Assembly (NCBI GenBank): GCA_024704765.1
Contig: JAKMXF010000017.1
Location: forward strand, 32,322-96,321
Origin: Oopsacas minuta
Lineage: Eukaryota > Animalia > Porifera
Length of the DNA stretch: 64,000 bases
Reading direction: 5' to 3'
Positions 1 to 64,000 of the stretch are shown here, in pieces. Position numbers and translations under genes: made by a program. The number at the start of each line of letters is the position of its first letter. Positions within the stretch are counted from its first letter, which is position 1. The notes under the pieces are model-generated. The model was not told the DNA's origin, made no database searches, and saw only the letters and a list, made by a program, of their open reading frames with translations.

Positions 1-190
1 AGTCGCCAAAATCAGCAATGTATATCAACTGATTAGGTTCATATAAGCTAGACCTCTTGCATCTTATAGTTCGTTATTAGCTCTCCCTTCCTTCCCTACA
101 GCTATGACAGACTGCTTCTTAAGAGTGTAGTCTAGTTCCCATTCTTTCGCCTCAGTAGACTACGAGCATTCTTCGATTGATGTTCCCCAT
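1..190 (-). pseudogene. NHL-repeat (TRIM-NHL-like) gene fragment, running off the window edge
   Basis: Reverse strand reads ...STEAKEWELDYTLKKQSVIAVGKEGRANNEL*DARGLA..EPNQLIYIADFGD, the same family as 25890-27049. It has an in-frame stop and a frameshift. Confidence 0.7.
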
Positions 191-557
191 TTCGTTTATT
201 AGAGTTCAGTTTGTTAGAAACAATATTAACTAATACAAACTCTATTTTATACTTGCGTAACTTCAGAATACGAATTGATTCAATGATTGCTATGGTAGCC
301 CAAAATTATGAGATATTAAAATGTACTATGACATGCGTCAATAGATTTTGGAATTTTTAGTACAGCTCCTATAGGGAGATGCACTAATGGCATGGACGAC
401 AATTTCACAGATTTATCATATGATTAATCATATTTTCACACTTTCTTTGCATATTAATCCAAATCATCTAGAGATTTCGTTTGAACTATTCACGGGTAAT
501 CGAGTATGTAGATTTAAAATTTAAATATTCTTCTAACAAACTACTTTAATAAACAAA

Positions 558-1050
558 TGGGCAACAAATAAATCAATGAATTCAGAAGCTACTCGTAGGT
601 CTGTTGAAGTGAAAGAATGGAAGTTGGACTACTCTCTCAAGAAGCAGCCTGTCATAGCTGTAGGAAAGAGACGGAGAGCTAACAACAAACTAAAATATGC
701 TAGAGTTCTAGCTTTACATGAACTTAATCAGCTGAGGGTAACTGTAGCATACATGTTTTTACATTCGAGGGACAGTTCGTCATTAATTTTGGATAAGACA
801 TACTCAAGATCCATTGGTATTGCAGTAACAGAAGATCACGTTTTAATTACAGACTCTGATCCAATTCTGTGATTTCAAGGTAGCGAAGATTGGTACCAGA
901 GGATCTGAGAGGGAGAGTTTAAGTGTCCTGCATGACTCTGTACATACTATAACGGAGACGTGTATGTAGCTGATGATAGCAATAACAGAGTTTTTATTTA
1001 CTCAGAAGAACTTAAATTCCTAAATTCTTTGGGTTCTCATTCGTTGATCA
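558..1050 (+). pseudogene. NHL-repeat gene remnant with deletions and frameshifts
   Basis: ORF 576-872 contains KEWKLDYSLKKQPVIAVGK...IGIAVTEDHVLITD. Downstream frames give NHL-type ..GDVYVADDSNNRVFIYS. Confidence 0.7.
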
Positions 1051-1107
1051 TATTCAACAAATTTTCCTTAAAATAGTGTTGTCTTCAGTTCTACTTTATG
1101 TCTAGCA

Positions 1108-1232
1108 CACAGATGCAAACCTAGCGGCTCATATGTCACCAAGGAGTGAAATTTCGTCCAAAAAGGCATGAAATATATTTAGGATCGTGAAAATCTGTCA
1201 GACTCACGAGTTTGCAGTGAGAGTTGACATCT
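1108..1232. mobile_element. Small MITE with AGATG(C/T)(A/C)AAC-type ends; related copy at about 35150-35326
   Basis: Ends are cagatgcaaac...gttgacatct. The subterminal 'agactcacg..gtgagagttga' is shared with 35280-35326. Confidence 0.4.
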
Positions 1233-1499
1233 TTACACACGTTTTTGTATGTACAAACCGTAAAACAAAAGATTCGCTAGGCCAAATGCATCTCGATATT
1301 TTATATTATAACAGGGTTTCTCAACTTGAGGTCCTATGACCAAACTTAGAAACAATTAGGCCACTAAGAGATTTTACATCAAATTCTGGCAAAATTGTTC
1401 TTCTGTGGTCATTTTGAGCAAACTTAACTAAACATGAGTACTTGACCAACCATGACCAAACGTGGCCAACGATGACCAATCCTAGCTTAAGAGAACCAT

Positions 1500-2240
1500 A
1501 GTCGAAGACATTTCTATTTTTTGAGACGAATGCATGCCCGAGAATGACAGTAGGAATGATGAAATCCATACTGAATGCGTCATTGGGATTAAATATAGCA
1601 AGGATATTAGAAATCGATGATGGGTCCGTTATCGGGATTCCCACGACATGCTCTTCCAGCAAATTTTTTGACTTTGTAGTAGTCAAAGAGCCGAACCAAC
1701 CCGTTCTCAATCAAGCAGTGTTTCCCGAGAGGAAATTTGGCCAGACGAATCCAAAATATGGCTGCTTTCAGAGTTCATGGTTTGATAATGTATTATGATG
1801 CGAATGGCTTTACTGGGAAATCAAAAATGACGAAGTTTATTCTATTAAATGCAGAAATGTGAATGCTCTTGGCCAATCTAGCTCATATATATCCATCGAT
1901 ACTGGAAAATCAACTTCGTAGAAACGAAAGCAGACTAAATTTGAAATAGTTTTTGAGATACTGCTACGCAGGACCACTCTGAAAAGTGATACAGCGATAC
2001 GGCGCTCGCCGTACCTGCCCTACTAAGTGTGCCGCCCCTGGGTATGGTACTCACTGTAACCATGTTTGCCATCCCTGATATCGTGCTTTAGTGATCCTGT
2101 TACTCCGTTCTATTATTTTCAAAGTCTTTCGTTTCTATTAGGATGGAATAAATTGTTTCTTTTACTCATCATCTATATGAACCTATATTGACAAGGGTTT
2201 TGAGGTACGGCGCTCCCCGTACAACTTTTCAGCGCCTGGT
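1500..2240 (+). mobile_element. Degenerate hAT (ZMYM1/TTF-zinc-finger type) transposon remnant
   Basis: FPERKFG...CFQSSWFDN..EWLYWEIKNDEVYSIKC matches the TTF zinc-finger pattern. hAT-like ends are gccgcccctg (~2032-2041) and cagcgcctg (~2231-2239). Confidence 0.6.
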
Positions 2241-2345
2241 GTGCCTCCTTCCATAGTTGTAATATTCGGTTTATATTTAAAATTCTCAAATCACCGTCTG
2301 TGCAGACTCAAATTTCATCAAATTAATTTCAGTGGATTGTTGAAA

Positions 2346-2448
2346 CTATATTATTCTATATTATTCTATATTATTCTATATTATTCTATATTATTCTATA
2401 TTATTCTATATTATTCTATATTATTCTATATTATTCTATATTATTCTA
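2346..2448. repeat. Tandem repeat (TTATTCTATA) x ~10
   Basis: Directly visible perfect decamer array. Confidence 0.95.
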
Positions 2449-2894
2449 CTAAATATACATTTTAGCAAAAGAATTTCAAATTATTTATACATTGTGACCT
2501 CTAAAAGCGGGGAATGGGGAATGGGGAATGGGCATACTTTAGAGAAATTATGCCTTACTCCATTGAATTTACCTCTATAGGAAGGAATTCTACGAAAAAT
2601 TTACTTGAATAATCAAATTTGTGCTAAATTTTGAAAAAAACATTTTTATCGCTATGATGAATTGAAATTTTTGGGTTCCTGAGAAAAATTTCAAATCTCA
2701 GGTGGACATCTAGAGGTCACTACGAGTGATATGCCCTGGACAAAAGAGGTGATTTATCACAAAGTAAGTTTCCATTCGGCACATCATTTATAGTCAACAG
2801 TCAAATTAGTGCATTTTAGTGCTCGAGGAAAACATTAAGGGAACAGAAATCGTTCAAACTTGAATACGACTTTGAATAAATACATTTTTGTTAC

Positions 2895-5800
2895 CTCTAA
2901 TAGCTATTTGTAGACTTCCTAACAGAGTTACAGGACTCATTCTATAGAAACAACTCAATGTCTGTACACCTGCTCCAACATCAGAGAATATTATACTCAA
3001 ATCTATAGGATTTGTATACTCATTGCTATATTCTTGACTATCACCATTAGATATTGTGTCTGTAGTCCAGCGTAACGAGCTGTCTGAAATATCAGATACA
3101 GAGTAGTATAGCATTGAAGTAGTAGATCCAACAGTGTAGTCAATCTGTTGTGATGGATTATCAAGACTTGTTACTGAGACTACAAATTCACACATAGTTA
3201 CTATAGGTGAATCTACACATTTGAGAAATATTTGTTAACCAAACTTACTCAAAGAACTGCTGTTTACAACATATACAGAGTATACACTATCTGTATTGAT
3301 GATACAGCTATAATATCCATGTTGATTAGAACTAATATTCAAACTACTGATCCCTGTATTAGTAGATAATCTTGAGAGAGAAGTCTTATTAATTTCCTCG
3401 TTATCTATCAGAGATCTGTAGTACCACTCTACTCCATAAATTGGATTTGAAACAGTACAGCTTATCGTTATAGTATCCTCAGTAGGTGATAGTACTGATC
3501 CGTTCTGTATTATTCCTTCTGTCAATGTTGAGATGAAATTGGGAGTTGTATAACCTGAGAATTGTGATATAAGAAAACAAGAAACTATGCTGTTGTTGTA
3601 GAAATTACACTAGAGTTGGGTTCGCTTATTAGCAACTATCTTATAGGAATAAATGTATATTTGCAATATAGTTTCAGATTCCGAGTGTTGACTTTGTACA
3701 ACTTATGTTCTTCTAAATTTCGCATTAGCAACTGTATGAGAACTAAAGCACAATGTTGTTAATAGGCAAACTCCACTGTAACTTCAAAGAATATTAGAAG
3801 AATTTCCCAGAAATAAATATGGAATACTATGTAGATCCCTTATATGTAATTTATATTATTTATGACAGATTACCAATTTACCATAGCTATTTGCAAGTAA
3901 GTAACTGTGATTCTATAACAATTTAATTTTAGACTATGAACGACCACCACCCCCTCAGGGCGAGAATTCAATCACAGGATTCAGGCTATCAATCAGGTAG
4001 CAAGTCTGTAAGTAAGAATGTAGTGAGTAATTGAAATATTAACAAAACGGAAAAATTCTCAAGTAGCAAGTTAATACTTGTGTATTATTTGAAATCCATA
4101 CTTGCTAACTGCCCATATTTGGGTGGGACTTCCCAAATTTTCAGACATGTATTGGGGGGCCAATGAAGCTAATGTCCCGCCATAACTTGTCAAAACCTTA
4201 ATTGTTCCGATTTTTTAGTCCAGTCTAATACTAGTATGCTACGTCCCGCGAGGTCCCGAAAAATCACTAATTTCGTCCCGCAGTTTTCTTCACTCAGGTT
4301 GTCAAGTATGGAAATTCTTTTTCCTGCACCGACTATACAAGATATAGTCGCCCAGTATTGCTAGATTCTCAAATTACAAGTTTACTATCTAAATTATATT
4401 TCTAATACCTGTGATATAATTATGACTTCTCCTACAAATGAAATCATTCAATCTGTTAGCACAGTTAACATTCTTCCACTTTCCATCAGTCTTCATTACA
4501 ACACAACTTCCTGAATTAAAGTCCTTAGGTGCATTTGATAAATAGTTTGTGTAGCTTACTTGTGTTCCATCAATCCAGTTAAAACTCTCATCTCCATTCT
4601 CATCATACAATCCAATCCAGTATTTGCTGATTGTATCAGGGACAATAGTGTATAGGAAGTTATTCACTCGTTCTGAGGGAATACTAGTCAAGTCACCACC
4701 CCATATAGTACAAATATTCTGAGCACCAAACCAGCTGATCCCATCAGTATGCTCAAATGCTCTATAACAAGTCTCTTCATATATGAGATCACATCCATTA
4801 GAGGTAGCTATTTTCAATAAAACATGGTTTACTGACAGTAAATATTTATAGATTTAATGAATTCACAACTACCAATTCAATATATCATAGAAAATTAACT
4901 TCCACGGAATTAACGCGAATTGTTAAATTGGCGTGAATTCATTGTCATTGGCGTTTTCATGACATTAATTCCTGTACAGTTTATTTCGATCAGTTATAAT
5001 TCCAATACAGTCCTAACATGAATATGCAAAATCACAAACTAAATATTTACCATCTGCAACTGGGTTGTGTTCGATAATGCCTTCTCCAATTCGCGTTAAT
5101 TCATGGAGCATTGATTTCCCATAATAAATTTTGAGGTAGTTTCCAACTTGATTTAGCAAATTACAAACCATGTACATAATACAATAGTATCAGTCAAAGT
5201 ATTCATATATTCAATATTACTTACCTAACTTCTGACAATAGTAAGAGAATACAGCTGCATCACAATTTCTATCATGCCATCCATTTGACAATCCATTCAG
5301 TCTGTTGTATCTAAAACTAACACAATCACTTTCTACTGTCTCTGCACGAGGATACACTTCTGATTCTGGAGATGTAGCAAATTGTCTGTAATTATTGTCG
5401 CTACCATCTACCCATACAAATAGATTCGAGTTAGTATTAGCCTCATTAGTTCTGTCATTCAAACCTATCCAACTAGCAAAATATAAATTAATATCTGTTA
5501 GATAATACAATAATGTATCTTCTTGTTGAGACTTGATTGTAGTGAGATTTCCTCCCCAACTGATACAGCTATCTTGAGCTGCTGTCCAAGATATTTTAGG
5601 AAAAGTAGTGAATATTGCAAATGTAGAATCATCATATGTAAGATTCCTCATCACGTCTAATTCTATAACAGAATATAATTAAAGATCTTTCTAACGGGGA
5701 AATTTGGTTGTGCAAACAAATATCCAAACAACATAATTGCTGCTGGAATAATAAATGCAGCAATCTAGCTAGGTTTGCTGAATGATTTGTAAATAGCTAA

Positions 5801-8800
5801 ATTAGTTGCTGATTAGAGACCTGCCACGCTTTAATTGGTCTGGGATAGTAATAGCTGGTGTCTCTATTATTCATACATGTACAATACTTACATCAATACT
5901 GTACACAACTTCACATAATTACCTGTAATATCATTTGAGTCTCTTTTACAAATAAAATCATTCATATTACCACAGTCATAATTATTCCATTTTCCATCAG
6001 TCTCCATTGCAATACAACTCATTGAGTTAAAGTCATTAGGTGCATTTGATACATAGTTTGTGTATCTTACTTGTGTTCCATCAATCCAGTTAAAACTCTC
6101 ATCTCCATTGTCATCATACAATCCAATCCAGTATTTATTAGTTGTATCAAGGACAATAGTGTATAGGAAGTTATTCATTCGTTCTGATGGAACACTAGTC
6201 AAATCACCACCCCATACACTACAAGTAGACTGAGCATCAAACCAGTTGATTCTAGCATCAGATTCTTCAAACACTCGAAAACAAAACCCTTCGTATGTAA
6301 GATCACATCCATTGGAAGTAGCTGGAAGATAGAGGTACATTCATACTCAAACGAGAATTTGGCTTTTCGCGCGACCTCCGGGCTTTGCGCCATAAGGAGT
6401 TATATTATCTAAATTGACAGCCTTCAGGGACCATAATTCAGTAATTCATGTTTTCATAAGTTGTTGAGGGAAATCCTTAACGATAGCTTATTTGAAGAAA
6501 TTATCTCAATTTGTCCAATGGACAAGAAATTATTATTATTATCTTATCAAAAATAGATTTATGAATTTCAAAAATAAAATAATATGATGAGAAATCGATT
6601 CTAAAGAAAATATGCTAATTATTCATACCATCTGAATGAATAGAGTATATTAATTAATAGAATTACAAGAATTTCAAAAAATACAAATATTTAATTTTAC
6701 TTGTTGAATTGCGAAAGTCAGATAATTCTGATTGTGGAGGTTAAGTTAAGAGCATACTTGTCAACCTGAGTGAAGAAAAAAGCGAGACGGTTTATGGTTG
6801 CTAAAAAACGTGTTAGACATGAAGCAAAGTTGAAGATAACTCTATTTGTGGGAAATTTGCTGGTAAGATTCAAACTATCAAAACCTTTTGGAAAAATGTT
6901 GTCCGGATTAGGGAGATGCCAGGATCTTGGAGGTTCGACTGTTAATACGTAAATATAACTTAGATATTTACCAACTGTCCCAGTTTTGGGACATGTGTTG
7001 AGGACCAATGAGGTTAATGTCCCGCCAAAACTTGACAAAAACGTTGATCCCGCTTTTTTGTTGTCAGTCTAATACACTGCCTGGCCAAACGTATTGGACC
7101 ACTTTACCACTTGTGGCACAAGGCATTAATATGTTGAAAGATTCTACACAATTGCAGAAAGTAGACAATTTCGTGTTATCATTCGTTGCTTATGATATAT
7201 TTAAGTTATATATTTTAAAAAATCACCTTTAGCCTATTAGTATACAACTAAGGTGACATGCCTTTGGTGCCAGGTGTCAATTGTGGCAGGGTGTTCCAAT
7301 ACTTTTGGCCAGGGAGTGTACCAATATGCTACGTCTCGCTATCCGTTGAAGAACTTCCAGCTTCGTCAATTCAAATGCATCTCAAATTCTCAATATTCGA
7401 TATTATATACAAATTGGATCTCCCATAGAGTTGTTGTTGTTTCTTAGATCCGGGAACCCTCCAGACGAACTGTCCGGATCTCAGAGATTCTACTGTATAT
7501 GTGAACTGATCGAGATATTGTTTATAGATTTATTTGTTTTTAGTTTAGAGTTATTCACTTCCCACTCTACTAACCTGATTTCTGACAATAGTAAGAGAAT
7601 ACAGCTGCATCACAATTTCTATCATGCCATCCATTTGACAATCTATTCAGTCTGTTGTATCTAAAACTAACACAATCACTTTCTTCTGTCTCTGCACGAG
7701 GATACACTTCTGATTCTGGAGATGTAGCAAATTGTCTGTAATTATTGTCGCTACCATCTACCCATACAAATAGATTCGAGTTAGTATTAGCCTCATTAGT
7801 TCTGTCATTCAAACCTATCCAACTAGCAAAATATAAATTAATATCTGTTAGATAATACAATAATGTATCTTCTTGTTGAGACTTGATTGTAGTGAGATTT
7901 CCTCCCCAACTGATACAGCTATCTTGAGCTGCTGTCCAAGATATTTTAGGAAAAGTAGTGAATATTGCAAATGTAGAATCATCATATGTAAGTTCTCTCA
8001 AAAGACCATAAACTACGTAAAGACATATCATTAAGGAATTATTGGACCAACTGACACAATCAATATCCAGCAGGAGTGTAGTATTTCGCTACGAATTTTA
8101 AAAAATCGAATAATGTGATCATTAATATATTGTTTTGATAAGCTTCCAGGCATGGGAATCAAATACATTTCTAATTTACAAAAAGTAACTCTAGAGAGGG
8201 GATGTAGCCCCTTCGAGGGATAAATTGGTCAAAATAACAAGTTTGTAAGTGGAAATACCTGCAATGAAATTTGAGTTCCTCCTGCATATATAATTGTTGA
8301 TATTATCACCACAGTCATAATTATTCCATTTTCCATCAGTTTCCATTGTAATACAACTCATTGAATTAAAGTCATTAGGTGCATTTGATACATAGTTTGT
8401 GTATCTTACTTGTGTTCCATCAATCCAGTTAAAACTCTCATCTCCATTGTCATCATACAATCCAATCCAGTATTTACTAGTTGTATCAGGGATAATAGTG
8501 TACAGGAAGTTATTCACTCGCTTTAAGGGCACACTAGTCAAGTCACCACCCCATACACTACAAGTAGACTGAGCATCATACCAGCTGATTCCTTCAGATG
8601 CTGTAAATATTTGATAGCAGAAGTTTTCATATATTAAATCACATCCATTTGAGATTCCTATAGAATAGTAATTATAGTTAATGCATGAAGTGTTATACAT
8701 TGTAATGAGAGTCCCAGATGATGACTGGTAGTTTATTGAATGGGTATTCTGTATATTGTATATTGAAGTTATTAAGAATTCAATTTACCTGGTCTTTGAC

Positions 8801-10241
8801 AGAAGTAGGAAAATACAGTTGAGCCATCACCACATTGTCTATCATGCCACCCATTCGATAATCCTTGTCCTCTTCTGTATCTAAAACTAACACAATCAAA
8901 ATTGTCATTAGTAGCACGAGGATATGCTTCTTCTTCTGGAGTTGTAGCAAATTGTCTGTAGGTACTATCACTACCATCTTCCCACCTAAAACTATTCGCG
9001 TCAGTACCAGCTTCATTCCCCATTCCTCTATCATTCAGACCTATCCAACTACCAAAATATTCATTTATATTTGTTAGATAATAGAATAATGTATCTTCTT
9101 GTTTAGACTTGATTGTAGCGAGATTTCCTCCCCAGTTCTTACAAACATCTCTAGCATATGTCCATGATATATGAGTATCATTTGAACCTACTATTGTAGT
9201 GAAGATTGCAAAAGTAGAGTTGTTGAATGTTATTTCTCTGACTGGATCTTGTGCTGTAAAACAATCATTATTAAATATTACTGATGTAGAACATAGAGTT
9301 GAAATATTAATTGTCAATCTGATTACACTGTTAATTCGACAAACAATCGGAAAGATGAAGAACACGTTATAAATGGGAGTATAACATTTATGTATAAAGC
9401 TAGTGTGACGTTTGTGTACGGGCAGTGCGGCGTTTGTATACAAATATATGGTACACTAACGTCGCACTAGCTTTGTACAAGTATGACATTTGTTGAATTG
9501 TGGGTTAAAGCCACCAAATCACCAAATATAACATTATTCTTAACAAATTCAATCATAATCTCATTCACCAAGTAGATTTCTATTTAAAATACCTAATTTT
9601 ACAACAGGAGGTAGACAGATATCCGGACAATATCTATATATATCCAAGAGCTATATTGACACTAATACAAGGTAAAAACTAGTACGACGTTTGTGTACAG
9701 ATATGTTTGTACACAACTGTCGTACTGTCTGTAGACAAACGTGGCACTAGCTTTGTACACAACTGTCTCTGTACGCAAACGTCTCCCTACGCATGAATAT
9801 ACACTAATTGATATCCACGAAAAGTTTTAATTATTTCCATCATTTTGAAAATCACGAATACATACAATAGGACAAAAGTGTCGAATATGTGATCAATTAT
9901 TTACATCCTTATTGACAAAACTCTTGTCTAAATTTCGTCTGAGTAGGTAACTTCTGTCTATTTTTTGGACCTATTTTTTCGAACGATGTCGTGAGGACTA
10001 AATAGGTATAAATATGCAGGCAAATATTACAAATTACAAATATTTTACTCAAACAGTGAATTTCATACATCAAAATATACTATCTCAGTTATCCCAGCAC
10101 CAAACTAGAATTTCAAAGACACACCTTCCGACCTTCGTCTTAACCGAGGGTCAAGGTGTTAACATATTTACCTGTTTGTATTTGAATATAAGACACTAAT
10201 ATCATACAAATTAGCATAAATTTTCTGCAAATAATTGACAT
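2895..10241 (-). CDS. C-type lectin x6 / Ig-like x2 receptor ectodomain gene (copy B); no TM/PTP exon within the window
   Basis: Deduced exons: 10172-10241 (signal peptide MSIICRKFMLICMILVSYIQIQT), 8789-9253, 8259-8657, 7575-8012, 5923-6321, 5225-5656, 4409-4807, 3249-3554, 2895-3212. All are GT-AG, the internal exons are phase 1-1 with lengths divisible by 3, and all are open. CTL WIGL and Cys patterns are present. Confidence 0.8.
4097..4310. mobile_element. MITE with CATACTTG(C/T)(C/T)AAC termini (hAT-like); further partial copies at 6753-, 6963-7350 and 10903-11085
   Basis: catacttgctaac...gttgtcaagtatg inverted ends. The internal 'aatgtcccgcc(a)taactt' segment is shared with 7015-7035 and, reversed, with 11032-11052. 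No clear TSD. Confidence 0.6.
7075..7318. mobile_element. Tc1/mariner-type MITE nested in the CATACTTG-family MITE
   Basis: TIRs CACTGCCTGGCCAAACGTATTGGA / CACTCCCTGGCCAAAAGTATTGGA, with TA on both sides (7073-74, 7319-20). Confidence 0.85.
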
Positions 10242-10431
10242 TGTGAATTAATCAAATCATAAACTAATAAAAATACAATTAATCTTCATACATTTTATTT
10301 ATACTAGCAATTACTCAGTTGAGTAGGTTAGAAAATCCATAATTTAGAGAGTAATATGATATATATGTTCATATTTCTGCTTATTGACTTGACACATTAC
10401 TACTATTTAGATCACTTGACTTAATACAAAA

Positions 10432-13400
10432 TTAATACAAAATAATAACATTTTCCAATATAAAATATTCAAAAAGGAGCAAAAAGTAATACCATATATC
10501 ACAAATGAAAGTCTCTATCAAAACAAAGCCTAATTCTAAATGAGCTTTCTGTAACAAAAGGAAAAGAGAAGAAGTGGGATCTAAAGTTCATTCATTTAAC
10601 TTTAAAACAGTACTCATTCATCAGTGAGAAGCAAGAGACGAAGTGAGACTAGAATAAAGTATACGAGTAAATATACAAAATAGTAATCTTGAAAATATAT
10701 ACATATGCTAGAGAAAACCATAAGAGAGTTACAATATTAATTTGTTATAATTATGGTTTGAAATTTGCAAATATTTTTAATGTCAGTTCCTGCACCTTCT
10801 ATGTACTCGCTAGAATGTAAGGTGTGTAATTATTAGAAAACCAAATTGTTGTAAGTTTCAAATTTTTCTATATTAAATTCGTAAAAAGAAATTTGACTAT
10901 TCCATACTTGCCAACCTGAGTGATGAAAAAAGCGGGCAGGAAGTACATATTTTGCTGGACATCCTGGAACGTGGTATATTTAGATAATTACATAAGACAT
11001 GACTATAAAAGTGGGACAATTAAGTTATTTAGCAAGTTTTGGCGGGACATCAACCCCGCAAAAATCGGGACAGTTAGAACAATAATACAACTCATTGGTG
11101 TTTTCGCATATATTTATTTCAATCCGACCTATATCATTTATAAATTGTAAATTACATGCAACTAACCAGATTTGTCATTGTATTCATCCTTTCACTTCTC
11201 AACTTCTTAACAATATGGAATATATCAATAGTACCCTTATTTCTGCTATCCTTGATAGCTTTATAGACTGTATAGAGAACACAACTCTTGCCAGCTCCAT
11301 CTTCACAGTGGATTATGATTGGGACATTTGGAGAATGTTGTCGGAATTCAAATATTGTTTGTAGCAGGATAATGGTACATTCAAGATTTGGTTCTTCATT
11401 TTCATTCCAATTTGTTGCGATAATTTGGGTAAATGATCGACTACTGTTATCAATAGTATGATGAAGATTAATAGTGTTACGAATGAATACAGACTTTTCG
11501 CTGTTTATACATGTCAGAACGAAAGGTTCGGCTTGTAGAGGTTTCCCTGGAGTAGGCCAGTATACTTTACGGTTAGATTTATCTTGTTCGATTTGTCTAA
11601 GCTTCAACGGAGAAGAAAGCATTACCACCAAAATGGGTTCCATTTGGTAGATGAGTTGATAGAAATCTCGAAGAGTATCTGTGGTTGGATGAATTGTGAT
11701 AATTATTTCTCCCAAATCTAGTGAAGTTGCGTTGATGTAGTCTCCTTCCCAGGGCGGGGAACTTAGTCCTACTCTATTACTGTCAGATGGTAGGACATGT
11801 TTTACCGGATTTTTATCTTTGTTAATTTCTAGGAGAGCATCCTTACAGACTGGAATAAATCCTTTTTCGCACTGATAGTTGAGTTCACTGAATTGTTGAT
11901 AAAACAAGGATACATAGCCTTCATCTTCAGATTGCATGTATAATTTGTATGTGTTCATGAATTCTTTAGTACTGACAGAAGTGCTCCCAAGCAAAATTTC
12001 CAACACACATAGATAAATGAATTTGTATTGAGCAAATGTTTGTACCATCTGTGGACGATATTCTCTCATTTCGTGGACGATTCTGTAAATACTAATTGGC
12101 TTTGTTTGTTGGATAGTAGATAAAAGATTGTATAATGTCAGGAATGTTCCTGTACGGCCTACACCAGCAGAACAATGTACCAAAATAGGAGCCTTTGTTT
12201 TGACCAAGCTTTCCTGAACATTGGTTACAAACAGCAATAATTCATCATAGAGTAGTGGGACATCATGATCAGGCCATGCGGTGAAATGAAAGTGTTTAAT
12301 ACATACTGTACCTCCAGGAAAGTGAACTTTCATGATCTTTATGGCATACCCGGTAAAAATATCTTCTTTCTCAAGAGTTATGTCATAAGGTTCAATGACT
12401 AACGTTGAACCTATACTCACAGGAAAATAGGTCTCGCATTTCCTGCGTCCGGACTCTACTAAGTTTGTAACCATTACAATGTTTACGATTTCATTCTCAA
12501 TTATCATCTGCCAGAAACTTTGGAGAGTGTTTTCCTTTGGTCCTTGTGCAGCAATGAATTTCTCTTTGACATACACTCCAGGAATGTGACTAGCATTTAT
12601 GTAATCTGTTGCATCGTGATCAGTATGCTGCAAAATAACGCGATGTTTATCATATGGATAGATCAATTTGAAACGATTTTTTGTTTTGTTTTCTTCTGTT
12701 CTTGCTGTTGTGCACGGATACCTATGTTCTTTTCCACCCAAACTTTCATATTCTTCTTGTAGCAATGTTTCCCGCTTCCAAAGCGTATTCATATGAGTTT
12801 TGAATATATCTATAGGAATAGGTAGCATTCTTGGATCCATAACCTCTGACACTTCTTCGTAATTTATTGTTTCTGTAAAACTTTTTTGTTGTATATCTTC
12901 CCGTGGTTGACTCTCTGGAGTCTTTTCTTTTGGCAACAATTCGCCTAGTACCATGTATCCTTCATCAAGTCCTGCTGTAGTATCGTCTTCAATGCTATCA
13001 TCTTCTATTCGTTTTAGTCTTATTGTACTTCTTTTGCTTCTTTTATCGTTTTGATTAAACTTTTTTGAATCTCTTCTCTTATACATTATTAACCAGACAA
13101 CGAAGATAACTATTATTATCAGCATCAGCATTGCTATAATTATGACAATTGGTGCTACTATGTAAACTACTAACATACTATTTTCAATAGCAGGTACTGT
13201 TGGTATATCTACCTCAATATACACACTAGCTGTAATGTATTGTACTCCTGAAGCTGTTTCTCTTACCAACATGTAGATTCCTTCATTCTCTTCAGATAAT
13301 ACTGGAATATTGTATGGGAGGGTAGTTATGTTAGTTAGCTTGTTTTGATTGATAAAATGTATCATCAAGCATTGACTACAGATGAAAGTAACATTCTCAG

Positions 13401-16400
13401 CATTTGATCGAATGGTTATTCGTTCTGGAGATGGAAACATTGGATTGTTAGCATCGCTAAAAGTATTGCTGTATCCTTCATAGCTGATTGTTAGAGTAGC
13501 AGTGTCTAAAATAATGGTAATTAATTTTGAGTTTGATCTTACCAATTGGTGACCACCTTTGTTAGCATTAGTTTAATAGCAAGGGTGATTTTTCAGGATA
13601 TTTTGAAAAGTGAACTTTCGATGCTATATAGCGTATTCTCATACTAAATGGTGTTCAACGCCCGTTAGACAAACCCTGTTAAATTATACGAATGATAAAA
13701 AAATTAGTGTTAGTACTTAATAATAATTGCATATTTGTGATATATCATATAAATCTGATCATACAATCGTACGGATTTCTGAGAAGATATATTGGAGTTA
13801 GCAACTGTAATCACTTGATATGGATAAAACACTTTTCAAAGTTTGGAATTGAACCCTAAACAATACTGCAATCGGAGATAAGGTACCCCTAATCTTTGAA
13901 TGGAGTTGTACCTCATTGGTTCGAATTATTTAAACGAGCATGCTTCCTTCTCTACACTATTCGTTCCTTTATATTCTTTTCTAATAATATTACAACACTT
14001 CATTTACTAATGGAATGCATTACCTTCTTCTTACAATTTTCAAGGGAGCTCACTCCAATTGTGCTCCCATATTATTCTTCCAGAGAATTGTATTCTAGAT
14101 TGTGAGCATCCGTTTGTATTGAATTGGACTATTGTACACACCAAAAATGCTCAGAAATAGAAACTTAAAATCATATATATATATCAACAGTAATATTTTG
14201 TTACCTCTTATAGCTATTTGAAGACTTCCTAACAGAGTTACAGGACTCATTCTATAGAAACAACTCAATGTCTGTACACCTGCTCCAACATCAGAGAATA
14301 TTATACTCAAATCTATAGGATTTGTATACTCATTGCTATATTCTTGAGTATCACCATTAGATATTGTGTCTGTAGTCCAGCGTAACGAGCTGTCTGAAAT
14401 ATCAGATACAGAGTAGTATAGCATTGAAGTAGTAGATCCAACAGTGTAGTCAATCTGTTGTGATGGATTATCAAGACTTGTTACTGAGACTACAAATTCA
14501 CACATAGTTACTATAGGTGAATCTACACATCTTGAGAAATATTTGTTAACCAAACTTACTCAAATAACTGCTGTTTACAACATATACAGAGTATACACTA
14601 TCTGTATTGATGATACAGCTATAATATCCATGTTGATTAGAACTAATATTCAAGCTACTGATCCCTGTATCAGTAGATAATCTTGAGAGAGAAGTCTTAT
14701 TAATTTCCTCGTTATCTATCAGAGATCTGTAGTACCACTCTACTCCATAAATTGGATTTGAAACAGTACAGCTTATCGTTATAGCATCTTCAGTAGGTGA
14801 TAGTACTGATCCGTTCTGTATTATTCCTTCTGTCAATGTTGAGATGAAATTGGGAGTTGTATAACCTGAGAATTTTGGTTTATAGAATACCATATTACCC
14901 CCAAATAATAGCCTGAGCGATTATTCACTTCAAGCCCACTTGAAAGGTAAGTTTCGATGTTATAAACACGAATTTGATATAACCATAACTATGTGCTTGC
15001 ATTATGTCCATTTATTCATGGATATCTAGATTCTAGAATAATGATATCCATTATTTATCCTAACAAACAGTAGATTGATCAAAATGTAGGGGAAATATTT
15101 TCAAATACCACCATACGTATAAGGGAACGGTGTTCCCCCTAAGTACACCCCTGACTTTAATCAGTTATTATTATTTTGGAGCCTCAGGGGGATTATTCGA
15201 GGTAATTCGGTACGTAAATTATCCTTACATTACATATATCTTATATTTTGTAGGAAATTTGTGGTTCTGTAGTAGCAATTACAGGATACGTTGATAAAGG
15301 TCAGAAGAATAGGACCAGAAATATGTATGAATGGTTCTATAATTTTGAGGGTATTTAAATTTTTATATAGAGCTTGACTACAATATCTCTTATTTATATT
15401 TAAATTTACTTGCCGCGCGACAGCTTAGGGCCTCAGGTTAGCTTAAATATTAAACAGCTACATTTCTTGATGCTTTCAGCCGCTACACGAGGGGATATAT
15501 TCAGCCACGTGGGGGTTAATATTTATGGAAATTTTAATGTATATTATCCATGCTCCGTGCAAATTCCATTTAATGGACTTCTGTGGTCATTAAAAGGAAT
15601 TACGGAGCATGGAATACTGGAATTCGTATTCCGTGAATTCGAGGTACGTTTTTCCGAATCTATTCTGTCGCATAGCGACCAATAACACTATAAAATTTTG
15701 CTGTTAATTAATACTTTAAGCTAACTTGGAGCACTAAGCTGTCGCGCAGCAACCTAGCAAGCGAAGCGCACATATATTAAATGTGTTTTATAGTAAGATT
15801 TTTGATATTCTTTAGTGAGGAAATTTATTGGTCAACAAGAAAAATAAGATGAGTAACCAATATAAATACACAGAAAATGATCTAGTGGTTAGTAAACACC
15901 CTCCACAAACCTGCACTGTTTTTGCAAGTTAGAAATCCTTAATATGCTGCCTATATATATTTCTAATACCTGTGATATAATTATGACTTCTCCTACAAAT
16001 GAAATTATTCAATCTGTTAGCACAGTTAACATTCTTCCACTTTCCATCAGTCTTCATTACAACACAACTTCCTGAATTAAAGTCCTTAGGTGCATTTGAT
16101 AAATAGTTTGTGTAGCTTACTTGTGTTCCATCAATCCAGTTAAAACTCTCATCTCCATTCTCATCATACAATCCAATCCAGTATTTGCTGATTGTATCAG
16201 GGACAATAGTGTATAGGAAGTTATTCACTCGTTCTGAGGGAATACTAGTCAAGTCACCACCCCATACACTACAAGTAGACTGAGCATCAAACCAACTGAT
16301 CCCATCAGTATGCTCAAATGCTCTATAACAAGTCTCTTCATATATGAGATCACATCCATTAGAGGTAGCTATTTTCAATAAAACATGGTTTACTGACAGT

Positions 16401-19400
16401 AAATATTTATAGATTTAATGAATTCATAACTACCAATTCAATATATCATAGAAAATTAACTTCCACGGAATTAAAACGAATTGTTAAATTGGCGTGAATT
16501 CATTGTCATTGGCGTTTTCATGACATTAATTCCTGTACAGTTTATTTCGATCAGTTATAATTCCAATACAGTCCTAACATGAATTTGCAAAACCACAAAC
16601 TAAATATTTGCCATCTGCAACTGGGTTGTGTTCGATAATTCCTTCTCCAATTCGCGTTAATTCATGGAGCATTGATTTCCCATAATACATTTTGAGGTAG
16701 TTTCCAACTTGATTTAGCAAATTACAAACCATGTACATAATACAATAGTATAAGTCAAAGTATTCATATATTCAATATTACTTACCTAACTTCTGACAAT
16801 AGTAAGAGAATACAGCTGCATCACAATTTCTATCATGCCATCCATTTGACAATCCATTCAGTCTGTTGTATCTAAAACTAACACAATCACTTTCTACTGT
16901 CTCTGCACGAGGATACACTTCTGATTCTGGAGATGTAGCAAATTGTCTGTAATTATTGTCGTTACCATCTACCCATACAAATAGATTCGAGTTAGTATTA
17001 GCCTCATTAGTTCTGTCATTCAAACCTATCCAACTAGCAAAATATAAATTAATATCTGTTAGATAATACAATAATGTATCTTCTTGTTGAGACTTGATTG
17101 TAGTGAGATTTCCTCCCCAACTGATACAGCTATCTTGAGCTGCTGTCCAAGATATTTTAGGAAAAGTAGTGAATATTGCAAATGTAGAATCATCATATGT
17201 AAGATTCCTCATCACGTCTAATTCTATAACAGAATATAATTAAAGATCATTCTAACAGGGAAATTTGGTTGTGCAAACAAATATCCAAACAACATAATTG
17301 CTGCTGGAATAATAAATGCAGCAATCTAGCTAGGTTTGCTGAATGATTTGTAAATAGCTAAATTAGTTGCTGATTAGAGACCTGCCACGCTTTAATTGGT
17401 CTGGCATAGTAATATCTGGTGTCTCTATTATTCATACATGTACAATACTTACATCAATACTGTACACAACTACACATAATTACCTGTAATATCATTTGAG
17501 TCTCTTTTACAAATAAAATCATTCATATTATCACAGTCATAATTATTCCATTTTCCATCAGTCTCCATTGCAATACAACTCATTGAATTAAAGTTATTAG
17601 GCGCATTTGATACATAGTTTGTGTAGCTTACTTGTGTTCCATCAATCCAGTTAAAACTCTCATCTCCATTGTCATCATACAATCCAATCCAGTATTTATT
17701 AGTTGTATCAAGGACAATAGTGTATAGGAAGTTATTCATTCGTTCTGATGGAACACTAGTCAAATCACCACCCCATACACTACAAGTAGACTGAGCATCA
17801 AACCAACTGATTCCATCATCAGATTCTTCAAACACTTGATAACAAAATCCTTCATATATTATATCACATCCATTGGAAGTAGCTGGAAGATGGAGTAAAA
17901 TTATATGTATATCATATTAGATTTCTAGAAAAGGATGATTGTTAGCATTTTTATTCAAATTTATTTTCTGTAATAGGTACCACATTATAATTACATTAGG
18001 GGCGGTTCAAACGTTAAGTAATGTAAATTCCATAAATATTTACCTCCCAATCCTGTGTCACGCTTTTTTACCGTTTTGTTATGCAAAAAGAATGGGGATG
18101 TCACATTTCGCATACCACCCCCTCCCCTTGTAGCGCTAGGTAAAGTGGAACCTGGAGCACGCTCCATTTTTTAAGGAGGGAACACACTGGCACTCGTTCC
18201 TATTTAATTGCAAACAATTTACAAATTTCATCTGGCATTCTGCATAAAATTCAAGTATTTTTGCTATAAAAAGTGAATGAAGGGACACTTTTGTATAAAT
18301 CACAAATTATTGAAATGGTTTGAAGTTGCATAAACAGTAATTTCTCGAATATTAAATTCCTGATCACTTAAAATGCAAATCTAATGTAAATCTAAAAGAA
18401 GGAATTGGAGCCCAATTGGAGTACGCTCCAAATTTGAGCAACAGTTAATACTCTACTAGTTTTGGAATGGTTTACTATCAATTCTACTCACCAAACTTCT
18501 GACAATAGTAAGAGAATACAGCTGCATCACAATTTCTATCATGCCATCCATTTGACAATCCATTCAGTCTGTTGTATCTAAAACTAACACAATCACTTTC
18601 TTCTGTCTCTGCACGAGGATATACCTCTGATTCTGGAGATGTAGCAAATTGTCTGTAATTATTGTCGTTACCATCTACCCATACAAATAGATTCGAGTTA
18701 GTATTAGCCTCATTAGTTCTGTCATTCAAACCTATCCAACTAGCAAAATATGGATCTATATCTGTTAGATAATACAATAATGTATCTTCTTGTTGAGATT
18801 TGATTGTAGTGAGATTTCCTCCCCAACTGATACAGCTATCTTGAGCTGCTGTCCAAGATATTTTAGGAAAAGTAGTGAATATTGCAAATGTAGAATCATC
18901 ATATGTAAGTTCTCTCAAAAGACCATAAACTATGATAGACGGATAAGTAGAAAATATCGAATTTGTGTGTAATTTGTAGTTGAAAACATGGAATACATTA
19001 TTGACTATCCTCTTAGGTAGTGTTTGCAATCCCCAAGTGTATTTTCTAATCCTGAGATTAAGGATTGATTCGATGCTCAGTCCCGGGGATATTGCACTAA
19101 ATACTATATGCTTACACTAGTATAATTAAATCAATTGCAAAAATCTAATTTAATCTATACGCGCCTTTGGCTCGTCGCTTTGCGATGAACTCGGCGCATT
19201 GCGCCTCGAGATTTCCATTATTCTCCAAATTGACGGCCCCTTTGAGTATTATAATATAGATATATATATATAGAACAATGTAATTCACAAATATACGTAT
19301 ATAGCATAATATTATTGAATTATTTTGTAAGATCAACACCCTTCGTTGCCGTTGAGAGAAAGTATCTATGTAAATTTTGAGATTTTGTAAATTTGTTTCC

Positions 19401-21608
19401 TTTATATTCATAAAAAATAAATTTACATATAAGAACCTTGAAAATTCGAAATTCGGATTTCAGCGTTAGTTACCCCTGTGTAGCCGTTTAGAACAAGCCT
19501 ATTCATAAAAACAACAATATTTTACATATCAACGGACAAACAAATAGCCAAACAACAATTGAGATTTAGTAATATAGATGCCGTTTACAATATCATATTT
19601 GGACACAGCATACTCGATTACCCCAATATGGTCGTTGAAAGTATGATTCTACCTCATTTTTGAAAATTGTTTACTTTATGTACCTGAAAGTAAACAAATA
19701 TTCACAAAATGTTGTTTACAATATCATATTAGCACTCAGCATACACGATTACCTCAGCATAACCATTGAAAACATGTTTCTACACCAATTTTTTGTATTG
19801 AATTCCGGGATCCAATCCAAAAGAAACTGTATCTGGATCCCGGAATACCGGAATTGCAAACACTATTCTTATGAGTCGCTCAACGTTACTTAACGCAAAA
19901 CTCACCAAAATTTGACCTCAGTATTACGCTTTTCGCAATACGAAATGAATGGGACTGTCACGCTATTTACACTACCCTTCTAGGTAAGGTTTGACGTTTC
20001 AATAAGTATTCAGAGATACTCAGAATTTCATAATCTAAAACTATATTTTGCATTCTCTTATTCTGTTCTATGCAGCTATTGTAAAAGGTACATATCTAAC
20101 CACTTCACTTATGCGCGCCGTGTCGTAAGCTTTCGTCCTGTTTCCCTTAGTAAGGACCGTAATTTAGCCTGTAAATCTGACACTAAAAGCTCAAGGTAAA
20201 CTCAGGGTAGACCTATGGTGCCGCTCGGACCTTTCCTTGTCACATGGTGGGTTATGACGCCTATAACTCCACTTGACACTCTGGACGAAGAATAAACAAA
20301 TACATTACAGGTGAAAATAATGAGTAAAGACTCTTTTTGAATAGCTGTTTGTTGCAAGAAATTATAATGACGAAATTTCCGAATATTATCTGAGACAACA
20401 TTTTCATGCGACAGAATTTCGTAAAAAACTTTCTGCCATTATTTGAAAAGCTAGAAATTAAGTTCTTGATAGAAATACCTGCAATGAAATTTGAGTTCCT
20501 CCTGCATATATAATTGTTGATATCATCACCACAGTCATAATTATTCCATTTTCCATCAGTTTCCATTGTAATACAACTCATTGAGTTAAAGTCATTAGGT
20601 GCATTTGATACATAGTTTGTGTATCTTACTTGTGTTCCATCAATCCAGTTAAAACTCTCATCTCCATTGTCATCATACAATCCAATCCAGTATTTACTAG
20701 TTGGATCAGGGACAATAGTGTACAGGAAGTTATTCACTCGCTTTAAGGGCACACTAGTCAAGTCACCACCCCATACACTACAAGTAGACTGAGCATCATA
20801 CCAGCTGATTCCTTCAGATGCTGTAAATATTTGATAGCAGAAGTTTTCATATATTAAATCACATCCATTTGAGATTCCTATAGAATAGTAATTATAGTTA
20901 ATGCATGAAGTGTTATACATTGTAATGAGAGTCCCAGATGATGGCTGGTAGTTTATTGAATAGGTATTCTGTATATTGTATATTGAAGTTATTAAGAATT
21001 CAATTTACCTGGTCTTTGACAGAAGTAGGAAAATACAGTTGAGCCATCACCACAATGTCTATCATGCCACCCATTCGATAATCCTTGTCCTCTTCTGTAT
21101 CTAAAACTAACACAATCAGAATTGTCATTAGTAGCACGAGGATATGCTTCTTCTTCTGGAGCTGTAGCAAATTGTCTGTAGGTACTATCACTACCATCTT
21201 CCCACCTAAAACTATTCGCGTCAGTACCAGCTTCATTCCCCATTCCTCTATCATTCAAACCTATCCAACTAGCAAAATATTCATTAATATTTGTTAGATA
21301 ATAGAATAATGTATCTTCTTGTTTAGACTTGATTGTAGCGAGATTTCCTCCCCAGTTCTTACAAACATCTCTAGCATCTGTCCATGATATATGAGTATCA
21401 TTTGAACCTACTATTGTAGTGAAGATTGCAAAAGTAGAGTTGTTGAATGTTATTTCTCTGACTGGATCTTGTGCTAATAATATTTTTTAGTTATCAAACA
21501 TTCATGAACACATACATACGGTTCAAGTTTTAATATACCTGTTTGTATCTGAATGAAAGAACATATGATTACACAGATTATTCTCACTGCGTATAACCAA
21601 GTTTTCAT
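10432..21608 (-). CDS. Receptor-type protein tyrosine phosphatase: signal peptide, 6 C-type lectin domains, 2 Ig-like domains, TM, PTP D1 + D2 (copy A)
   Basis: Deduced exons: 21539-21608 (signal MKTWLYAVRIICVIICSFIQIQT), 21009-21473, 20479-20877, 18492-18929, 17484-17882, 16786-17217/17223, 15970-16368, 14560-14865, 14205-14522, 11167-13556, and a probable last exon ~10432-10548. D1 has WPD, VHCSAGVGRTG and the QT..QY loop; D2 has the degenerate HCEDGAGKS. TM is LVVYIVAPIVIIIAMLMLIIIVIFVVWLIMY. Confidence 0.88.
15410..15752. mobile_element. Unclassified MITE with ~45-bp TIRs
   Basis: TTGCCGCGCGACAGCTTAGGGCCTCAGGTTAGCTTAAA versus reverse complement TTGCTGCGCGACAGCTTAGTGCTCCAAGTTAGCTTAAA. Confidence 0.8.
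19150..19578. mobile_element. Non-autonomous Helitron/Helentron-like repeat; related copy at ~53480-54387
   Basis: GC-rich hairpin-like start. The 3' end 'caacggacaaacaaa..caaacaacaattgagattta.taatatagat' is shared with 54338-54387. The superfamily assignment is inferred from end structure only. Confidence 0.45.
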
Positions 21609-22674
21609 GTCGAATTCAACCTTAGTTTCCAATGAATATAATAAATAACCCTAACACTCTAGGAATACTTTATAGGTTGTTATTTTTATAGGAATTTTTA
21701 TGAAAGAAATTTGATATACTTTTGTAAGGTAATCTGCACATTATATCGTACTTGTCTGTCAGTTTATGTAATCCCTAATATGCTAGTACATAGAATGACA
21801 CAAATTGGATATTAATAATTGGCCGCTTGAATTGTGTAATATTACTTCTGCATTTTATCACTAATATTAAGATGATTATAAACTTACGTATAGATTCTCG
21901 TAATGTATATTGTAATGCTATTATTATGTCTAAAGGAATAAGAAATACGTTAGATATATATCGGATAATTTAATTAATTTATCCTATGTCTGAATCAACT
22001 GTAATAATCATTAGTGTAGATGGGAGCAACACTAACTCTTAGGAGAAAAAATAAATTTCCAATTCGGCAAATTAGTGAGGAAGGATTAGAAATTTCCGAT
22101 AATTAAAGAAGTTTCAAGAAGTTCCTACTACATAGTGCATGCTTGATCTGCCAACAGATACAAATGTTGTAAATTCAGTGCTTGAATAGCTTCAATTAAT
22201 TCTATAACGTTAGGAATTTCAGTAACTTGTAAGTATAAATATTTTGAATGATAGTAATCTCGTTCAGTAACTTTCTTTCTATGGACCTTCACTATCGTAT
22301 GTATGAGATCCTTTTGTTTTGGTCAATACATGGTAATTATTTGAATTTTTAGTACAGCTCCTATAGGGAGATACCCTAATGGCATGAACGATGTGCGACG
22401 TCCATACGTCCGTCCACGCGACCGCGCGAAATCCTGCATCCAATTAACATGAGAATTGTCATCCATATACATTTTGGTTAGAAGATTTGTACCTCGTGGT
22501 ATGAACTATTTTTGTGTACTTCATGTACACTGTAATTACAGTTCATAAATAAAATTCATTACACCATAAAATACATATTGAGTATAGTACTACTCATGGA
22601 CATAACAAAACAATTTATCTATCCTCTCAGATACCAAACGCAGTTTCTATTATATCCAACAAATGGAAACGTAA

Positions 22675-23826
22675 TCAAGAATGAGATTGAGACCTAAAGT
22701 CTTGAATAAAGGGAGGTCTTTGTTGATAATTCCTGTTTGAAACATCGAAGGTAGTCCTGTAATCTTCCATTAATGGCTGAATTAACCTTTCGTTTATATT
22801 TTTGTATTTATTCCTCTTCCCTATTACCTTTACTATTATTCCAATGCAAACAAGTAAGTATGCCAAAGAAAGTAACAAGACAAACGCGACCATCAGAATC
22901 ATTTGAACCATTCCATTGATACTGTACATAGAAAATATGACAGTTTCGTATTCATTGGGTAAATGTATTTTCGGGAATAGACCAAATGAGACAGAATTGA
23001 TGAAGTTTGGATAGAATAATACTATTACCATTCCTGATTGAAGGAAAATTGTAAAGAAATTTGATAGTAATATTAGAAAGCAGAATACTGTGAAACATTG
23101 TGTGTATAGAAACTGTGTGGCAATCCTGCGCTGTATTTTGTAATCAATTAGTGTTGAGTGCCAACGAGCTTCCTCACTTCTACCTTTCAATAAGCGATAG
23201 AAACTTCGAGTACACGAGATATAGATGAAGAAATCCACCAGACCGATAGGTAAATAAAATATCTGTAGCTGATATACTGACTCGTTAATACACGACAACA
23301 GTAGTAAGATGATTAATCGGACAGAAATACAAATACTGTAACATTTTATCCATTTTGTATATGGAATGTTGAGATATGCTCTCCTCAGGACAATTAAGAA
23401 TAAGCATCCAATCGCTGGTAGGATACTAACTGAAATGATAAATATATTGTATGCAGCAATTTCGATTTGATTAATGGGCTGGTAGGTTTTGGAATTAGAG
23501 AGAATTTTCACGTTTATCGATCTATTGCCATATAATATTATGTCCAAGTTTATACCAATAATATGAATCCCCGCGAATAAATTGCTTGCCATTTCTACTC
23601 CAGATATAATCAGTAGGAAAGTAAATATCATTGATTCTATCTTGAGGTTCTGTTTCACTTTAGAGAGGTCAATATTAAAAATTGTAGTTAAAGGAACATT
23701 TCTAATTTCTTTCTGGACTTTAAATCGTCGATAGGCTAAGTAACTGATGACAAATGACATCATGATAATATGCGGCAGCATGAAGAGAGGGCTTAGTAGA
23801 TCGATTATACGGAGAGATTTAGCCAT
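22675..23826 (-). CDS. Orphan seven-transmembrane protein (383 aa)
   Basis: Uninterrupted ORF with about 7 hydrophobic segments. No recognisable GPCR class motif. Confidence 0.75.
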   Translation of the reverse strand: MAKSLRIIDLLSPLFMLPHIIMMSFVISYLAYRRFKVQKEIRNVPLTTIFNIDLSKVKQNLKIESMIFTFLLIISGVEMASNLFAGIHIIGINLDIILYGNRSINVKILSNSKTYQPINQIEIAAYNIFIISVSILPAIGCLFLIVLRRAYLNIPYTKWIKCYSICISVRLIILLLLSCINESVYQLQIFYLPIGLVDFFIYISCTRSFYRLLKGRSEEARWHSTLIDYKIQRRIATQFLYTQCFTVFCFLILLSNFFTIFLQSGMVIVLFYPNFINSVSFGLFPKIHLPNEYETVIFSMYSINGMVQMILMVAFVLLLSLAYLLVCIGIIVKVIGKRNKYKNINERLIQPLMEDYRTTFDVSNRNYQQRPPFIQDFRSQSHS

Positions 23827-24365
23827 TGTAAGTCGTATCTAAATTGTGTTTTACATTGCGAATAATACTATCTTTATATAGTAATTTTAACCAAACACAA
23901 TATTGAAATTATTGCATATACTTCTATTAGTATATTTCCCTGAAGCTATAATATGCTGACTATGAATCTGAGTAAATCTTTTAACTTTCTGTAGTAAATT
24001 GCATTATTTATTTGTCATACTGAAATAAATGTAATTATATCTGAAATCGATTGTAAGCTTGTTGTGATTATGAAAGTGTATATAGCATCACTCTTCAATG
24101 GTGTAATGAATTAATCATATTACCATCTATAATTTGTACATTAAGCTAATCATTTGTTATAAGTAGTATATCACATAAATATACTAATAGTAAACATATA
24201 CAAAATATTGTATACTAATAAATTAATAGAATTGATGAGTAATGATATTCTGTATACCGATATAGTAGAACTACTACTTGAGTCGTTTAATGATTGAAAA
24301 GTCTTCAATCATTAAATTACCTCTCAGAATTAAGGTTTATAATGTCAAACTCACTTAATATACTA

Positions 24366-24485
24366 CATGACCGGCGGAGCCGGTACGGCATATGCGGCCA
24401 TTGCCGGACCAATTTCGTCATGGCCTAGCCAATTCCTATTGCCAGAACGGGCCGGACCAATAAAAATTTGCTTCCGACCGGCCTG
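24366..24485. mobile_element. Small GC-rich hAT-like MITE
   Basis: Imperfect inverted ends catgaccggcggagc...cttccgaccggcctg in an otherwise AT-rich region. No TSD. Confidence 0.45.
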
Positions 24486-24491
24486 TACCAT

Positions 24492-24957
24492 ATCTACTAA
24501 GCCCTCTCTTCATGCTGCTGCATATTATCATGATGTCATTTGTCATCAGTTACTTAGCCTATCGACGATTTAAAGTCCAGAAAGAAATTAGAAATGTTCC
24601 TTTAACTACAATTTTTAACATTGACCTCTCTAAAGTGAAACAGAACCTCAAGATAGAATCAATGATATTTACTTTCCTACTGATTATATCTGGAGTAGAA
24701 ATGGCAAGCAATTTATTCGCGGGGATTCATATTATTGGTATAAACTTGGACATAATATTATATGGCAATAGATCTCTCTAATTCCAAAACCTACCAGCCC
24801 ATTAATCAAATCGAAATTGCTGCATACAATATATTTATTATTTCAGTTAGTATCCTACCAACGATTGTATGCTTATTCTTAATGTTTCAAACAGGGATTA
24901 TCAATAAAGACCTCCCTTTATTCAAGACTTTAAGTCTCATTTTCATTCTTGATTACC
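24492..24957 (+). pseudogene. Inverted, internally deleted copy of the 7TM gene
   Basis: Near-identical to 22670-23802 in reverse complement, with a 17-bp and a ~650-bp internal deletion. Confidence 0.9.
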
Positions 24958-24993
24958 CTTTCTGATATTTTATACCAGGGCCGTAGCTAGGGG

Positions 24994-25463
24994 CAGAGCC
25001 GGATTAAGCAGTTTCGAGGCCCTGGGCTAAATATTCAATGAGGCCCTCGAACCCTTTTACCCCTAAAATTTATACAAGAGGAAATTTGTTAAATGTATTT
25101 CACTAAAGTTTTGTAGAATTCATTATAGTATAAATTGCATGACAGCCATCAAAAATTAACTTGTCGAGACTTCATTTCAACAAATGTCCTTAGTACATCC
25201 TCAAATTCAACTTTTTTGAGTAGTTCGCTTTCAATTGACATGAGAGATAGGTAATTAAGTCTTTCCTGTTTCATACAAGTTCTCTTTTCATTTAAAATAA
25301 GTTTCAGCTTTGAAAATGAGTGCTCTGCTGTTGCATTAGTTATCATCATGACAAATATATGCGCATCATAATTTCGACATTATGATGCGTGAGACACAGC
25401 TCAATTTGGGGGCCTTAGAGGCTGGGGCCCTGAGGCCTGTGTCCCATGGTTAATCGGGCACTG
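24994..25463 (-). mobile_element. Deleted hAT element containing the C-terminal dimerisation-domain fragment
   Basis: Imperfect TIRs CAGAGCCGGATTAAGC / CAGTGCCCGATTAACC. ORF 25149-25349 (TNATAEHSFSKLKLILNEKRTCMKQERLNYLSLMSIE) matches the hAT dimerisation motif. No TSD. Confidence 0.8.
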
Positions 25464-25889
25464 CGAATACCTTAACTGGAATTCAGGGGCACCTGGGCTG
25501 CAGCCAAGTTAGCCCATTGGAAAATCTGGCCTTGCTTGATCCATGTCCCTAGTAACAAGTCTCCATCGACCTCTCTCTCTCTCTATCAGGATTGTGTTCA
25601 TATTAGTGAACACAATCCTGATGATAGAGACAACAGACTTTTGATAATTCCAATTATTGGAAGAATAACTAAATTGGAACTGAAACTAACCAGAAGACAC
25701 CTGCACTACATACACTAATTGTGTAATTGTATAACAGACATAACTCTAACCAAGAAACATCCCTAAATTTACAGGACTTACTATAGCAACCATTGACGTA
25801 CATTGGTATTCTCAAGTTACACAAGTATAAGATAGAGTCTGTAATAATTCAAAATATTATTTCTAACAAACCCAAATCTAAACAATAAA

Positions 25890-27049
25890 ATGGCAACAAA
25901 TCAGCCCATAATTGTACCAGTTAATGAATTGGCACAATTCGATTATGTCGCTACTCAAATCATGAATAAGTTCGATCTCCTAATTAAGCAGCTGATCGCG
26001 AGGAGGGACGCTCTCCTTGGGAAACTCAGAGATATGAAATGGAATATTTATCAAAAGAGAGTACCCGTAAGGCAGCCATGCAGGAACTGGCCAATACTCA
26101 ACGACACATGGAGGCGCTAAGTCTGAAAGTTAATGAGAACAAAGATCTCCATCAACAGATCACTGACCTATATCAACAGCGCATCAAACAGCTGGAGACT
26201 CCCACAAAATTCCAGCAGCCCTTCTTCTCCTGTACGACGCTGTCCCAACTACGAACTCAGATCGCTGAGTTCGGAGAGATGAAAGAATGGGAGCTAGACT
26301 ACTCTGAAGAAAAAACCTATCCTAACTGTTGGGAAGGAAGGGTACGGTAATAATGAATTGAATGCTGCAGGTCTATCTCTAGATGAACCAAATCAGTTAA
26401 TTTACATAGCTGATTATCATAACAGTCGTATCCAAGTTGTGTCTTTTGAAGGAAAATTCTTGAAAAGATTTGGACAAGACATACTCGAAGGACCATGGGG
26501 AATAGCTGTGGCAGAAGATAACGTCTTCATTACGGACAGAGAACTCCACGCTTTGTTACAGTTCAACAAGAAGGATTACAAACTAGTGAAGAGGACTGGT
26601 AACGAAGAAGCAGGAGATGGAGAGCTAAATGAACCACTTGGACTCTGTGTTCACTACAATGGAGACGTGTATATGGCTGATTGTTACAATCACAGAGTTT
26701 CTATATTCTCTAAAGCTCTTGAATTTGTTAATTGTTTGGGTACTCAACAGCTACAACATCCTCAGGATGTTAAAGTTACTCCCACTAGCATTGTAGTGCT
26801 AGACTACAGTCCTAATTGTGTACACTTCTACTCGGGAAGTGGACACCTTATAAACTCATGTACTACTTTTGGGCAGGATGGTGGTGTATCGTCCCTTCTT
26901 CTGTAGTTTGGATGTAGCATGGAATATTCTTATTACTGATCTTTCCGTCACAATATTAAGATACTATCTCCATCAGGAGAGCTATTACACACCATAGGGA
27001 GGATAGAAGATGGGAGAGAAGAATTTACAAATCCATATGGTATTAGTAC
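25890..27049 (+). pseudogene. Coiled-coil + NHL-repeat (TRIM-NHL-like) gene, frameshifted and 3'-truncated by the Transib element
   Basis: Successive frames give a coiled coil, EWELDY, then NHL repeats (IYIADYHNSRIQV, GPWGIAV, PLGLCV..GDVYMADCYNHRVSIF). The last repeat, HTIGR..EFTNPYGIS, stops at CACAGTG. Confidence 0.85.
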
Positions 27050-30047
27050 CACAGTGGCACGGCATGTGGAAATAGGTGAAAAAAATATAACTTCAAATTG
27101 CTTTATAGTGTTGATATTTGAATTCAGCACCCCCACAAACCTCGGAAAACATTTGACATCTCTACAATAGACTTTCCATTTAGCTCCTACGTCTATTCCA
27201 ATGAAAGCATAATTGAAATTCGAAAGATTGATTTATGGTTTCAATTTTCGGTCATGATGTAATTTTGAATAATATGGATTCTCTACGTCAAATAACTGCT
27301 ATTTATAGTATACCAATCGAAAGCTCTTATGTTGCTGAATAATAAATCACGTTAATCTTGGCTCCAATGAACAGATGGAATTTACTATTCTCATTTTAAA
27401 CAAGCTTGTTCGTACAAGTGCAATAAATAGAAACACGTTTCATTAAAACTCTAGTACTTTTTTTGCCTTCACTTGCGGAACTTTCCATTGCACTTTCCTA
27501 ATAGCTCTTTTCGTCCTCTACAAAATACACTTTAAATTATGGTGTCAGGAAGTGTCAACGATATTTTTTTTTGCGATTTTAAATATAATCCATTCACAAT
27601 TATCTAATTTTGGCCCATATAAATCATAAATAATTGTTGTGGTTGTTTATTAGCACATTTTTCATTATGAATAACGAAGATGCATACACGTTCTTAACTG
27701 CACAAAAGAATAAAACAATCACTTCTCTCGCGTCCTCGTTTATTGTCCTCAATAATTTGGAAGAAACAGAGCATGATACAGTTCGGAGAAAATTTTCGAC
27801 CCTCAGAGAAGATAGGAGAGAATACCTGAAACGAGCCGATATAACTACTTGGAATGTGATACCTTTTCATACACCACTTAAACACCCGAGATTGAGTACA
27901 GGTTATCAATGCTCAGATGAAGTCATGGTGATAGGGAGTGTTTCTTCTAGCCAATCAACCTCTGTTTTCGAAGAAGATTTTAGTAAGCCCACCCGTAAGC
28001 CTCTGAGGGAATTATCAACTAAAGGTCTTCGCAGCCGATTGTCCTCCTTACTAACACATCTTGAAAAGGTTGCTGTACAAGAGAATGTTTCCAGTAAAGA
28101 ACTATCCTGTTACCTGATGATGCTATGTTCACAGACTGAATCCGACTTTACTACTACCAAGTTCTGTAAAGAAATTATTGCTAAGGGAAGCTTCGGTCCA
28201 GTCTGCAATGAACTGACCTCCGATAAAGCTGCGTTCTTGATGGATTCTTTAGAAATTGGAAAGAAGAAATACATCGATTTAAGACGTTTATTGCTTTCAG
28301 ATGTCCAGCTTCCAGGTTACAATCGATTAGCTACCCATCGATCTCAAATTTGCTTGACTAATGACATCTTTCAGTTGATCGAGAACATCGGGTAGGCATT
28401 GCTGTATCTTACAAAAAGCTTCTGACTCATACAGTAAACAGAATATTGACTGCTTCTGCCAATGAAATTCCCAGCGCCAGCAATCCTAAAAGGATACGAA
28501 TTTCAGATGGACTTGACGGTTCTGGCTCTCACCGGGTTTATCAGCAAGCGACTCACCCCAATATTTCAACAAAAAGTTTTATTTTATTCGGGTTTAAGGT
28601 GATTTCCATATCCGACACCGATAACAAACTGATTTGGAAAAACCCTCTACCAAATTCTCCTTTCTCAATTAGACCCGTTGCGATACTAGCTCTACAGGAG
28701 AACGAAGACAATATTCGATATCTTATGGATACACTAATCAATAAGGAGTCCACAGAGATAACGGTAAAGGGTTTAGAACTAACAAGCGGATTTTGTGAAG
28801 TTGAAATTCAACGTTCACAATTGGATGGCAAAATGGCTAAGATTATTAGTGGAGTTGGGGGTGCATGTTGCCAGTTCTGTACAGCGACATTCAAACAAAT
28901 CCATGATCCGGATATCGTAAAAGACGGTTTTCCAATTAATCGATCCATCACAGACCTGAAAGTATTATTTGATGAAGTTAACGAAGAGGAGTTTCTATCA
29001 TTATCTTCTGACAACAGATTCAACGTTACACACAGACCAATATCTGACTTAGAAATCATACCCAGTTCGCCTTTGCATGCATATCTCCGATGTTTTGGCT
29101 GGTTTTTACATCTAATTAGCCATTTGCACGCAGGAGTATTTAAGTGGTCACCAACTTCTAAGAGAGTCTCAGATGCTAAAACTTTCGTTACAAGTTTAAT
29201 TAAAGACAATCTCAATATGATTATTGACATCCCTTCAACACAAGGTGGCACAACGACTACTGGTAATGTGGTAAGACGATGCTTGATAAGAAAGGATGAC
29301 AACGATCAAGATTTCCTCTACTGGGTTTTGACAGTGATCCCGTCTGAGTTCAAGTCCCACATAATTGAAATTCACACATGCCTAGGAGCAATCCTACGCG
29401 TCTATAATAGCAGCAGAAGAGTGGATACAGAAGAACTAGCGCTTGTTTGCAGTAATATCTACCAGTCAATTCTCTGTGCATTTCCTTGGGCTAATGTTTC
29501 CCCGACGTTACACAAACTGTTAGCACATGCACCGGAAATCATCTCAACGTTTAATGATGGACATGGGCTAGAGAACTTATCTGAAGAAGGACTAGAGGCT
29601 TCTAACAAATATATTCGGAGATACAGAGATCGTCTTGCTCGCAAGTTTTCATTTGAAGAAAATTTAAAGGATGTATTTGTTCGATTGATTTCTCACAGTG
29701 ATCCCATGCTGTTAATGAATCGCAAGTTTTCTATTCCAAGGCCTCCATCTAGCCAAGGACTTAGAAGTAGCCAAGATATTTTAGTGAACACCCTTATTCG
29801 TGATCATGAAGATCATAATGATGATTAAAAGTAACCTCTCAATCGATTAATAGAAAATTTGGGGAATTTTCACACCTCAGATAGGTGACAATGACGTCAT
29901 AACTTTGTCACCTGAAGGGATAGAGAAAAAATGAGTATCCCATTCGATTCATTGGGCTCGAAAACCTATATGACAATAATACATTTTGAGGACCTATGTG
30001 CCATCAAAATGCCTATTTCCACATTCTGACCATTTCGTGCCACTGTG
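27050..30047 (+). mobile_element. Transib / RAG1-like DNA transposon (2998 bp) with RSS-heptamer termini
   Basis: Both ends start CACAGTGGCACG (27050-27061; reverse complement of 30036-30047) and share ATGTGGAAATAGG internally. It encodes a RAG1-core-like transposase. The 5-bp flanks differ (AGTAC vs CCAAG). Confidence 0.9.
27667..29828 (+). CDS. RAG1-core-like (Transib) DDE transposase, ~720 aa, split by one frameshift near 28368-28372
   Basis: Motifs SDGLDGSGSH (D600-like), SQLDGKM (D708-like), CCQFC (Zn Cys pair), PTLHKLLAHAPEII (cf. RAG1 HKTLAHVPEII) and SEEGLEASNKYIRRYR (E962 region). ORFs 27634-28395 and 28446-29828 join if one T is added to atcttt|cag. Confidence 0.9.
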
Positions 30048-30662
30048 CCAAGCCCCCCCTAAAGTTTACTTAGCCCCTCCTAACACTACGCTATGGCTAC
30101 GGCCCTGTTTTATACACTATTTTGCTATACAAATGAAATATCTATTTTGTGTATTCATCTTAAATTAAAAATATTTGGAATGAACTCATTATCCAACCTC
30201 GTATAGTGTATCCATAAACCATATCATGCGTTCCAGATTCCTTCTGTTGGCCACTTTTGAATGGACGTTGCGATTTCTCGTGAATAAATTAATTAATACA
30301 TACCAATGCCATGATACTAATACCACCGCTAGACAAATTGGGTGGTTTGTGGAGCTAGTAGTATTGTTGCAGTTGTCATGCAATGGTGGTCAGGACGGAC
30401 CTAATGTAGCGACCAAATACAGCAGACATATTCAAGTAAACAATATTAACTTTTATATTAATTATCAATGACTTGGATTGTGTATCAGTGATATCTAAGA
30501 TAGGGGGTTCTAAGCAGCAACCTAGGTTGCTGAGTGCCCTCAAGCTTCATCAACCTATATAGTGACGGAAATCATATATAATAAGGGGGGATTTTTATGT
30601 ACCAATCTAGCTTGCCGGTTAGAAAATTTCTATAAGAGAAAAATGAGTTGTCTAATTCCAGT

Positions 30663-30734
30663 CACTCGATTATCGGGCATTCTGCCAAAGCGGGCAACTT
30701 TTGTTTTGTCCGCAAGTGCCCCGATTATCGAGTG
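30663..30734. mobile_element. Tiny inverted-repeat element
   Basis: cactcgattatcgggca...gccccgattatcgagtg. Confidence 0.4.
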
Positions 30735-31149
30735 CCTAGTGTCTCTACATAATTAATTAGCTGAAAATATTCCAAAGCATAATAGGAATGTAACTTAATA
30801 TGAATTAGTTTGCGTTTCGGATTTACGAATTCCCTAAATAGCTCAAGGCCCTAATATCGTAATAAGTTATGGGGCATAGATTTAATATAAATACAAATAG
30901 GAACATTACAAAAAACTAACAAACAAACTAAAGAAATACAATACATTTACACAAGGGTGTACGAAATACAGAAATAGTCTGACAATAAACTGGACAAACT
31001 GACACTTTTGAGTAGACAGGCCTAGACCTATGACGCCACAACACTAACTACACTAACTACGGAGGAACATTTTTCGAGGAGGAATTGGGAATGGAGAAAT
31101 GAATGGACACCCACTATCTAAACCTATTACATTGAAGTTACTATTCTAC

Positions 31150-32250
31150 TTAACTAAGAAAAAAAATACTTCTGATACGACTATTAGAACCTCTCGGTTT
31201 GAAGGTGTGATGTGCCTTCTTATACAACTTCATGCGTGACATGAACCTTGATTTTAGGTGTTTACTTTTTGTTTCTTTGGTAATTACGCTTTCGCTTTCC
31301 ATCTCTTGAAAACATGGATCATGTATTTTCCCTGCATGCTCAACCTCCATATCTTCCAAGCTGTCGCAATCGGACAGACCTGCCATCAACCCAGCCTGAG
31401 GGAAATAAACATCCCCCAATAGAGAATCGTGTTCAGCCGTAATGCATTGGGTAACATTTGCAAAATTAGGCTCATTCTGAACTTTTTTATTCACTTCAAT
31501 GATCATTTGTGTACGAAAGATTTGAAGGAATTTGCGAAATTCCTTATTTCTGCCATATTTTTCATATTCACCAGGCAGAGCAGAGAGAACCAATGAACCA
31601 GTAATTCTGCAGCGTAATGAGGAAGTACACATTGAACAAGTGTATATATGAAGGAAATCACTGAAGGTAGAAGAACCATTGAAGTTATTCTCATGTTCTC
31701 TCATTATGATTGAATCGAAGACTGGAGATGGAGAATTTGACTGTGGGGAAATAGATTCGTATACAGCTCCTCCTTCTGTCCTACATTTATTGAAGAGGAT
31801 AATTTTTGGCTTGCCTATCATTAGAGGACAATACGTTTCATTGAGGTATGTATCGATTGTTCTATCAAGAAATGGTTTTCCATCAGCAGTTAGAAAACTG
31901 TTCATGTTGCCGTGAGAAGATACCACAACCATAATCACTTTGTGTTCAGGCAGGATACGAGCTTTCCAGATATCTTCAGAAACGTTGCTTGGCCGAATTG
32001 CTGGTGGATTTGTGATGCATGCGAGCCCTTTCTCGATTTCTTTCATTTTTGCGTTCATAAATACGAAAGGCTTCAAGGATAACATACTAGCAAATTTCTC
32101 TATATTTTCCCGCTCAATCAAAGCTCCGTCAGGTTTTCCCTCAGAAGTTTCGTGCATCACGAATATAATTGCATTTCCACAGTAACCTTCTTTATTGGGA
32201 AGCATATCATAGTTTTTGATTTCGAATTCTGAAGCTTCAAAGTCCTGCAT
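31150..32250 (-). CDS. Divergent caspase-family (C14) protease; may have an upstream exon
   Basis: VVVSSHG (catalytic His), CPLMIGKPKIILFNKCR (catalytic Cys), and a p10-like DFLHIYTC..SLR..TGSLVL region. The ATG at 32250 overlaps a good splice acceptor (tatgcag|GAC). Confidence 0.85.
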   Translation of the reverse strand: MQDFEASEFEIKNYDMLPNKEGYCGNAIIFVMHETSEGKPDGALIERENIEKFASMLSLKPFVFMNAKMKEIEKGLACITNPPAIRPSNVSEDIWKARILPEHKVIMVVVSSHGNMNSFLTADGKPFLDRTIDTYLNETYCPLMIGKPKIILFNKCRTEGGAVYESISPQSNSPSPVFDSIIMREHENNFNGSSTFSDFLHIYTCSMCTSSLRCRITGSLVLSALPGEYEKYGRNKEFRKFLQIFRTQMIIEVNKKVQNEPNFANVTQCITAEHDSLLGDVYFPQAGLMAGLSDCDSLEDMEVEHAGKIHDPCFQEMESESVITKETKSKHLKSRFMSRMKLYKKAHHTFKPRGSNSRIRSIFFLS

Positions 32251-32757
32251 ATTTATAGAGAAAACTCTAATATAATACAAAAATGATAAAAAATAAAATA
32301 AGCAAGAATAGAAAATTTCGAGAACAAAATAGGTCAGTTAAAAGTCGAAATTATGTGCGATACTGATTGAAGAACTATTTATGTGAATATATCCATTTTA
32401 TAGCAAGCAGTAATACTATGGATGTATGACAAAATTGCTATACTTGTTTAACATTCAATTCTAATTTTATCCCTAGAGAATGGTGAAGGATCATAAAAGA
32501 TATGATAAAAACACGTGACAGACAGGGTAAACAAGTTAGTATTATTCAGCAAATAGTTTAAACATATCTAAGATGGTGGAATCCTATTATCAAAAGACAG
32601 AAACTACCAAATTAATTATTCAGACAATTATTAGGATTCACTTAACGAAAATAGACAAGTATGAGGTAATCCCAATGATAAAAGTAATTGTTTTGTCTAA
32701 AATTGGTATCACGGGGGATAAGTTCTTGAGTAATCTAACAGCTATTATTACGTGAAA

Positions 32758-32840
32758 ATTGTTATCTACTTTACTGGTATTCCCAGTCGACTGGGAATAC
32801 CAGTAAAGTAGATAACAATGTCTGACTGCAGTCAGACATT
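32758..32840. repeat. Two abutting perfect palindromes (62 bp and 24 bp)
   Basis: 31-bp arms centred on GTCGAC (32758-32819) and 12-bp arms centred on CTGCAG (32817-32840), checked base by base. Confidence 0.95.
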
Positions 32841-33999
32841 TAAAATAGCAATAATCAATGAATAAATGATGGCTATTTACCCTCAGATGAGTAATATATT
32901 AAATTAAAAGCAAATGGCTCTTAAAGTTTGATAATTCGGGTTAATCAGTGTAAATAACATGAACTATCTACCTCCAACTTAACTCAAGGTTTAAGTTCAT
33001 ATTTAAGTATTTAAATCTAATTAAATTACTTTTGCAAATATTTATTGAATTCGATTGTTGTTGATTTGTTATGATTCTTGATGATATACCTGTCATAATT
33101 CTCTCCAAATAAGATCAGATAAGTAAACAGTAAATAGTACTATAATTGATATACGATGTGATATCATCTAACTCTAGGTAGGCAAAAATTGAGCCTATGA
33201 GAAAGATTGACTTGTATGGTGCATTCCTTAGTCAAGCCAAGTTGTCTACAGTCCTCTCCTTTACCAGAGTTGTTGTTGAATTAATTAATTAAGAGTATTT
33301 CTACTCCAAGTCAATCCTTAATCTATGCATATATGATTTCTGTAGGTATGCTAACATGGTTTTCAAAGAATTCTCATGTTCGATTATACTAGAGGGTTTT
33401 CATAATTTTCTAATGAGTATTAACGTCAACTGTTAAAGTGAGTTATGTCAGCAATCGCATTGTGATTTCTAAGGTACTTTTTCTTAGGATTCAGCCAGAA
33501 TTTGTGTATATTTGCAATAAAGAAATTATAATAGGAATTCCCTCATGGCCCCATCAGCAAAATCTGTTAACATGAAAATTCCTATTGGAATTCCAATTCC
33601 AATGGTAACCTTACGCTTGCTTCGTGATAATTATCTGCAAACTACATTTGCCTAGCATTTGGTACATAAAAGAACAGGATATTTTCCAAGCGCATACAGC
33701 TCGCATACAAGCGGATAAATTCCAGCTAGTATGTCTCTAGGCATGCAAAAATATTTCCCAGACTCATATATCGTAATACAAACTGTATAGTCGAAAAGAA
33801 TCCGAAAGTAGTATTAGACGTATGGCCCTGAGATGAAGCGCTGTACCAGACGTAGGTAATATTCATTTAATCTTGGATAAAAAGCTATAATGCAAGATGT
33901 TAGGACTTAGGAGAGAAGATCTATATTATGAGAGCAAATCATTTTCCTAATAGATCTGATTAAACTGTTCCAAATCCACATGAAAACTTGTTTGAAATA

Positions 34000-34640
34000 T
34001 TCGTATATAGTGATAGTATATTATACAGAGCATAAATCCTAAAGTATCAGAATAAACGGAACGCCGAGTATAATTCCAGTTAATATTTGTAGAGCTTGCT
34101 TAATGCTTGAAATGTAAAACATTAGTTTGAATAGGATCAGTTGTTGAGAAATTGTGTGCAAAATTGGCTTGTATTGGATATGATAAGTGAGAAGTAAGTA
34201 GCATTGTCCGAAGTAGAGAATCAATGAAATTGTGAGAAAAACTTACTCATATAAAAGAGATATTATTAAAGATGCACTACCAATGCATAATATCTTAGAG
34301 TTGATTTGGAAACTACTAAGCTGTGCACGTTCCTTCTTATCCGTCCTATACTGTACAAACTGTCCCTTGGAATACTGTGTTAGCGCAGCTCCCAATGTTC
34401 TTACCTGTCTTACGAATTGTATAAAATCCATCGGTGTTAGTATCCCACTTAATGCAAAAGCTATCTGCCAAGTGTATGAGATTGATATGAGTAGCATCAC
34501 AGTTGAGCATTAATCCTAAACATATTATTAATCTTTTGAATGTACTTTTCTTTGTTCTTTCCCATGGATCTCTGAACTTCAGGCCTGTAGCGATTAGCTT
34601 CATTAATCCAATCCCAAAACAGCAAGTCATTATTCCAACA
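34000..34640 (-). pseudogene. Frameshifted multi-pass membrane gene, probably the same 7TM family as 22675-23826
   Basis: Three overlapping hydrophobic ORFs (34346-34630, 34243-34500, 34039-34224) in different frames, with similar helix spacing. Confidence 0.5.
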
Positions 34641-35600
34641 AACGTTTACTGATTCTTGTAATTATTGTGAGAAGGTGTACCATGAATAGTTGGATAATTT
34701 GTGTAGAGTTCATGACTATGTCTTCACGGTATTTGATTAGTCATTGAAAATACTCATTGGGAGTAAAGCAAATTAGATCTTTCCTGTTTCAGATCAGCCT
34801 TTCTCTTGTAATTTAGAAATAGTGGTCAAGGAAACGAATGAATTATTGGAAAACAAATAGAACTCTAACTCAATTGAATTTTAGACTACAAGCTTATAAG
34901 GTTAAGTAACTTACTGCGCATTGCCTAGACTCGGGAACAATAGCTAGCGACAAAATAGATGGAATTTGTGTGACGTCATCAGCCACATAATATTTGAAAC
35001 GCGAATAACTTAATAACGATAGCAGCTAGAGTAAAAATTACAATTGATGACTTGTAGTAGATGGTAGGACGGACCCATTGGACACTATAACGATCACGTC
35101 ACAATAGTGGAGGTGGTGATGACAAAGCAAATTTTTCAAAAAATTGCTTCGAGATGCCAACCTGAAGTCTCGCCAAGCCTAGGGTTTCTTCTCAAAGTCA
35201 AAAGGACTGAGATTTGGTATTTCATCAAAATGTACAGCGATGAATCATAAAATGGCTTGCGATATCACTTTTTCGACCTCTGAAAAAGCGTGAGACTCAC
35301 GTATAAGGAGTGAGAGTTGAATCTCTGAATGCTAATGATTTTGCTCTTATATAATTATCAATACATTTACCACACCTAATCACTATGCTTATCATCAGCT
35401 GTTCTTTCTAAAATTCATTCGTTGGAGGGTTTTTGCAGTCAAAGCGCGTTTTGAATTAAAGTTTAGTCAGTTTGCTTTTGGATCTATTTTTACCATTTCT
35501 TTGTAGGACAATGCAAGAAAATCTATGTATTTCCCACATTCAAATTCTTTACAATCTTAGAAAATATACACAGTAAGAACAAACTGATAAGTAAGAAAAG

Positions 35601-35992
35601 CCTGGTGTAAGCGCATTTTGGGGATCCAGCGATTTAGGGCTCCCCTAAAACGCAGAATTGACCTTGGATTGGCGTTAATATTGCTTTTGAATGTTGCCCA
35701 GTGTTCTCACTATCCCTCAGATGTCTGTCTGTGTGTTTTGAAGCTATATATTCTTATATTGTCATGAACCCAAGGCAAAACCTGTATTACAGTATGAATA
35801 GTAAATATAATCCACCAATTCTAAAATTTAATGTGTTTTTATTAGTTAACTCGATCGAAATCACTTTTAGATATCGCTTCCAAATACACAAACCAAGGTC
35901 TAGAAAGTAGTGAAACCTGCCTTCGGGTAGGGGTCCTATATCGCTGGATTGATCCCTACATCGCTAGAACCCCAAATCGCGCTTACACCGGG
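35601..35992. mobile_element. MITE with ~33-bp TIRs
   Basis: CCTGGTGTAAGCGCATTTTGGGGATCCAGCGAT versus reverse complement CCCGGTGTAAGCGCGATTTGGGGTTCTAGCGAT. Confidence 0.75.
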
Positions 35993-37128
35993 TCTCTACT
36001 TTAGTTTTTTGAATTAACTTTTTCTATTCAAGGTGCGTTTTATAGGATCTATTTGGTTCGAATTGGCTTAACACTCATCTAATAAACTTCGCGCCTACTT
36101 TGACCCAAAAGGTCAAATTGTTGAGGGATATCTCTGGACGTTACCAGCTGAATTTAATGCATTGGGAGACATTTTGACTCATCAAACTCATCGCTACCCA
36201 GATCAATCACCAGACCTCTTGCTTGAATAGTTAGCATCCCACTTCAAATATATTTTTCCCTCTATCTTCTCTTCTGCCCGCTCAGTGAGCTCTCAACCTC
36301 CTGAAACACTTCTCTTATGAGTCTGTCACGAAGTAGCCAATTGGTTTCCACCTGATATATATGATCCCATGGATAACTTATTTCGAAGTAACTTGTCCTC
36401 TATGAAGTAATTTGCACCCTTGTTCTCTATATCACATGCTAATTACTCTTCAAAAAGTGCGTTAAATTACGCTGGCACAATACATTGGTATGATAATTAT
36501 ATTTCGAATTGTGTTGTAAACACTAATTCTAAGTGAAATTTCCGGTGTACACACCTCGGTAGGTTACAATTCTTATCTATATAATCTAATAAATCCCTCT
36601 TTTCTCCGCACAGCCTGCTGTCTTATAATGTATCTTATGTTTTTGTTTAGTTTTATTTTATATAACACACCAAACCTTCCATAGTCCGTTAAATTAACTT
36701 GCATCGTATCATGGTTATCAGCTTCTCAGAGCCATATTTGCCTAAAATGTACTCTCATTCTGTAACGTTTTGATTGTGCATTTAGTATTAAGTTATGGGA
36801 AATTGGCCGAATTTCACCAGTCCTGGCTTTGGTAGAACATACATTTATAAACATGAATTTAGCTGTATACATCAGACAGCTAAACTGGGTTCATATTAAG
36901 CAGGAATCAGCTTGATTTACACCTGATGAGTATTTTGTATTGCTTCAGCCAATTTATTTCTTTGAATAAATAATCATCGTTTTATACACTTCCTAATTGA
37001 AACCCTGATCTGTACTACCAGTATGTCTGGTAGACATCTTTTTGTTTGTATACATTAACCACGAAATCTGTACAGCCACGCTATCACCATATTAATTATC
37101 TATTGCATTAGTATCTCAATGTATTAGC

Positions 37129-40100
37129 ATGCAGAATATATCTCTCTCATCTCTACCCTCTCGCAGAGATGATATCCTCCTTATCCTGGTCATTTGTTCT
37201 ATTCTATTATTACTGATATATCTACATATACTGCAGAGGATCATAGCAAGAATTATATCTTTCCTAATCAACATATACCTCAGGAAGAATAACTCATCTT
37301 TATTCATTTCCTCATTCACTTACTCCCCTCTCACTGGTCGTGTTGTACTTTACAGACTTAGATATGCGACAAACTCGTACTGTATTAGATGTGATTATGT
37401 CGGTGTTGGACTAAATTGGCGGCTCTTTTTCACAAAATCAGCTGATCTAACAAATACTAGTTTAGTTATATTGAATTTAAAAGGGCTATATTATCATTTG
37501 TATTACAGAGAGGAGACATATACAAGATTGAAGAATATATTTAGTCAATTGGATAAATCAACTTCTTTGGAAGAGATTGAAATAACAAAAGAAAATTATT
37601 CTCGTTTTTTCCCTTATTACTATAAAGTATATTTTCAAGTCACAAACGGCTTATTACTATTCGGTAATAGCTCAATACCAAAAGTATTAGCTTTCCAATT
37701 CAAAACAGCTTTCGGGACTTTTTCCACAGAGCCGACCTCCTCGCTAGAAGATCCTTACAAACGAATGTTCGTAGCTAGAACAAAATCTATGAAAATTGTC
37801 CTTCTTCCATCTTGTGCTAATTCCCCTGTCACTAAATCTCCATTCACAGAGCTGATACCAGACAAAGAAAATACTTTTTTAGACACAAACGTATTCATTA
37901 TAAAGTATAAATACGATGAACCGGGTATAGCACATGACGTCACACTACCTCCACCAGAATACACTTGCTCTGTATGGGTATCTCCTAACGCACACATCTA
38001 TTACAGTCCCTGGACTAATCTACATAGACTAGCTTTACAACGTATGTTCTTCCCGTGGGACTATTGTATGCGAGATGTTGATCCTGTTCCCGTCCAGGGT
38101 AGGAAGAGAATTTATAACAACTTTTTGGTATCTTTTCAGATACTGACTGAATCTGATGCTAATTTACAGTTACATATTGGATTCAGTGATCCTAAATCTG
38201 CAGCTAACTATTCCCTATTGAATATATCATGTGCTAATACTTCTAGATTAACAATAGACTATCCCTGGAGAGAGACAGAGCTAGGCAACACTCCTAGGAT
38301 ATTTGGTACAGTCAATAACGTACATGTGTTCTCTCCTACATACACAATGCATGAAATAGCTGAGGTTAAAGTGTTCCAGTTCAATCTATCAATGCACTTT
38401 CCGCGTAAATGGAACGGGCTACAGAAATGGATATACGATTTTAATGTAGAACACGCCCGTATTAATTTTGTATTCACACATTTGGATTTTTTTGATGCTC
38501 TGTTGGAGGATTGGAATTCATTACCGGATAAACCACCTGATATACAAACATTTGTGCCACTCAATTGGCAAATTGATGCGAAATTCAATTGCTTTCAGAT
38601 ATTCACATTCTTGAATCAGTATAACTGGATTAACACTATCCCTGGTTCAAAGGATAATACATTATTAGCATTTATTGGTAAGAGAGGGAGGATTAAAGCT
38701 AATTTCCCATTCATTGACTATCACCCAATGCGTCAGGAGATTACATTCTCTGCTATGGGAGAGAATATGATTGGAAGATTGTTTATACCACATTCTCTCT
38801 CCGTAAGGGATTCTATATTCAGTCTGAATGAGTGCAACAAAGACCGCTGGACATGGCCTACTCTATCAGAGCCTGTTTCTGCTTGTCAAGAGTGTGTTAT
38901 CGATTCTCATATTGGAGATGCGTTTGAAGAGGATTGGATTACGCTAGGTATGGGTCCGTTCTTGATGATAGACTGCTCATTCACGTATACACCGGAAACT
39001 CATCATGATCAGGCAAATTCTGAGCCTAACAACCTGAAGATATTTGTAGATATAACTGATTTACTAGCAAGATTGTACGGTTCGTTAATTAATATACTGC
39101 TGAGTTTGAAGGAGAATTATCCTGGAGAATACCAGATACATCAACCTTATACAGAATCTGGTCCTGCTATCCCATACGGCGGTATACCAATTCCTGGGAA
39201 AGGCACTGTCAGTCCGTTAGAGGTAGAGCTTGTGTTTAATCTTAAACAAGCTCAATTAGAACTGCCAAACTTCCCTAACCCATGGGACAATGATTGTCCT
39301 ATACTCCCTTCCTTATACGCAAACTTCATTGAGATATCATTCCATAGAATAATCGATCAGTCTTCAATTCGTATAATAACAGATCCTATATTCATGACAG
39401 GAGGTTCCTCTAAACAAAGAGATCAGGATTTGGTGGAAATGGGGTTTGGTTTTACTGAGAAGGTTGAGTTCTACGGACAATCAATGCTCGGACAAACTAA
39501 TGGGGAATGGCAGGAGTATGCGTGGCTGGTTGGAGCTAAACTTGGTCCTATAATTTCTGTTTGTTCTCTCTCTCAGTTATCAGAGATTGTCAGCTGGCTG
39601 CAAACAGCATTCTACCACGCAACAGCAACGGAAGATAGTTATGTGTATCCTAAACATCAATACTGTGCTGGAGAGCAGGATATTGAAATGCCAGGAAGTA
39701 AGCTGAAATATCAATTCATACTCTTAGAAGTTGAAAAGGTTGATTTTACTATTTTCCAAGATTGTGGTGCTTCTCTCCTGATAGAAATGCCAAGTTTAAC
39801 ATTAGAATTCTGTAATCTACATACATGTAGCTACTCCCATGGGTTATCACTGTTAATACAGTCTCTAACTGTATCTGTGTTAATTCCGTCTATTTTATCA
39901 GCTGATTGGGTAGAAGTAGGGTATGCTAATATAGGACAGATATTGGTACAAAGTGAAATGAAGCTTGTGGAGAATCAGAGTATTGAGAAACAACGTGCAT
40001 TCCTAACGCAGGCTGACGTTGCTAAGCATTTATGGTTTCTATATCCAGAGAAAGCTAAGCTAGACAGCAATAAGAGGATACTGTGTGGTTGTAAAGGAGG

Positions 40101-43100
40101 TTGTTTCTATTTAGGTAGTGACGTCATGAGTTCTGTTATTGATTGGCTGCCTCATCTTAAAATGTCTCGCGAAATTAGGCGGGCTCCGTTATCCGATTAT
40201 TTAGATTTTCTAACACCACCGATTGGTAACGAAGTTCATTCTTTTTCGAATCTGAACTCTCTATTCGGTTTCCTTCTCCGTTCATTTTACAAGACAGAAT
40301 TAGGTGTTTCTGAGGCTGAATCTTCCTCCGCGATAGAAAGGTTTCAGTCTATCAATACGAATAGCACTGATAGTAACGAGCTTACCTCAGAGACCGCATC
40401 ATTCTGTAGTGCCTTCTCTCACTTACCTAGTGTAACAGATGGAGACTCTCGTGTTAGTCTTAACAGTGATGATTCTAACCACACATCTATACCAGAGGAA
40501 TTACCTGTCCCAGAGAGCTTTCTCTCACAATTCCGTCTTAAAGTAAGATTCTTAAACACTAATACTACATACCACCTCTTCCAAATGATGCATGATATAA
40601 GACAGGTTAATCCTGATTACTTCCATGACGCTCACAAAGATGTTTATCAGACAGAAATTGATCCTCTAACCGTCGATGCTTTCATAACTAACCCTCTCCC
40701 ACATAGAAGACTCAAATTCTCTCTTCCTCATTTCTCAGATTGTAAAACAGCTCGTCTTACACTTCATCCCAATATTATGAATATTCCTACAGAGAATCAA
40801 GCTAGATCCGAGCCTTCTGAATCAAATACAATGATGTCATTACAAATCAGTATAATACAGAATGTAGATATATACGCTACCACCAGTGTATTTAAGGCTA
40901 TTACAACTCTACTGGAGTCTGTACAGGATACTCTTATAACTCCACATCCATTACATTTGCTCAATAGAGTCAGGAATGATTTTATTAGCGAAAATTCTAG
41001 TAGTTCAGATCTTATCAAACTGTCTGAAGTTAAGAATGAATCGTTTTCTATTTCAATATTTATCAATCCAGACGTAAATTTGTTCTTTACTTTAGTTCGT
41101 AATACTCCCATCTATCATGACTTTGATACGCGGAATAATAGTGATGAAAAGCGCAGGTTTACATTCTACTCATTCATTTCAGTTGTTATATCCTCATCTC
41201 TTCTCCAGATACAAGTTTCTACATCTTCATCATCTAGAAATGATATAACAGCATCTCTCCCTGATACTAGTTTGCTAACTAACCAAGGCATCAGAGCTGG
41301 ATTTCATTTATCAATTCTATCCTTGCTTCTACAGAGCGGATTGTTATTCTGTTTACAACCTGAATACACTAGTGAGAGTATATCGCAAGCTTTTGAGCAT
41401 ATTCCCAGTAAACAGACGAAGTACAAGTTCCATACTCCTGGTGAAGGTAAGTTCATTTCTCTCTCTCAATTTGAAACTGGTTTGGATGAAATTCTTGTCA
41501 CAGGCTGTATTAAACAGAGTAGTGATAAGAAATTGAAATTCGTTAGTAAGTGGTGGTCTCTGTTAAGTCGTACAGATAGTTTGTATGGGAGTTTAGATGC
41601 ACGTTGTGCTGGATTCTTCTTCCATCTACCTTGTGCTAGAGATGTCGATCTTATTAAGAAGCATATAGCTCCATCTTGGATTACAACTTTGATATTATTT
41701 GTAGATGAAGTTCATTCAGAAGTAATGCCAGTCCTTAGCTATGCTAAAGAGTTAATCGAATTACGGAAATCTTGGTCACAAGATATATTTATATCTCTCG
41801 CAGCTGTTACGCTAGGACATGATTTTAGAAAGAAACAGGTGAGTCCGTTTTTCGATGAAAAATCTAGATATCTCCACTCATGTTTGGGTTTAGAATTCTT
41901 GAATATTATTCAATCTATTTTCTTAATTGAGAAAGAATCTACTGTGTTAGAACATATTCCCAGTAAACTGACGAAAAAGTATAAAATCAGAATTTTGGAT
42001 TCTCTTTTCGCCAATTTTATATTCAGAAAATTATCATATAATTCTATTAATTTTGACATTGACATTAACAGGAAAGAATTCATTAAATTCTTTTCATCAA
42101 CCTCCTGGAGAGATAAACTCTTTATTTTATTTGGATCTTTTGAAAATATTTTCACACAATTTGACTTCATTCCTAATAATTTCAAAAGTGAATTGACTGC
42201 AGTAAATGTATACATAAGAATCCAAAAGTTAGTTGTTTTAATCTCACAGAATCCTCAACGTAGATCTCTAGTAATACCCGAACCAACTCCATTACTGTCA
42301 ATTGAACCAGTTGTCTCTTCAATTAAAGTGAATAACGATTCTCCATTATGTCGTATACCCCGTTATTACGTTGGTAAGAATGACGAGCCACAGAAGCGTT
42401 TGAAACTTCACATAACCTCAACAATATGTATCTCAAAGCTAGTACTGCATTTTGAAGTAGAAGATATGATTCTTATTTACACATCAATACTCGGTCTTAA
42501 AACTCATCTGACAACAATGCGTGACGAGTTTCCTTCAGGAATTCGCACTGATCCCCACCAGTTGACAATGTCTATACTAAAAGCTAGCAATCGTATGTGG
42601 CATGATTGGGCTAATAATTGGATTGATATGAATGATCAGTTAGAGGAAATTAAACAATCTACTCCATTTAGGTATAGTACTTTTTCGAACCCAAGATTCC
42701 GTTCTGCCCCTACTAATATCACAAATACATTACTATCTCCATTGCATAAAACCACAAGATACGAGCAGATACGTATTTCAGATATTGAGAGTGGATCTGG
42801 ATCTAATGCTACTACGTCATCTGACAATTACATCTCTCCATATGAAGGAGAAAACAATTTGAATTTATTCTTTGCATTACAAATCGATAATGTGTCCATA
42901 TTCTCTCCTGATGAAGTGAACTTTAACCTTTCATTTGAATCTATTACTCTTTCATCTCTTGTGAAGAGTAACATCCATCATTCAAAGAATACATTGTCTA
43001 TTCATGATGATTTTACTAGTCTGTTGACTATTGGTGTTGGTAAAGGTAAACTATACATTACAGATGCAGACACACATGCTGATCTCTTGCAATCCAGACT

Positions 43101-46100
43101 CAAGCCATTCCAAGGAATTGCCATGGTTACGCTGAAGAATGGCTATCAAGAACGAGGCTTGCTGCCTTCACTAGAACATCTCCATTACATGTTACATCTC
43201 AACATAAATGATCTCAAAATTAACATTCTACGTCCTCCTGATCTCCTGTTCGACTCTATATCTAAAATAGCTGTTAAGCTAGTACACGATATTTCAACTA
43301 TTGTGAATTCATATTACTCTCTGGAAATGGAGAATCCAATGTATGCGCGGCGTAAAAAACGAGAGAATACGTTCTCACCGAATTTTTTCTATGACCCCTC
43401 ACTTCCATTTAATCTCCCTAGTGGCTCAATACTGCTAGATTTCAATTCTGCTGTACTGAATATAGAAGCATTAGAGAGTATATCTCTACAATATGAATTC
43501 AGTGGCTTTAGAATCTCTCTTGCTACAGCCCCACAGAATATGAGATTGTCTGTACTCATTGATTTGCATGTGATTCTTGCCATCTCTAAAATAACTGGTA
43601 ACCCTTTGGATACGCTAAATATTCCTAAGATTGAGACAGTTTTCGAAGTAAAGTCTCTAAAGCCAATCACATTCATACCAACACTATCTATTCAATCCAT
43701 CAATCTCTACTTCTCCGTAGACCTGATCAACCAGATTACTGCGCTAATAATCGCTTACATGTATGAGAGTCGTAAGCTGTATTATGACCTTAAACCGTAT
43801 CTACCCAAAACTTCATACGAAGATTCGACACTACATCCTCAAAGTGAAATGCCTGTTCAAGTCCGAGAAGCAACATTTTCCATTTTAGATCTGCTTCATT
43901 CTGTGAAGATACATCTTGATCCGATAAATGTATCTCTTACGTCATCCGCACTCACAATGCGACTCGCTACCACTACAATAGACATTAACATTAAGAATCC
44001 AAATGCGTTTAATTACAGAAGGAATCTGAACAAAATTCAGTCTGGTAAATTCATTTTAATGGAGAAGATACAGTTTGATATCTCTCTAACTCTCAGTATC
44101 AGATACAATCCTCGAGCAGAACCTCATGAATTAGCTTACTTTAGAACCAGAATATTGACTGAGGATAGTATTAGCTCTGATGTACACGAGAATATTGGAG
44201 ATATCAGTCATTTTGAAGAATATTCAAATTCAAAACATTTATTCCTACTAACTATAGTCAGTCCGCATCTCTATCTCCCTACCTTCGCAATGGAGAATAT
44301 TTTCACTTACATTATACATTGGCATGGAGGCTATTTATTCTGGCAGAGACAAGTACGTCATCATGACTACACAGCTGGTAATATAACGCCTACTATTCCA
44401 GTTCGAACATATCCTGAAAGAGTCAACCCAACTCCTTCATTCTTTGATTTCTTCAGTTCAACTATATTTATGATTACTATTAAAGATCTTGGTATTTGTA
44501 TTCCAGTCACCTATCAAGCCAGATTGTCGCCAAATGTTCCTATTCATGCTTTTTTATGCACTGTAGCTCATACAAGTGTGAGTGCATTGTTTGGCAAACG
44601 TTCAGGAGCAGTAGGAACCTTCAAAGATTTCAGGCTTGGTTTCCAGAGTCAATTTAACCCAAGTCATGGGATATGGTCTATCACTAATGTACGTACGACA
44701 CGACCATTGAATTCTGGCTGTGTTGAACAGGGAACTTGTAAGCTCTGTTTCACATACTCCCTTGAGGATTATATGAATCAGGGCAAAAGAGACAGAGTTC
44801 AAGTTAGGTTAGTATTTGATATGGCAGGTTTTGAGAGTCATATGGATAGCGGAATAGGTTTCTATCTACCAGCTCTTATCAAGAGTATTACCAATGTAGC
44901 TTCTGGTATAGAAGCAGTACAGGAATCTACTAGTTATGATGCACAGGGTAGCTTACGACGTACTAGCTTTATACAAGAGGAATCCGTTTCTAGATCTCAA
45001 GCAAGGAGCGGGGTATCCGGGACCATTACTGAACGTAGACACACTCAGAAATCTGATCAAGGTGATTGGGCTAACCCTAATCTTTCAGATAAGGAATTCA
45101 GTTCTCTTGTGTCTGATACCATAAGGAACACACCCTCTCAGTTGTCCAGTCAAGGTAGCGATAAATTATTCTCTGAGGATGATATAACTCCCAGAAAACA
45201 AGATGATCTGGTTGGATTCCTACAAGCAATAGATCTTGATGTGAATATATCAATAAAGATAGCACACGGTAAAGTACTGATAGACAGTACAGAGCGTAAT
45301 CAAGGCATGGAAGAAACTAAATTGTATAAGAGATTTGCTTCTTATCCCTTGTTCCATAATCCATCTATAATCTCTTCTAATTACTCTTCTGATGAAGCAT
45401 CGGGTAATGACTACAATCACCATGCATTCTCTGAATCATCTACTTTGTATATTCCTGGATTAGATATTTCTGTCAGTTACAATTCTTCTATTCACAAAGA
45501 TAAGAATTATGTGAGTGGATCATCGATTGGTGACTCTACAATGCCTGCATCACCTCCATGTCTTAAGTCTCTCCCTGCAAGACTACACGCCCTGGTGATG
45601 ATAAGATCTGTCCCCAGAGAAATGCGTATCTTACCAACTTTAATTGAGTTCTTAGACAAGATAACTCAGCCGATTAGCAACTTTGCTCAGAGCACTTCCT
45701 TCCTGCTAGGGGCAGGTTCTAGTGTACCTCCATCTGACCATCAGCCTAACATCCTAGCAGACGATACCCCCTCAAGTGAATTCTTCCCTATAGACGTGCT
45801 AATCAGTATACAATTACAGCCTATGATAGTAAAGCTATCCTGTCTACCCATTTCTCGAGTTGAAGCGATTCTCCAAACTCCACAGATTGATATCATGAGT
45901 TCTTTCACTATATACAAACAAAGAGACCCAGATTTTGAGACTTCTTTTTCATTCAAGTTGTTACGTTCTTATTTACATCAGCATGATATACTTAATTTGT
46001 ATTTCATGACAAACTTTAACCTCACATTCTATCTCTCAAAGTTATCACTCTCCGTGTCCAGTTACCTACAGACAACTCAGGAAGAATCCAATCAATCTAA

Positions 46101-48099
46101 GACAAGAGATGCTTTGAGAGTTCAGCTAGACAGAGCAAAGTTTAACCTATTCAGGAGGAAAGCTAACTATTCACTCGACACTGATTACAATTCATTTCCT
46201 GTGTCTACTATTGACTTCTCACTGGTAGCAGTGATCGGGAAGCTATTCTTCAAATACGACATGAGACGTCTGACAGATGTCACTACATTCAGGAAATGCT
46301 GGTATCGTCAGGGGTTTATGAATTTGATCTTTCTGGGTGCGAATCTAGCTAATGCTCACCCTTCAGAACCGAAGCCTCCTAAAGTGAAAGAAGTTAATGC
46401 GATAGAATCTGCCTCAATAGTTATCTTCTCTCTACAGATACGTGAATGTGAAGTTGTATGCAATTTAGCTGATTTAATGGGAGACTGTGATTTCAATACA
46501 AAGTCTCTGACAATTAACGGTCATATGGGACATAGAGCACAGAATTTAATGCTACTATCAATCAAAGTATTAATGGAACAAGCTAAATTCCTAGCTCAGG
46601 GTGGTGTGATAGCTGGTAATACTGGGTTAGATAATGCTAATTTCTATCTATCTATCTCCAAAAGTCAAATACACAAGTTGCCTTCTCATAGACTCTCTTT
46701 TGATGTGTTTAGCTTTGATGGACGACTGAAATACATGGGATTGACTGTATTAACGTTGGAAACTTGTGAGATTAAAACTATAGGTAGGGACTCTTGGGAT
46801 GAAACTTTAGGAGATCTCACCTTGAAACTACATTTTGATATTGAATGGAAACTTTTTAGAATGATGCTTACTCGATCTACAAGCGATTCTATCCTGAAAA
46901 TATTTGAGCGTCTTCAACGATTCGTAGATGAACAACAGAGACGTTCTAGGAAGATGCTGGCTCGCTTATTACCTAAAGATCGTCCACCTGTTGTAGCTTC
47001 TCTCATGGCTAAAATGGAGAATGAGAAAAAACTTGAACCACCAATAAACAAACTATTTTCCGTAAGTTGGCTGTGGGCTGTAGAGAATGGAGTTTTCCGT
47101 TTGATTGAGAACTTAGGATTTACCTTTTCAACTTGTGCCGACCTTCATTTAGGCGGAAATGTCAATATTTCTGGGGGAGGATTCGCTATAGCGTTTAGTC
47201 CTTCTGATAATTTCCTGATTGACACTTGGACTGTAATCTCTGTAACAGGATTGTTGATTAAATTCAATACTGTCGCAATACCAGGTCTTATGTTAAAAGA
47301 TAGAACAGGCACTGATTCGGTTAATAGTTTTGCTCAAAGGATTTGCCAGCAATCATTCCGGATTGAGTTATTGGATAGAGAGACGGGTGGAGCTTTTGAA
47401 GAGAAGGCAGGTGTGTATAAAGTTGTACGTACAAAAGGTCCTGTCCCTCCAGCAGATACTTCTACTAGGGGATGGCTAGATTACACTTGTATTGAGTCGA
47501 AACTTCGGATTTGCCCCCAACGAGAACAATCTGAAACATCAAAATACAAAACTAAGACTTCTCCTATTCCTATACTCTCATTCCCTTCCTGCTTCATACA
47601 ACTTATTAGTGATCATTTTTGTATTGGAAATATTGATACTAAAGATATTCAAACTCGTGTTGAGTGTAATTTCGATTCTAGTTTCTACGGAGAAGTAGCT
47701 GTAACTACGAATGTAGATTTATATTTATTCCTTCATGACCTATTCAAGGTTTATATTCAGAGACTTAAGGTTATAGCTGAAAAACAAACTGATGAAAAAC
47801 CTAAACAAACAACTTCGGATTCACCAGTAGATACTAGAACATTCATCTGCGATTTCTGGCATTTAGAACCAATGCTTAATGTAATGTCTATGGTTTCGTG
47901 GGGTTCTGGTAGCGTTAACCCTCACATTGATTGGTTGTTAGATAAACTAAGCTTGAATAAAGCACGTACTACCATACCCAAATGCATTCAACGTGGTGCT
48001 ATGGATCCTATTGATCATCTTCTATCTCTATTTCTTAAGAGGCTATTATTATTTTCTGCTGGTAAGAAATCTTTCTCTGATATGCTAGATTCGAATTAG
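37129..48099 (+). CDS. BLTP1: Bridge-like lipid transfer protein 1 (KIAA1109/Tweek/Csf1 family), 3656 aa, single ORF
   Basis: N-terminal TM helix followed by SFTYSPLTGRVVL. C-terminal DWLLDKLSLNKARTTIPKCIQRGAMDPIDHLLS matches the conserved KIAA1109 C-terminus. Confidence 0.9.
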   Translation: MQNISLSSLPSRRDDILLILVICSILLLLIYLHILQRIIARIISFLINIYLRKNNSSLFISSFTYSPLTGRVVLYRLRYATNSYCIRCDYVGVGLNWRLFFTKSADLTNTSLVILNLKGLYYHLYYREETYTRLKNIFSQLDKSTSLEEIEITKENYSRFFPYYYKVYFQVTNGLLLFGNSSIPKVLAFQFKTAFGTFSTEPTSSLEDPYKRMFVARTKSMKIVLLPSCANSPVTKSPFTELIPDKENTFLDTNVFIIKYKYDEPGIAHDVTLPPPEYTCSVWVSPNAHIYYSPWTNLHRLALQRMFFPWDYCMRDVDPVPVQGRKRIYNNFLVSFQILTESDANLQLHIGFSDPKSAANYSLLNISCANTSRLTIDYPWRETELGNTPRIFGTVNNVHVFSPTYTMHEIAEVKVFQFNLSMHFPRKWNGLQKWIYDFNVEHARINFVFTHLDFFDALLEDWNSLPDKPPDIQTFVPLNWQIDAKFNCFQIFTFLNQYNWINTIPGSKDNTLLAFIGKRGRIKANFPFIDYHPMRQEITFSAMGENMIGRLFIPHSLSVRDSIFSLNECNKDRWTWPTLSEPVSACQECVIDSHIGDAFEEDWITLGMGPFLMIDCSFTYTPETHHDQANSEPNNLKIFVDITDLLARLYGSLINILLSLKENYPGEYQIHQPYTESGPAIPYGGIPIPGKGTVSPLEVELVFNLKQAQLELPNFPNPWDNDCPILPSLYANFIEISFHRIIDQSSIRIITDPIFMTGGSSKQRDQDLVEMGFGFTEKVEFYGQSMLGQTNGEWQEYAWLVGAKLGPIISVCSLSQLSEIVSWLQTAFYHATATEDSYVYPKHQYCAGEQDIEMPGSKLKYQFILLEVEKVDFTIFQDCGASLLIEMPSLTLEFCNLHTCSYSHGLSLLIQSLTVSVLIPSILSADWVEVGYANIGQILVQSEMKLVENQSIEKQRAFLTQADVAKHLWFLYPEKAKLDSNKRILCGCKGGCFYLGSDVMSSVIDWLPHLKMSREIRRAPLSDYLDFLTPPIGNEVHSFSNLNSLFGFLLRSFYKTELGVSEAESSSAIERFQSINTNSTDSNELTSETASFCSAFSHLPSVTDGDSRVSLNSDDSNHTSIPEELPVPESFLSQFRLKVRFLNTNTTYHLFQMMHDIRQVNPDYFHDAHKDVYQTEIDPLTVDAFITNPLPHRRLKFSLPHFSDCKTARLTLHPNIMNIPTENQARSEPSESNTMMSLQISIIQNVDIYATTSVFKAITTLLESVQDTLITPHPLHLLNRVRNDFISENSSSSDLIKLSEVKNESFSISIFINPDVNLFFTLVRNTPIYHDFDTRNNSDEKRRFTFYSFISVVISSSLLQIQVSTSSSSRNDITASLPDTSLLTNQGIRAGFHLSILSLLLQSGLLFCLQPEYTSESISQAFEHIPSKQTKYKFHTPGEGKFISLSQFETGLDEILVTGCIKQSSDKKLKFVSKWWSLLSRTDSLYGSLDARCAGFFFHLPCARDVDLIKKHIAPSWITTLILFVDEVHSEVMPVLSYAKELIELRKSWSQDIFISLAAVTLGHDFRKKQVSPFFDEKSRYLHSCLGLEFLNIIQSIFLIEKESTVLEHIPSKLTKKYKIRILDSLFANFIFRKLSYNSINFDIDINRKEFIKFFSSTSWRDKLFILFGSFENIFTQFDFIPNNFKSELTAVNVYIRIQKLVVLISQNPQRRSLVIPEPTPLLSIEPVVSSIKVNNDSPLCRIPRYYVGKNDEPQKRLKLHITSTICISKLVLHFEVEDMILIYTSILGLKTHLTTMRDEFPSGIRTDPHQLTMSILKASNRMWHDWANNWIDMNDQLEEIKQSTPFRYSTFSNPRFRSAPTNITNTLLSPLHKTTRYEQIRISDIESGSGSNATTSSDNYISPYEGENNLNLFFALQIDNVSIFSPDEVNFNLSFESITLSSLVKSNIHHSKNTLSIHDDFTSLLTIGVGKGKLYITDADTHADLLQSRLKPFQGIAMVTLKNGYQERGLLPSLEHLHYMLHLNINDLKINILRPPDLLFDSISKIAVKLVHDISTIVNSYYSLEMENPMYARRKKRENTFSPNFFYDPSLPFNLPSGSILLDFNSAVLNIEALESISLQYEFSGFRISLATAPQNMRLSVLIDLHVILAISKITGNPLDTLNIPKIETVFEVKSLKPITFIPTLSIQSINLYFSVDLINQITALIIAYMYESRKLYYDLKPYLPKTSYEDSTLHPQSEMPVQVREATFSILDLLHSVKIHLDPINVSLTSSALTMRLATTTIDINIKNPNAFNYRRNLNKIQSGKFILMEKIQFDISLTLSIRYNPRAEPHELAYFRTRILTEDSISSDVHENIGDISHFEEYSNSKHLFLLTIVSPHLYLPTFAMENIFTYIIHWHGGYLFWQRQVRHHDYTAGNITPTIPVRTYPERVNPTPSFFDFFSSTIFMITIKDLGICIPVTYQARLSPNVPIHAFLCTVAHTSVSALFGKRSGAVGTFKDFRLGFQSQFNPSHGIWSITNVRTTRPLNSGCVEQGTCKLCFTYSLEDYMNQGKRDRVQVRLVFDMAGFESHMDSGIGFYLPALIKSITNVASGIEAVQESTSYDAQGSLRRTSFIQEESVSRSQARSGVSGTITERRHTQKSDQGDWANPNLSDKEFSSLVSDTIRNTPSQLSSQGSDKLFSEDDITPRKQDDLVGFLQAIDLDVNISIKIAHGKVLIDSTERNQGMEETKLYKRFASYPLFHNPSIISSNYSSDEASGNDYNHHAFSESSTLYIPGLDISVSYNSSIHKDKNYVSGSSIGDSTMPASPPCLKSLPARLHALVMIRSVPREMRILPTLIEFLDKITQPISNFAQSTSFLLGAGSSVPPSDHQPNILADDTPSSEFFPIDVLISIQLQPMIVKLSCLPISRVEAILQTPQIDIMSSFTIYKQRDPDFETSFSFKLLRSYLHQHDILNLYFMTNFNLTFYLSKLSLSVSSYLQTTQEESNQSKTRDALRVQLDRAKFNLFRRKANYSLDTDYNSFPVSTIDFSLVAVIGKLFFKYDMRRLTDVTTFRKCWYRQGFMNLIFLGANLANAHPSEPKPPKVKEVNAIESASIVIFSLQIRECEVVCNLADLMGDCDFNTKSLTINGHMGHRAQNLMLLSIKVLMEQAKFLAQGGVIAGNTGLDNANFYLSISKSQIHKLPSHRLSFDVFSFDGRLKYMGLTVLTLETCEIKTIGRDSWDETLGDLTLKLHFDIEWKLFRMMLTRSTSDSILKIFERLQRFVDEQQRRSRKMLARLLPKDRPPVVASLMAKMENEKKLEPPINKLFSVSWLWAVENGVFRLIENLGFTFSTCADLHLGGNVNISGGGFAIAFSPSDNFLIDTWTVISVTGLLIKFNTVAIPGLMLKDRTGTDSVNSFAQRICQQSFRIELLDRETGGAFEEKAGVYKVVRTKGPVPPADTSTRGWLDYTCIESKLRICPQREQSETSKYKTKTSPIPILSFPSCFIQLISDHFCIGNIDTKDIQTRVECNFDSSFYGEVAVTTNVDLYLFLHDLFKVYIQRLKVIAEKQTDEKPKQTTSDSPVDTRTFICDFWHLEPMLNVMSMVSWGSGSVNPHIDWLLDKLSLNKARTTIPKCIQRGAMDPIDHLLSLFLKRLLLFSAGKKSFSDMLDSN

Positions 48100-48661
48100 A
48101 GATTAATAATACTGGATTAGTTGATACCAAATATTTGTATATAATAGTATTTGATATTTCAATCCTCATGTTTCTGGCTCGTTTATAATTCTGTGATCAT
48201 TTCCTCTTACCTTTTTAATACAAATCACAAGTACGTAGTTACTTTAATATTTCGGGATCTGGCAAAACCGAATCAGTGTTAAATTAGAGTCCTGACACAT
48301 AGGCGACAATTGGGGTACTATGGAGCCTAATAGTCACTTACGTGTCAGTTAATTTTTTTGGTGAGATTATTATTTAGTGAGATTTTCATGGATTAGAATC
48401 AAATGTAGCCTCCCTAAATGTAGTTCTAAAAGAAATCTAGGCCAGACCAATTTTTTGTGACAGGCCTTAGGCAACTCTTAGAAGTGGGAACATATTACTC
48501 ATTGACCATGAAGGTTTAAATATTGATGGTCGAAAAACTGTCTACTGCCTTGATTTCCCATTCCTATCTGTTGAGAATCACTGTATTATCCGTGTTTATA
48601 CTATGTATTCAGAATTTCTTGTTTTGTATACAGCACTTAACAATAATATTTAGCTCTGTGC

Positions 48662-51600
48662 ATGGCTTTAGAGCAATACTCAGTCTGTATAACATGCTTT
48701 AACGTAAGCCGCCATAAAGCCAAACCAAAGTTAATATTGGAAAGTGCAAAAACTGGAGAATGTTGTCCCACATGCAAGTCTAAATGGGAATCTTGTAATG
48801 TTGCTCGATCAATGACAGATATGCTATGGTATCATATCCGTCCTAGACCTAAAAAAAGTGAGAATGTCATGTGTACAGCTATGCTGAAGGGTAAAACCTG
48901 CAATAAAGGTCCAAAGTGTCTCAAACCTCATAACTCTCTCGAGAAGGAGTTATGGGAATCTGACCGTAAGGCAGCTGTTATGGAACAGCGAGAAATTGAT
49001 AGGCAACTTTTTCAGTGTAGAGTTTGCAATTCACATTTCCTTGCCAAATACCAACTTGATAATCATATGGGCTCAGATGGTCATTTGAAAAAGACACAAG
49101 AATATCGCTTACTACCTTCAGTTGGATCAAGTACAACATTTCGTGTTCCATTGATCAAAAGGCCAAACCTCCCTCTTTGCGTCCCTCATTACAAAATGTG
49201 TAAATATGATTACAATAACTGTAAATCGAATAATTGTCAATATGCACATTCTCCAGAAGAGTTACGCACCTGGGAAGAAGCATTAGCTATTGAGAGGGGG
49301 GTTTCTCAAAGCGGAGAAAATTGGGAATCTGATTCTCGTATCAAAACTGAAGCGATTAAAAAGAGGAAGAAAAGCGAACGTGTTGATTCTCTATCTTCTT
49401 TAGACTCAATTAATGAAAAAGCAACTGGTCCAGATAAAAATACATTCATTAATATGAATAATAGGTTTAATCTATTAGACCTGAATGAGTCATCTCCTCA
49501 ACTTAATACTAATGACGGAACTGCGATAGCTGATAGGCAGCTCCAGAGATCTAAAAGTAATCGAGAGCAAACTGATCGAGATGAATTATATCCAGAAAAC
49601 AGATCTAAAAGTGAAAGTCAAATCGAGGATAGTGAAAATACAGAGAGTCAAATGCTTAACAGTCAAAGCTTAGCAAAAGATGGAGACTATACGCCAGAAA
49701 GTTATAGCAACCAATTTGATGGGTCAGGCAGAGATGATCAAAGATTTAATGATGAAGGTCCAGGATTTCATAATGAAGATAAAGGATATCGAAATGAGGA
49801 GTATGATCCAAGGTATCAGGGTTACAATCAAAGCTATCAGAATGATGATTATAGAGGCGATTCAAGGCCTAAAAAACGAGACCAAAACAGAAGAGAACAA
49901 AGGAATAGCCGACAGCCTTATAAACAGAGTCAGAATGCTAATATGAAAACTCAACTTCCTAATACTGTACCTGGTTTCATGCTACACCTTCGAGGTGTTA
50001 TCAAAAATACAGGTATAAAAAAGTATTTGTCAAACTATCCAACACACATTAGACTCTACGAACGCAATAACAAGTCATTAAATATGGAAATTGAAGAAGG
50101 AAGTGATCCAATAAAATGGATTTTCAGGTTATCATCCAACGCTCCAGACAAACTACACGCAGTTATGCTGCATGATCATAAAAAATCCTTTAAAATTGGT
50201 AAGCTAAATCGAGGCATAAATAACCAAGATTCAACACAACTAATTTCTTGTCCATATTACTCATACAAAACAGGTTGTCATGTTGATAGAGAGTTTGATA
50301 AGGACTCTTACATTGATATCACACTAATCTACACACCTAAATTTGGAACTTTTCGGACATATTTAATTTTACAACTTCAGTTTTCTACCTTGCTGGCGAA
50401 AGAGATAAAGGTCCATGTTGGTGAGAAAAAGTTTGCTCAGATAGCGAATGAATTCATGGAAGAGATTCAACAAACTGCGCAGACTCTTCCTGAGACTTCA
50501 CCTGAGGATACAATTATCTGGGAAGATAATTTCAAAATATACCCATTCCCATCTGAACCCACACTTACACAACCACAACCACAAAACTACCCCATGACAT
50601 CTGCCATAGAAAATCATGTTAAAAAGGGAACATACGAGAATATTAAAGATGTTATTAACCCTAAGGTCTACTGTTTAAGATTCCATAACTTAATGTATCT
50701 AGAAGAGTATGAGCATCGTAGCAAGTTATTGCGGTATAGTCTTGTTGACTATGAAATTAATTCCAGGTCAGTATTACATACAATCACTATTGATGACCCT
50801 ACCATTAGAGATCCATTTCGCGTTTCACAGCCAGGATGGAAATATGTCACTTTCAAATTGAAATATCATATGTTTGAAGGGTATCGAAGTTTTCGTCCAC
50901 CTTCAATTGCTTATGTTATACCTAATGGTACTCTTGTTGCTTTTGAATGTATTATTGCTCATTTTGCTTTTGATAAGGCGCATTTTAAAATTTCAGATCA
51001 AGCAATAGCAGAGTGTGAAAAACACGGAGGCTTAGCTTTAGTGCGTTTCGGACCAGATAGGAAGGAATATGAAAAAATGCACTTATCTCTAGATGAGCTA
51101 AATTTGGACCTCTTATTTCCAGATCACAAATTTATTGATTTCTCATTCAATAAAGAGCTATGCTCCAGTTTAGGAAAATTGAATATTTCCAGCGATCAAA
51201 CTAAGGCTGTGTATAGCATCGCCGATGTCCAGCTGAGGAAAGTACCAACCTTAATCTCAGGTCCTTTTGGTTGTGGGAAGACTGAGACTTTAGTTTCCGC
51301 TACTAAATTTCTAATCTCTGCGTATGCTGACGTCAGAATATTGATCGTGACCCGAAACAACTCCTGTGCAAACATTTACATTGAAAAATTGCAAACCCAA
51401 TGTCATTCATTATCTCTGTTAAGCAGTAACAAAGATAAGAAGCCCATTTTATTTCGATTTATGCCCTCTGACAAAGAAGTCTATCTAGATGCCACTAACC
51501 GATCAATACAAAGCTTCTGTAAGATAGAATCATATACCTACCAACCTCCTACACCCAAGGAATTCATGGAATGCAATATCATAGTCAGTACATCAATTGC

Positions 51601-52951
51601 TTCGTTTGAATTACAAACACTTCGTCCTGAGTTAAAGAAACATATGATGTTCACTCATATTTTCATTGATGAATCAGCTCAGATTATTGAGCCGGAAACT
51701 TGCATTCCTTTGGTACTTGCTGATCCTGAAACAAAACTTGTCTTTGCTGGTGACATCCATCAGACAAGACCGTTAATTCTATCCAAGTTTGGACGTAAAT
51801 TCAACTTGGATGAAACTCTATTCGAGAGACTTTATAAAGCTTCAGAATCTATCAGCATACAAGAATCATTCTGTAAATTCAATTTGTTGGATAATTACAG
51901 GTGTCCAGAGCTTGTGGTCTCTTTTCTATCAAATCATTTTTATCAAGGAAAACTCCGCGCTCACCCGCCTTTTATAAAAGGACCTGACGATTTTCCAGCT
52001 CTCTCCTTCATCAATGTAACTGGTGAAGAGTCTAGAGCTGCCAGTTCATCTTCCTACTTCAACAAAGCCGAAGCAGAAGAGGTGATCAGACAGATAAAGT
52101 TATTCATGGTGGAAGGTATAGACTCTAAACAGATAACTGTACTGTCAACTTATGGTGCACAGATCCATCTATTGAGACAGTACTGCAAGAAAGAGATAGG
52201 CATATTCATAACTATAAGTAACCTTGAGGGAGTACAGGGCTGTGAATATGACGTAGTTATAATATCAACAGTACGGACTATTTCAACATTAGATAGTGAA
52301 CTAAGTCTAGGAGAGAGAGTGGATCTCGGTTTGTTAGATGACGTCACTCAGTTTAATACTATACTGAGTAGAGTTAGAGGTTGGGTAATGGTAGTGGGCA
52401 GTGCTGAGACACTAAAAAATATAGGCAGTTGTAGCGAGGTCTGGAAGAAATATATTCAGCAGTGTATTGAGCTAAACTCGTACTTTGAAGATGATAATGC
52501 AGCTGAAAATTATGAGAATGACGATGTAGCTGTATTTGAGGAAAACAAGTTATCTGTTAACGAATCTATTCAAAATCATTCATCAAGTGGTCCTGTTCCT
52601 TATACTCAGTTGAATCCGCCAATAAATCAGATGATTGAACTCAGACCAAACTCTCAAGATAACTTTCAAACTATAACTCTTCTGAACACTCAAGTAAATC
52701 CTCGATTACAATCCCAGATTAATCAACAGCAAAATGTTGGAAGATATCCCCAACCATTTCCAAACTTTGTCTTAGAGAAGTATACACTTGTAAAATCGCT
52801 TAAAGAAAAATGTTCTCAGGAACTCTTACTTTATCACCCACGGTCAGAGATGGGGATAATAGTCCGGCAACAGCTGGAGCTATTGGCTAACTTTGAGTAT
52901 ACCTTACAGGTTCAGAATCACAATAATACTCAATCTATGCTATATTACTAA
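48662..52951 (+). CDS. HELZ: HELZ-like SF1 (Upf1-like) helicase with CCCH and C2H2 zinc fingers
   Basis: C3H1 fingers, a C2H2 finger, Walker A GPFGCGKT, DESAQ, GDIHQ, LLDNYRC, FYQGKL, QGCEYDVVIISTVR. Orthology to HELZ versus HELZ2 is not resolved. Confidence 0.8.
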   Translation: MALEQYSVCITCFNVSRHKAKPKLILESAKTGECCPTCKSKWESCNVARSMTDMLWYHIRPRPKKSENVMCTAMLKGKTCNKGPKCLKPHNSLEKELWESDRKAAVMEQREIDRQLFQCRVCNSHFLAKYQLDNHMGSDGHLKKTQEYRLLPSVGSSTTFRVPLIKRPNLPLCVPHYKMCKYDYNNCKSNNCQYAHSPEELRTWEEALAIERGVSQSGENWESDSRIKTEAIKKRKKSERVDSLSSLDSINEKATGPDKNTFINMNNRFNLLDLNESSPQLNTNDGTAIADRQLQRSKSNREQTDRDELYPENRSKSESQIEDSENTESQMLNSQSLAKDGDYTPESYSNQFDGSGRDDQRFNDEGPGFHNEDKGYRNEEYDPRYQGYNQSYQNDDYRGDSRPKKRDQNRREQRNSRQPYKQSQNANMKTQLPNTVPGFMLHLRGVIKNTGIKKYLSNYPTHIRLYERNNKSLNMEIEEGSDPIKWIFRLSSNAPDKLHAVMLHDHKKSFKIGKLNRGINNQDSTQLISCPYYSYKTGCHVDREFDKDSYIDITLIYTPKFGTFRTYLILQLQFSTLLAKEIKVHVGEKKFAQIANEFMEEIQQTAQTLPETSPEDTIIWEDNFKIYPFPSEPTLTQPQPQNYPMTSAIENHVKKGTYENIKDVINPKVYCLRFHNLMYLEEYEHRSKLLRYSLVDYEINSRSVLHTITIDDPTIRDPFRVSQPGWKYVTFKLKYHMFEGYRSFRPPSIAYVIPNGTLVAFECIIAHFAFDKAHFKISDQAIAECEKHGGLALVRFGPDRKEYEKMHLSLDELNLDLLFPDHKFIDFSFNKELCSSLGKLNISSDQTKAVYSIADVQLRKVPTLISGPFGCGKTETLVSATKFLISAYADVRILIVTRNNSCANIYIEKLQTQCHSLSLLSSNKDKKPILFRFMPSDKEVYLDATNRSIQSFCKIESYTYQPPTPKEFMECNIIVSTSIASFELQTLRPELKKHMMFTHIFIDESAQIIEPETCIPLVLADPETKLVFAGDIHQTRPLILSKFGRKFNLDETLFERLYKASESISIQESFCKFNLLDNYRCPELVVSFLSNHFYQGKLRAHPPFIKGPDDFPALSFINVTGEESRAASSSSYFNKAEAEEVIRQIKLFMVEGIDSKQITVLSTYGAQIHLLRQYCKKEIGIFITISNLEGVQGCEYDVVIISTVRTISTLDSELSLGERVDLGLLDDVTQFNTILSRVRGWVMVVGSAETLKNIGSCSEVWKKYIQQCIELNSYFEDDNAAENYENDDVAVFEENKLSVNESIQNHSSSGPVPYTQLNPPINQMIELRPNSQDNFQTITLLNTQVNPRLQSQINQQQNVGRYPQPFPNFVLEKYTLVKSLKEKCSQELLLYHPRSEMGIIVRQQLELLANFEYTLQVQNHNNTQSMLYY

Positions 52952-53709
52952 TAGTTATATGTTTACTGCTAACAATATTATTATTATTGCTTAAAATACT
53001 GTTTCTTTTCGAATATTCCTTCATATTGAATTGAAATTCATAATAATCCTCTTCTTCTATGATCTCATTTTGTAATGTGCGTGTATTTATGTTCGAATTA
53101 TTTTGTTGCTGTTTGCATAATTTTTTGTATAAATATATCTTCATTACTAACTTCTAATTGTTTCTATCTTTGCTCTGTGTTTAGTTGTATATTGCTTTAG
53201 CATTCTGTTAAGTTTATTTCTATTATATTGAATTAAATTTGGATAGAGTTCCTTTGGGAAAAATTAGGTCAGCACATTTGTGTGGTAAAGGCTGTTCCTG
53301 TATGCATACGTAGGTTCACTTTCGTATGGCTGTGCTGCGGGCTTGATCTATACTGCACTAATGATCCAATCGAAATCTGACAATAGGATTGAAATTTGAG
53401 AATATGATGCTAAAATGTAACAATTGCATAAATACCTTACAAGCAGTGTATATTCATTTATTTCCCTTCACTTTATATATTAACTATTACGACACACTTC
53501 GTGTCTGCACTCGGGCAGACGCCCTCGAGTGCATAAACTCATAATCTTAATCGTAGCAAACATTATACTACCATAATCTTTAAATCTGCTTACTTTATGT
53601 CCCAAAAGTGAACGAATATTTATGAAATGTTGTTAACATTATCATATTTGGACTCAGCATATTCGATTACCCTAGTATAGCCGTTGAAAGCATGTTTCTA
53701 CCACTATTT

Positions 53710-54152
53710 ACGAAGAAGAAAGTTAGCAGCCAATTCAAATAAAATAACGTGTTCACTTCAATCGTTTATTTGACCGACTTTCCGTAAAGCTAGAGAAAAA
53801 AACTTGTTATTATTCGAAAGTATAGCGTTGGTGGATTACGAAAATGTCATCAGAATTGTAAAAATATGTGTGATGAGTTAGCATTGAGGTTTTGAAATTT
53901 TTCCATTCGTGTCAACTATAATGTGTCATTTGACAGACTTCTCATTATTATTTTGACGAATGGAAAAGTTTTCAAAACCTCAATGCTAAGTCATCACACA
54001 TATTTTTACAATTCTGATGACATTTTCGTAATCCACCAACGCTATACTTTCGAATAATAACAAGTTTTTTTCTCTAGCTTTACGGAAAGCCGGTCAAATA
54101 ACGATTGAAGTGAACACGTTATTTTATTTGAATTGGCTGCTAACTTCTTCGT
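53710..54152. mobile_element. Foldback element with ~200-bp arms and a ~45-bp spacer, inside the Helitron-like repeat
   Basis: 53710-53910 is a near-perfect reverse complement of 53956-54152. Confidence 0.85.
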
Positions 54153-54437
54153 CCACAATTTTGAAATTTGTTTACTTTATATTCATAAAAACAACAATAG
54201 ATTTAGATATAATTATTCCAAAAGTGTGAAAATCGGATTCAGCATATAAGATATATTTACTTTCTTGATAAACGCGATAAATACATAGCTATGCTACCCA
54301 CAATTTCAAAATTGCATACCGTAAATCCTTTTCTTGACAACGGACAAACAAACACAAACAACAATTGAGATTTAATAATATAGATTTACAGTTTTCTCCG
54401 TATACAATTAGTACGTTCGAGCACGTCTTTACTATAG

Positions 54438-57400
54438 ATGGCAACTGGGAGTTCTAGTACCTATGAATATGGCATGGACCAACGATTTGAGGTATGTATT
54501 CCTTATTATTACGATAATTTGCCTAAGTTTAAGCTGAATATTTATAGAATACGATGATTAGAAGGCATTATTCCAAGAAATACGAAAAAATTCAAAAAAT
54601 TAAATTTTTATGAGTGAATTTTAATTCGCAAACTTCGAAGGATTATTTCCTTTGATGAGATATATAAACTGGACTCTTATTTTTACTATTATTTGGCACC
54701 ATATATAGTTATATTTTAGTAGGCCATGGTTTAAGCTAATGAATTCAATAATTTTTGCCAATCTAATCTTTCATGTAATACATTTCCATAGAGTATCCAG
54801 CTGTCCTCAACAGATCAACAAGATGGAGAAACTGGAGTTTACATTGATATTGAAACAGATTATATTCAACCGAAAACCGAAGATGATATTCCCCATCGCG
54901 AAATTCCAAAAGAAATTAGTTCATCAGTTGAAGAGAAGTTAGATACTTTTACTTCTTTTCAGGTATCATGTAAATCTCCTATATTTGATATTTCTAACTA
55001 TATTTCGCCCTATTCTAAGGGTTGTTCCAAAGATGCTAAAGGTTGGTTATCGAAGTACAGTCAACATCCAGTAACTCGAACATTGGTTATTGAACGAATT
55101 TTCTTTTCCCGTTTACTATTCGGTTGATATATACTGTTCTCTTTCTCTAATGCCAGTTAACTCGAGTATTCGCTATCTCGAACAATTTCGATTTCCCCTG
55201 AGGTTTGGGTTATCGGGTGTTGACTGTATTTACATTTCGATACTGTGGTGTATAACCTTTGTATTTCACACACACTCCGTATTTAGGTTATATTGAATTA
55301 TCAGAATTACTTACCAATCAAAAGAATCTTCTGAATCTGAAGCCCATTGGGCAAACTCACTACCTCTCTGGTATACGTATTCAGAGAGGAGACGTTGAAA
55401 AAATAGAATCATCAAATATCTTGAATCTACTGAATATCATGCTTCGAAAGATTATGCTCGTTGATTATTCAAGTCGTGAAATGTCTATTGAATATCCATC
55501 TGTCCGAATTGATTCTTCTAATACAAGTGATACTTTTTGGGAATCAATAAATGGGCCACAGATTGAGGTAAATATACAGATACATCCAATGGATGTATTT
55601 TTGATGCTATACCTCTCCGTAGACCCTTTATTTCAACGAAAAATATTGCAAAAACTAGCAAAATGCAAACTCTCATTACCTCTAATAATTTCTGATCCAT
55701 CGTCATGTCAACCTAAAATATTTGCTTTTCCATTACAATCTCTTTCAAGTGAATGGAAGAAAGATGGTGAAAACGAAAGAGCAAGAGAATCAATAGTATT
55801 TAACGAACCGATGCCAATAATTAGCTTTATTCGATTTGGAAAGCACTCATCAGACAAGTTTTCCAAATCTAAAATTCTCAACAACATCCTTGGGTTTAAA
55901 CATGACTGCTTTATCCATCGCAATAGTCCTGGAAGTACAAAATTTCGTGTTCTATTTAATGGGACAGTAGAGCTTGCTTGGTTTCTTCCAAAAAGGGGTG
56001 ATGAAAATAGGTTTGCTAACCCAATTACTTTTCTAAATTTGAGGGGCAATGCAGCTGAACATTTGAAGCAATTAAACTTCATTCAACTATTATCTAGCAA
56101 GATATTTCTTATTCTATGGTCAGATGACATGCAACAAAATGAAATAGAATCATTGAGAGAGCTGTACAGTAAAGCTGGAGATAAAATTGTATGTTTGTTC
56201 CCTAGTCTCACGCAGGAGGCGAAAATGATAATACGATCGTTTCCAAATATAAAAGGAGATAGTGAACACATATTTGTGTTAGGAAAAGTGAATTGGGCAG
56301 CTGATATTACTGCTCTATGTCATTTAATCAATCTTCACTCCCAAAATGCCTCTGAGAAATTTCGCTCATTAGCTGGTCATATTGATCAAATTAACCACGG
56401 GTTAGAAATAGACTATAACGAATTATATTTCCAAGAAGCTGAACTTGAAATTGACTTATATACAAAACAATTTCTGATTGACTCTGGCCAATATGGTACC
56501 AAAGCCCTTCGTCATATAAAAGATACATATCTGGTGCTTCAGGGTAAACATTGGGAAGATTGGTGCAAGCTTCATACAGAAGGGTACCGTTTGAAGAATT
56601 TGGATAATGTTAATCTGGAGGAGTATAGGAGCCAACTACGTACTCAAATGAATGAGTGTAGGAACGCACAAATCGATATTTTGAATAATATTAATAATAT
56701 GAAATTCCTCTATGAAATTTTAAAAATATGTAGGTTTAGTTTCATCAAACCATTTTACTCCGAACTTTTCTGGAATAAATTACAACTTTCTCTTGATAGG
56801 ATATGTGCAGAGCATTTACCAGCACTCTATGAAGAGCATAATATGATATCAAAGCTTAAGAATATACGTGGTCACGTCGAATCTAACCCATCTAGTCCTT
56901 ATGCAAATTTCACTCAAGCTCAACTAAAAACTGAATTCCACAAGTCAGCAAGGAATCTTAGCAAATCCTCTCTTGGTATGGAGCATATAATTCGTGAATT
57001 ATCCCAAGTATTTGAAGCTTATTCATCAGCTTCTGCTGAACAAAGAAAATCATTGGATCAAAAGTTGCCAATTGATATAAATAATTTACCAATATTCGCA
57101 GCAAACTTTCTACTCCAGGGCTACCCACTAGAAATTCTAGATGGAGACGTATCCCATGTGCCAACTGTGTGGCTATCTAAGGTATTGGAACATCTCAAGA
57201 TCATTATAGGGAATAAACTTATTTATGTCGTGTCAATCCTCGGTGTTCAAAGCAGTGGGAAAAGTACTTTACTGAATACAATGTTTGGATTGCATTTTGC
57301 TGTATCTGCTGGTCGGTGTACTAAGGGTATTTTCATGCAAATGATTCCAGTTAGTCCTGATTTAGTTGACTCACTTGGTTACGATTACTTGGTAGTCCTC

Positions 57401-60157
57401 GACACTGAAGGATTGCGAGCTCCAGAATTGGATGATGACGTTAACAGGTTCCATGATAATGAATTAGCTACTTTCGCAATTGGGCTGAGTCACTTGACTA
57501 TTATTAATATCATGGGTGAGAACCCAACTGATATGGAGGACATTCTTCAAATCACTGTTCATGCATTTTTACGCATGAATCTAGCTTGGATCAAACCGCG
57601 TTGTGTTTTTGTACACCAAAATGTTACTAGTGTAAGTTCTGTGGAATTGCTAGCTCCTGTAAGGAATGCTCTAATTTCAAAGCTTAATGAAATGACTGAG
57701 GCAGCAGCCAAGCATGAAGGCCTTTGCTATAAATACTTCTCTGATTTAATCCAATTTAATCCCGAACAAGACGTTTACTATTTTCCAGGACTATATATAG
57801 GAAGCCCTCCTATGGCGCCAATAAACATAGAATACAGTTTGGAATCTTCAAAATTGAAATCAAAAATACTGAAAATGTTCACACAGTTCCCTAATATGAA
57901 GGGCAAGAAGATTTCTTCTTTTATAACCAGTATCAATCAACTTTGGACTGCGATTTTACACGAAAAATTTATTTTCCATTTTAAGAACATTCAGGAAATG
58001 AATGCACAACGGGAATTGGATTATGCTCTAAGTGAATGGTACTATAATTACAGCCAAAAGGTCTATGAATGTCAAATAGAAATATTCGTTCTCTTGTCCA
58101 ACGAAACGAATATTACGATGACCTTTCGTGATCTTAAAGAAAATATCCAAAACTTGTGTGCAGGGTCATCTAGAGATGAGCAATCTATGATCATTCGTGA
58201 TTTTTTTGAAGTTGGTGAGAAAGTTGAATTATTCAATCAATGGGAGAGTAAAACGAAGCGCTATTTTGAAGAGTCAAGGCAAAGTTTGCAAAAGGAATTA
58301 ATTCATAAATGTCGAACAGAGTACGATTTAATTTTGAATCAAAACCGGTTATCTAAAATGATTGGAGAAATTGAAAGTTCTTTTGTAGTGAAAGTGAAAG
58401 ATTTTTTAAAGAATGTTAATAATTTGCAAAGCTTTGATGATGGTGTAATTCAGGATAATTTTGAAAAGATTTGGAAACAGTGGTTGCGTTCTCTAAATAT
58501 TCAGCAGCCAGAAATTCGAAAATCTAATATTCCATGTGACTTATACGACTATTTTAACAGCACCCCTTGGTATCCTCGTACTCAATCATCTTTTCTCAGT
58601 CGCATCAGAGATTATAATAATTATATCTATGAAGGTGAAAAATTTTATTTTTGTAAGAACCATATACGATTAATCGGCCAGTATCATACGTCAACTGAAT
58701 TATATCAACGCTTATTCACCGCTCTTTCAAAGCATAGGCCTCGAAATCTTGATTACTATGGGAAAAAGGTTTACTACTCAATTATGGATCACCTTACAAC
58801 TATTTCTCAAGAATGCAAATATTTGATTTCACAACTCCCACAAAATTCTGGTTATAATAAAAATTATTTCGGTCGATTAGATAAACTGATTTCAGATAAC
58901 ATCGATGAAATAAACAAGCAAGAATATTCCTTCAGAAGATTTGGCATCCAATTTAGCGATCATTTTAAAAGGGAATATACGTTCTACCACTGTTGCAAAG
59001 CAATCCCTGCATTTTCAATTTTACAAGAATCTTATGAAGATAGTAATTGTATTCAAACACAATTAGTAACTTTGAAAGAAAAATATTTCCATACATTTAA
59101 GAAGTCCATAAAAGCATCTGAAAGTGAGAAAGCATGCTCCGAACATTTAGCAGACATTGTTCTAGAAGGGATGAAGAGATATCTAGTCTCTATTATGAAC
59201 AAAATTGCAGTTGAACAATTCTTATCTGATAAGCATGATATTGTTAGAAGCAAAGGTACTATTCAACTCTCAATCTTGAAAGGTTTAATTAATGCGAAGC
59301 ATCAAAAATTTTGCGAGTATCTTAATTACATTCGTGATCCTAAGGGATGTATGAATAATTGGTTTCGAACTCAATTTTGCGAATATTCAAACCAACCCAC
59401 TTCTCAAAATCGAATTCTGCAAGAATTACAACATCAAATTGATGAAGCACTTGAATATTTCATACGAGCAGCTAAATCTATAAATGTTTCTAATTGGCTT
59501 GAATGGCAAATTTTTTTCCAAACTAAAATATCAATTCGAGTTTCTAATTTACGAATTCAACACTTCACAGTACTAGATAGTTATGATATTAAGAATATTG
59601 ATCAGCTTGTTAATTTTTTCGAGAAGGATATCAAACTACTATCAAAAAACTTTAATTGGATACAATGGATAAAATCGACTGTATCAAAACATTGCGACCC
59701 ACTTAAACAAGTCATGAAAACTAAGCTAGAATGCACAGCTATGTGTCCATTTTGCAGAGAACTATGTCAACTAAGTGTTGGAAACCACAATAAACACTAT
59801 TGCGGCTCATTGCATAGAGTGGATGCTGTTAACGGAGGTCGTGCAAAAGGTTCTGATATGATGTTTAACTATGAATGTACAGTCTCTGTGCGGGATGGTA
59901 AGAAATTTGAACTTGAGGACGAAATTTATCCATTTTCTGAAATGGAAAAAGCCGGGCCTCCATATAATTCATGGACCATCCTTGCAGACGATGCTTGTGA
60001 TTCGAAATATTGGCAATGGTTCACTTTTAATTATGAAAAGGATCTGATTGATCATTATGGGTACATTTCTAATCCAAATATTAAACTTTGGAAGAATATT
60101 ACTAAGGAGCAAGTTCTCCAAGATCTTGATGAGCATTATAAATATTTTGATGTCTAA
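54438..60157 (+). CDS. Very large inducible GTPase (GVIN1/URGCP family)
   Basis: G1 GVQSSGKS, GRCTKG, G3 DTEGL, and C-terminal CPFCRELC. Proposed exons 54438-54491, 54792-55041 and 55287-60157 have GT-AG sites and compatible phases (0, then 1). Confidence 0.85.
55058..55226. mobile_element. pogo/Tigger-like MITE; another left end at 63699
   Basis: TIRs CAGTCAACATCCAGTAAC / CAGTCAACACCCGATAAC, with TA on both sides. Confidence 0.8.
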
Positions 60158-60533
60158 TTTTGATTGTGAAGAAATATTTTGAATTGTATTATAGTTTGTT
60201 CCTTTTTTGTATATATTAAGCCCCTTCCTAGCTGACTAATCAACTCTTAGAGTAGAATTTGAATTTGGAATTATGTAGTTACTGTTATTAAATGCATTTA
60301 CGACATATCAATGGTGTTTTTTGTTTTCAGGGATTTGTACTCGTGAAGAGTAACTCAAAAGATATTAAGTATTTAATATAAGAAGTTTAACTATAAGCAC
60401 GAATAACAACACGGTATAATTTGAAAACGAAAATATTATATCCAATGATTCAATCAAATAACTCAAATGATAAAATAACAAATTAATATATACATATTCT
60501 ATATAACTTTGTTCGAGTACAGGAAATGCGAAG

Positions 60534-62516
60534 TTATAAACTAGACTTAAGCAGCTGTTTGGTGTATTTCCTGTATACTGGATGAACCCCAAATCTATGC
60601 TTATTCCTAGGATTCAATTCTACCCATTCCCACATCGCTCTATACACATCTCCATCCTTCCTGCCCAGAACAGAACGCAGGATTATATCAGGAATATCAA
60701 ACGCATCAACCAAAGCAACAGCTTCAGGTCTCACTTGCTCCAACAGAGACATCAATACACGTCTCAGCTCCACCAAGTCTGTGCTATGTAATACACCACA
60801 TTCTAGAAATGAACCTGACCTACTCAGCATATAGTGCAGTGAGAACACGTTTGATAGAGACTGTAGAATAGTCTGGTTGTGAGAGATCATACTCCTAACC
60901 TCTCTTCCCTCCACAGACTCTATAAATGATTTCACTATCACATAGTAAGTGTGAGCTTCTGCACACTGAGTTAGCTCAATGGCTGCTCCATTCCTGGCGT
61001 CAAATCGATCATTCCCTTTCCTAGCACCATCTCTAAGCTTAGCCAAAGCTCTATCCACACTGCTACGTGCCATGCCTTCATACATAATCAGCTGATCCCG
61101 TGTGGACAGGAAGTCTAGAGAGATAGGACGAGAATATCCTCTCTGGTTAGACAGATATGTGAGGTTGTCTGGGAGAGAAGTGTTAGGATTCTCCAACACT
61201 CTTTGTCTCATCTTAACTAAGTAGTGTGCAGTCTGTAACAAGAGTACAGTATTGTCTCCCTCATACGTCACAGAGGGAGCTGCCTGATAGAATATGTAAG
61301 GAAACCCACTCGACAGAGAATAGCCGTGACCGCCACACGACAAACGACAACTTTCTATTCCCTTAAGAGCCATACTAGTGGCAATAGACTTAACACCTGA
61401 AGAAGTGGCATGCAGTTCTGGCAGAGATTCAATATTATCCTGTGCTAGATGTGACTGAGACTTTGTATACAACCTCAACATGTATTGAGAGATGAAGTAG
61501 AGTGCGTATGCTGAAGAGAGTAGTGGAATTAGTGTGTACTGTTGGTTGACATAGTCGAGGAGCTGAGTTTCCAGTTCTCCTGGTTTGTTCTGTGTCTGTC
61601 TACGCACTATGCTGTAACGAATGGCAATTGTTACTGCTCTAGAAAGCCAATCAAAAGAAGAATAAGCAAGAGTACTACGTACATATACCATAGTACCGTA
61701 GGAGAGCTTTTCAGACTTAGGATGGACATAAGTACCGTCTGGTAACACCTGTGAATAACGCATCAATAAGTTATCTCGTGGAATTCTCACGTGGTCAAAC
61801 CTGAGATAACCATTGTCAGCTTCATCATATCCAAACTTAGGACCTATATCCCCAATAGTAATGCCATTCAATGCTTTATGATTCTCCAAACTTCTCAACT
61901 GCACGATGAAATTATGAATTCCTTTATCCTCCCCTTTCGTGATGAGTCTAGCAGGAACAATTGCATGTGTTGCTATTACACCCATACCTCCAGGCCACCA
62001 TTTGGTAGAAGTGAGGGTTGGACTATGGATATCAAATTCTTGTCTCTCAGGGTCATAAGTTGCTGTCGTTTCTAACCCACGCACAAACGTCCCGTGTCCC
62101 ATTTCAGTCTGAGCATAGCAACCAAGTATGTCATAGTTTAGTGCTAATGGAAGCCATTTGTCCTTCTGCTCCTGAGTGCACTGACCGCGGATGGTTGGTA
62201 TGAACATTATTATTTGTAATGCGTATGGGTTGGTTGATTCTACAGCACGTCGGAAGAGATGTGATTCGACAGGTCCTGATATTTTCAGTTGTGGCATTTT
62301 CTTAGTAATACTGTAGGTAAATTTCCTTACTGCCTCTGAAAATCTTTCTTCAGTGGTTTGGTAATGATAATAAGAATTGTCCAAGTTGGGATCACTTGCC
62401 ACTGCATTTTCTATTTCTCTTTTTCTTTTCACCATTTCTCTTCCTCCATAAATGAGATTTGTTATTTGTTCTGTGTCCAGCCTTGAGGCTTTACGTTCAG
62501 AGGCGAGCAATTCCAT
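60534..62516 (-). CDS. ACOX1: Peroxisomal acyl-CoA oxidase 1, single ORF
   Basis: GCYAQTEMGHGT, KWWPGG, CRLSCGGHGY, TYEGDNTVL and LGRKDGDVY motifs. C-terminal -SSL resembles PTS1. Confidence 0.92.
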   Translation of the reverse strand: MELLASERKASRLDTEQITNLIYGGREMVKRKREIENAVASDPNLDNSYYHYQTTEERFSEAVRKFTYSITKKMPQLKISGPVESHLFRRAVESTNPYALQIIMFIPTIRGQCTQEQKDKWLPLALNYDILGCYAQTEMGHGTFVRGLETTATYDPERQEFDIHSPTLTSTKWWPGGMGVIATHAIVPARLITKGEDKGIHNFIVQLRSLENHKALNGITIGDIGPKFGYDEADNGYLRFDHVRIPRDNLLMRYSQVLPDGTYVHPKSEKLSYGTMVYVRSTLAYSSFDWLSRAVTIAIRYSIVRRQTQNKPGELETQLLDYVNQQYTLIPLLSSAYALYFISQYMLRLYTKSQSHLAQDNIESLPELHATSSGVKSIATSMALKGIESCRLSCGGHGYSLSSGFPYIFYQAAPSVTYEGDNTVLLLQTAHYLVKMRQRVLENPNTSLPDNLTYLSNQRGYSRPISLDFLSTRDQLIMYEGMARSSVDRALAKLRDGARKGNDRFDARNGAAIELTQCAEAHTYYVIVKSFIESVEGREVRSMISHNQTILQSLSNVFSLHYMLSRSGSFLECGVLHSTDLVELRRVLMSLLEQVRPEAVALVDAFDIPDIILRSVLGRKDGDVYRAMWEWVELNPRNKHRFGVHPVYRKYTKQLLKSSL

Positions 62517-63855
62517 GCAAATACTTGTGATTTGGTTGATTACAATTCTTTTATTCGTTTGGATTGGATGTAATCAGAGATATGTGGCTACGTTTCTTAA
62601 ATATTATGGTAGAAGTATATTGTATTACACTTTATCATCCATTTATGGTATCAGATATCTAAGATTTTCCAATGGGAAATATGAACAAATATTCAGTATG
62701 CAGCGTGAGTCCGAAATCAATATGTGATTATTTACTTTTAAAATCTAATCTTATATTATTAATAATTATCAGTAATTGTGTTCTAATTTTGCCTAATTAG
62801 CTCTATTGCTTACTAGTATGGATACGCTTCCATATTCGTCAAACCAATTAATTTCTATTTTACTACAAAATTAATGCTGGCTGGTATATTTTGATAACCT
62901 TTGAAAGAAATTCATTGTGTTGCTATAATAATTAATGTGGATTATTCTGAATTTTAGAAAGAAATTTTAGAGTTCAATTCTGAATGTATATTGTAGGATG
63001 CAATAAATGCTGTCTATTCAATACATAACACGTTATTGCAGTTATTGCTTCGATTTATAAATCAAAGAATGTATATTTTTGATAACGAATATATGTATAC
63101 GTATTAAATCGTCAAATAATCTGAGAAAGGAAGGAAATTGATAATTGGGGGTTAAATTGGTTTTCTATTCATGTTTTTTGCCAATTTCAGTAAAATAGGC
63201 CTTTTAGGTGTTACATGAGATCCTGAAACCTTCTCGTATATATGTATTATAAAAAAAGTAGTCTGTTACGGAATATTTGGATTCAGGGAATTTGACCAAA
63301 CTCATTGAGTTGTTTTAGGCGTATTTACCAATTACCATTAATTAGTGCAGAAGAACCTGACCTGACTGTTGTTCAAGTCTATTTTATGATTATAGTCTTA
63401 GTCATTCCTGGCTAATAAATAGCGATCATATGCTAAGTTGTACTTGCATCGATATCATTAGTGACCACAATTATCACGGACTTCTTTCAGGACTACGCGT
63501 TTATCTCGCTCTGTTGGACTACGATAGTTGGATTGGTTTCCACAAACTTTACAAAAGTTTATTTGTAACAATTTTGTAATGTTGTGAACCTTTCCGAATT
63601 ATCCAGTTCTGATTATCTGAAGCTCCAAAAGGATAAGAACTATCCAAGAGATAGTTATATAATTCTGTATAATTTTGTGAATTTATCAATAACATGTACA
63701 GTCAACATCGGTAACCCGAATGCCCGTTATCTGGAACGAATTTTAATTTCCCCTCGTGGTATATTTTGGTAGTACCACAATATACCTGAAGATTAATGAG
63801 GCGCTTTCGGGGAAACACTGCTTGCGTATATGACAGTTGTACACATTCCTACAAT

Positions 63856-64000
<145 letters not shown>

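Follow-up and report, generated by a model that had tools for sequence, protein, structure and literature searches.

A possible Pack-TIR-like hAT relic, remodelled by nested transposons around an NHL pseudogene, in Oopsacas minuta

Two genuine ends of one hAT family (hAT-A), which entered a single target site of the Oopsacas minuta genome jointly, enclose ∼5 kb of foreign DNA made up of a hAT-B MITE, an NHL pseudogene and a Transib. With about even confidence, we propose that this locus is a Pack-TIR-like hAT relic that was later remodelled by two nested transposons, and that one insertion took place at TTTTATAC, the interior of that hAT-A copy being gone. The locus is a single-copy relic that in its present structure is probably not mobilizable. 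Coordinates are those of the window, the whole 64,000-nt stretch of DNA that was analysed, and genome-wide searches were carried out within one O. minuta assembly of 61.46 Mb. The features of the locus are as follows.

24968–24975, no strand: left copy of the TSD TTTTATAC, by direct reading; same as 30108–30115
24976–24993, plus strand: A end of hAT-A, TIR CAGGGCCGTAGC plus 6 bp (TAGGGG), by a BLAST match to L067 and by aligning copies of the family
24994–25534, minus strand: 541-bp MITE, complete, from a second hAT family (hAT-B), by unbroken alignment to L005, and with L002 and L003
25535–25584, plus strand: block of ∼49 bp from the upstream region of an NHL locus, by collinearity of L078 and C145 (L113) across 25534/25535
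25585–25622, no strand: perfect palindrome with 16-bp arms and a 6-bp spacer, by repeat search and comparison with L078, L081 and L083
25600–27049, plus strand: NHL-repeat gene copy, upstream region and CDS from the ATG at 25890 (Pfam NHL PF01436, E=3e-21)
27050–30047, plus strand: structurally complete RAG1-like Transib of 2998 bp with ends CACAGTG...CACTGTG, by sibling alignment
30048–30107, plus strand: B end of hAT-A, the final 60 bp with the TIR, 98% identical to L058, L061 and L068
30108–30115, no strand: right copy of the TSD TTTTATAC, by direct reading

The outer hAT-A ends and their family

The 8-bp TSD is read directly on both sides of the locus (24968–24975 and 30108–30115), and the perfect 12-bp TIR at 24976–24987 is matched by its reverse complement at 30096–30107. 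This 12-mer occurs 98 times (47+51) in the 61.46-Mb assembly compared with 0+1 for the reversed control, and the chance probability of the 8-mer match, computed from the base composition of the window, is ∼7e-5. A blind scan of the whole window for TSDs with TIRs returned this pair as the only hAT-like match outside an inverted duplication. Together with the TSDs of other family members, these results show that the outer pair is not due to chance, and the perfect TIRs and exact duplication described in an earlier, sequence-only reading are thus confirmed. Its proposal of arrival at one target site holds for the two hAT-A ends, because of the 8-bp TSD. BLAST searches against full-length and MITE copies also bore out its statement that the outer element is represented only by 18 bp on the left (24976–24993) and 60 bp on the right (30048–30107). 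The B end differs from several siblings by one mismatch, and the outer shell has at most one change in 78 bp of hAT-A ends together with a perfect TSD. The hAT-A breakpoints at the locus adjoin G/C homopolymer runs.

Elsewhere in the genome, 19 TIR pairs were examined, comprising 13 other hAT-A copies and 6 members of another MITE family, in which the 12-mer also occurs. Perfect 8-bp TSDs flank 10 of the 13 hAT-A copies. Full-length copies measure 2.7–2.8 kb and MITE derivatives are also present. An 8-bp TSD and short CAG-starting TIRs common to a multi-copy family place hAT-A in the hAT superfamily. Pieces of the broken ORFs of L057, a hAT-A copy, match DUF4371 (42.8 bits; cut-off 32.1) and, below the cut-off, zf-C17orf113, both of which we take to be found in hAT-derived proteins; no C-terminal hAT dimerization domain was detected in these broken ORFs. 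Another hAT-A derivative, present at two loci, has a foreign interior of ∼900 bp and long ends. Because all other TSD-flanked hAT-A copies, which represent at least five different deletion forms, retain no less than ∼181 bp at the A end and 101 bp at the B end, the structure now found at the locus is probably immobile.

The enclosed DNA

A piece of an NHL locus sits between two complete cut-and-paste elements, the 541-bp hAT-B MITE and the 2998-bp Transib. Towards NHL, each of them breaks into sequence that runs on unbroken in paralogs, and on the outer side their exact termini abut hAT-A. Two paralogous loci, L078 and C145 (L113), are uninterrupted across the hAT-B/NHL boundary at 25534/25535, and paralogs run on past 27048, where the copy at this locus ends ∼21 codons before the stop. 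Since the paralogs are contiguous across these boundaries, the flanks on the NHL side have the look of normal insertion sites within one NHL locus. NHL repeats are detectable (Pfam PF01436) and family members are intact, with intronless ORFs of 408–409 amino acids at 7 of the 10 paralog loci examined. The enclosed copy has four private frameshift deletions (at ∼26040, ∼26302, ∼26881 and ∼26944) and, with its missing codons, is a pseudogene, as the sequence-only reading had concluded. Its nine paralogs are 86–92% identical to it, the best 89–92%; its terminal branch is 0.049 (4.9%), and L080 is nearest to it in the tree, the two branches being 0.049 and 0.050. The assembly has no parental copy of NHL at more than 92% identity and none in cis, and it yielded no source locus for the cargo. 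Upstream of the CDS, the left arm of the palindrome at 25585–25622 repeats NHL upstream sequence in inverted form, a copy private to this locus; it lies at a junction at which L078 has an extra 558 bp. The palindrome looks like a fold-back repair scar, which would imply break repair inside the cargo.

The hAT-B MITE has the TIRs CAGAGCCGGATT and CAAGGCCAGATT, contains a remnant of a hAT C-terminal dimerization domain on the minus strand (25149–25349; Pfam PF05699, E=9.2e-5) and is 88–95% identical to its siblings. A deleted hAT and a third hAT-like end had been reported here as two things; L005 aligns without a break, and they are one element. At the left junction, the termini of hAT-A and hAT-B are similar at 10 of 11 positions (GGGGC[T/A]GAGCC).

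The Transib is the youngest part of the locus, at least 12 siblings elsewhere in the genome aligning over positions 1–2998 at 98–99% identity. It had been called entire, which is correct for its 2998-bp structure. In contrast, a 1-bp deletion private to this copy, within the T-run at 28368–28371, splits the transposase frame (27667–29828), an ORF that is open in four siblings. The transposase matches HzTransib (6pqn, E=1.8e-23) and amphioxus RAG1L (6b40, E=1.5e-11), and Pfam RAG1 scores 24.5 bits, slightly below the cut-off of 25; these matches identify a RAG1-core-like DDE transposase. All ten siblings sampled start with CACAGTG and nine end with CACTGTG (the right end of C177 was not resolved). 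Perfect 5-bp TSDs flank 7 of the 10 and one more matches at 4 of 5 positions, so that the 5-bp TSD and CACAGTG-type termini of Transib are present at the family level. These TSDs also indicate that the Transib family moves on its own.

The inner elements had been said to lack TSDs of their own, and they do: the sequences flanking hAT-B are GCTAGGGG and CTTGATCC, and those flanking the Transib are AGTAC and CCAAG. Siblings of both carry TSDs, in the case of hAT-B L002 and L003, which have both ends and the 8-bp duplications GGTTTCAG and CGTATGAA. The Transib sibling C5 likewise lacks a TSD. The presence of TSDs in siblings and their absence here imply that one flank of each element changed during or after insertion while its terminus stayed intact.

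History of the locus

The relic would have formed in three steps. Host DNA would have been placed between hAT-A ends, by gap-filling repair or through carriage by an earlier, longer-ended element, to give a Pack-TIR-type derivative. hAT-B, and then the young Transib, would have inserted into this cargo, and aberrant or aborted transposition involving one end of each would have generated terminus-anchored flanking deletions that removed one TSD copy, the remaining cargo and subterminal hAT-A sequence. P elements and Ac/Ds offer documented cases of such deletions; to our knowledge there is none for Transib. The relative ages that bear on this history are those of the Transib (98–99% identity), the NHL copy (a 4.9% branch and four frameshifts) and hAT-B (88–95%). 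Against it, several events would be required (one capture, two insertions and two flank deletions), each of which we infer. The lack, in the assembly, of an NHL parent above 92% identity excludes a recent copy-based capture, and an old capture predicts more decay than one mismatch in 78 bp with a perfect TSD, a tension that we estimate to be mild (P∼0.1–0.2). It is also a coincidence that the two deletions both came to a halt just within the hAT-A termini, though ascertainment favours such cases.

The sequence-only reading had two MITE ends mobilizing the intervening DNA. No inner MITE ends exist, the 18 bp and 60 bp being parts of one element, and the label of composite transposon or macrotransposon does not apply where two elements, or an element and a fractured element, do not bound the cargo. 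A model in which the present 5.1-kb unit was cut and pasted by hAT-A transposase acting on two 12-bp TIRs, with NHL and Transib as passengers, is in our view improbable, and movement of the 5-kb NHL and Transib package on ends of just 18 and 60 bp is slightly more doubtful still. The perfect TIRs and TSD agree with it; a shell with at most one change in 78 bp around older-looking NHL cargo and hAT-B fits recent arrival of an older composite; and cut-and-paste leaves no source copy, matching the missing parent locus. Maize Ac macrotransposons do excise and reinsert (PMC9910405), and Ds1 is mobile while sharing little with Ac beyond the TIRs (PMC3260210). Other mobilized hAT-A members nevertheless all keep the longer subterminal sequence, the unit is not DNA flanked by two elements, and its movement leaves unexplained why the hAT-A junctions fall exactly at the termini of two TSD-less transposons. 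The assembly holds no sibling copy of the NHL–Transib junction with another TSD and no empty site or haplotig, both of which were sought; each of the four internal junctions occurs in it just once. The right flank of the locus has no second copy in the single assembly searched, which gave no sign, through a further copy with another TSD, an empty site or a footprint, that the unit moved as a whole. The absence of sibling junctions throughout the assembly is counted in favour of the relic. It had also been suggested that the unit could spread NHL genes together with a RAG-like recombinase. No hAT or Transib ends occur at the nine close NHL paralogs with 1.5-kb flanks, Transib is self-moving, and the passengers are defective in coding; the NHL pseudogene and frameshifted Transib are non-functional, with no functional consequence expected.

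Capture in one step, in which a linear fragment of an NHL locus, cut free by transposases at the left end of hAT-B and the right end of the Transib, was end-joined into a gap in hAT-A, is likewise a doubtful alternative. The gap in a resident hAT-A could follow attempted excision or breakage at G/C runs. All four inner junctions fall on exact transposon termini, the flanks towards NHL resemble sites of original insertion and those towards hAT-A look secondary, which such a capture accounts for, as it does for the absence of the source copy from the assembly and for hAT-A breakpoints next to G/C homopolymer runs. hAT and Transib/RAG enzymes leave clean 3'-OH element ends, which also counts for it. 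Two different transposases would, however, have to cleave simultaneously at one end each, for which we know of no precedent, and the 10/11 similarity on the left side is as compatible with joining guided by homology as with blunt capture. Very improbable is double ectopic recombination or gene conversion between a hAT-A copy with nested hAT-B and Transib and an NHL locus with the same two elements, whose homology would be used to paste in the NHL segment. It accounts for complete TSD-less elements with flanks from two loci; it also needs two independent loci with the same element pair in the same order, orientation and spacing, and both the partner locus and the reciprocal product are absent from the assembly. 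We regard as equally remote an assembly artefact in which wrong paths through hAT-B and Transib repeat nodes spliced an NHL locus into a hAT-A locus. The assembly is a hybrid SPAdes product of Illumina and corrected PacBio reads from different individuals, a method that tends to mis-resolve repeats (PMC10280926); the Transib copies, at least 12 of them at 99% identity, form a 3-kb repeat, and C5 also lacks a TSD. Yet the path would have to exit and re-enter the same locus, with the same TSD on both sides, two loci with hAT-B and Transib in matching order and orientation would be required, and hAT-B copies at 88–95% identity are too divergent for collapse at k=99.

Known systems and meaning of the locus

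Transposon-anchored flanking deletions arise through P-element hybrid element insertion and through sister-chromatid or reversed-ends transposition of Ac. As in those systems, a complete element with an intact terminus has one flank replaced and no TSD; unlike them, the deletions here are deduced from structure only, and one case is a Transib. Maize Ac/fAc macrotransposons were reportedly described by Huang and Dooner in 2008. The maize macrotransposons and composite insertions used for comparison (Zhang et al. 2014, PMC4270019; Sharma et al. 2022, PMC9910405) share with this locus oriented hAT termini, kilobases of foreign DNA and an 8-bp TSD, but are bounded by a full element and a substantial fractured element and were observed to excise or reinsert, whereas only 18 bp and 60 bp are present here. 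Heterogeneous Ds elements and abortive gap repair (Ds1, Ds-del; PMC3260210) similarly involve non-autonomous hAT derivatives that have little except their termini in common with the autonomous element, with the interior replaced or deleted at the original site. The Ds families are multi-copy and demonstrably mobile, unlike this locus, which is unique in the assembly.

Transposition-independent gap filling is the reported main origin of single-copy Pack-TIRs in animals (Tan et al. 2021, Nat Commun, PMC8277862). The locus is like them in being single-copy and in having the TIRs and TSD of a cut-and-paste transposon enclose host sequence (25535–27049). It differs in that nearly the whole transposon has been replaced, compared with a reported median gap of 4.6% of the element (PMC8277862), in that an identifiable parental copy is found neither nearby nor at high identity, and in that two further complete transposons enclose its cargo, with junctions placed exactly at their termini. 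As regards microhomology, the junctions show a 10/11 match on the left and none on the right, and both junctions now lie on the termini of other transposons; the original transposon/filler breakpoints may be gone.

The locus belongs to a kind already catalogued in animals, and spreading of genes by the hAT shell lacks support. Had the whole unit moved together, animals would have a natural case of macrotransposition in it, with one transposon superfamily carrying a RAG1-like element and a host gene in a glass sponge, and it would bear on the shuffling of genes and recombinases. DNA transposons are put at 15% in the paper that we take to describe the assembly. As the evidence stands, the locus adds a further single-copy, Pack-TIR-like relic to a region rich in transposons, and its main use is as a well-dissected record of nested cut-and-paste elements losing their target duplications.

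The outer hAT-A ends

The segment at 24968-30115, which the sequence-only reading had taken for a composite hAT unit moving an NHL gene together with a RAG1-like Transib, consists of the following features.

Features of the segment (window coordinates)
24968-24975: left 8-bp duplication TTTTATAC, read directly
24976-24987: 12-bp TIR CAGGGCCGTAGC, immediately inside the left duplication, read directly
24994-25534: hAT-B, a single element of 541 bp, in continuous alignment with sibling L005 over its whole length
25535-27049: fragment of an NHL-gene locus, from paralog comparison
25585-25622: perfect palindrome (16-bp arms, 6-bp spacer), private to the window NHL copy
27050-30047: Transib, ends CACAGTG...CACTGTG, at least 12 siblings
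30096-30107: reverse complement of CAGGGCCGTAGC, immediately inside the right duplication, read directly
30108-30115: right 8-bp duplication TTTTATAC, read directly

The perfect 12-bp TIRs and exact 8-bp duplication, recognised in that reading as the hAT signature, are present as described. In the window's own assembly (61.46 Mb, 365 contigs) the 12-mer CAGGGCCGTAGC occurs 47 times in forward and 51 times in reverse orientation, against 0 and 1 for a reversed-sequence control. Nineteen TIR pairs were inspected besides the window's; 13 are copies of the outer family, termed hAT-A (four of 2.7-2.8 kb, one of 1.4 kb and eight MITEs of 298-620 bp), and 6 belong to a different MITE family with the same 12-mer. 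Perfect 8-bp duplications flank 10 of the 13 hAT-A copies, and 7 of 8 positions match in one more. The long copies have broken ORFs that match DUF4371 above the Pfam cut-off and, with a score short of that cut-off, a C17orf113-type zinc finger; both occur in hAT-derived proteins. Family counts and target-site duplications (TSDs) thus assign the outer ends to a genuine hAT family, and the identity of the flanking 8-mers means that both ends reached the site in a single event. A BLAST comparison with the family copies shows that hAT-A is reduced to 18 bp of its A end and 60 bp of its B end, with no other hAT-A sequence in the remaining 5,054 bp between them. Compared with sibling copies, the outer ends show 1 mismatch in 78 bp.

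A MITE-like family of 137-176 bp (L062, L063, L066, L070, L074 and L075; for example G000:C6:100538-100706) carries the identical 12-bp TIR but differs in its subterminal sequence and lacks an 8-bp TSD; the flank ATATAT... is common to four copies, and they appear embedded in a larger repeat. A hAT-A derivative of 1.3-1.4 kb is found at two loci, 84% identical (L061, G000:C122:735603-736999, and L021, G000:C364), with an interior of ∼900 bp that is unrelated to the 2.8-kb element and in part matches the flank of hAT-A copy L009. A 13-kb TIR pair on contig C33 was considered as a second cargo element and rejected, its flanking 8-mers being different and its ends of different types.

The inner elements and the NHL fragment

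Continuous alignment with L005 shows that what had been described as a deleted hAT and a separate third hAT-like end is one hAT-B element. The window copy is 88-95% identical to its siblings, and a 66-aa minus-strand ORF keeps part of the hAT dimerisation domain. Siblings L002 and L003 have 8-bp duplications, GGTTTCAG and CGTATGAA respectively, around both ends, whereas the window copy has none (GCTAGGGG on the left, CTTGATCC on the right).

The Transib protein is similar to the transposase of a Helicoverpa Transib (6pqn, E=1.8e-23) and to RAG1L of amphioxus (6b40, E=1.5e-11), and at least 12 siblings align exactly over positions 1-2998 at 98-99% identity. Perfect 5-bp duplications flank 7 of 10 sampled siblings, with a 4/5 match in one more; the window copy lacks one (AGTAC versus CCAAG), so that both inner elements are without TSDs of their own, as the sequence-only reading had noted. 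The reading frame of the window copy is split where the T-run at 28368-28371 has lost 1 bp, a deletion private to this copy; in the sibling sequence compared in detail, which comprises the flanks and one 181-bp segment, the copies on C310, C325, C20 and C244 have TTTT and a frame open across the region. An intron as cause of the frame break was rejected on the basis of these four siblings, with their one extra T and open frame. Of the components, Transib is the youngest, and both hAT-B and the NHL pseudogene predate it. In one further full-length Transib, L105/L106 (G000:C5:107202-110194, 96% identical), the 5-bp flanks likewise do not match (AGATC versus AAGAG), so the window copy is not alone in its loss of the TSD.

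The NHL fragment has nine paralogs at 86-92% identity (the best at 89-92%), and in 7 of the 10 paralog loci examined the gene is intact and intronless, with a product of 408-409 aa. The window copy is, as proposed, a pseudogene: four frameshift deletions are private to it, its terminal branch measures 0.049, and it ends ∼21 codons before the stop codon that every paralog reaches. Over the position of the hAT-B end in the window, the paralogous loci L078 and C145 are collinear and without interruption; a 49-bp block at 25535 was for this reason rejected as a natural repeat terminus. The palindrome at 25585-25622 marks a junction at which L078 is 558 bp longer, and it looks like a fold-back scar left when a break was repaired by templated synthesis.

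Intronless NHL-repeat genes of 408-409 aa with a coiled-coil N-terminus form a young dispersed family (C356, C6, C166, C48, C131, C35, C321 and C45) with 86-92% DNA identity, upstream and 3′ regions included, and at least two types of upstream sequence. More distant copies form a tandem cluster on C66, and the divergent paralog L088 (G000:C362) contains, around 2435-2525, an interrupting hAT-like MITE (∼90 bp; ends CAGGGCCGGCGC and GCTCCAGCCCTG).

Searches for siblings, an empty site and a source

All four internal junctions (hAT-A/hAT-B, hAT-B/NHL, NHL/Transib and Transib/hAT-A) were searched in the whole assembly for a sibling of the composite, and every match ends at the junction. The right flank is unique in the assembly, which therefore contains no haplotig or empty allele. 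The sole paralog of the left flank is inverted, lies inside the window and ends 19 bp before the TIR, and so gives no paralogous empty site. No NHL copy in the assembly exceeds 92% identity, which leaves no recent source locus. The best NHL paralogs extend in every case beyond the Transib site, with hAT-A, hAT-B and Transib absent within 1.5 kb; around the nine close paralogs, neither hAT nor Transib ends occur within 1.5 kb and no TIR and TSD structure is present, leaving the spread of the NHL family by hAT shells unsupported for these nine.

The inverted duplication upstream of the insertion site (22671-23801 and 24492-24956) pairs 24492-24883 with 23393-23801 reversed at 95% identity and, in a second block ending 19 bp before the hAT-A TIR, 24882-24956 with 22671-22745 at 93%. 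Its right arm contains a 67-aa membrane-protein-like ORF (24762-24965).

In all other TSD-flanked hAT-A derivatives, which represent at least five deletion forms, the retained A end is at least ∼181 bp long and the B end at least 101 bp; the corresponding lengths are 167 bp and 317 bp in the two-copy form, whose foreign interior is ∼900 bp. Subterminal sequence is required in cis in other hAT elements; these retained ends, whose uniform lengths are partly due to shared MITE ancestry, suggest the same for hAT-A, and the present 18/60-bp structure is thus probably immobile.

Origin of the structure

All four inner junctions coincide exactly with transposon termini. On the NHL side, the flanks belong to one NHL locus, broken at ordinary-looking insertion points, and the outer flanks are hAT-A. 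We give about an even chance to a history in three steps. A hAT-A derivative would have acquired host DNA in the manner of a Pack-TIR (a TIR transposon enclosing captured host DNA), through gap-filling repair or from an earlier, longer-ended element; hAT-B and later Transib would have inserted into this cargo; and faulty or aborted transposition involving one end of each element would have removed one duplication copy together with adjoining DNA, as far as hAT-A positions +18 and −60. P elements and Ac/Ds are well known to undergo flank deletions anchored at a terminus; none is known to be documented for Transib. In animals, single-copy Pack-TIRs are reported to originate mostly through transposition-independent gap filling (PMC8277862). 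The weak points of the three-step history are the many events needed, the lack of a parental copy and the cleanness of the outer ends.

Mobilisation of the whole composite is unlikely. Ac macrotransposons do excise and reinsert (PMC9910405), and clean outer ends beside older-looking cargo fit a recent arrival somewhat better, a comparison (1 mismatch in 78 bp versus four NHL frameshifts) with too little power to order events. One-step capture of a fragment freed by cuts at the left terminus of hAT-B and the right terminus of Transib is quite improbable, and double ectopic recombination is very improbable. Equally so is an assembly error: the published Oopsacas minuta genome (365 scaffolds, ∼61 Mb, 36% G+C) is a hybrid SPAdes assembly of Illumina and corrected PacBio reads (PMC10280926), but the path would have to exit and re-enter the same locus via two different repeats, one of them too divergent to collapse. 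That paper reports 15.4% DNA transposons and leaves Transib and NHL unmentioned in its main text (PMC10280926).

Nothing found supports the proposal that this unit spreads NHL genes or a RAG1-like recombinase; Transib spreads by itself. The structure is genuine, with clear boundaries, but it is a relic present in a single copy whose passengers are dead, of a kind already known as Pack-TIRs or nested cut-and-paste elements.
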